NCBI GenBank assembly: GCA_013265495.1
Contig: MU058039.1
Location: 932,591-996,590, forward strand
DNA from: Vicugna vicugna
Lineage: Eukaryota
Length of the DNA stretch: 64,000 nucleotides
Direction of reading: 5' to 3'
The number at the start of each line of letters is the position of its first letter. The first letter of the stretch is position 1. The notes under the pieces are model-generated. The model made no database searches. It was not told the origin of the DNA and worked only from the letters and a program-made list of their open reading frames with translations. A program made the translations under genes and the position numbers. Below are positions 1-64,000 of this stretch, piece after piece.

Positions 1-3000
1 TCAACTGCTCCATAACCTGGGCCGTGTTCGTTGCTGGTCACTACAATCTCCTGCTGCTGGTGGAAATTGAAGACCCCTCCACCAGGAAGTATTTCCAGGT
101 GGTCAGCTATGACCTGGGTAATTGGGGCACCATGGGGGGCTGAGTGGGAAGGGGCAAGAGCCCATGGTGTGAACTGAGGGCCCATCCTGTGGGATCTGTG
201 CCCAGCAGCCAGCCAGAAGGAAATGTTGTTCTGTCACTGCTGGGTAAGGGGCAGTGGTGGTGAACAGGCTGGAGAGGCTGAGAGGAAGTCAATGAGACTG
301 AAACAGAGGGGAAAGCCAAGGGAGGGATATTGGAGAGATGAGCAGGTGCCAAATCTGGAAGGGCCTTGTGGTGCACAGTAAGGAGATCTGATTTGATTTT
401 ACCCGAAGTGAGAATAGGGCTGCCATGTACAGTTGTACAAGCTGTGTATGGTGCTCCCCAGCCAAGGAGTCAGAGGAGGCAAGTCCTCTGCCCTAACAGG
501 ACTGTATCCTCTCAGAGGCAGTGCCTTTGGACAATCCACATAAAGAAACTCTAAGAGCTAATAGGCCCAAGTGGGAAACCGTTGGAGAGTCTTTGGCGGA
601 GTCGAGGGGCTGGGGACTTGCCCAGTTTCAGGTTTTGAAAGCTCAGGGCCTCAGGAGAGTTTGCTGCGTTTTCCCCACCTGCAGTCCGTGATTACCTGGT
701 CATCCTCTACACCGTCCCAGAATTCATCCCTGACGGTAGGAGGGGAAGGCAGAGGGGGCCGCAAAGCTGGGTGGGGGCCAAGAGGGGCCCAGGTGACCCC
801 ATCTCACTGCTGCATCCACTCTTCCTCTGTCTGCCAGCTCAAGGCCTGGAGTTCCTGAATATCCTAGGGGCAGAGTCTTATACCAACATCTCAATGGTAC
901 CTAAGGGCATGTCCTATAACCCATATAACAACTGGCTGTTCATCTGGGGCAACTTCCTCCTGATGAGGTATGGGGGATGGGCTGACTCGGCCTCCCCAGC
1001 CCCATTAGAGTGGGGGTTCTTTCTGAAGTCACCAGGTTTTCAGAGTATGCCCAAGTCCAGAAGTTGTCAGGAACTGGGATGGGGGAAATATGGGTTGGGG
1101 TAGGCAGGGAAGGATGGGGGAAGCCGGTATTTTAAAGCTGGGAGCCCTTTCTTGAATGAAACTTGATGTAAAGACCCAATCTGTATGGGCAATGGAAGGG
1201 TATTGTCTGGGGAAATTTACCCCTCAGGAACCTAAGAGATCCAACGTCAATGCCATGGGCTGTTGGCACACTGCCAGGTTGGTTGAATGCTCCTGTTTAC
1301 AGATGGGTAGGTTAGCCAGAGGGTTTGGATTGGGGGCAGAAGCTAGGGTCCCATTCTTAAAAGGCTGGTGGAGGACTGAGTAGATGGTTCCTGCATCATG
1401 TTAGGCCCAGTGGGGGGAACAGATATTCCCCAGGGGCCTTGCCTGGGTGCCCCTACCTCCTATCTCTGCCCCAGCAGCTATAACAATCAAAACTTCATCT
1501 ACCTGGCGGATTTCCCCAAGGAGCTGTCCATCAAGTACCTGGTCAACTCATTCCATGGGGACGTGGCTATTGTCACAGAGACCGAGGAGGTGGGCCGCCC
1601 TGCCCTTCTTCCCACCTCCTCTCTGCCCACCCCCAAATCCTGGCGGGTCTCCCTTTTCCCCATTAGAGTAAAGGGGCCCAAGGGAGGGAAGGTCCTCAGG
1701 GACTCCGGGGGAAGGGCAACAGGAGATCCATTTATAGCTGAGACTCCTTGAGCTCAAAAAGGTCAAGTACCTCTTCCAAAGTCACTCAGCAGAGTGCAAG
1801 ACTTGTGCTTAGAGCCATGATGTGATTGCCAGAGGGGTGCCTCTTTTATTCCGTCATGCAGTTGTTCAGTTCATAAATATTGAGCACTTACTGTATGCCT
1901 GACCCGGTGCTGGGGACACAGTGATGACTGAGTTAGGCCCAGGCCCTGTGCTCACCGGGTCACAGTCCAGTTGGAAAGATGGACTTGTTCCCAGACAGTG
2001 ACAGTTCAGAGTAGTCAGGGTTGCAACAGGGCAAACTGCACCTATGGTAGTTCAGATCGCATCTGTGTGTGTGTGTGTGTGTGTGTGTCCGGGAGGACTT
2101 CATAGAGGAGGCCACGTGGAGGGGGGGACATGCTGGAGCCTAGAGGGGATCCTCCAGGCTGAAGCTAAGAAGAAGGTGAGGTCTAGAGCCAAATGTGTTG
2201 GGGGGATGAGAGGGTGGGCATCAGTGCAGAGATGGGAAACTGAGGCCACGGGGATAGTGAGACCCTGGAGGGTGCAGAGTGAAAAGGAAAAAAGAGGGCT
2301 CATTCGTCAGAACCCCAGCCTTTAGGGGGTGTCTGTATTAGGAATGCTTAAACTGCAAGTAATAGAAACTCAAGCAGACTGAAACACTGAAGAAATTTAT
2401 CCAGGCGAGTGAGGGCTGGAAGCAAAGGTGGTTGAGTCTGGGAATTAGAAAGCTGGTCCCAGCTGGAGGTGAGCTCCCAAGCCTCACCCTGCAGGGAATG
2501 GGACCTTCACACTCAGCGGAGGGAGCAACGGGGTCAGAGGGCCTGTGGTCCTCACACACATACCCAGCTGTTGCACCCCCAGATTTGGTACCTCCTGGAG
2601 GGCAGCTACCGGGTGAACCAGCTCTTTCCATCCAAGGGCTGGGAGGTGTACATCAGCCTACAGGTGATGCACCAGTCCTCTCTCTACGCCCCCAATGAGA
2701 CCATGGTCACCCTCTTCTACGAAGACAGAAAACTGTACCAGGTGCCAGGTGGGGGGCTATGGGGAGACATGGGGAGCCAGAGGGTGGCTGACGCCAGCTC
2801 ACATGGCCCTGCCTTCCCACTGCAGCTGGTATACCTTATAGACAACCAGCAGGGCAGGCTCGTCAAGAGGCTTGTGCCTGTGGAGCAGCTTCTGATGTAC
2901 CAGCAGCTCAGCAACGGCTACCACTTGAAGCCGCAAGGGTGAGAAGATACTGGACCACAGCAGTAGTCAGAGAGCCCTAGGCTCCCATTCGTGTGAAGCT

Positions 3001-6000
3001 CCCTTTCTGGGATGGGGATTGGGGGGGAGGACCAAGCCATCCTCAACAACTAGGCTGGGCTCAAAGGAGCGGTCTGACCCAGCCTGTGGGCAAGACGCAT
3101 CAGGGAGGGCTTCAAGGAGGAAGATATGCATGAGCTGTGACCTGAAGGGTGAGGAAGAATTGTCCAGGTGACAGGATGGAGAAGGGTGTTCCAGAATGGG
3201 GGAACCACATGTGCAAAGGACCCAGGGAAGAAAGGAGATTGTGCTGTCAAGAACTGTGAGGGAGCAGTGCAGACAGAGTGCAGTGGTGGTCATAGGGAGG
3301 AACTTGGACTACGTGTTGAGGAGCCTGGGGAACTATGATGGGACTAAGGGAAGGGACTACATGGTTTTACTATGTTCAGTAGTGATCCTTCTGGTCACCT
3401 GTGAGAGGCAGCTGGGGGAGGAGGGACGTGGAAAGGTGCTTAGGAGGTTGAATACTTGGAGGGTTCCTGGTGAGTCTAGGCTGAAGTCCAGGACTCTGGT
3501 TGGAGGGACCGAGGGACGACCAGGGGAATGTGTCCAGGGCCAGGCGGGGCAGAGGCTGAGAAGGAAGGTCCAGGCTAGATTAGCCTTGGGTAGTCAGCAC
3601 TGAAGTGAGAAAAAGGTCTTCGGAGGCTCCAGGTGCGCCTGGCCGGCGCGGAAAAGTCAACTGCCGTTCTCCACTCCCGCTACCTAGGGGTCACCTGACT
3701 CTCTCCTTCACCGAATTCTGCCCCTTCATGGTGTTGCGCCTGCGGGACCTACCCAACCCGCAAATCTACACGCGGCAGGAGCGCTACCGAGCACAGCCGC
3801 CGCGCGTCCTGGAGCCCTCGGGCTTCCACAACGAGATCTCCCTCGCTGCCTATCAGGGCCTCGTTTACTACCTGCTCTGGCTGCACTCCGTGTACGACAA
3901 GGTGGGCGCCTGGAGGCGGCCGGGGCTTCCGGGCCGGGGCTGGTCTGAGGCAGGACTGCAAAGGCTTAGGAGGCAAGGCCTACGTGGCTGGGAGAACCAC
4001 CGCGGAGGGTGGGGAAGAGCGGAGCATCCCCGGTGCGTCTGAGGCTGAGGGGCCTGAGGGGGCTGGGGAGGGCGTCGAGCACGGCTCCGGGGAGGTGGCT
4101 TTGGGGTGTGGCCGTCGGGCAGAAAGCGGGGCTTGGGGCGGGGCCGGGGTTTGTATCTTTCGCTTTGAGTCAGCGGCTGGGACTGAGGATAGGAAGGGGT
4201 CTGGGGTGCCGCCTACCTGGACACGCACCCCGGCCCTCCTCGTGATGCTGGCGGTCCCTGCAGCCCTACGCGGACCCGGTCCACGACCCCACCTGGCGCT
4301 GGTGGAAGGACAGGAAGCAGGATCAGGTGAGTGGAGAGGGCTGCGAGTCGGGGAGGACCCAGCCTGACACCCTCACCGTCCCTTGTCTCTTGGGGCTGAC
4401 TTTGGCCGGCATCCGGTCCCCCAGGATTACTACTTCTACCTGGCGAGCAACTGGAGGAGCGCGGGCAAGGTGCACATTGACATGACTAGTTACGAAAAGA
4501 TCTACGACCTCAAGGCCGAGTATGAGCTGCCCGAGCGCATCTTCCTGGACAAAGGCACCAGCTACAGCTTTTCCATCTTCCTGACCGCCCAGGGGCATTT
4601 GTTCAAGTCGGAGATCCAGCACGGTCTGTGGGCGGGGCCGGGTGGAATCTGAGGGGCGGGGTTTCGTTCGGGTCTGGCTGAAGGCCCTAATCCCTCCCTC
4701 TGCTCCAAGCAGGGGTCTCCGTCCAGCCGCAGAGTCGGGCAAAGCTGGCGGTGGTGCTGGGCGACCCGGGTTGCATCGAGGTGGTGATGAAGAAGGAGGT
4801 CCTTATTAATCGCTACTTGGTACTTTTCTGGGTGAGACCAGATGGGGAAGGAGAAGTGGAGGCAGAGCTACTAGTGGACCCGTTAGAAACCCTCGGTTAT
4901 TTAACTGTCTCTGGGTTCTCTCATTGGCCTGCTGACCCGTTTTCTGCCCTCAACCCCAGGTTACGCTCAGTGATAAAAGGTCTTGCTTTGACCAAGGCAT
5001 TAGTGGACATCACCTTAAGAAGACCTCCATGCTCGTCAAGGTGTGGTCCAAGCCCGGCAAAGAGGGAGGCGGGATAAGGGGAAAGACTGGGACCCTGTGT
5101 TAAACCATCATCACCTGTTCCTACTCACAGGTGGTGGGCTCTGCCTGGCACTGCTTTCAGAACACGCTCCAGGGGCCCCGCATGCAAGTATTGGACTTGG
5201 GGTACTCGGCCCTGTGCTGGGAGGGAAGGGGTTGGGTCAAGTCTCAACAGGGCTGAGTCCAAGGGCCTCCCCTGGGAATCCCATGTATGACTTCCTAATT
5301 TCTTCCTTCTTGTTCATTTTCGTCATTTCCCTGCCCAGTCACTCACTCGCTCCTTCCAGCCACCCATGTTTTCAGATTGCACACAGGCTTGAATGTCCCT
5401 TCTGATACTTTTCTGCAGAGGGAACATAAAGTATCTATGACACAAGGCTTCTTCCAATCAGTACAAAGGTGGCCTGTGGACCGGCTTGGCCCCTCTTTCA
5501 CACCTTGCTCGTGCATCGTTCAAGCCTTTGGGTCCTTGGTTTTCACTTGTTTACACATACAATATCTCCTTCACATAGAAGCAGACACTGAGGCTCAGAG
5601 AGGGGCAGACATCTGCTTAGAGTAACCCCGGGAGCTAATAAGTGGTAGAAGAGGCCTTGTTCTTACCCACTGCCCTGCCCACTCTCCAGCAGACAGAGCC
5701 TGGGGATCCTCCCTCCTGGCTTGGTATGACCCAGGGTAGTATAAAAAAAAATTGAGTTGTAACAGCCCCCAATTCCTTGGATTACATTAGAGAACCCAGG
5801 TCATGTGCAGGGAAGAATGACTGACCTCAGCATCCAGGAAGTGTTTCCTGCTATCCTTAGTGATACACATTATTTTTCTCTTAATCATGACACCAAACTC
5901 AGAGTTAACTCCATTTTTGACCCAGCAGATCCCTTCTGGGAATCTGATCTGCAAACACACTGTTACAGCAAAAGACTAGAGACAGCCTAAATGTTTGTTA

Positions 6001-6622
6001 ATTAGGGGAGTGGTTATATAAATGGTGGTTCCATGCAGTGGAAAACTATTCAGCTGTTAAGAAAGAAAGAAAAAAAAAAGGCAGAGAGAACAAAGATCTC
6101 CACATACTGATGTCGAATGATCTCCAAAGTGTATTTTATTCTTAAGAGAAAAAAGCAGGGGACAGAACAGTATAAACAAAATGTGAGCATGAATGGTCAA
6201 TTGAGAACATATATCCATGCTTGCTTTTATTTGCGAGAAGAAACTCTGGGAAAATAGGCAAGAAAGTCCTCAGAGTGGTTCCCTATTCTCGGAATAGGGA
6301 AGAGGCAGGACAGCTGGAAGATGGGAGAGGAAATGAAATTTTTACTATATATATGGGTGTGTGTATATATATATGCATATATATGTCTACTCTCTCTCTC
6401 TCTCTCTCTCTCTCGTGACCATAATATCCACCTAAACTAAAGTTTAAGGTTTAAAAAGCCAATTTTTTTTAAACATGGAGGGGAGGGGCTTGAGTGGTAG
6501 AGCACATGCTTGGCATGCACGAGGTTCTGGGTTCAATCCCTAGTACCTCCATTAAAAAAAACAACAACTAATAATAAATAAATGAAGAGACCTAATGACC
6601 TCCCACCACCAAAATAAATAAA

Positions 6623-6666
<44 letters not shown>

Positions 6667-9600
6667 CAGGGAAACAGAGGAGCTGAAGGTGAAATGCAGT
6701 CTGACTTCTCTCTATCTGCATTCTCAGGCTGGGGCCTTTTAGATTTCTTGTCCCTTTCTCTCCCCTCCCCCACATTGCCAGATCAAGAAGTATGTGTATT
6801 TGGAAGGCTTGGAGACTCTCTCTGGCTCCCCATCCTGGGAAAAATGGAAACTGGAACTAATCTGATAAACAGTGGGTTCTCAATCGGTAAATATGTTGGA
6901 TGAAGGAAGGAAGAAATGAACTTCCGCATACTAGGCACTCAAGGCTTGGGGCAGCCCTCAGCAGGCCAGCTCCAGAGATAGGCCTCCAGGGGAGAATGGG
7001 GTTGGGGCTGGGATTGAGGGGACAGACCAGGAACAGATTTCACTCCCAGTGCCTGGAGCTTATGCATTCATTCCACCAATATTTATTGAGTGCCCGTCAC
7101 ATGCCAGCATTGGTCTTTAGGTGCTGGGATTACAGCGGTGAACAAAACACAATTCCTGTCCTTGCGAAGCTGACTTCCTAGTGGCGGGATTGAGTGGGAT
7201 GGGGGACAGCAGGTAGTGTATTGGTTTCCTAGGGCTGCCATGACAAATTAGCACAAACTGGGAAATGTATTCTCTCCCAGTTGTGGAGGACAGAAGTCCA
7301 GAATCAGGACTGTTCTCCTCTGCAGTTTGAGGGAGAATCAGTTCTAGGCCTCCAGCCCAGCTTCCGGTGGTCATTGACAATCCTTGACACTCCTTGGCTT
7401 GAAGATGCATCACTCCAACTCTGCCTCCATCCTCACAGGACACTTATAAGGACACTGGTCATTGGATTAGTGCCCACCCTAGTCCAGTACGACCTCATCT
7501 TAACTTGATTACCTCTGCAAAGACCCTATTCCAAGTTAGGTCACAGGCGCAGGTACCCGGGGATTAGGACTTCAGCCTATCTTCTGGGGATGCACAATTC
7601 AACCCAGAACAGAGTCAGGCAATAATCCAGAGAAATAAAGGATATTGGATGTTAAGGGGCGGTGAGCACTAGGAGAAAAAGAAGCAGGCTAGGGATGTGG
7701 GGTATGTTATCCTTTTCCATAGGATGGTTCAGGGAAGGCCTGGCTAAGGAGGAAACATTTGAGCAAAGACTTGAAGGAGGAGAGGAAGCGAGCACATGGT
7801 TATGTGCCAGAAAGTGTGCCAGTGAGAGGTGACGGATTGCAGAGAGACTTGGAAGCAGAAGTATGGTTCACAGACTAAGGGAACAGTAAGGAGCAGGCAT
7901 GACTGGATCAGGGCAGGCGAGGAGGAGCATGAAGAGAGATGAGATCACAGTGGTGATGGGCAGATCACGCCAGGCCTAGTGGGCCCCGGTGAGTGAGGTG
8001 ACACCTCGGGAGCCATCCTAGCAGAGGAGCAACACAGGTGTTCACAGGGTCCCCCTGGCTGCATGTGGGGGTTAGCTCTGGAGGGAAGGGCTGGAACAGG
8101 GACACCAGGGAGGGAGCAGGTTGGGCCAGCCAGGGTGGGGCAGAGGAGCTGAGAGGTTGTCAGGGAGAATAGCTCTATTTTGAAGTCTAGAGACAACAGA
8201 GTATCTGGATGGACTGGATGTGGGAGTGAGAGAAAGAGAGGTTTCCAGGATGAGGCCAAGGCCTCAAGCCTGAACATGGAGGAAAGAGGTACCATAAACT
8301 GAGGTGGGTTGTGGATAGATTGAATCTGAGATGCTCATTAGACTTCCTTGTGACTTAGTGGCTGATAGGTGTAAAGTCTTTGGCCCAGGCCTGGGGTGGG
8401 AAGGGCTTAATCTAGGGCCACCGACCCCTCTGCACAGTCATCATCAACCCAGGCCACAGCCTCCAGATGCCCATGTCCCTCTGAGACTTGGATGAAACCC
8501 CTGAGCCCTAACCCTGATATGGGCCAAGGACTTTTCATTCCTAGGACAATGTCACGGGGGTCCCCTACCCTGACCCCCATTCTGGGCTCCGCTTCCCTCA
8601 TGTATTCCATGCTTCCCTCAGGTCTCTTATTTGAGAAATCGGGCTCAACTTCCATCCCCCAAAGTCCAGCTAGGAGTCGGATGCTCTGTAGGTGTAGGTG
8701 TTGGTGGCTTTGTATATCTGATTCTGGAGGCGGCTGAAAGCAACCTGTCTCAGTTTGAATCCCAGCTCTGCCACTTACCAGCTGTGTGGCTGTGGATAAT
8801 TAAATGACTTGGCTTCTCTGTGCCTCACTTTTGCCATCTCTAAAATGGAGATATTAATAGTCTACCATGCAAGGCTGTTTTGAGGATTAAATGAGTATGA
8901 ATACATAAGGCACTTAGAACATTCCTTAGTGCTGGTGCATCATAAGAGCTAAGTGTTTGCAGTTATTAGAATGTTGTTTTAAGGATAATAATGATGACAT
9001 TGCCCTCTGATGATGGTGAACCTGGCAAGTGGTGGCAGTGTGTGTGGGAGGAGGGGTGTCCTCCCCGCCCCACCCTCCAGAGTAAGGCTTTTCTCCTCTC
9101 ACTCAGGGCAGCTTGATGATACCAGTGCTTATCGGCTGCCCCCCAGGCAAGCGCCTGGCCTTCGACATCACCTACACGCTGGAGTACAGCCGCCTGCAGA
9201 ACAAGCATTACTTCGACTGCGTGCAAGTGGATCCTGAGATGCCCTGCTTCTTCTTCCGCGATAGTGCGTTTCCGGTCCCCTCCTCTCATTGTTCAGTGTC
9301 TTCTGCCCCGGCCACTTTGCCTTCCCTAAACTTTCCTCCTGCCCACTCATCATCCACCCATCTTCTGCTCTTCCCCTTGGTCCTCTCATCTCCCCTTCCT
9401 CCCCTCTCCATCCTCCACTTCCAAGCTAATTTCTCCTCCTTCTGGCCTCAACCCCTCCTACCCCACAGTCTTCTACCCCTTCTTCTTGATCCAAGACTTG
9501 GTGACGGGAGATTCTGGCAGTTTTCAGGGCAGGTAAAGGCATGGCCAAGCTAGCGGCTGATGGGAGTGGGGTGGGGAGGTGGGGAGAGAGTGGGGATTGG

Positions 9601-11803
9601 GTGGTAGAGGTAATGCAGGATTCTGGACACCGAGGCCAGTCCATGAGCACCTGTGCTCCCGGCAGCTACGTACTGAAGGTGGTGGGCGGCGGGCCCACCA
9701 TGGACACCATCAAGGAATACAGCGAGGAGGAGATCTACCGCTTCAACAGCCCTCTGGACAAGTAATCCCTGTGGGACCTGGCCCATAATCAGCCTTTCTT
9801 CCACTGCTGGCCCCTTCAGTTTCCCAGCCATAGACCTAGTCTTGACTGCAAGCCCCACCCACCTTGGTATCTCCGGCCCCGCCCACAGCCCAGGCTCCTA
9901 GGATTTCACACTTTTTGGCCTGGAGCACAACCTGAGGCCTCGCCCACCCAAGTCTCTTCCCCTCCCAGCTCCCTTGCTTCACGCTGCTGGCCTCCCCCTC
10001 CCCCTCCCCCAACCCCCGACTGAGGTTACTGCTTCCTGCACAGGACCCGCAGCCTCATCTGGACCACGAAGAACACGACCACCAAGGACTCGGCCTTCAA
10101 CATCATGTCCCACAACAGTTTAGGCATTGAGTGAGTACCTGGCCCGACTGCTGGCCCCCTTCTCCCCTCCTTGCTTACAATCTATCGGACCTATCCATCC
10201 TTTCTGCCTCTGGGACATCTCTTGATCCTGAAGCTATGCTGTGTGTTCCTCAAATGAGGCTGAATTTACACAAGCTGGACCTTCTGTCTGCAGGGCTGGT
10301 TCCTCTTACTCTTTCTTCAGGCCTTAGTTCAGAAGCCCCTTCATTTGGGAGGACTCTTCTGACTCCTCTAGGTGGTTCTGTTGGGTCTCACATTCTCCTG
10401 TACTTTCCCCATTCCCACCCTGACCGCTCTGCCTGTGCTTCCCCTGCCCAGCTCTGACCCCTCTGGGCCGGCACTGTCTCCAGTAGGGCCTATCTCTCTT
10501 AGGGGTCCAGTCCAGAATAAACAACAGAGTATTTGTTGAGTGAGACAGTGAACAAATTAATTGATTCATTCACGGTGGGCATTTATTGACATTCAGATGG
10601 AGGTATTAATGAACGAATAAAACAATGAAGGAATGAGTTAGCATACAGGGCTTCAATAACTATTTTTGAGTCAGTGAGAGGAAGAAAATGGTGCCTTGAG
10701 CAAATGAAGGAAGTGAATGAATGAACAAAGTAACCAACCTGCACCTCGTCAGTATTCACCCTGTGTTTACTGAATACATGAATAAAGGAAAGAATAGATG
10801 AAGGAAGATGACTTTGTACCTAGTAGCTTCTTAGGCTACATTTGTGGGATGAAGGAATGAGGGCAGCAAGGGAAAAATGAGGAGTTGACACGTAATAGGT
10901 ATAGAATCCATAGTCTAGATGAAGGCATAGTAATGGAGCACTCGACATCGGAGATGCGAAGACAGGAGGAAACGAGTGAGTTCACAAACAGCCTGTCTCC
11001 TGGTAGGGGTTCCGTCAGCCTTATTGGGTGCATGAGTGAAGGGGTGAATCGGGGAGGAAGGTATGAGATTGCCTGTCATTAGTGCTCACCTGGAGTTTGT
11101 GGGGTGGAGGGAGAAGTCAGGGGTTCGTACGTGGTAGGTATGATTTGTATCACAAGGTCCTGAACTCGGGCCCCCAGGTGGCTCTGTCTGGAGAACTCCC
11201 CGTGCTACGACACTGTTCCCCACAGCATCTTCGCCCCTGAATTCTACTTCAAGGTGTTGGTGAGCAATAGGTGAGCCAGACCTGTGGTCCCTGTGGGTGG
11301 GGGCTGCCTGGGGTGCCTAGCTCCTCCCTCGATCCTGAACCCCATCCCCCACCAGAGGTGTGGACAAGAGCACATACTGTGACTACCAGCTCACCTTCCT
11401 GCTGCACATCCACGGGCTCCCACTCAGCGCCAAGCGGGCCTTCTTCATCCTCATGGTGAGTGGCCGCCCAGGAGCTGCCCCGCTGGGTGGGTGGTGGCCC
11501 CCAGGCCACCCGCCCATGCCTGTTGTGTGGTGCCTGCAGGTGTCAGCCAGCCTGTTTGTCAGCCTGGTCATCCTCTACCTCATCTTCTGCCTCCTGTTGC
11601 CCTGTATGATGAAGGCCTGCAACGTCCTCCACTGGAAGATCGGTAACATCATGGCCTCAGAATCCTACACCTACAGCACCCACTCCAACACCAGAGTCTT
11701 CATCAGGACCTCTGGGACCAAATCTGGGGGTGGCTCCAGGGGTAGCTCCAGAGTCATCCCCAAGGCAGTGCAGGAGAACAAGGATGTACTCAAAAAACCT
11801 TGA
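1..11803 (+). CDS. CATSPERG: Cation channel sperm-associated auxiliary subunit gamma, 3' portion (5' exons lie outside the window)
   Basis: Phase-consistent GT-AG exons: <1-117, 685-735, 838-967, 1478-1589, 2583-2741, 2826-2938, 3688-3901, 4264-4326, 4425-4623, 4713-4831, 4960-5040, 5131-5187, 9107-9263, 9469-9532, 9666-9761, 10044-10130, 11178-11270, 11356-11455, 11540-11803 (TGA). Peptides [46 protein letters not shown] and a C-terminal TM segment match CATSPERG as recalled. Confidence 0.95.
2064..2088. repeat. (TG)n microsatellite
   Basis: About 12 TG units seen directly. Confidence 0.95.
3600..4830. other. Intragenic CpG-rich island over CATSPERG internal exons
   Basis: Visibly high CpG/GC density compared with the CpG-depleted flanks. 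Confidence 0.6.
5930..6350 (+). mobile_element. Old L1 3' fragment
   Basis: Degenerate L1 3'-end-like text (aaatgtttgttaattaggggagtggttatataaatggt...tattcagctgttaagaaag); boundaries approximate. Confidence 0.5.
6390..6414. repeat. (CT)n microsatellite preceded by TA/TG dinucleotide runs
   Basis: Seen directly. Confidence 0.9.
6480..6666 (+). mobile_element. tRNA-derived SINE (camelid Vic-1-like) with (TAAA)n tail
   Basis: tRNA-like head with A-box (gagtggtag) and B-box (ggttcaatccc), then a non-tRNA body and an A-rich/(TAAA)n tail. Confidence 0.85.
7217..7611. mobile_element. MaLR (MLT1-type) solo LTR
   Basis: TG...CA termini with typical text (tgtattggtttcctagggctgcc...gacctcatcttaacttgattac...aattcaacccagaaca); interrupts L2-like sequence. 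Confidence 0.8.
7620..8345 (+). mobile_element. L2 (LINE2) fragment
   Basis: Typical L2 text (agggaaggcctggctaaggagg...tgagcaaagacttgaaggagg...ggatgtgggagtgagagaaagagagg); boundaries approximate. Confidence 0.65.
8740..8970. mobile_element. MIR SINE
   Basis: Core text tttgaatcccagctctgccacttaccagctgtgtg...ctctgtgcctca...tgaggattaaatgag. Many other MIR copies are visible (e.g. near 16870, 19720, 20100, 31200, 46000, 50200). Confidence 0.8.
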
Positions 11804-12015
11804 AGAAGTTATTGCTGACCTGAGCCTCTTGCCTGCCCCAACCACCACCCACCCTCATCTCTCCTTTCCTGGGCCATCTTGGAAAAGCAACCTGTCACTC
11901 ATCCCAGGACCTTCTTCCTGTTTTCCTTGAATTTTCACTTCTCATTTCAGCACCAGTGGTGGGTCCTCGTCAGGACTCATGTTCAGTTAGTTTGTACCAC
12001 CCAGCCACATAGGTT

Positions 12016-12021
12016 ATTAAA
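12016..12021 (+). terminator. Candidate CATSPERG poly(A) signal (ATTAAA)
   Basis: Variant hexamer about 210 nt after the stop codon. Confidence 0.55.
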
Positions 12022-13542
12022 ATATCTAAGTCCTTCTCGGCCAGCTGGTAGACCAGTGGCTTCTCTGTGTGCCTGCCAACTCAGCCCCTCCCCAGGGTGC
12101 CCTTGACCTCCCTACCATCCAGCAGGGTCCTCTGTGACCCAGGCCTGTTGCTATGGCCTGCAGTCTGTTCTGATTGTTCAGTGCCCAGGTTTAAAACGGT
12201 TGTTAAATTTTTTGAATGTCAACACCTATCTAGTGTCTAGCCTAAGGAGGGGACTCTGGAGAGGCTGACTTTTATTTTAGTTGCAGATAGCAAAAGTGTC
12301 ACTCACATGGTCCACATAGAAATGGTAATTTATGGACTTTGTTAATATAGACTTCAGGTACAGTTTGATCCAGAAGGCCACAATGTCCATAGGATTCTGG
12401 CTCCATGTTTCCCTGCTCTGCCCTTCTCTGAGGTTGGCCTCTGACCTCAGGCCAGCCCCCCTGCCCCAATCTGAGGCTGCACATCTACATGTCTGTCCTA
12501 TTGTCCCAAGATAAAAGGGGCTGGAGTCCAACATTCCCAGGCAAAAGTCCTATCAGACTCTGATTGAATGGGGTTGTAAGGTCACTTTACCACTCACACT
12601 GCCAGAGGAATGGGACCTTGATTGGTTGAAGCCCTTCAGAGCTCACCCCTGGAACTGAAGGTAGTCAATCCCACCCTAATCTCTTGCTCATGTGTAGGTA
12701 AGGGCAGTTCTTGTAAGAAAATTGTATGTCAAGAAGGGGAAAAGGGGACTGAAAAGCAAAAAGCAAATGTGCCTTTGAACTCCACTCTCTGTTCAACCAA
12801 TAGGCCCAACTTCAGCACCTCCTCAGAGGTCTTGGGTGAAGTGACTATGGAGGTCCTCTGACCATCCCCTGCCACTCCTTCACCGTAGAAGTAGAGGCCC
12901 AGGGGACACAGGGACAGACAGCTGGACCAGGTTGTCTGTGATGAGACAGCAAGGTGGCTGAGGTCACATTTTGTGGAGCTTAGGAATTATCAGAGGAGAA
13001 TTTAGAGCCAAGAAGCTGAAGGATATGGTCAGATGCAGAAAGATGTCTTCACTGCCCTGTGGAGAATGGCTCAGGGCTGGAAGCTATAGGCTGGGGAGCG
13101 GGCAGAAGGGGATGGTGCTGGACCAAAGCCTGGGGTAGGGAGGAGAAGGCGCAGGTGGAAGGGATGCTCAGGAAGCCTGGCAAACAGACTGTGAAACTGA
13201 CATCCCAAGGAAGGATGGGAGTGATGGGGGCATTTAGGAAAAGGCCCAGGCCTCTGCCCTGGGGGATGGGGGACAAAGAGGCTGTCACTGAGATGAGGAC
13301 AAAGGAGAAGGAGGTTTTGTGGACACACTAAGGCCATTTGGGGACATGGTGGGTGTGGGACGTCTGAGAGATTTCTCAAGGAGCTTTTTCAGGAGGCTGC
13401 GGGAACCACAGGTCTGGGACTCAGGAGGGAGGTCAGGAATGGTCAAGTAGTATGGTCCAATAGTCAGTGGTACAGGCTCATCAATAAAATTAATTGCATT
13501 GATGCAATTCAGGAGAATGTGATGAGATAATACCCATTTTTA

Positions 13543-13637
13543 ATTTTTTTGGTGGGGGGAAGTAGGTTTATTTGTTTATTCAAATGGAGGTACTGGGTTT
13601 AATTGTGCACTCTGTCACTGAGCTATAGCCTCTCCCC
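13543..13637 (-). mobile_element. Internally deleted tRNA-derived SINE (same family as 6480)
   Basis: Reverse complement ggggagaggctatagctcagtgacagagtgcac...cccagtacctccattt; flanked by degenerate direct repeats gataatacccatttttaa / gacaatatcctattttaa. Confidence 0.7.
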
Positions 13638-13659
13638 TGACAATATCCTATTTTAACCA

Positions 13660-14023
13660 TAGTTCATTCAGGCTGATGTAACAGAAGATCATAGGCTGGG
13701 TGACTTATAAACAACAAAAATTTATTTCTCACAATTCTGGAGCTTGGAGGTCCAAGATCAAGGTGCCAGCAGATTTGATGTCTGGTGAGAACCTGCTTCC
13801 TGGTTCACAGAGGATCATCTTTTTGTCCTCATATAGTGTCCTCACATGGTGGAAGGGATGAAGGTCGCTGGGGTCTCTTTTATAAGGTCAATAATCTCAG
13901 TTATGAGGGCTCTGCCCTCACAATCTAATCACCTCCCAAATGTCCCACCTCCTGATACCATTACATTGGGGATTAGGTTCCAGCATAGGGATTTGTGGGG
14001 AACACAAACATTCAGTCCATAGC
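13660..14023. mobile_element. MaLR (MLT1A-type) solo LTR
   Basis: ttcaggctgatgtaacagaa...aaatttatttctcacaattctggag...tccaagatcaaggtgccagcagattt...acattcagtccatagca. Confidence 0.8.
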
Positions 14024-14697
14024 AGATCCCTTTTCTTGGATTATCAAGTAATATTCATGATGTTCTATCAGGAAAATTCTATCATTATCCCTACTTCACA
14101 GGTGAAGAAACAGGCTCAGGTGTGCAAACATGTATGATTACATAAATAGGTGCCTGAAAAAGCTTTTTCTAAAATTCAACGTCCATTCCTTGTATTAATC
14201 CTAAATCAGAAACAGAAGGAAACTGAGCAAGATGATCAGATTACCTGATTACCAAAAACAGATGGCATATGGCAGTTAAATGTGACATTTAAAGCCATTA
14301 GGACTGGATGCTTTTTGCAAAGTTTGTGCATGCTTGTACACGCCTGGAGAAAATGTGGAAGAATGCACCGAGAGACTAGAGAGAAAGACGCAGGGTCAAA
14401 TCTCAGCTGTTAATCTCTTGGAAGTTTACGCAGCCTCTCAAAGCCTGTCTATAACGTGGGACTAAGATAGCTATGCGAACGACTTCCACCATCCCCACCT
14501 CTTGGTTTAGAAGAGTCGTTGCAAAGGTAGAAATCTCAAGACAAACGTAGCGTCCTGAAACCCCAGGCTGAAGCCGGGGCGGCCATGTTGATTACGGGAG
14601 GTGAAAAAGCGTTGCAACCGCCGCCATTTTCAGTTAGGGCAGAAGACGACTTCCGGTCACCATCTTGAGTGACAGCAGAGGCGGAGCTCCGACTGGC

Positions 14698-20478
<5,781 letters not shown>

Positions 20479-20545
20479 GCCTGCCAGGCACTGGGGTGGG
20501 CAGGGTTTGCATTATTTAAAGCAGATGCAGTGCAGGGTTTCCTCC

Positions 20546-20551
20546 AATAAA
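20546..20551 (+). terminator. PSMD8 poly(A) signal AATAAA
   Basis: Canonical hexamer about 70 nt after the stop, with a U-rich tract downstream. Confidence 0.75.
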
Positions 20552-21444
20552 GGTGGATTGACATTTTCTCTCTTAGGCCCTTGTCTCCCCGAGTGGAATG
20601 GTGGGGACATAAATTCTTATCTACAAGAACTTGGAAGTTTGGGGCCCTAGGGGGTCTGAGATAACCCTGTGTCGGCATCTCTTCAGCAGCCATTGCTCAG
20701 GGTTTCAAACCGAGATGCCCCCTCTGCACGGGCCCAGTGGTACCGTGGCCTGGGAAAGAGCACAGGCCCTGGATAGAGGGACTGTTGCAGCCAGCTGTGG
20801 ACACACAGGAAGGCAAGGCACCAGAGTGTTTCAGTGAAGGGGGTGAAATATCCCAATTTTAAAAAAATGTTTGCAATGAATTAAACCAGTTTTTTAAAAT
20901 GACATGAGAGATGGAACCCGTCTGTGGGCTGCCAGTTTGAGACTTCTGTGGAATGAAAGGCATGGGTCCTGGCATGGACTTGCCTTAGTTCCCGCCCTTC
21001 TGAGCCAGTGCTGTGACTTACGACCTGCACCCCCACAGCCTATGTTTCCTGCCTTGAAGTTCTTGAGGTGTGTTAAGACAGTCCAAATCTGGCTGAGCCA
21101 CTTGCGGGATGTGGGATTTTTAAGAAAGCCTTCCAGAGTCAGTTTCCCCAGCTGTAAAATGAGAATGATCATTCCTGCTTTCCAAAGTGATTTGTTCTGA
21201 ACCCCTGAACTTGACACCAGGTCAGCTTGGAAATGGGGCTGATCATATTAAAGGAAATAAGAACATCTCACCCCTGGGCCCATCAGTCCACATGCTGGAT
21301 GAATGGAACCTCCGTTACTGCTAATCTGGGTCCAGCCTCCTTACTGTTTCCAGGATGTGGTGCTTTCATGGAGGCCCCTGCCCTGCCCCACCCCTCCAAC
21401 CCTTAGACCATTACTGAGAGGCATCTAGGCATCTGGATGGTTAT

Positions 21445-21450
21445 TTTATT
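21445..21450 (-). terminator. GGN poly(A) signal AATAAA
   Basis: tttatt on the plus strand, about 40 nt past the GGN stop. Confidence 0.75.
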
Positions 21451-21490
21451 GTCAAGGAGGGGAAAGCAGAGGGCACTGAGCAGACTACAC

Positions 21491-24450
21491 TTAGTTGGAA
21501 TGGGTAGCCTGCAAATCGTAGTGCTCCAGCCCGGCTACCAGGGAGCCAGCTAGCTTGATGGTGGTGACCCAGGGTGGTTCACTCAGGTGGTTGGTGGTTG
21601 TGCTCAGCCTAGGAAGAGGGTAGAGTCATCAGGGCCTGGCTATGTGATCCTTATCCCTTCTAGGCTCCACTTTCTCCATCACTATAAGGGACCATATCTG
21701 AATATCCCAAAGGCAGTTTAGGGCAGAGCTGTATCCACTTAAACTTAGGAAAGGGACTGAGGGTTGGTGATAGTGGCTCCCCCAACCCCTTGCTCCTGGC
21801 CCAAGCTGAGCCCCAGAGGTTCCAAGGCAGAGGGTCTCCCAGTGATTCAGGGTCCTCAGGAGCCAGGGTCAGACAGATCAGACCCTGATGACTGGATCCT
21901 GAGATTCAAGGGTGAAGAGGAGGTAACGAGCAAGCAGTGTATCCCCTGGATCTGAGGGAGTAACTACTGCAGCACATGGACTGGGACATCAGTGCCCTCT
22001 GGTGGTCAAAACTTTGAATCCCAGAGTCAGGAGAAGATGTCAAAGGGTGGAGGAGTCAGGAGCCTGAGGGACTAAGCTTGGGGCTTCCACTGGAGGCCTA
22101 TGTTTATACCATTTGGTTCCAGGAGACCATCATTTCCCCCCCCCCCCATCCCTGAAGAAATTGGGACATGGTCCTTCTTGATGCCCTTAGGACAGGGTCA
22201 GGGAGGTGAATAGGGTCAGGCCAGGTGGGAACAGCTATCCTCCCTGATGGTTCCAGAGAGTAACAAGAGGGCCAAGAGTTAGCTTGGTGGTCTGGATACT
22301 AAGGGGCTGGGCCACGGTGGGCCACGGTGTTCTCTGTCAGGGATCAGTATGGTATCAAGGCTCCTCTTGGTCCTGAAGGATTGGAGCTTAGCTGGGTTTG
22401 ACATGCAACTAAAGGGTCTAGAGTCAGCTGCGGTCAGGACATCGAAGGGTTGAATGGGACACTCCAGGAAAGTCAGGTTTAGGATTTGGAAGGGTATGCC
22501 CTCCCCTCCCTACTCCCCGATCTCTCCTCACCAGGCAGACACGTTGCGTGGCAGGCGGCGATGGCGTGGCTGGTGGCGACAGTAACACTTGCAGGGACAA
22601 GAATTAAGCACCTGGAAGGGTGGCCAGTGGCGCGAGGCACCCGAGTTAGACGTCCTTGCCGGAGGAGCCCCGCTGCTACCACCCGCTCCACCACCGCTGT
22701 CAGGCACTGTAGCTGCAATACGTTCGCGAGGACCACTTCCAGGCGCGCCAACCTCAGGGGGCGCGGCGCGGGCCGCGCGGGCTGCGCGGGGACCCTTGTT
22801 ACGGCGCGTGCGGGACTTGGTGGGCGTGGGCGCAGGCGGCGATGGCTCGGCGGTGGTGGAAACTGGAGCCGGAGCCGGGGCTGGGGCCGGGGCCGGGGCC
22901 TGGTCAGCAGCCAAGGCGAGGGGCAGAGCAGGAGCCGGGACGGGAGCCACGGCCTGCTCCAAGTTGCCAGCGCCTGCGGTGGGTGGGGGCGCCACGGGCA
23001 GCGGCGTTGGCTGGAGCACGGGCGGCTGCGGTATGGGAGGCGGCGCTGGAGGCGGCGTGGGTGGTGGCGTGGGCGGCGACGGCGGCGGCGGCGGCGGCAG
23101 CAGCAACTCCTGTGGCCCGGGAAGTCCGGGGCGCACAGTCTCACCATTGGTAGGCGCCGGGAAGATGAACATAGGCGGCGCCAGCAAGGCGGGTGCGGGC
23201 CTTCGGGGCTCGGTAGCTGGATGCATCTGCTCTGGCGGAGGCGGCGGGGGGCCCCAGGGCCCGGAGAGCGTGGCTGCGCGCCGTCGGGGCGCCCCTACGC
23301 CTCCGCCAGTTCCATTGAAGCGGAAGTGGCGTTCAGGGCCATCGGGTGGGCTCACCCAGTCAAATTTGGGCTTCGAACCTGGGAAGGTGGTGTACGGTGG
23401 CGGCGGGAGCGTCCGGCTTTGGGACGCAGGCGCCGAGGGGAGTCCAGAACACCCCTCGCCGTCTCCATCACCGCCCTCTGCTTTCTGAGTCCCGCGAGGG
23501 AACTCTCCCGAGGGGCTAGCGTCCCCAGGAGCCAGGGGTCCCTGCTTCAGGACCTCAGCGTAAGAGATGGCGCCCGAGGCGGAGGCGAATAGCCCTCCGC
23601 CTCCGCCTCCGCCTCCGCGGCCTCCGAGTGGGGCTTTGGCCGCTAAGGAACTCGACGCTGCCGCAGGGAGCAAAGGGGGCCCTGAACTGAAGGTGACTTT
23701 ACACAGCAGGCTCAGGCCAGGCTCAGAGGCCACAGGCCGGGCCATTTCGCCTTCTCCTGCTTGGGGAGATGCCCCTCTGCGGGCTCCGCCGGGGGTCTGG
23801 CCCTCGCTGCCGTGCCTGGCCTGGCTTTCTGTAGGGGCTGCGGCGGGTGTGGCCAAAGCAGGAGTGATTCTGCGGTCCGGAGGCTGCCGGTCGGAAGGTG
23901 GCGGTAGTGGCGGCTTCCGTGGCTCCAAGGGCGGCAAAGTTGGGGATGGGGCCCTCGGGACGGGGTCGAGGTCCTCTTTGGTTAGTTGCCGGGGCGGCGG
24001 CAGCAGCGGACGGAGGCTCGGAGGGTCGCCCTGGCCTCGATGGCTCGCCTCCAGCAGACTGCGGATCCGGGGCACCGGAGTGCCCGGGGGTTTTCGCCAC
24101 TTAGACGGCGCGGGCAGCAGGGTCCCCACGGGGGGCGGGGGTGGTGTGGAGACTGCGGCCGCAGCCGCCTCCTCTGAAGGGGGAGTCACTGGCGAGGGCA
24201 GGTCTAAGGTCAGGGGCAGGGGTGAGGGTGAGGCCTGGGGCTCCGGGGGTACCGGGGGTACCAGGAGTCCCGGGGGCGCGGAGCTGCCAGGGAACCAGAC
24301 GCCCAGCCCGCGAGCCAGGCGCATGGCCGGGGAGGAGGGGGTCATCTCAGGCTCCACCAGGGATGTCCGGCGGGAGTCGGAGGAGCGGTCCGAGGCATGC
24401 TCTTTTCGGGAGCCCCCGCCCGCGGACGGCTCCGACTGCACGTTCCCCAT
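21491..24450 (-). CDS. GGN: Gametogenetin, 678 aa, Pro/Ala-rich
   Basis: Large exon, coding 24450-22532 (MGNVQSEPSAGGGSRKE...HWPPFQVLNSCPCKCYC...NVSAW; acceptor at 24470-24471), spliced TG|G to the terminal exon 21608-21491 (LSTTTNHLSEPPWV...DLQATHSN*). Confidence 0.95.
21991..22007 (-). promoter_or_regulatory. Candidate CTCF site
   Basis: Minus strand GACCACCAGAGGGCACT matches the CTCF core CCASYAGRKGGCR. Confidence 0.55.
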
Positions 24451-24899
24451 TTCTGACGGAGGTCGGGTACTGTGGCAGAAAAACTTCCATCAGTCAACCT
24501 GCCAGGGTTGTGGGGACCCCAAGAGGCTGCCTATATTTGGCTCTATCCGTCCGCACGGACCCCCGCCCTTGCCCTCCAAAATCCACTCAGGCACTACTAG
24601 TCTTTAGCCACATTTCTGTTGCCTGACTCTTGACGTTCACACCTTCTATCCCAAGGTCCCATATAGCTGCTGTTCAGACACTTGGCCCCCTATTCTTTTA
24701 GGATACTAAGGTTCGGTCTCTGTCTCCGTGGCTGGTCCTTCAGATCACATCCCTACACTTCGGTCACGTCTCGGGTCTCTAGGCTCCAAGACACAGGTCT
24801 TGCCTACTCTACTGTCAGTCAGGCCACATCACTCATGATGGTATGGTCTGTAGCCTATAAGGCCTAAAAGGAGTTCAAGCTTCTCTCCCTCGACTCGGA

Positions 24900-26350
24900 G
24901 GCTTCAAAGGGCCAGGCCAGGCCAGGCCCCGCCCCCGCCCTCTGGTCCCGCCCCCGATTGTCAGGGAATTGGGCCTCCGCACATAGCCCCCGCCCCAGGT
25001 CTGGCCCCAACCTCCGCCTAGTAAATGCCAGGTGTTCTTGCCATGCTAAGCCCTCAGTCCTCACCTCTAACCCTCAGATCCCTCTCTGTCTGTTGATCAT
25101 TTGGGTCCCGCCCTCTTCCTAGGCTTCACTCAAAAATTTATTTCCCGCTCCTAGGAGAGCTGCAGGCCTCACACTCAGGCCCCACCCCTTTCCCCAAGCT
25201 CCGCCCTGGCTCCTCCTTCGCGCAGAGGATACCCCTTACCGACTCCTCCAGCCGACCCAAGTTCAGACCGCGGCCCCCTGGGCCCAGGGCAGGGCGAGGA
25301 ACGGCCGTAGCAGAAAATAACCGAAAAGAACGGGGGTGCGGGTGAAGGCAAGTGGGCGAGACAGCGAGGGTGGACCCCGAGATCTAGGCCCCGCCCCCGG
25401 GCTCGAGGCCCCGCCCTCCTGTGAGCCAGCTTGAGCACGGCCCCTTACGAACCTGAATCTCCTCTTGAAATACTTGAAATTCCCCGCCCCCAGGCCTTGT
25501 AGTCCTAGGCCCCACCCCTTTAGAGCGTTTTTCTTAGCCCCTCCCCTTTTAAATACCCCACCCCTCGTCATTCCCTCTCCTGAAGCCCCGCCCATTACGA
25601 ACACTGCTACGTAACTCCTCCCTTTTGGAACTCTTGGTCGTCCGGCCCCTAAAGACAGTTTACTTATAAGCTCCGCCCCTTTAGGACTTCGCCACCTGTC
25701 TTCCCAAGACCCTCTCCTGCCTCGGGCCCGCCCAGAATGCCCTTCCACCGTGGACCCGCCCTTTCCGTGACGCACGCGCTTGTCCGCGCCTTCGGCGTCC
25801 TCACCCTCTCCTTCCTTAGGCCCTCCGACCCCGCCCCCTTGCGAACGCTCCGTTCTCGCCCCATCCCTTTTTGAACCCAGCCAGGCACCCAGCCCCTCCT
25901 ATTTAGTACCCAAAACGTAGACCCTCGCCTCTTTAGAACATTGAGACCAAGACGTATCCCGGACCCCTTCCCCACATCCTCAGGGACCGGTGGCGCCGAT
26001 GGGTGGGAAAGTAGGAGATCCTTTCTGGAGCCTGAAAAAATGGGGGTTGGGGGGCTGTTCGCGATGTCAATGCCGGGCTCTAGGACCCAGCGGGCAAGTG
26101 CGCCTGCCTCGCGCTTACCCCTCCCCCAAGCCGCCCCCTCCCCCTCACCCATCTTCCAGGTTCCCCCTCCCTCCCCCCTCGCCCCGGCTCCCGGTGCCCG
26201 TCTCTAGCGCCGCCGGAACCAGCGAGGGAGCCGGAGCAAACAGGAGGAGGAGGAGGAGGCCACGTCGCCGCCGCTCGGAGCCCGGCCGGAGCCTCCCAGG
26301 CAGGTGCCGAGGGGGGCGAAGGGGCGGGGGCTGACAGACCGCCTGTCACG
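24900..26350. promoter_or_regulatory. Divergent GGN/SPRED3 CpG-rich promoter region
   Basis: Head-to-head genes and dense GC boxes. Candidate GGN 5'UTR donors on the minus strand near 25240 and 25449; SPRED3 leader-exon donor ACG|GTGAGG at 26350. Confidence 0.7.
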
Positions 26351-27797
26351 GTGAGGGGGTGGCCAGGACTTCGCTGCGGCCCATACCCACCCAGGCGCCC
26401 CCCAGACCCTGGCTGGAAGGACAAGGGGGTGGGGGCCCCCAAAATGTGCGGCAGCCATTTGGGGTACCAGTCTCCATTTGGGGGTCTGGCCTTCCTCCGA
26501 GGACGCCCCATTCATAAAATTCCGTACTGGACCCCCACCATTAAGGAACTCTAAGGACCACTCCCCCCGGAAAACAGACATGTGGGGAGCGTAGGGCACC
26601 TAGAAATCCCAGCGTCCCATCCCAGTAGGCCTTGAGGGGGACCCCAACCCTCTTTCTCTGCTTCACCTGTTGTCGGGGTAGGCGGGCGGACAAAGGAAGC
26701 AGCGTCACGTGACTGCTCATTCACAAAATCCCATCCCATTGAGAAAAGGGGGCTGGGGGCGCTGCGGCCGCCCCTTCCCCTCCCCAAGTGCTGGGGAAAC
26801 CCGGCAGCCTGCAGGTGGGGGAAGGGGCTAGAGCTCTTTGCCTGGGTCCCTAAGGCTGGGGCACCAGGGTCCCTGCGCTAGGTGGTAGTGAGGAGTTGGA
26901 CGCTGATCCCGATTACTGGGCGGAGGGCTGCGTCCCCTGAGCCAGGGGGCGGGGTAAGATGGTTCTGAAGGATGCTGGGGCGGGGAGGGGGAGGAGGAGG
27001 GATCAAACCCCAACCCCCGGCCCCGCCAATCTCTCCCCCTTGCCTTTCCTTGGCAGGGGCCTGAGGGAGCAGGCTTGATTTTTGTGAATGAAATGCTCTC
27101 TGGTGTCTCGGTCGCCTGTTTCTGGCTTCCTCTGCCTCCATCTCCCTTTTGGCCTGTATCTGGCCATTTCTGTTTCTCTCCCTGCTCCCTGCCCATCTCC
27201 CGTTGCCGGGTGACTCAGTGAGCTTTGCATCCGGTCTCATTCATAAATCCGGGAAGGGGTGGGGGGGAAGAGAGCCTGGGTTTCTCACCCAGCCAGTGGC
27301 CTGGGCGGCAGGGTGCGGAGGCAGTGTAGGGGGAACTGGAGCTGAGTTGAAGGGCTCTAAGAAAATACATATGCGCAGGCACCCAGCTGTGAGGGGGACG
27401 ATGGGTGGGGCTGTGGGTACGTGCTAAGGGAGGAGAAGGAGACAGGGTTGATAGGGGATGAGCAGGAGGAGGAAGGGAAGTGGAAGAGCGAAGCTATGGG
27501 GGTGGGGATGGGAAAGATGGGGAAAGGGAGGAGAGGTGGGGATGGAGAAAAATGGTAGATATGGAGAAGAAGGTAGGCATGGGAGAAAAGAGAGGGCCAG
27601 AGGAAGAAAGAAGCCATAGTGGAAGAAGGTGGGCATGGGGGGAGAAGGTGGGCATGGGGAGGAGGTGGCTAAGGGTGCCGGAGATCCAGCTGCGAGAAAT
27701 GAAGAGAGGAGATGAAGGTTGGGGGGACACTAAATAGGAGAGCAGGGTTGGCGCTTACTGACCATGTTGTCCTTGTCCTCCCATCTCTTCCAGGTAC

Positions 27798-30700
27798 ATG
27801 GTTCGGGTCCGAGCCGTGGTGATGGCCCGAGATGACTCCAGTGGGGGCTGGCTGCCTGTGGGGGGCGGGGGCCTCAGCCAGGTGAGCGTATGTCGGGTCC
27901 GAGGGGCCAGGCCCGAGGGGGGGGCCCGCCAGGGGCACTACGTCATCCACGGGGAGCGCCTCCGGGACCAGAAAGTGAGCCACCCTGGGGCGTGGGGGTA
28001 GGGTGGGGGCGTGGGGAAGTAGGGGAATGGGGCTGGGAATGCAGAGGTGAGGTCAGGTCATCTCCCAGCTCGAATCAAACCGGGGCTGTGGGATGGAGTT
28101 GGAAGTGAATATCTGTCTTCTGGATAACAGTTGGGCGTTTTGTGGTCTATTGGGGGTTTTAAGCAGGTCCTGTCCACTGCCATTGCCCTGCTGGACTGTC
28201 ACAGCAGCCTCCTCACTGGTGTCCTTGCCCTGCTCCTGCTCCCTCCCCCAACCTCAGTCTGTTCCACAGGGGCTGTGCTAACACCTGACTCAGATCACAT
28301 CTCTCCTCTGCTCAGAGCCCTCCCCGTGGCTCCATCTTGCTCAGAGATCCTTGCTACGAGGATCTGACACCACTAGCCCCTATCTGCCCTAAGTATATGG
28401 AGGCATTTGGTAGGGGGCCATCTGGAAGTGTCAAATAGGGTTTACAATCCTATTATGGGTTGATCAGGAATATTCTGGGCTGACTGGCATGATTTGGAAG
28501 AAGAATGTTGACGTTTCAGCTGAGGATGTAGTAGAAAGATTTGGATGGTTTGAAAAGGCTTGGGGTAGGGTTGTCTTTCAGAACAGGAGTTGGAAGGAAC
28601 AGTGTAGGGGGGATTTGAAATGGTGTGAAGGAATAAAGTGATGTTGGACAAGGATACAAGGGAACACCTCAGGTGCTGACTGGCATCTGAGGGCAAGGCT
28701 GTGGGTGTTTGATAAGAACTTGCAGGTAGTCTTTTGGGAGATTACGGGACATCAGAAGGGGACTAACAATAATATTTTGAGCTGTTTAATGAAGTTTGGG
28801 GAGTACTGTTAGGCCAAATGGGAGACATTGGGCTATCAGAAGGTGAACTAATTTTTTGAGACATTCAATAAAATTTGAGATTCCTATTGAGATATGAGAG
28901 GGGGGTGTTAAGAAAATGTAGAGATCGGGGGTTTGGGAAAAAAAAACTGGTCTGTCAGAGGTGTGCTCAATAAAACTGAGTGGTACTGGGGTGTTGGTCA
29001 GTGTTCAAGGATACACCTAGGATTGAGAAATGAGGTTTGTGGGGGTGCTTTGGCATAGAGCCTGGGGTTGACGGGAAGTCACGGGCATGGCTGGAAGGGA
29101 ATGTCTGACCTGGCCCCCTCCTACCCCCTCAGACCACCTTGGAGTGTACCCTGAGGCCAGGCTTGGTTTACAACAAGGTGAACCCCATCTTCCATCACTG
29201 GAGCCTGGGTGACTGCAAGTTCGGGCTGACGTTTCAGAGTCCTGCAGAGGCTGATGAATTCCAGAAGAGCCTGCTGGCTGCGCTGGCCGCACTGGGTCGA
29301 GGTGAGTGGCCCAGTTGGTGGGCACTGGGGGCTAGGGTGGAGGGGTGGGGGAAAGTGGGCCCAAGGGACTCACTGTCTGCCTCTCTCCCTGCCCCAGGCT
29401 CGCTCACCCCCTCCTCCTCCTCCTCTTCCTCCTCCCCTTCCCAGGACACCGCAGAGACTCCCTGCCCTCTGACGGTGAGTCTTCAGGTGCAGCTCTGCTG
29501 GGAGGGCAGGGGTTTATTTCTATCCTACAAACATTCTTGAGCACCTACTGTGTATCCAGCACCATGCCACTTGCTGGGGACACAAATTGGGGCCCAAACT
29601 ATTTGTGTCAATTTCAATCCCAATTATTCCAGGTTTTCTATTCTATCATGATTTACACATTCATTCAAGGGTATTTATTGAACACCTTCAACAAAGTCGT
29701 GTTTTAAGCACTGGGGATACATCAGTGAACAAAACAAAGTCCCTTTTCTTGTGGAGCTTCAATTCTAGTGTGAAAAGGCAGAAAAAAAATTAAGGTACAG
29801 TATAAAATGAATCAATATTGGAAGTAAATGGATGAACAAATTAATGGGAAATCCATCCTCCTAGTTACTCACTAGGAGGTACAAACTTTGGAGCCATCCT
29901 TGACTCCTCTGCTTTTTTTATGTCCCTCATCTGTCAGCAAGTATTGGCTCCACTTTCAAAATGCTCAGAATGTGCCTCTAACCTGGTTACAGTCCAGCCT
30001 CATCTCCCAGCTGGACCATCTCATCAGCTTCTCATCATCAATTGCCTTCCTCAGCTCTTTTCTCCACAGCTAGCCAGAGGGACCTTATTAACATCTAAGT
30101 CAGCTCATGGTCATCTCCCACTCAGAATCCTACCAGGCTCCATCTCACTCATGGTAAAGGACAAAGTCCTCAGAGTGATTCAGAAGATCCCACACCATCT
30201 GGCCTCCAATTACTCTTCCTCATGCTCACACTGGCCTCCTCACTCTTACTCCAGAAGGGCAGGCACTTTCCTGTCTCAGGGCCTTTGTACTGACCAGCCT
30301 TCTGTCTTAAAACACTCTTCCCCATATTTCCACCTGGCTTATTTCCTTAGGGCTTTACTCACATATCGCCTTTTCAGTAAGGGCCTCCCTGAGTAACCTG
30401 TTTAAAGTTGCAGTCTCACAGGGTTTCTTATTCTGCTCTAATTTTCCCCCATCTTATAAGATTATTTTCCCTATTTCCTTTCCCAATAGACAGTTTTCTT
30501 ATCTATTACTTTACTGTCCATCTGCCATGCTAGAATGTCAGCTCCAGGAGGGCAAAGATCTTTTTGTTGCTTTCTTGCTGCATCTTTAATGCTTAAAACA
30601 GTGCCTGGTATACAGTAAGTGTTCAGTAAATATGTGTTGAATAAATTGATTGAATGAATAAATGCACGTAATGTCGGATTCAATTTGGCACTTGCTGGGA

Positions 30701-33057
30701 ACAGTGGGAGAACACTTGGAGGAACAGAACTGGTTCCCTGGGCAGAAAAGGAGGATTCCCAGGGTAGTGGGAGATGCCAGTGGGTCTACAGAAGTCACAG
30801 AGACAGGTACCACTTAATGAGCACTTACTCAGGAAAGAAGCTGTGTTTTCCCTGCTTCATCTCACATCCTCACAATGGCCTTTGTGAGCCTGGCATGTCG
30901 TGGGTGCTCAATGAATGTTTACTGAAGATAGTAAGTGGATGAGGTAGGAATGATTCCCAGGTTACAGAAAGGAAACTGAGGGTCTGAGAAGTGATGTTTC
31001 AGCTTGTAAAGGCCAGAGCTTGGTTTGGATGGGAAGGAAAGCATTCCAGGTGGGTAGAAATTCCCCCAATGAGGCAGGAAGGCAACTGATGGCCATTGAA
31101 AAGGGATTCTGAGAAGGGAGGATGATTTGATGTTCTGTAGGTTGGTGAGCTGAGCAGATAAGAAGAGGGGGTCAAATAATAACAACCCTAACCATTTCTA
31201 GCTCTTCCTGTACTTCAGGCATGTATTCTGCCCTTTACAGTGGGTCCTAACCACATCCTTATGAATAGACACTATTATGATCCTCATTTTACAGAGGAGG
31301 AAACTGAGACTCAGAGAGATGAGCTCACTTGACGGAGGTCACACAACCAGTCAGTGGCAGAGCCGGGGCTTGAACCCAGGCCTGTCTGGCCGCAGAGCCC
31401 TCGCTCACAATGGGAGGGGGTCTGTGTAAGGGCATCGGCTGTGCCAGGGGTCCCGGCTCTGAGGCCGCCAATCTCCCCCAGTCCCACGTGGATAGCGACT
31501 CCTCCTCCAGTCACAGCCGCCAGGAGACACCTCCAACCGCCGCGGCGGCCCCCATCGTCACGGTGGAGTCAGCTTCGGGCTTCGGGCCAGCCACGCCCCC
31601 CCAGCGCCGCCGCTCGTCTGCTCAGGTGCGACCTCCGACCCCAGCAGAAGTCTGGGGCTCAGGGTGGAATGGGGCCTGGGATGGGGCAGGGCGCGCTGGA
31701 GTCCCGAAGTGGGCGGGAGCTGAGGCAGAAGAGGGGTGAGAAACCACAAACAGATCCTACTGGATGGCTGACGTGACATGGGGAGTGGGGAGCTTGGAGG
31801 CCTTGGTTCTTCCGAAGGTTGGGTGAGGGCTTCCTGTGTCTCCTGCGCTCTTGGAGATTGGAAAGTTCTGAATTCCACAGGGGTTTAGGGGACGACTTTG
31901 AGCACATTAGCGGGTTGCTGGTACAAATGGAAGAAGTGCTTTAGACTGTTTAATTCACGAGGGTGGGGCTTGGTATCTAAGGGGGTAAAAAGGATCTGGG
32001 GACCAGACTCTCGCGTCCTAAAGGAGGAGATAGCTGGGGTCCAGAACTCCCGAATCTGAGAGTAGAGGGGGCTGGGGGCTGGGATCTCGGATCTTTAGAG
32101 GGCAAGACTGAGAGCCTGGACCACTGGGTCCTTAAGGTGTGTGGGCTTGGTTCCTGGATTCTTCTGTCGGTCTCTAGACTTCCTCTGTCTTTGGGAGAGG
32201 AGTGGGCTGGAGTATTAGAACTCTGAATACCAGACCCACGCAGTCAGGATCCCAGGACAGGATCCTAGGATGAATGAGGCCTGTGGCTGGGTCTTTAGAA
32301 TTTCGGATCTTCTAAGTACGGAATGGATGGTGGTGGAATGTTGGGGATCACAGACCCCACTGACCTATTCTCCTGTCCCTTCGTTCCGCAGAGCTTCCCT
32401 CCACTCCTACCTTTCACGGGGATTCCGGAGCCTTCAGAGCCCCTGGCCGGGGCAGGGGGCCCGGGCTGGGGCGGCCGCGGCTACGAGGATTACCGGCGCG
32501 CCGGGCCGCCTGCGCCTCTCGCCCTGTCCACCTGTGTCGTGCGCTTCGCCAAAACCGGAGCGCTGAGGGGCGCAGCCCTCGGGCCCCCTGGGGCCCTACC
32601 CACTCCTCTCACTGAGGCTGCGCCCCCAGCGCCCCCGGCTCGCCCACCCCCGGGCCCCGGCCCGGTCCCAGCGCCGGCCAAGGCCTCCCCCGAGGCGGAG
32701 GAGGCAGCGCGCTGCGTGCACTGCCGCGCGCTCTTCCGTCGTCGTGCGGATGGGCGTGGCGGCCGCTGCGCCGAGGCCCCGGACCCGGGTCGCTTGCTGG
32801 TTCGCTGGCTCAGCTGCCTGTGGTGCGCCGAAAGCTTGCTCTACCACTGCCTGTCGGACGCCGAGGGCGACTTCTCGGACCCGTGCGCCTGCGAGCCGGG
32901 CCACCCGCGCCCCGCCGCGCGCTGGGCGGCGCTGGCCGCGCTCTCCCTCGCCGTTCCCTGCCTCTGCTGCTACGCGCCCCTGCGCGCATGCCACTGGGTT
33001 GCGGCGCGATGCGGCTGCGCCGGCTGCGGGGGTCGCCACGAGGAGGCGGCACGGTGA
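27798..33057 (+). CDS. SPRED3: Sprouty-related EVH1 domain-containing protein 3, 410 aa
   Basis: Exons 27798-27974, 29133-29301, 29398-29474, 31482-31625, 32392-33057 (1233 nt). EVH1 domain ([17 protein letters not shown]) and Cys-rich SPR domain ([27 protein letters not shown]). Confidence 0.97.
31996..32230 (+). repeat. Degenerate ~37-38 bp minisatellite (MSR1-like)
   Basis: Units start at 31996, 32034, 32072, 32108 and 32146 (spacing 38/38/36/38). Confidence 0.6.
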
Positions 33058-34725
33058 GGATGGCCTGGTGGGTCCGGTAGCCAGACTGAGGACCCAAAAT
33101 TGAGGGTCTAGGACCCCGGACTCTGTTCAGACCCCAAACCCAAACCTAGGCACACTTGGATCTTGGAGCTTGAGTTTGGATTGAGAAACCCCAGACCTGG
33201 AACCTAGACCCCAAATCTAGGACTGAGAGACCCTAAACCCAGCTTCATTGGGATGTCTGTCCAAGAGGTCCCAGGCATCCTGAGTTCTGGAGTCCCCGTT
33301 CTCCACCCCCAACCCCTCTGACCTAGACTGAGGAGACCCAGGGATTCCCAGACTCCACCTCAGGCAGGCAGGGGAGCACACGGATTCCTGAGAGTGCAGG
33401 ACCCTGAATCCTGACTCCTTGTTTAAATTACCAACCTAGACCCAGTCATGCCTGGCACCATGAACCCTCAGATTACAGCCCCAGAATTAGTCAGGAGTTG
33501 CCAGTACCTGACCCTGCCTGTATACAATTACACCCAGATCTTGAGACTATAGGACCCAGAATCACCCCCAAGTGGTTCCCGAATGCTCACCTAAAACCTG
33601 GGGCACCTGTGTCTGAGATGTTCTTGTAGCCCCAGGACTTCTTAGATGCCAAATCTTAAGATATCCTGAGTCCTTGGATGTGCTCAAATGGATGTTCTCT
33701 TACCAAAGGACTTGGAAGACCCATCTTAGAGTCCTTCTCCCCCACACTCACCACCCAAGATCCAGAATTCAGATCAAGATGCTTTGGGAGCCAGGGATCA
33801 AAGACCTCTGTAGACACACCCATACTAGGCCAGTGTTCCAAGGAGCTTTAGATCTCATATATAGGACTCTGAGGTGCCTGGTACCCCCAGATGTAGAACT
33901 GAAGGTCACCAACACCTCAGGTCCCAAGACACTGGTTCCAAGCCCTCAGATGGCCCTTTTCCAACTCTCCTTGGACTCAATTTCAAGCCCCAGAATGTCC
34001 TGGAATCTTTAACTTCTTTGTACCCACAGATCCCCAATCTCCTAAAGGCTGAAAGCTCAGCTCCCAGAAGATGGGATGTTCATGGCCACTCAGACCTCTG
34101 ACTCCTTGATGCCCCCAGCCCCTGAATGGCCCAAGGTGCTTTAGGAGCACTGGATCCAAGGCCCTGAGGTGCCACTGACCCCCCCAATTCAGGGCTCAAG
34201 CCTGCATAATATTGAGATTGTCCCTGACCCAAGACCTTGGTCCCTCCATGCCAGAGACAGTCAGATCCAAGGTGCCCCAGGACCCTAGCATCTTCAGATT
34301 CCAGATTTCTTTGGATTCAGACCTCTCTAGCCTGATATTCTCCAGGTCCAGCTTGAGCATCCCCTGAGATCTCCTGCCCCTTGAATCCTGCCGTACATAG
34401 GCCCCTGAGACCCCAAGTTTCCAGACTCTGGAATTCTAGTCCCAGGGTTGCAGCATCCTGCAGAACTACCCCTTTACCCTAGGGGAAAAAACCATTTTGA
34501 CTAATATTCTTGGATTCCAGGACCATCCAAGTGCTCCCTGCTCCCATTTCTAGGACCCAGCATTACCATAGACAATTGTGCAGGCTGTTCACTAAACAAA
34601 GGCACACGGACAAGGTGGTGAGTGGGGCTGGCCATGCTGTGCCCTCAGAGGAAGGTGTACATTTTTCTAAGTTGCACAGAGGCAGTTAGCTATGGCTCTG
34701 CTGGTACAAAATGTGTGCTCGTGCC

Positions 34726-34768
34726 CGTGCGTGCGCGCGCGCGCGCGCGCACACACACACACTCTCTC
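34726..34768. repeat. Compound (GC)9(AC)6(TC)n dinucleotide repeat
   Basis: Seen directly; uninterrupted purine-pyrimidine alternation 34726-34762. Confidence 0.9.
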
Positions 34769-36059
34769 TTGGCTTTGCAGTCTTAGCCCTCTTCCAAGCC
34801 TTTTATGTTCTGCCCCTCTGTTAACCCCTTCTCTTCCATCTCAAAGTTGGGGGGCACTTCAGAAAGTTTGAAACCTTGTTTCACAGCACTCTGAGACCGG
34901 TCTTCTTGGGGAAGGGGGATTCCACAGTCTCTTCACCCGAGTGGATTGGGACTCCCAGAGTACCTCAGTTCTGATGGCTCGCATGGGGGGATCAAGGTCT
35001 TGGAACAAGACAATCTCAGTATTGTATGGGCTTGGGACCCGTATCTGGTCCCAAGCACCTGGAAATATGCACTTACCTTTCTTCATTACCCAGACTTGGA
35101 TGGCCTTGTAGGGGTTCAAGGTATAGGTCAAGGGGGCCAGAGGGATGGATCCTTCTGTCACTTCCTTTAAATTATTAACTATTTATTACATCCGGAACCT
35201 GTGAGATTCAGCTCTCTCAACCAGACCCTGGGATGGGTGAGAGAAAAGGGGGGGTGTCCCTCCCATCCCCACTCTGCCCAGCTCTCATCACTGTCAGACC
35301 CACCAGAGCTGAGGGCGGAGGGACTGGGGGCTGGGGCTGCCTGGGTCCCCATCCCCCTCTCTGTGCCTCGGTCTCCTCCCTTCCGTGGTGGGCGGGGGGA
35401 AGCTCCATTCTTAACCTACCTCGTTTTGGGGAGGGGTGGGACAGGGGGACCAGAGTGCTGTAAGGTGCTGTGGGATCTGTGGATGAAGTGGTGGGGGCTG
35501 GGGGATGGTTCCCTGGCTCCCACCTCCCAGCACCGCCTCTCCCAGGTCTCCCGGTCCTGCTCCCTGCTAATACCCACCTCTGATCCATGATTACTCTTCA
35601 TCACCCTGAAGTCAGGGGTGCATGGAGGGCTGACCCTGGGAGCCAGGAGACCTCAGATCCTGGAGCCCCCAGACCCAATTTCCCAGCTGCTTGCCCCTTG
35701 GATTGGCTGCTTGGCTCCCAGCCTTGGGGGAGGCACTCCCACATTAATCTTCCTGATCTTGATTCTAAGCCAGTCTGTGACCTCAATATTGTTCTCATCA
35801 GTGCAGGCTGAAGTAGTGGGGAAGGATGGGGGCCAAAGACCCAGCCTTGTCATCAGGGGAGGGGGGCATGAGATATTGGCTCCAAGAAATGTCTGTGACA
35901 AAGTCTCAGCCTGTGTTCTTTATTTGCATTGATGCACCCCATCCACTCACCTTCCTGAACCACCAGACCAGTCCTCTACCCGTATCCTCCTTTCCCCTCC
36001 CCACCGTTTAGTCCCAAGCAGACCCTCTGGCTAGTTTTATACATCTAGTCACTCTACAG

Positions 36060-36860
36060 GTCCATTTATTAAACACCTATTTTACACAAAGCCCTGTTCT
36101 AGGCACAGTGGATAAAGTAGTGAACAGAACAGAAAAAAAATCCTTTCCCACGAGGAGCTTATGAACTTTAGAGTAAAGGAGACAATAAATAAATGACATG
36201 TTAGAAATGATATCTACTATAAAGAAATAATCAAGTGGAGATGAGGGATTTAGGCAATTGCAGCCAGGGTAGTCAGGGAGGCCCCAGTGAGGAGCTAGCA
36301 TTTGAATAAAGCCCCAAAGGAGATGAGGGAGCCCTATGGATGTATGTGGGAAGAGTATTCCTGATAAAGGGGACGGTCGGTCGTGCAAAGCCCTCAGGGA
36401 GGAGTATGCCTGGTAAGCCTGAGGGACTTCAAGGGAGATGGAGGGGAGGAAGCAGGGAGGACGTTACTGAGGAGATGAAGGCAGAAGGGTGACAGGAAAG
36501 ATCTGTAGGGGCCTGCAAGCCACTGCATGGACTTGGTGTTCACCCTGAGTGAGATGGAGCTACAGGAAGGCTCCAAGCAGGGGGTGGGGGATGTGACTTG
36601 ACTCAGGTGTCCAAAAGTTCCCTCTGGCTGCCTGTGGGGGACAGACACTGGGGTAGGGGGGCATAGAGATAGAGAGGAGGCTGTTGTGATGGTCCAGGGG
36701 AGACAGTGGTGCACAGGACCAGGGTGAGAGCAGTTGGGATGGGGAAAGAAGTGGGCAGGATACTAGATCTGTTTTGAAGGTCAAGTCTACCAATTGAGAT
36801 ATGGATGTTTGCTACAAAGAGAGGAGTCAAGGTTATGACTCCAAGGCTTTGGCTTGAGCA
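36060..36860 (+). mobile_element. L2 fragment
   Basis: catttattaaacacctattt...ggcacagtgg...gggtagtcagggaggcc...ccctctggctgcctgtgggg; typical L2 3' region. Confidence 0.7.
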
Positions 36861-38057
36861 ATTTTTAATATTTTATTAAGGTTAACAAATGCCCCTCTGA
36901 GTACCCAGCCCTGGGGTAGGCAGGACTATGGAGGAACTAGATTAAGGGTAGGCTCTGCCCCTGAGGAGCAAGTTCTGGCCTTTCTTCCCTGAGGCTCTAC
37001 TCCAAGTCCACTTTTTCACTCTCAGAAGAATTATCTAGAAACTACTGGAGACCAGAATAAAATCAGGAATAGATTAAATGTGAAACAATAATTTTATCAA
37101 CAGCTACAGAAACAATAGCAATACTATAGGTTAAGTGGTTAGAAGCCTGGACTTTGGAATCATCTGACTTTGAGTCCTGGCACCACCATGCATTCAGTCT
37201 GTGACTCACCCTCTCTGAATCTGTTTTCCATAAAATATCTTTCACTCTAAAGATAAGATACTTATCCCAGTAGCACGCATGAAATGCTCAATATATGTTG
37301 GCACTTTAAATTGAGTACCCCTCATTTGTCCTCTAAGCACTTACATATAGGACTCTAATTCTCACAAACAACTGTTTGAGGTAGGTGTTATTATCCTCAT
37401 AACACAGAAGGGAAGCAATCTGGCAGGGATATAGTGGTGGTGAGTGGTGGAGTCAAAACAAACCCTAACCCTTGCCTCTTAATCATGATGTTGCACCTGC
37501 TCCCTCTCTCCAAGGTTTAGGGAGGTCCAAAGGGCGCATTATGATCGATAAGGACTAACTTTGTTGTGTGTGCGTGTGTGTGTCCCTGACAGAATTCTAA
37601 CTCTAAGGAGGAAAGGAGGAAACAAGTTTCTAGACTTGGAGCAGAGCTGGGAGAACAATATTTGGTCGAGGGTGCTTTAAGAGCAGAGGGCATCAGAAAG
37701 CGGCTGAGGAAGACGAAACCGTAACTGCGTCTTTGTCGCAGCAGTAGAGGCACCCGGTGGTCTGTCGGGACAGCCGGGGTCCTGAACGCCTGCTCTGGGT
37801 TTACAGAGTCCGGGCGGAGGGGGAAGGGGTGGGGGTGGGGTCCAGACTGGTTACTCTAAGGGCGGTGCTCTAGTACTCCGCAAGGGCGGACCTGGGGACG
37901 GGTTCTGCCTCCTCCTATACCAATTGGAACGACGAAGGTCCTTAGCGAGAAAAGGCTGATTGGTCAGTTACGGGGGCCGGGTGCGCACGACGTTCCTGGG
38001 GCGGAGCCTCCCGCCGGCCGGCAGGGGGCGCATGCCCGGCGAAGAGGAGACGCTTTC

Positions 38058-41308
<3,251 letters not shown>

Positions 41309-41488
41309 AGGGGGACTGGTGGTTGGGGGAGGGATCCTCTGTGAGATGCTGACATTGAAAATCTCTAAGGAGTCACTCTGAGGGTTTCTCTTGGCACTTG
41401 GCACCCGGGCCCCCTATCCCCTGTTCCTGAGGCCCCCAGTGTCCTTCCCCCATCTACCATTCAACACCAAGCACCACGTCCTCTGGAA

Positions 41489-41500
41489 AATAAATTTAAT
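41489..41500. terminator. Abutting poly(A) signals: AATAAA (+, FAM98C) and ATTAAA (-, candidate for RASGRP4)
   Basis: Sequence AATAAATTTAAT between the two convergent genes. Confidence 0.65.
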
Positions 41501-42657
41501 TTACAACAGCCCTCAGAGCTCTGTGTGTAGGGGCCAGATCAGGGATGCTCGGGTTTGAGGAGGGGTAGGGGGTCTCTGTCCTCCGGGTCTGAACAGGCCC
41601 CCACTGCTCTGGCCCCTATAGTCCTTTGCTCCTCAGCAACACCTTTCCCTCCCCGTGGGCATGCAGGCACTGGACAGACATCAGTCAGGTACGTACCACA
41701 TGCCAGCCCTGTTCTGGATTGGGGATACAGATGATAAATCCCCCTGGTCTTCTGGAGCTAACATTGCTGGTGAGGAAGGCAGACAAGAAAGTATAGTTTG
41801 TCAGATGGGGAAAGGGCTTTAGAGAAAAATAAAGGAGGAAGGCTGGGTAGGGACCCTAGGGGGATTACAACTTGAAGTGTGATCAGGGAAGTCCTCACTG
41901 AAAAGGTGGCCCTTGAGCTAAGTCCCAAAGAGCCAGGTGGACCTCTGAGGGAGAGTCTTCCAGGTAGAGGGGTTGGCCAGTGCAAAGGCCCTGAGGTAGG
42001 AGTATTTTTGGCATGATCCGGGGCCATCAGAGGCCAGTGTAGGTGAAGCAGGATGAATGAGGGGGTGAGTGGTGGCAGGGGAGGTTGGAGAAGTGATGGA
42101 GGAGGGATGTGATCTTACTCAGGTATCTGCAGGCTCCCTCCCTGGTCCATCCAGCCTTCTCTCCTGTCTGGAACCTCAGAATTTGGAACTCTGCCTCCCA
42201 CCCCCGTCCCCTCCTGCTCCTGACCTATGCTGACCATCAGTGTAACATATTGGGCAGGAGCTTCTCTTTTTGAGGCAGACAGAAGACCTGGGTGTGAGTC
42301 CTGCCTCCAACACTTAGGAGTTCTGCTCCCTTGGGTGAGCAGTTTAACCTCACTGGGCCTGTTTCCTTATCTGTAAAATGGAGATTTAAGGAATTGGTGA
42401 GGTGATGCCTAAGTAAATGTATCCAACATGGAGCTGCACAGATAGTAAGTGCAAGAAAAGGGAGTAGGATTAATAGCCACTCTGATGCAAAAGAAGAAAA
42501 TAACTCTTTTGGAGTAAGAGATGATGGGTGCTTCAGCAAAGACAGCGTGGATGGGAAGAAGGCAGTGCCTTTGGGGGTTCTGCTGGAGGCCAAATAAAAG
42601 GACTTGAAAGTGACTCTGGGGGAGGGAGTGGGGGCGAGGAGGAGACCAAGGCGACAT

Positions 42658-42714
42658 CTAGGAATTCAGCTTGGAGGACTGGGTGGGTGGTGGGGCCGTT
42701 GCTGGGAGGGGAAC
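42658..42714 (-). other. RASGRP4: Ancestral terminal coding exon of RASGRP4 (VPLPATAPPPTQSSKLNS*), now downstream of a premature stop
   Basis: ttccag| acceptor, in frame with the exon-16 donor, ends in TAG; resembles the human C-terminus ...SSKLDS as recalled. Confidence 0.85.
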
Positions 42715-43177
42715 CTGGAAGGAAGAAGACATTGGGGGATGCGGGGAGTGTCCGATGTCCAGGAGTTTCACCCAGACTTGTTAAAGTGGATGGATGAATG
42801 TCCCCTGTGGATTTTTTTAAACTCAATCTGAGAGTCCCCACTTTTGAATAGCGGAGTTTATTCCACTATTTACTATATTCCTGATACATTTGGCCTAATT
42901 CTTGCCATCTTGTAGTTTTCTTTTTTTCTTCCTAAAATCCCTTTTTTGTTCTACTACTGGTTACATCTTCCCCCCAACATACTGAAATTTCTATTTTTCC
43001 ATCAACATTAAAAATGAACCAGTATCTATACTGTCTGACCCAAGCAACTGAAGACTCTTACATATTTTAACTTTCCTGTGCTGCCTCAAATCCGTCTGGG
43101 TTCCCCCAGGCAAGTGGGCTGGTCTCCCTGTATTCATTTGAGGGTAGGGGGCAGTTCCTCCTCACCGTCTCTGGTTC

Positions 43178-46100
43178 TCAGGAAGGATGGGGGTGCTTGA
43201 TCTGGGTCCAGTCATGGCGAACGTTGCATGTGGTCCCAGGTTCCAGAGATAGTGTGTAGGAGAGATTGTCCTCAGAGCCTGTTTGTGGGGATGTGGGGAT
43301 GAGAGAAAGGGCCTCATGACTTTGAAATTAACCTCCATCCAACAGGCCCCCTTCCCAGGACTGCTATACCCTGGGTCTTACCACAGCTGGCGTGGGGCAC
43401 TGGTGTGGGTGGGACAGGTGCTCCTGGGGGGCTCCCATCGCCCTTGGCCCCTGGCCTCTTCTTACACTTCACCTTCACTTGGTCTCTGCAGTGTTTGTGG
43501 CAACACAGCCCACAGTCTGGGGAAAATTCTGCAGTCAGTGCCGGAGACCCAGTCTGTGACCCCTGTTCTTCCAGCTTGTGGGTCCTGGATTCCCCACCTC
43601 CCCCAACAATGCCCCACTTACCCTGACAGCGGTAGCCTTGCTTGGTGACACCCCAGAGCTGGGAAGAGACAGCAGAATAGGTTACCTAGGCTGGAGGAGG
43701 TGGGGCTGGGGTTGGGGTGGGGTTGCAGGCTGTCTGAAAGTGTGGAAACCATCCAGGTTTTGGAAATTGTCAAGGCTAGAGGCTTATGTGGGATCTGGGA
43801 GATTAGAGGAATTTGGAGGTTATCTCAAGTTTGGAGAAGTCATCTACAATATTAGAAATGGGTAAGATTGGAATAAATAAAACATACATCCTATGGGCAG
43901 GGATTACATTTTCTGTTTCCTGCTGTGCTCCCCGAGCCTAGAACTGTGCCTGGCCCACAGGAGATGCTCAGTCTATATTCAGTGAATGAAAAAGTGAGTC
44001 TGGGAAGTAATCCAAGGTTTGTGAATTAGTCTTGGTTTGACATTGAGAGATTTGTCCATTATTCTATTCTAGAGTTTGAGGAGACCTTGAATTTGGAAAT
44101 TATTCAGGGTCTGAATTATCTGGGGTCTAGAGACTTGGAGATTGATTCTGTCTGGAGATAATGTACCCAGGTTTGCAGATTATCCAGGGTTTGGCACTTA
44201 TCCAGGATGGAGACTGTCTGGGCTTTGGGCATTATCTGGACTTCAGAATTATCCAGGATGTAGGGAATAGCCAGTGTTTAGGGTTCCTGTGAAGTGGGGG
44301 CATTCTTTGAGACTGGAGAATCTTCTGGGATTTGGGAATTTTCTGGGACTTGGGGACTACAAGCACTCCAGGGCAGGGCTGGTTTTCTGAGCCCAGGCTG
44401 TGAGGAGTTAGGACGCCGCAGGGGGAGATGGGCCTTTGGGGTGATGGCAGGCAGAGTGCTCACGAAGCCACTGCAGCTGACACAGAAGGCGGGCTTGCGG
44501 AAGTTGACCTCCTGGAAGGCATGCAGGAAGTCCAGGCCCAGCTTGGAGCAGATGGCGCTGGCCTGGAGCAGGTATTCTGTCACCTCCTCTCGGCTGAAGG
44601 AGCCACTCCTGGGGGAGAGATGGAGCTTCAGCAGGACTGGCCTCTTTCTCCCGGCAACCCCAGTGCCTTGTCTTAAGGGAACCCAGGAGTCAGGGGCACC
44701 TACCCCTGGCGGAGGGGTGGGTGAAGCCCGTGGCAGGCGAAGGGGAAGTTGCCTGAGAGTCGCTCAAAGTCCTCCTGAGAGATGGTGCCTCGGCCTTCAG
44801 GGTCATAATTCTTGAACACGGACTTCGGAGGAGCATGGGAGGGGAAAGTAAGGCCAAGTCAGGGTCCCCACGGTCTGTCTGAGATCCCTCCTCGGGCCCA
44901 GGGCTCCTCCTCACCTCCACCAGCTTCTCCACATGCTGACCTAGAGTGACCCTGTCGGGCTTGGGTGTCACGCCAGGGGCCCACTCCACCACCAGGTGCG
45001 TCTTGAAGGGGGAGTGTGGCTGGGGCAGGGACACAGGGGCACAGTTAGTCAGTGCAGAGGCTTGGGCTGGAGGCCTCAGGTCAGGGGTGGGCTCTCACCA
45101 GACTCTTGGGATAGCGGGGCTCCCGGAGGTAAGAAAGCTCATAGATCTTGTCCTCTGTGTAGAAGAGATCCAGGGAAAGCTGCGGGCAGGCGGGGTGTTA
45201 CATCCCGGCTCCATCCTCCTACCTACAGCCTGTGCCTGCCTGGACCCCCACTCTGATCCTCCTCCCAAAGCCCTTCTTCTCTGGGACTCCTAGGGTCCTC
45301 TTTCCCACTGAGCCCCCATTCATTCTCCACACTTCTGGTCCCCTAGTCCAGAAATGACGTCTTCTCACTGAGGCTTTTTTGATCCTATTTAAAATCGCAC
45401 CCCCCCGTCACTTTCTATGCCTGTTTCTGCTTTAATTTTCCCTACAGCACTTATTATCTAAAAGACCATATGATTTACTTTTCTTTGTTCATTGGCTATC
45501 TGCCCCACTAGGAAGTCAGCCCCACGAGAGCAGCAATTTTTTTCTGATGTGCTCACTGCTGTGAGCCTAAGTGCCTCAAGGAGTGCCTGGCTCCCAGCAA
45601 GTGCTCAGTAAATATTTGGGCTGATGGCCATTTAGAGTCAGCAAGGCCAAGCACCTTAGGCATCAATCAGCTCAGGGCAGGGTCAGCTTCATGGGCAGGC
45701 CCCACACTTAGAAGGGCCCTGACTTCATTTATAGCCCTGCTGTCACCATTTTGAAATTCTAACTTTCAAACAAGGAGCCCCACATTTTCAGTTTGCAACT
45801 GATCCTGTTTTAGGATCTGAAAAATCAGCTTTTCAATCTTAGATTACATGGACTGCAGAATCCAGTGTCTCTCAATTTATAGCTCCTCAGAATGGAAAAA
45901 AAATATGTAAAATAAAATACAGCCAGAATTCCACACTCCTAGTCTTAGAACATAGTGTGGTGGTTAACACAGGCTAACATTCATGGTCTGAAACTGGCCT
46001 GCTGTGGGACAGAGGGCAAGTGACCTTACCTCCGTGGGCCTCAGTTTTCCAATCTGTAGAATGGGTATGATAAGGTTCCCCTCGTCATAGGGCTGCGAGG

Positions 46101-49100
46101 ATGGAATGAAGTGCTCTGTGGGGACTGTTTAACATGATGCCTAGCACATAGTAAGTGATCAATAATTGTTATTAGCTTTTTGCTTAGATTCCTGGATATG
46201 TTAAAGGTTGGAATTTTGGACTAGTCGCATAAGAAGCTCAGAACTTTGAGTTCAGGAGTGCAAAAGCTAGAAGCAATTCTGGAGCTCAGATCAATGGATA
46301 CTTGAGCTGCTGGGGAAGTGGGGGAAAATGCATCACTTATATAGAGCTCACTGTGTTCCAGATACTATTTTAGGTACTTTATATGAATTATATGAGTTAT
46401 GTTTATATTATATCATTGATTCTTTTCAACCACTCTCTGAAGTGGGTCCTTTTAGTCTTCCCATTTTGCAGTTAAGGAAACTGAGGCTGACGAGTTAAGT
46501 GACTTGCCCAAGGCCACAAAGGGAAAAAAAAAAAACCCGACCCAGTTAGAAGTTCTAGCTTCAAAGCCCATGCATTCCAGTGCTGTTCTACTACTCTGTC
46601 CTGGCCCTGCAGATCCTCACCCACCCAGGACCCTAAATCTCAGTATCCTGCAGGCTCAGGCTCTGGGAACCCAGCCTGGGCAGCTCAGGGCAGCTCACCG
46701 TTAGCAGATGCAGCAGGTCCTCGTTGGCACTGCAGGGGGGCTGTTGCCTCTGGAGGGCTGCCAGCTCCTGCAGCCGCAAGTAGAGGCTGTTGAGCTTCAG
46801 AAGGTGCAGGCGGCCGTCAGGCAACCTGTCTGGATGTGCCTCGTGCAGGGACACCAGGTCCTTGAGGTGCACACCCAGTAGAGGCAGCCGGAAGCCCGTG
46901 CAGCCAGCCCAGGCGCGGCGGTAACAGGCGTAGTTGTTGCGGGAGGCAAGGAGCTCAGTCAGCTCGAGCAGGGCCTGTGAGGGAGAGGCGTGTTACAGTA
47001 AGGGGTCATGTAATGGGGAAGCCAGTTTTCCCCCTAGCTCTCTGCAGGGGAGCATCCCAGCAGCCTCCTGTGTGGGCTCCAGACCCCCAGGACCCAATGG
47101 CATTTTGGATACCTCCCAGATCCCCTCCAGAGTCCCACGTTGGCTTCAGTATCTCCCTAGACTGCTCTTCTTCTTGGGCCCCCATCTGAGAAAGGCCTCA
47201 CTATGTTCCATTTCCCAGGCTAGAGTGACTTTTTCAAAAACCCCAGTCTGATCAGGGGTGCTGTCATCATTCCCAAAGCTTTACCCATTGCCCTCTGGAT
47301 AAAGCCCAGACACCTTAGTTAAGCTTGCAGAAGGCTCAACAGGATTTCCCCTGGGTATCTTCAGCCTAATATCCTGCCACATCCTGACCTCAGCTGCACA
47401 CCAGACTCCTGAATGACTTACTCTCCCTAGACCCTTTCAGGACACCTCCAATCCATGCTCCTCCTATGGGTGGCCCAAATATCAGTGCCCCTGGGGGCAT
47501 CATCTCACTCCCCACCTAGACTGCAAGTTCTCTGCTAGCATCTCTCCTGTCTCCCTCCACTCCTGCTCAGGATCAGATACTGAGCATAGAGGGGTCAGCA
47601 CCATGTCAGATTTGGAGGAGCCAGGTCTCCAGGTGGCTCCAGGGTGGAGGGGATTGGGGAGACGTGTGGAGGTTCAGGATAATTGACTGCTGGAACTTTG
47701 GGGAGGGCAGTGGGGTTTCACCTTGGTGCTGTCAGGGCTCAGGTGGGCGTGGGAGTCCTTGAGTCTGGAGATGGCACTGTGACATAGGCCCCCAGTGACT
47801 GCCATCAGCGTGTTGAAATTCTGCAGCTGGTGGAGCCTCTAGAAAGGGAGGGTGATGCAGAGGTGGTGGGTATCATGTGGAGGACAGGCAATGTGGAGAT
47901 TCAAATGACAGCATCCCTGTTGAGTTGGGGTCTCAGGCATGTGTGTGGGTGGCCCAATGTAGGCATTCGACAGGTGAGATGTATCAGGCAGGAGTGGGCT
48001 AAAGGCAGGTATGTGGGCATTTCATGGGGGGTCAGGCAGGTGATAGACTAATGAGAGGTTGGATAACAGTAGGGGGAGTCAGGTCAGTATGGGGAGTTGG
48101 ACAGGTTTGGGGACCGACAGTTCTGTGCTAGACAGCTGTGGAGGATTCAGACAGATATCAGTGTGTCGGGCACCTGGGTGGGGGGTGAGGTGTGGGTGTC
48201 CCTGCTCTGAGAGTCAGACAGGTAAGGGAGACAAGAAGGCTTGGGCTCTGGGCAGGAGTTGGGAACAGGGCGGAGGTGAATGGGTCCAGAGTGATATGGA
48301 GGGGTCAGGCGTACATGAGAGACAGTTGTGGGGTCAGGCTGTCATCAGGGGCGATAGCCTCACTTTCCCTTTTCTCAAGTTTGAAGGGTGGAGGTCGCTG
48401 AGGGGAAAAGGTGGGGCCAGAGAAGAGTGGAAGATGCTCAGATCGAGGAGCCTCCGGGCAGACGCCAGAAGCCCCTGGTCTAAAGGGCCGGGCAGGGGAA
48501 GCGCCAAAGGAAGGGCGTGGTCTGTGAGGAAGTACGCTAAGGGGCGTGGCCACTCTGGGGGAAGGAGGGCTTCCCTTTTCTCCAGAAGGCGGGGAATGTA
48601 TCTCGAAGAGAGGGGGAAGGGAGGGGAGGGGTCAGAGGAGACCTGAAGTGATAGGGACGGCTGGGGCCTAGGGACCCCGGTAGGGCATAACTCAAAGGTG
48701 AGGGTATGAAAGGGCCTCTTCCTTTACTGCCCTGGAGATGGAATATTCGGGCACGGGGCTTAGGTACGAGGCCAGGAGGAAAGTCGTCTAGGACCAAGGG
48801 GTGGGACCAGGGCGGTTTTGACGGGATGAAATAAGGCCATGGAAGAAGTGCCGTCACAGTCCCTGGTTAGAACCGCCGGACTGAGTCCTCGGGGACCCGG
48901 GCAGGTGAGACGTGATGCGAGAGGGCGGGGCCAGGAGGTAGTGACGTCACCTCCGGGGAGATCAGGCGCGGCGGGAGAGCGCAGGGTCAAGGTCAGCTTC
49001 TCCCAGCCTGGTTCGGCGAGTGCTCAGAGAGCGAGCCGAGCTTTGGGGCACGTCTCACCTGTGCCACGTGGATGAACTTCTCCAGCACCTGAGCGCGCTG

Positions 49101-52100
49101 TGCGGGCCCGGGACGGCTCAGCACCATGACCTGCACCCAGCGGGACACGCTGTTGCTGAGACCTACGGAACCCTCCAGGGCCGGACAACCCCGCACGGAA
49201 CCCTGCAAAACGTAGCCCCGCAGGTCCTGGGGCTGGGGGTGAGGTGGGCTTTAGGGTAGGTCGTGGCGCTCAGGTCCTGGCCCCCACACGCCCATCTCCC
49301 AAGCAGTCAAGACCTCTGACGTCTTAGCCTGGCTGTCACATGTCTGTGAGGTCACCATGTCCCTCTCCCATCTGAGGAGAAATGTTTGAAGAAACCCAGG
49401 CACTAGTCTGAGCCCTTTGTTATATCCTGACAACAACTCTATGAAGTGAATACTATATTATTACCATTTTAGAAATGAGGTCGTTGAAGCACAGAGAGGC
49501 CAAATAATTTCCCCAGGGTCACACAGGCCTGAGTCAGGGTAGGAACCCAGTCTGTTGCTCTTGGCTGTATTCCTGACTGTATACAGTCAGCAAAGGGAGG
49601 GGCAGTGAAGAGGAAAAGAAACCAACTTCTATTTGTTCTGCTTAAGGGGTCAACGTTCCATACCCACATCCACTGCACTCTGTGTGTGTCTGTACAATTG
49701 GGAAATTTTCACATTAAGGAACCAGATGGGGGGTGGAGGGTGGGAAGGGATAGACCAGGATTTCAAAATTGTAGAATAGATAAACAAGATTATACTGTAT
49801 AGCACAGGGAGATATACACAAAATGTTATGGTAGCTCACAGAGAAAAAAATGTGACAATGAGTGTGTATATGTCCATGTATGACTGAAAAATTGTGCTGA
49901 ACACTGGAATTTGACACATCGTAAAATGATTTAAATCAATAAAAATGTTAAAAAAAAAAAAGGAACCAGATCCCTAACAACCCTCAAAATAATTATGACA
50001 AGATGGCAATTGCTAAACACATATATAGGTTGAAGCATTTGAAATTAAGATTTGGGAAATATGGCAAAATATCACAGTTTCAAATGGTGCAACTAGATCA
50101 TATTTACTCTGGACCAGGCACTGATCCTATGAGGCAGGAGCTAAGTCTCCTTTTTGCAGATAACAGAGCTGAGGTACAGTGAATTTCAATGCTTCTCAAA
50201 TAAATGAGTAATAATAAAATATTTTGAGCACTACTATGTGCCAGGCACTGTGATAAGGATTTTTATGTGGACATATTAATTTAATTCCCCCAACCACCCA
50301 ATGAAGTATTTGACCTCCTTTTTACAAACGAGAAAACTGCGCCCCAGAGAGGTTGAGAAACTAGTTCAAAGTTACACAGATAGGAAGGAGCTGATGGGAT
50401 TTGAACCCAGGGGCTCTGTGCTCAGCCAGCCTAACTCTTTTTCCTGGACCCTCTAGCACCCAAGTCTGAGAGTTTGTGATCCCTGCCCAGGCCAGGGTCC
50501 TCTCAGTCTGGCTTGGCCCCAGCCAGGTTCCATCCCACCCCAAGCCCTCCCCAGTGTAGAGGAGAGGGGTCCTTACTGTGATAGCCTGGAAGGACCGGAA
50601 CTCCAGGTAAGTTAGGTGCTCTGCCAGTTCTCCCGTCTCCAGGTGATCAAAAAGCAAGGACACTTTGCGCTTTTTGCCCAGGCCTGGGCTGCTCACAGGG
50701 GGTGGGGGGCCAGGGCCACCCGGGCTCAGCCTAGGGGTCAGGAGGGGCAGGGTATTGGAGGGTCTCAGGGTGGAGGGTGTGGGGGTGTGGAGGGAGGAGG
50801 CAGAGTTGGGGTGGGGAGGGAAGGAGAAGGGGCTGACTCACAGGTTAGAGAAGTCTCCCAGGATCCTCTGGGCTGAGTTGCCCTCCTGCTCCACGGTGGC
50901 CCAGAAGCGACCTATGACCTCTTCTAACTGGGGCTCCTGGTGCACCATCTCAGGGTGTTGGGTCAGCCAGTACCTGACGGAGGTTTAGAGATGATGGGAT
51001 GAGGCTGGGGGTGTGGCAGTTCTCTGAAAGGGGTCTCTTGGGCTGAGGGGTCTCTAGGTGCTGGGCAAGGGGGTCTCTAACTGTGAGCAGGGGTTTCTTT
51101 GAAAGTCCAGAGTTCAGACAGAAGGGAGAGTCTCTGGGAGTAGGATTGGGGGCCTCTTAACACAGGCTGAAGGATCTGTGGAAGATAGACTGGGGGGTCT
51201 CTTGGAAGTGGGGTGCCTAGGGAGCTGGCTAGTGGGTGGTCTCAGGAATTAGATTGGGGGCCTTTGTGGGTGAGATTTGTGGGGAACAGGGTGAGGGGTC
51301 TTAGAAGCTAAGCTGAGGTATATGGGAGGTGAGGGTCTTAGGGATCAGAGCTGGAGGTCTCAGCGTACCAGCTGGAAGAGAGCCCAGAGGATCTGGTCAG
51401 GGGTCTCTAAGAGGTGAGGGTTCTAAGGAGACTGGGAGGGTTTTAGGAACCAACCCAGGTGGGTATGAGAAGTAGGATTTGGGGGAGCATGGCTGGGTGG
51501 ATCTGTAGGGAACTGGGCTGGAGTCTCTTGGAAGTGTTTTTCAGGGGGCAGTAGGGTGAGGCTCTTGGGTCATGGAGTGGAGGTTTTGACCCAGCCTTAC
51601 CGGACCAGGTGACAGATCTGCAGCCTCCTCAGCTCCTGCGTGTTCCCTGTGGCCTCCTGGTACTTGAGTTCTGGTCAAGGCTCTGTTATCCAGCATCCCA
51701 GACCTGTTGGCTCCTCTGTCCCCATCTCCCAGGCTCCCACATCTCTGCCTTCCACCCTCTACCCCCTGCTTATGGCCCCAGGAGGATATAAGGTCAGCAG
51801 ACGGGCAGCAAGATGGGCAGAAGGCAGTACCCAGCTGTGCATGGCCAGTACCATGTTGAGAATGTGGTCCCCGCGGCGCAGGCTGCCAGCTGAGTCTGAG
51901 GGCAGGGGAAGGGGACTGTGTGTCAGAATAGCCCCTAAGCAATGGACTGCATAGCTTTCAGAGCCAGGTGGACCGCCTCGTTCAAACCCCAGCCCTACCA
52001 GTGACTCCCTACATGAATTTGGGCCAACAAATTGACTCCTTGTGCCTCAGTTTCCTTGTGAATAGTGTGTGTGCATGGACCAGCATTATGCCTGGCAAGT

Positions 52101-54912
52101 CATATTGAAGATGGAAATAGCATCAGACTTCCTCCCCCACCCACAGCTCAGGAAAAAGAAATGCAGGTGTCTCTCTTATTCCTAATGTAGTGATTGAGAT
52201 TCATTCCACACACTCCTGCTCCCATGTTATACCCCTCCTCCCAAATTGAGGCGTGAAGGGAGGTGGGTACTTGGCCCAACCTTACCATTGCAGAGACAAG
52301 CCAAGGAGGAGGACACTCACCAAAGGACTGAATGCATTTCTCCAGCAGCTCATCTTCGCTGCAGCCGCCCTCATTCAGCACGCCCAGAGCCATGGAAGAC
52401 ATGACCTTGCTGATTTCCCGGGGGCTGGGGCATGTCTTGTGGCGGCGGGCTTGTCGGGCCCGTCCCCGCCCCCCTATCTTCTCTGGGCATTCCTGGTGGG
52501 ACTTCCTGTGGGCACATCCCCCAGGGAATCATGGGAGCCCCTTCCTTTGGGCAGACCCCCAGAATTCTTGACCCCAAAGCCCCAAAGCTTCGTGGGAGAA
52601 ACTTCCTAAAGATAAGGTCCTAGGGTTAGTCCTGACCTACCCTGGATTCAGGAGAGAAAACCCCAGGAATATTCCAGATCATTCCAGCCTTCTCCTACAA
52701 ATAAACTCCAAGGGTTACTCCTGCCCTCTTCAGGGAATCAGGGGACAGTACCCTCAATACCTAATTGACAGCCCCCCCAACCAGGGAATCATGGGAGATG
52801 ATCCCCAGGACTACTAAGGTTCCTTCAGGGAATCATAAGAACTCCCTCCTCCAGGCATTGCCCTCCAAGTCCCCTTGACAGTATGGTCCCAGGGCATCAT
52901 GGGAGACGGGTTACTCCTGACCTCCAAGGGAATCATGGGAGAAGACCCCCCAGAATCATTCCTGTCCTCCCCAGGAGGAATCATGGGTGGTTCTGCCTTC
53001 AGGAACACTCCTCAGAATACCCTTTTCTCTCCAACACCCACCCCCTCCTCCCCCAGCCCTCATGAGAGAAGCAGACCCCTGAGATTCCATCTCTCCCTCC
53101 CCCACCTCGACCCTGACTAAGCTGACAGACCCTTCCCACAAGTCAGCCTTTCAGCAGGACCCGTGTCTCAGCCGTAAGCCTGGTCTCTAGATTTGGAGCC
53201 TGGAGAGAAGATACAGGTGTAACGTGGCCTCAGCAAGGCTCTTCAGAGCTGGGCGGGTCCCTGGGGCTGAGGCAGCTTCAAGGAAAGTTTAAAAATAAAC
53301 CTTACTCTGTCTTGTGCCTGCCCGAGGCTCCTGTTCCAGTTGGGGAAAGAGAGTAATAGAAAGACAGGGATGGTGGAGGAAGGAGGGAGCAAAATCCAGG
53401 CAGGATGGCCCTGGCTTCCACAAGAGTCAGACAAAACCAAGTTGGAGACACTTATGCTGGCTGTGTGACTTTGTGTTAATCACAACATTTCTCTGGACCT
53501 CAGTTTCCTTGTATGAAAAGTGAGAGTCATCCTTGGACCTTCCCCAGGAATTTATTATGAACATTCAATGCCTTGCTCTTCAAAAGTGCTAAATAAGGGA
53601 TTTAATTTGCTTAGGCTGTTAAGTGGCCAGAGGTGGGAAAGTTAAACTTGAGATGCAGAGAGAGAATGTGATAGAGTGAACTAGAAGCCAGGCCGGGGGC
53701 ATGGAGGTGAGCCCTCATAACAAGGCATTGCCATGTCCCTGGCACATCCTAAAAGCTCAGTAAATCAGTATTCTTATTTCTATTTTTTTTTTCAGTAAAT
53801 CAGTATTGAATGTTGCCAAGTAACAGCTGGCATTCATTGAGTGCTGACTGTTTACCGAGCAGACGGCTGAGCACCTATCTAGATCAGTGGTTCTCAAAGC
53901 AGGGTCTCCAACCAATACCAAGGGCATCACCCGGGAACCTGATATAAATACAAAATCTCAGGCTCCACCCCAGACCTACAGAATCAGAAACGTTGGAGGT
54001 GAGCCCAGCAGCCTGTGTTTTACAAGCCCTCCAAGTGGTTCTGATGTTTGCTTACACTTGAGAAGTAGAGGTCTAGACTGTACCACTGGGGCTTATGTGC
54101 TCCACCAAGGAGGCATTATGATCATTCTATTGACAGAAGAAACTGAGGCACAGAGCAGTTAAGTGACTTAACTATGGTTACACAGCTGGAAAATGAGGCA
54201 ATCTGGTCTCCACCGCTAAACTCCTGGACATGATGGGTATGGGACCCTTTGCTCATCAGAGATCCTGGGGGTGGGCAGAAGGGCTACCCAGGCTAGGAAT
54301 CCAGCCACCATCGCCCCTGTGAGGACAGGAGGGCAAGCTTGTGCAGGTGATAGGGAAGTCTATTCTAGAACATGCTGGCATAGCCAGCTGCTAGGATCTT
54401 ACCTGAGGACTGTCTGCCCAGGAGTAGTTTAAGAGGCAAGGGAGCCGCCTTGCCCTGCGTCACTCCCCGCCCCGCCCCCCCCCCCCCCCACCCCCGGGCA
54501 GGGCCCTGCAGGAGTCTGGAGTTTCCAGTCCAGGGGACAGCAAGTGACTGTGATAGGGAACCAAGAAGACCCCAGGAAGGACAGAGACCCCCAGCCTAGA
54601 GAGTTAGGATGAGGCGGGGGGGAGGGGCGGCGGCACAAGGAGAATGGGATCAGAGCAGCTCCAGCTCCAGAGATAGTGAGGATAAGACACACCCCATGCA
54701 GACAGCCCCAGCCCTAGCTGGCTCTGGACCCCTTGAAGCATCTTTCCACCTGGCACCCCCTGCTCCTGCTGCTGCTCCAGAGTGTAGCGGGACACCTTAC
54801 GCGCTGGTTAGTACCTCCCGAATCTTCCCATGCAGCCAGAGACCCCGGGGCTTGGGACGCTCCTGGTCCTTTGGGGAGGGTCCTCTCACCTCTTGCTGTC
54901 TTTCCGGTTCAT
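43178..54912 (-). CDS. RASGRP4: RAS guanyl-releasing protein 4; 650 aa here because of an in-frame TGA in exon 16 (673 codons if read through into exon 17 at 42714-42658)
   Basis: Exons 54912-54890, 52505-52321, 51895-51790, 51663-51601, 50973-50842, 50730-50577, 49232-49059, 47838-47722, 46974-46699, 45179-45099, 45019-44915, 44822-44704, 44608-44464, 43658-43622, 43516-43382, 43278-43166 (TGA 43180-43178). REM, CDC25 ([23 protein letters not shown]), EF-like and C1 ([23 protein letters not shown]) domains. Confidence 0.95.
49728..49959 (+). mobile_element. Young 5'-truncated L1 with poly(A) tail and perfect 12-bp TSD
   Basis: TSD AAGGAACCAGAT at 49716-49727 and 49960-49971; TT|AAGG target site; L1 3'UTR text with AATAAA and an A-tail. 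Confidence 0.92.
51664..51789 (-). other. RASGRP4: U12-type (minor spliceosome) intron with AT-AA termini, RASGRP4 intron 3
   Basis: 5' splice site ATATCCTCC; branch site CCTTGAC at 51680-51674; only the ...CTCAA|GTACCAG junction keeps the frame (LLTL|YQEA). Confidence 0.88.
52521..52990. repeat. Dispersed repeat of CAGGGAATCATGGGAG in RASGRP4 intron 1
   Basis: Copies near 52522, 52731, 52782, 52826, 52890, 52926 and 52977. Confidence 0.85.
53885..54070. mobile_element. MER5A-like hAT DNA transposon fossil
   Basis: cagtggttctcaaag...aatctcaggctccaccccagacctacagaatcagaa...ttgagaa; flanked by atctagat/gtctagac. A second degenerate copy lies near 62870-63070. Confidence 0.8.
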
Positions 54913-55019
54913 GCTTCCTCGGGGTTGGCAGGGAGGTGGTCTTGCAAGAGTGTGGCTCAGCTCCTCCCCCTTCACCAATGCTCCAGCTTCAAAGCCCCTT
55001 GGGAGCTGGGGCCTCCTCG

Positions 55020-55160
55020 GCGCTTGGGAAGGAAAGAGGAACTGCCCCTCCCCACCCAGCCCCAGGCCAGGGGGAAGGAAGAGGCTGGGGAGAGACCAAA
55101 GGTCCCCCTCCCCCCACACGGGGATCCCTTCAGGCTGAGGTTTCCGGTGCTGCCGGCCCC
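55020..55160 (-). promoter_or_regulatory. RASGRP4 proximal promoter with a PU.1/ETS-type site
   Basis: AAAGAGGAACTG at 55033-55044 and TTTCCGG near 55141, about 120-230 nt upstream of the ATG. Confidence 0.5.
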
Positions 55161-55899
55161 CACCCCCAATCAGCCAGCGGGCTCTCTATCTCCCCCATCT
55201 TTCTGTCTCTAGACCCATGATTCTCGATTCTGTCACTCATACTTAAATAAAAGCAGGTTTTTGCAAAAAGTATGCCTAATATTACACATTTATGTAAACA
55301 CACTCAAAAGAAAAGTCCAAACTTCTGTGAGGACATAGTTATAAATAATAATACACAAAGATTTAATTGGAAAGTCACAAGACCTAGTCTTTTGTATATT
55401 TCTTCTTGTGTTTCTTTCATTTCTAGCTTAGTTTTAATACCACTTGTACCGCAGAAAACATTTTCACTTTATTACTTTCATTGTAACAAACCTTTCTGTA
55501 GTGCTTTCTGTGCACCACACACTGTTCTAAGGGCTTTTAAGATATTGACTTGGTTAATCCTCACACAATCTTAAAGACTTATCTTTAAAAAATTATTTGT
55601 TTATTTATTTTTTAAGTTGAAGTATAGTCAGTTACAATGTGTCAATTTCTGGTGTACAACACAATGTCCCAGTTGGTCTGTTATTATGGAAACATTGCAG
55701 ATGGAAATAAGCCCTCTGGAAGTCCCCTCCCCATCCCACTGTCCCTCTTAGGGAGGGGTGGCCAATATCAGACATGGTTGGGTTTCATCCCATCTGTTGG
55801 CTGTGCGTTTAAGTACATAAAAACGTGCTAATAGAAACATAGACTTCTCTTTTGAGTATGTGCGCTGTTTTCTTTTAACTAAATGTGTCATGCTTGACA

Positions 55900-56410
55900 T
55901 ATTTTTAAGTTGAAGTGCACAAAAGAGTCAAATCATAAGTGTTTAGATTGATGATGGTTACAAACTGAACATGTCCATGCGATATTCACACACATCAAGA
56001 AACAGAACGTTCTTATCCCCCGCAAAGCCCCCTTGTGCCCCTTCCTAGTAAGTCACCACTAGCCTGATTTCTAGCAGAGTGGTTTTGCCCAGTTTTGAGC
56101 TGTATTTAAATGGAATCATCTGTCATGTCTGGCTTCTTTCATTCACCATAATGTCTTTGTGATTCTTCCACGTTATTCTGTTTAGTTGTAGCTTATTCCT
56201 TTGGTTGCTGTCTAGTTTTCCGTCATGTGAGTATTCCATGGCTTTTTGATCGATTTTCCCATGATGGACATTTGAGTTGTTTCCAGTTTCGGGCTGCTAT
56301 GAATCACGCTGCTGTGATCATTCTCGCACCTGTGTGTTGGTGAATGCTATGGTGTGTAGCTTTGTAGGGTAGCTACCCAGGAGTGGAATAAATGGTCACA
56401 GTACTTGGTA
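55900..56410 (-). mobile_element. Old L1 3' fragment
   Basis: aaatggaatcat...tggcttctttcattcac...gatggacatttgagttgtttccagtttcggggctgctatgaa. Similar fragments lie near 56850-57600 (+) and 62270-62680 (-). Confidence 0.7.
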
Positions 56411-58620
56411 TGATTCTGCCACACCTAGTAAGTGAGTCAGTTTAACTAAAGCTCTCTTAGAAGTGTATTTTTGCTTCTCTCTTTTCACGGAAAGAAGTCA
56501 CCACGGATGTTTTTTTCAGACCAGAACATTTAGACAAGCACCAAGCCCATTCTCTCTAACTTTTCCATTAATGACATGCCTTATGAGTTTCCGACCCTCT
56601 CTCTCCATCTTTCCTCCTCCTGCCTTTCCTCTTCTCTCTCCTCTAGTCTCCAGGGCGCTCTCTGTGATGTACTGTCTGTCAGCCTCTCAGCCTATCTCCT
56701 CAGCACCTGCATCACAGGAGGTGATGTAACGGCTGTGACTGAGCTGAGCTTGTAGTGGGAGAGGGTCTCCAGGCCCCTGGGTCTCAGGGAAGCCTGAGGG
56801 AGGGAGATGGGAAAAGGCTCTGGCACTGGTATGGGGGATGGTTAATGCCAACAATAACACCTACAAACACAAAGGAAAGGCTTCTGAAGCAAATCATAAA
56901 AACTCATAAGTCAGAAAAAGGATGCATCTGGTAACATCCAAATAAAGATATCTTTTGATGAGGCCGCCATGGAACAAATACCAGATGACAGAGAGGAAAA
57001 ACTGTATTTAACATGTCTAACATCAAGGGGAAATTAATCTCTGGAATGTAAAAGGAACAACTACAAGTCAGCAAGGAAAAAAAGACAGCAACTGAGATAG
57101 GAAAATGGGCAAAGAGGATGATCAGGTGTTGATGAGCTCCAAAACTCTAACCAGCACCTGAGAAAATGCTAGAAATTACTGGTAAGAGATCAGGTAAGTG
57201 CAAGTTGAAACAACAGTGAGTCATCCTCTTGATCTGGCAAAAATTAGAAGTTGGAAGATGCCAAGTGGAGGTCGGGGCTGGAGGGACCTAGGAACCCCTC
57301 ATGTGCTGATAGCGGACAGCCACTCTGAGGGCCACTTGGCACCACATAGTCAGATTAAGTGTCTGTGTGGAGCTATGACCTAGCAATTAGTTCCTGGATG
57401 TGCACACTGAGACGTTCCACTGGGGGACATACACAAGGATGTTCACTGCAACGTTATTTTGGGGGAGCTAGACAGTAGACAGAAGGGGACAGTCACCAGG
57501 GAGGCCTGAAAAGCCCCCACAGCCACAGACCAGGTGTCCACAGAGCAACATGGGTAGATCCTAAAACACATAATGATGACTGACCAAAAAAGAAACACTA
57601 TTAATATCTTATGATATAATGCACAATGACACAGAATAGTTTAATTTCTATATACAATTCTAAAGAAAAATTTACTATTAATATACAAGTGTGTATTATA
57701 TAGTGTGTAATAGATAAACATATAATTGTACTATACAATATAATTATATTAGCCTAAATATCTCCTTATATAATCATGTATTGTATAATTCAATAATATG
57801 GCACGAACTTACGTGCCATATATTACAGCTGTATCACTAAGGCAATATTTAACTGTGTAACAGGTGGCAACCTATTTAACAACATTTTCCATATAGTTTT
57901 ATTGAACTGCAAGATACTGTTTTGTAGAACTTAATAGACACCATGACATCTTAATAATTTTAATAGATTCGTGTATCAATCAGTCACCATGTGGTAACTT
58001 ATCAGTTTCCTCATAGAAGCTTCTCCACAACCCCAGGACGTGGGGACTATTCCAAATTAGTCTGGTTGACAGATGAAGAAACTGAGGCACAGAGGCACAA
58101 ATTTGTCTGCTTGGCAGGAAGCCCAGGTGTGTGTGGCATCCTGCATCCTCCAGACCCCACAGCTGCCTGTTTTAGGAAATTGCAGAGGCCTCTGTCCAGC
58201 TCCCCAGAACCCAAGCCTCTTCCTGCTCCCCTCTTCCCCCAGGCAGCCAGGAGCAGGGAAGAGCTGGTTGCCCCTCTCAGGGCTCCCCTATTAAAAAGCC
58301 CAGGGTGCTCGTCTGCATAAAAGGGGGCCCAGATAGTGGCCCTGGGTGGCTCAGGAAGCCCCTGGGGAGACAGAGGGTTAGAATTTTGAAGGGTGGGGCT
58401 TGGCCTTGGTGCAGTAGCTTTTGGTTATAATTAAGAGATTTTATGCAAATATGGAGACACTAAAGGGGAATGGTTAAGAACCCTGGCTCTAGCTTCAAAT
58501 GCCTGGCTCAGCCTCTGTATGACTTTGAGGAGGTCATTCCATCTCTTTGTGTTCAACGTGCCTCATCTGGAAAACGGGCACCACAAGAGTACTGATTTCA
58601 CAAGATTACTGTGAGAACTA

Positions 58621-58973
58621 CAGTTTTCCCTCAGCATCTGCGGGGGCTTGGTTTCAGATCCCCCTCGGATACCAAAATCTGTCAATACTGAAGTCTCTTA
58701 TATGAAATACTGTGGTATTTGCATATAACCCATACACATCCTCCCGTATACTCTAAGGCATCTCTAGATTACTTATAATACCTAATACAAAGTAAATGCT
58801 GTATAAATAGTTCTACACTCAATGAAAATGCTGTAGAAATAGTTGCCAGCTTGTGACAAATTCAACTTTTGCTTTTTGGAACTTTCTGGAATTTTTAAAA
58901 AATATTTTTGATCTGTGGTTGATTGAATCCACAGGTGGGGGACCTACAGATATCGTGAGGGGCTGGGCAGCTG
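58621..58973. mobile_element. MER2-like (Tigger/TcMar) DNA transposon fossil
   Basis: TA|CAG...CTG|TA termini, about 350 bp, internal ggataccaaaatc...tttgcatataacc...tctctagattacttataatacctaataca. Confidence 0.8.
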
Positions 58974-59251
58974 TACTTTATTTATTCAAGTCGTGTCCTT
59001 AAAACTAAGTATAGTAAGGACCACACATTTTTATTTCCTCCTCTAAACAATGTTAATAAAAGCAGGATTGTTGTAAGAACTAAATGAGTTGCAGTGAAAA
59101 GATCTTAGCTCAGAGCCTGAAATTTGGCAGGTGTGCAAAAGACATTTGCTACAGCTATTGTCCCCACCTCATCAGTTTTTATAATAATGATGACAATGAT
59201 GATGATGCTAGCAACACTTACATCACATTTACTATGTATCAATACAGTTTT

Positions 59252-59900
59252 TAAAATATAATTTTTAAAGGTTACTTTCCATTTACAGTTATTGCAAAAT
59301 ACTGGCTATCTTTACCATGTTGTACAATATACCCTTGAGTCTATCTTATACCCAATAGTTTGTGCTTCCCACTCCCTCACCCTTTTATTGCGCGCCACCC
59401 CCCATGCCAGTAACCACTAGTTTGTTTTCTATATCTGGGAGTCTGCTTCTTTTTTGTTATATTCATTAGTTTGTTGTATTTTTTAGATGCTGTAAGTGAT
59501 ATCACATAGTATCTGTCTTTCTCTGTCTGACTGTTTCACTTAGAATAATGCTCTCCAAGTCCACCCATGTTGCTGCAAAATTTTGCTCTTCTTATGGCTG
59601 AGTAGTATTCCATTGCATGTAAATACCACATCTTCTTTATCTAGTCATCTGTCAATGGACACTTAGATTGCTTCAGTATCTCGGTAATTGTAAATAATGC
59701 TGCTATGAACACTGAGGTGCATGTATCCTTTTGAAGTAGTGTTTTGGGGCTTTTTTTTTTTTTTTTTTTTTATTATTTTTTTGTGGTTTTTTTTTTTTTT
59801 TTTTTGATATATACCCAAGAGTGGAATTGCTGGGTCATATGGTAGTTCTATTTTTATTTTTTTGAGAAACCTCCATACTGTTTTCCACAGCAGCTGCACC
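59252..59900 (-). mobile_element. L1 3' fragment (ORF2 C-terminus plus 3'UTR) inserted in a MIR
   Basis: Translation [28 protein letters not shown]; near-perfect TSD tgtatcaatacagtttt (59235-59251) / tgtatcggtacagtttt (59901-59917). Confidence 0.9.
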
Positions 59901-60299
59901 TGTATCGGTACAGTTTTAAGTGCTGTAAATAAATGATCTCATTTAATCCTTGCAGCAGCCCCATGTCTGATATTAACAGCAGGTACTATTAATATCTTCC
60001 TTCCCAGTTGAGGAAACTGAGGAACAGAGAGGCAAAGTGACTTGTCCAAAGCTATACAAAAGAGTGGCAATGCAGGGAATCGGATCCAGTCTGGCTCAGA
60101 GTCCTTATTTTAAATTACTATATGGGGTGTTTTTTAAAGCCGAGAGACTTGGTGTGCATCCCGGCTCTGCTCTATAATATCAAAGCAGGGCCTTTTCCAC
60201 TCGGAGCCTCAGTTCTCTGTGAAATGGGAGAATGATGGCATCTTCCTTACCGTGAAGAGGGAGAGAGGGTAGCTACTTTCTAGACACTCCCCCTACAAA

Positions 60300-60589
60300 G
60301 CTCACCCCTACCCCAACGCGCATCTTTGGCCAAGGTTTGCGGTGTGTGGGCGGGGCTCCGTCAGAGGGGCGTGGCCTTGGTCGTCCTGGGCCAATGGGGA
60401 TGGGGGGCGGGGACTTCCTCCCAGCTCTGTCCAGCATCCGAGTCCTCTTCGCAGTTCCATCTACCCTGCGGGTGCCTCTGGCGTCCCCAGAGGTCTCCGA
60501 CCCCACCCCGCCCCCAGCCCACCCGCCCAGGCTGAAGTCCCTTCCTCCTACTCCCCGGCCTCAGCCCCTGCCCCTCGGGCCTCGACATC
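60300..60589 (+). promoter_or_regulatory. RYR1 TATA-less promoter and 5'UTR
   Basis: GC boxes (GGGCGGGG, GGGGCGTGGC) and CCAAT at 60391-60395 upstream of the ATG. Confidence 0.7.
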
Positions 60590-60637
60590 ATGGGTGACGG
60601 AGGAGAGGGCGAGGATGAAGTCCAGTTTCTGCGTACG
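60590..60637 (+). CDS. RYR1: Ryanodine receptor 1, coding exon 1 (gene continues beyond the window)
   Basis: ATCATGG Kozak context; MGDGGEGEDEVQFLRT followed by donor ACG|GTGCGT; expected neighbour of RASGRP4. Confidence 0.95.
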
Positions 60638-63600
60638 GTGCGTATCTCTGTGTTAGGGGGTCTCGGATGCTATCTCTCGGGTCTCTCTGAGTGTCTCTTC
60701 GCCTCCGATGTCTCCATCCTGATTGCTGATCTTCTCTGAGACTCGGGGTCTCTTCCTGTCTCCCTTTAGGTGACTGCCACTCTCTTTCTCCCTTCTTGTC
60801 TCTCTTAGAAAATCAGCAGAATTTGGGGCTACAGAATGGGGGGGGGATCTTCTGCTATCCTCTCTTCAGACATAGTGATTTATCCCAGAGAAGGGGACCG
60901 CTAAGGGAGCACCCCCCTCCCACCCCTCTGGAACTGAAAACAGGCACTTGGGGAAGGTGGTTCTAATTCCTGAGCTTAATTTAGCTGTCCCCCTCCCCCT
61001 CAGCCCTAATTCTCTTCTTGCTCCAGACTCTGACCTATTTAAATTCTTGGGAAGGGGGTTGAGGTGGGCTGGAAGACCCAAGTCCTTTGAACTCCCAGCC
61101 CTTGAGGGTTTCCTGGGGGTCCTTCTGGTTCTGGGTTCTTTCTTCCTCCACTTGGTTTTGGGGAAAAGGGGTCAAATATGACTGTTAATGGTCTCTGGGT
61201 AGTGTCCCTCCCTATCTGTCTCTGGGTTGTCTGTGTCTTTGTCTCTCTCCATCTCTGTCTCCCTGTCTCTGTCTCTGGCTTTGTTCTTTGGCTTCAGGCT
61301 CTCTGCGTTTCGCTCTGCGTCTCCAGCTCTGTATCTCCCTCATCTCTGATTCTCGGCTTGGGGGCAGGGATGGGAATTGGAACAACAGGTGTCCCTCCCA
61401 GAATAGCCTGCTTTTCTGGGGCCTGGGCAGGGGACAGGGAGAGGATGGGGGGAGGGGCTGCCCATCTCGGAGTCCTTCCCAATTTTCCCTCCCAGTGGTT
61501 CTGCAGGGTGTGGGGGTGTGAGTATGGGAGGGGGTCTTCTCCCTTGTGGGGCAGCTCTGCTGACCCTGCACTAGCCCCTCCCAACCCTGCTGAGCCCTGG
61601 GAAATGCTGACACAGCATTCCAGCCCCAGAATAGGACCATGGTGAGCTGGGTCTGGTTTCCTGGGAGGGAGGAACGAACAGCTGGGGCTGGTAGTGAAGG
61701 ATAGGGACAGCTGGACATTCAGCCATGGGAGGAGGCCTAGCTTCACCCTAGACTCTTGCCCCAGCTCCAGCCCCTTAGCAGACACCATGGGTTGGGCTCT
61801 CCCCTCCTCCCCAGCCCTAGTAAGACCATGGCCACGGCTGTCAGCTCCTGAGCAGCCACTCTACGTCAGGCCCCATGCCCAGGGCCTCAGCCTCCTGAGG
61901 TATCTAATTATATCTTCGCTGCCCTATCTTCTGAGGTAGGGCCCTATCTTTATCTCCCTGGGAGATTTGAGGGAAACCGAGGCCTGAGTGGTCGAGTGGC
62001 TGACCAAGGTCAAGGCCAGGAAGTGGTGCCCCTGGGGCTCAGCCCTCCTGATTTCACAAGAGAAAAACTGGGCTCAGACTTGCCAACACAGCTAGTATTG
62101 GGTTCTAGAGGCCTGGCCTTGACATCTCTTGGCTCCAGACTATGTCTGTTTTCTTGAACTTTGTTGAGGTTATGTGGTGGTTTTCTCAAACTTTTTGGAT
62201 CTTATCCCACCAGGAAGAAGTGTATTTTATACTGCAACCTGGGACATCACATACGCATATGTAAATTATAAAAAGTCAACTTTATTGAGCTCGAATTGAC
62301 ATGAAATAAATTGTACACATTTTAGGTGTTAGAGTTAACTAACTGTACATACCCATGTAACCACCATCATAATCAAGACATAAAACGTTTCCTTTATGTC
62401 AGAAAGTTCCCTTTGGCTCTTTGCAGTAATCACCCTGCCCATCAGCTATGTCATCAGAATCCTTTAGTCATTTCTAGTGTTTCATAGAAAATATATTCTC
62501 ATTTGTCTTGCTTCTTTTGCTCAGTGTAATACTTTTGACATTCAGCTATGTGACATGTATCAGTTGTTCATTTCTTTTTGTTGCTAGGTAGTATTCTATT
62601 GTGTGAATATGCCAGTTTGTTTATCAGTTCACCTGCTGATGGACATTTGGGTTGCCTCCAATTCATGCTATTATGGACGAATTAGGTGCATTCACACACA
62701 TCTAGTTTTAACCAAAACAAGTTTCATAAAAGGTAGCTCTTAGAACACAAAGGGGATGCTGCTATTTTCTGTTCTTGCTCTACTGTTTTTTTCACTTCTT
62801 CAGCATGGTAGCCATGGCCCCCCAAATTCACTTTATTTCCTTTTGATGGGTGATGACCCTCCAGCCCTTCCCAGGCTGGGGTTCCTCAAGGCATGGCCCA
62901 TGTCAGAACCTCTTGGGGACTGATAAATGGTCCAGATTCCCTGCTGGCCCTGCATCTACTGAATCAGGCCCTTGGTGTTGAGGGGGAGACCAAGGCAGCA
63001 AGGAAGCTGCATTTTTAACCAGGCACCCCTGCTTCATTCTGATGCGGGAGAAAGTTAGAGAATAATTGGTGTAGGGATTAGTCTCCCTGGCTCTGATTTA
63101 TATTTTGGTTTTTGCCATTTGTCTGCTTCCTAACTTTGGGAAGTGATTTTTATTTTTCTTTCTGAGCCTTAACTTCCCAGTCTGGAAAATGGGGACAAAA
63201 ATATGCACCATAAGGATTCAAGAGGTTTATGCAAATATCTCTTGAGCTCATCTTCTCCCACTCCTGATGATGGCACCACCATGCTGTCTCCCTCACTGTT
63301 CTCAAATGCCCTCGGCTCCAGGCCTTTGCACAGGCTGCCTCCTCTTCCTGGAACGTTCTTCCTCCAGAAATGATCAGGTCCGATTCCTTCTCGTTATTCA
63401 AACAAGGCTCAGCTCAAATGTCACCTCCTTGGAGAGGCTGTCATTTTACCCACCTCACTGATGTCATCTCTACCCCAAAAGCTACCCTCTTACATCACCC
63501 TGGGTTATTTTTTCCATAACACCCATCACTGACATTAAAATTATAAATCTATTCACCTATTCATTGAGTCTCCTCCCACACCAGGATGTCAGCTCCGTGA

Positions 63601-64000
63601 GGATAGGGATTTTGTCTGCTTTATTCGCTGCTCTGTATCCCATACCTAGATCAGTGTCTGGCATGTAGCAGATGCTCAGTCAGTGTCTATCAGATGAATG
63701 CACAGCTCTGAGCATGAGGCATAGCAAACAGTAAGTGCTTCATAAATGCAAGCTATATGGTCCCAATGAATACACAGCATATGCCAGGATGTCGGGGTTG
63801 GCGGTTATAAGACAGCAATTCTGGGGTCTCCTGCCCACAAGTGGGATCTCTCTCCCTCCTCCCAGTCTGGACAGAAAGAATGAGGGCTGCCTGTGTGACA
63901 GGATTTGCTGGAAGGGCTGGAGGCTGTGTGAGTTCAGGCAGGACGCCCAACCTCCTTGAACCTATTTCCTTGGCTATAAAATGGAATAATCACTGCCTTA

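Follow-up and report, generated by a model that had tools for sequence, protein, structure and literature searches.

Anatomy and conservation of the AT-AA, U12-type intron 3 of RASGRP4 at a camelid locus, and the published evidence on its splicing

The window, a stretch of 64,000 nucleotides of Vicugna vicugna DNA, carries the RASGRP4 gene, which was modelled as follows.

42658..54912, minus strand: RASGRP4 gene; 17 exons modelled, with GT-AG termini at 15 introns and AT-AA termini at one; open reading frame of 650 codons

The translated model was identical at every residue to alpaca XP_015104009.1 and differed by one to six residues from three other camelid records of 650 amino acids. The top match of exon 9 was human RasGRP4 (PDB 6AXG, E = 1.9e-48), with RasGRP1 and RasGRP2 matching far more poorly. 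Both this preference over RASGRP1 and RASGRP2 and the 17-exon structure were as expected of the RASGRP4 orthologue. On the plus strand, head to head with RASGRP4, a short coding exon with an ATG start runs from 60590 onward; we take it to be exon 1 of RYR1.

The AT-AA intron is intron 3 of the gene. Its elements and flanking exons are listed below.

51790..51895, minus strand: exon 3, 106 nt; its last 2 nt open the junction codon; corresponds to 6AXG chain residues 29-62
51664..51789, minus strand: intron 3, U12-type AT-AA, 126 nt, phase 2
51783..51789, minus strand: U12 5' splice site ATATCCT (consensus RTATCCTTT, from the available text of PMC1635337)
51759..51761, minus strand: in-frame TAG within intron 3; with the intron retained, the reading frame ends after 114 codons
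51674..51680, minus strand: U12 branch site CCTTGAC; the A at 51675 (position -12) is presumed to be the branch nucleotide
51664..51665, minus strand: AA 3' splice site; the junction can slide 0 nt to the left and 0 nt to the right
51601..51663, minus strand: exon 4, 63 nt; its first base, G, completes Leu105; from 51662 it corresponds to 6AXG chain residues 64-83

The intron starts ATATCCTCC at 51789 and ends CTCAA. The first seven bases of the donor fit the U12 consensus RTATCCT(TT), with a mismatch at +8 that also is present in human. The branch site fits the core of the consensus (TT)CCTTRAY and lacks the two leading T residues, and 11 nt follow the presumed branch A up to the end of the intron, which places that end within the 11-13 nt optimum. 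No clear polypyrimidine tract was seen (8 pyrimidines in the 15 positions from -18 to -4); such a tract was a weak discriminator in this gene, since 14 of its 15 U2 acceptors had 9-14 pyrimidines of 15 and the remaining one had six. A donor and a branch motif 40-150 nt apart occurred once in the 64-kb window compared to 0.165 times per shuffled window (200 shuffles), a result that is weak when taken alone; at a junction preset by protein colinearity, the joint chance of the motifs was approximately 2e-7 from base composition. The original prediction had given the coordinates, length, donor and AA terminus correctly, as well as the branch motif, whose A is at -12.

Elsewhere in the window, a perfect-looking GTATCCTTTT motif was found at 59723 on the plus strand, in AT-rich surroundings. 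It had no branch motif within 2.3 kb and was not taken as a U12 donor. The sequence around it is presumably a LINE-1-like fragment.

In the alignment to human RasGRP4 (6AXG), exactly one codon bridged exons 3 and 4, and this single junction codon, together with the U12 donor, requires the AA end. The earlier claim that the intron must end in AA was slightly too strong, since another AC at +15 also is in frame (at 26 nt from the branch A; its use would remove five residues) and GT-AG pairs that bypass the junction in frame exist on paper.

51797..51851, minus strand: weak exonic GT sites at 51851, 51830 and 51802, which would allow in-frame GT-AG bypasses on paper

These GT sites matched the consensus at 4-5 of nine positions, compared to 5-8 of nine in all but one of the gene's 15 real GT donors. 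A TA-AG junction, which also yields Leu and the same protein, was dismissed because the U12 motifs fit AT-AA exactly; TA-AG is not, to our knowledge, among the known splice classes. Judged by its sequence, intron 3 is a U12-type, AT-AA (A-type, AT-AN) intron of RASGRP4 that keeps the reading frame.

Database proteins were compared at the exon 3/4 junction. All 15 members of the camelid protein cluster were colinear there, including a Logan protein of 605 amino acids from a 3.9-kb contig. This protein probably represents a spliced transcript, since its contig is 3.9 kb long and the gene spans 12 kb. Part of RASGRP4 also was contained in 19 of the 24 listed rows of public RNA runs, which is not evidence on splicing.

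The wider homologue set consisted of the best 120 of 281 rows, each row being an isoform and not a species. Among these 120, 64 were colinear at the junction, including all six Homo sapiens rows, 51 showed another junction and five were without an exon. The database protein named variant 2 of human RASGRP4 was colinear at exon 3/4. In 39 of the 51 deviating rows the protein ran into the donor (Leu/Ser-Tyr-Pro), and in 16, from seven species, Lys preceded the exon-4 Tyr; six rows showed both features, and two others spliced from an upstream GT to +1. None of the best 120 of 281 rows had Thr before the exon-4 Tyr, the residue expected from an AC end. The rows with Lys fit a read-through of AA plus one purine and add indirect support for the AA end. 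The 51 deviating rows, which were mutually inconsistent and mostly read into the ends of the intron, clearly illustrate how AT-AA termini defeat gene predictors; mis-mapping at non-canonical sites was remarked on in Sheth 2006 (PMC1557818, available text).

It is extremely improbable that the AA represents a sequence error, or that the real junction is an in-frame GT-AG (U2) pair. Such pairs are present in the window and other junctions are annotated in the 51 rows, but these rows disagree with each other, the GT sites are weak, the 64 colinear rows include every Homo sapiens row in the set, and AA is present at this position in both human and mouse. The colinear human structure and the human cDNAs countered the in-frame GT-AG junction that the original prediction had named as its refutation.

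The AT-AA intron 3 of RASGRP4 is already published, and the present locus adds one more mammal. In Sheth 2006 (PMC1557818, tables as available) RASGRP4 is given as AT-AA and conserved between human and mouse (Table 3), with three AT-AA U12 introns counted in human and four in mouse (Table 2). The human intron is hg38 chr19:38420971-38421094 in tables of PMC8280824 (available part) and PMC6717393, and the supplement of the former gives it as AT-AA and 124 nt, with AT-AC termini for the corresponding introns of RASGRP1, RASGRP2 and RASGRP3. The camelid and human introns share gene, position, termini and branch motif and differ in length (126 compared to 124 nt); the mouse Rasgrp4 intron, with the identical branch motif (PMC6717393), shares the 126-nt length as well. 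These tables and the colinear proteins bear out that the locus is an intron of RASGRP4 of U12 type with AT-AA ends, and they supply the comparison of termini with orthologues and paralogues that had been proposed. When compared by eye, the final 24 intron bases were the same in camelid and human. Exon 4, however, begins with G in the camelid and with A in human, and the junction codon is Leu in the former and Ser in the latter. Because of this G, the camelid, unlike human, has an AG at +1 and its junction is fixed in place.

The introns of RASGRP1-3 also are of U12 type, start with AT and have a Tyr codon straight after the junction base, but they differ in having AC ends, stronger and pyrimidine-rich branch sites, greater length and clear retention in ZRSR2-mutant marrow. 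Donor and branch scores were lowest for RASGRP4 among the four RASGRP paralogues (PMC8280824, available supplement). The position of the intron is conserved in human, mouse and RASGRP1-3, as judged from the published tables and the colinear proteins. The RASGRP4 intron belongs to the A-type (AT-AN) minor introns, for which an expression-limiting role, under a rate-limiting or molecular-switch model, is in print (available text of PMC8280824 and PMC3584512; see also PMC3728624). An exact 22-base scan of metagenome contigs for the ends of orthologous introns gave no matches. RASGRP genes were not mentioned in the available text of PMC1874599 and PMC11039992 or in the available supplement of PMC13135317. 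The available text of PMC13135317 named RASGRP4 once, apparently in a column of mutually exclusive exons and not under retention or alternative acceptors, and PMC11026523, as far as available, named it with the event type unstated. In the literature searched, from which subscription journals were mostly absent, no gene-specific test of RASGRP4 throttling was found, and no study devoted to this intron beyond the papers cited.

Retention of intron 5 is what we take to define variant 1 of human RASGRP4, a form that appears in the clone collection described below. Hashimoto 2011 (PMC3308084) reported 295 full-ORF RASGRP4 clones from human blood cells. According to its available text, the 80 clones from healthy donors comprised 62 normal clones, 16 that differed in exons 7-9 only and two of variant 1, so that intron 3 was correctly spliced in at least 78 of 80. 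Introns 11 and 14 were partly or fully retained in the same clone set, and among the 10 new variants described in the available text, from 295 human clones at steady state, there was neither an intron 3 event nor an isoform from the competing acceptors at its end. Mouse Rasgrp4 is expressed in marrow (23.7 TPM), spleen and thymus, and it was absent from the retention table and from the mouse alternative-splicing sheet among all eight supplementary files of PMC6717393.

A different result is given by the retention values in the available part of PMC8280824. In control human marrow the mean PSI of the RASGRP4 intron was 0.93, compared to 0.07, 0.08 and 0.15 for RASGRP1, RASGRP2 and RASGRP3, respectively. 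In ZRSR2-mutant marrow the three paralogues rose significantly (to 0.35, 0.48 and 0.33, respectively), whereas RASGRP4 moved from 0.93 to 0.95 (delta PSI 0.018, padj 1) from a saturated baseline. The same ZRSR2 table flagged an alternative-acceptor event for RASGRP2 and none for RASGRP4. Nine other AT-AA rows had control PSI values of 0.05-0.55; the 93% value therefore is not a general effect of AT-AA termini. In CENATAC-mutant lymphoblasts the PSI of RASGRP4 went from 0.29 to 0.94, a change that came from very low counts and was not significant (baseMean 5.9, padj 0.59).

These values would suit a retention bottleneck, in which the weak donor, the branch site and the AA end slow the removal of intron 3, most myeloid RASGRP4 pre-mRNA stays unspliced, and output tracks how active the minor spliceosome is (CENATAC, U6atac). 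Such a bottleneck is unlikely. It would agree with the marrow and lymphoblast figures, with the higher basal retention reported for the AT-AN class, 92% of which responds to CENATAC loss, and with the rate-limiting model for minor introns (PMC3584512, available text). Against it, the mouse intron is not retained (PMC6717393), and at least 78 of the 80 healthy-donor clones were spliced at intron 3, with retention recorded at introns 11 and 14 in that clone set. A retention of 93% in blood cells is contradicted by these clone data.

The human junction itself offers another source for the high value. By eye, the first four bases are ATAT in the human intron and ATAC in human exon 4, so that aligners can slide the gap by 3 nt. 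In a second pipeline, 100% of the spliced reads from human marrow and spleen were scored as having both ends displaced jointly (CAT6 + CAT7, PMC6717393), as would be expected of a slid junction; the same pattern was recorded in all tissues at many further minor introns. Reads placed on a slid junction would reach into the annotated intron and, to judge from the available description of IntEREst (PMC5896110), could be counted by it as retained. The 93% retention of human RASGRP4 intron 3 is probably a mapping artefact specific to this junction, and the 100% cryptic splicing is probably a 3-nt slide of the junction.

If the human-marrow retention of 93% were real instead, RASGRP4, alone of the four RASGRP genes, would have kept a deliberately poor U12 intron, with a weak branch site and an AA end, across placental mammals; an unspliced myeloid pool would be released by minor-spliceosome activity, and the camelid G at exon position +1 would add an AT-AG leak within the optimal branch distance. 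We regard this extended proposal as decidedly unlikely.

The original prediction had placed the limit on expression elsewhere, in splice acceptors that compete with the AA end. The AG at +1, AC at +4 and CAG at +7 that it listed were all present and all shift the frame; its list was correct for the downstream ends and incomplete, since a frameshifting AC at -4 and CAG at -7 lie upstream.

51657..51664, minus strand: candidate out-of-frame ends AG (+1), AC (+4) and CAG (+7), 12, 15 and 18 nt past the branch A
51668..51673, minus strand: candidate out-of-frame upstream ends CAG (-7) and AC (-4), 4 and 7 nt past the branch A

Use of the +1, +4 or +7 end would shift the frame and bring a stop after 113-115 codons. 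When the -4 and -7 ends and retention are included, the reading frame is over after 113-135 codons, and each of these stops precedes the last junction by more than 1,500 nt. As a background, frameshifting AG or AC dinucleotides within 7 nt were counted across 12 exons of RASGRP4, at 532 positions of matching phase. One or more were present at 92% of positions, two at 43% and three at 7%, so the +1/+4/+7 triple is mildly uncommon. The AG and AC dinucleotides near the junction are by-products of the Leu-Tyr-Gln codons, the AC at +4 and the CAG at +7 coming from Tyr-Gln.

For these sites to act as a throttle, the minor spliceosome would often have to take the +1, +4 or +7 end, NMD would destroy the products, and the resulting ZRSR2-sensitive limit on RASGRP4 would have been selected. 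The existence of the competitors and the position of the early stops are compatible with this, as are reports that the choice of U12 3' splice sites is error-prone (PMC3584512, available text) and shifts upon RBM41 loss. Conservation of the competing sites across species was not found, however. Human exon 4, starting with A, has no AG at +1; the dromedary has Tyr-Lys, and the CAG at +7 thus is not kept even among camelids; and the AC at +4 is part of the Tyr codon and also follows the canonical AT-AC intron of RASGRP2. The +4 and +7 ends lie past the optimal distance from the branch A, competitors are near-universal in coding sequence by the background count, no isoform from these acceptors is described among the 295 clones, and the ZRSR2 table flags no alternative-acceptor event for RASGRP4. 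The predicted sensitivity to ZRSR2 is contested: a review (PMC9405558, available text) lists RASGRP1, RASGRP2 and RASGRP4 as mis-spliced in ZRSR2-mutant MDS, but in the re-analysis of those data in PMC8280824 RASGRP4 stayed flat while RASGRP1-3 rose. The clone and tissue data limit the throttle without disposing of it, since they reflect steady-state RNA without an NMD block. Taken together, a throttle by competing acceptors is highly improbable.

The explanation that we favour, and consider likely, is that of a conserved U12 intron whose AA end is set by distance and whose slips are ordinary noise of minor splicing. Intron 3 of RASGRP4 would be old and conserved, with a last base that drifted from C, as in RASGRP1-3, to A; the direction of this change is suggested by the AC ends of three of the four paralogues. 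U11 would read ATATCCT and U12 would pair with CCTTGAC, and the 3' end would be fixed mainly by its distance from the branch site. The available text of PMC3584512 gives an optimum of 11-13 nt for this distance and describes AT-AG as disfavoured, and that of PMC1635337 describes the last base of U12 introns that start with AT as tolerant of change. Given the distance rule and the tolerance of any last base after an AT start, AA would be used and the frame preserved. Slips to a neighbouring AG or AC, or retention, would lead to an early stop and probably be cleared by NMD, presumably at a small loss. The anatomy, frame, orthology and colinear proteins behind this explanation were observed at the locus, and the class, the conservation and the distance rule come from the literature.

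Counting against this distance-based explanation are the PSI of 0.93 in control human marrow, the donor and branch scores of RASGRP4, which are the lowest of the four, the rarity of triple competitors in the background and the position of the camelid AG at +1, 12 nt past the branch A. Some leak to this AG is plausible, since it lies within the optimal branch distance.

The AT-AA site misled gene predictors in 51 of the best 120 of 281 rows and probably misleads read mappers too; for this reason the published values for retention and cryptic splicing of human RASGRP4 need to be re-checked. With sliding excluded at the camelid junction, RNA reads from camelids would provide a clean test of whether the AT-AA intron is slow or error-prone. 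A strong bottleneck, if true, would connect a Ras activator of myeloid cells with the working of the minor spliceosome.

Two further observations were made in the RASGRP4 model. The acceptor of exon 12 (44823-44825, minus strand) is a U2 site that ends AAG instead of YAG; a human RASGRP4 variant without the first 12 nt of exon 12 is described in the available text of PMC3308084. In exon 16 (43180-43178, minus strand), codon 651 is TGA where most other mammalian rows have Trp. This stop removes 23 C-terminal residues and should escape NMD, since the last junction lies 12 nt downstream. The same TGA ends 14 of the 15 members of the camelid cluster (alpaca, dromedary, and wild and Bactrian camel), and the truncation is common to camelids and already annotated.
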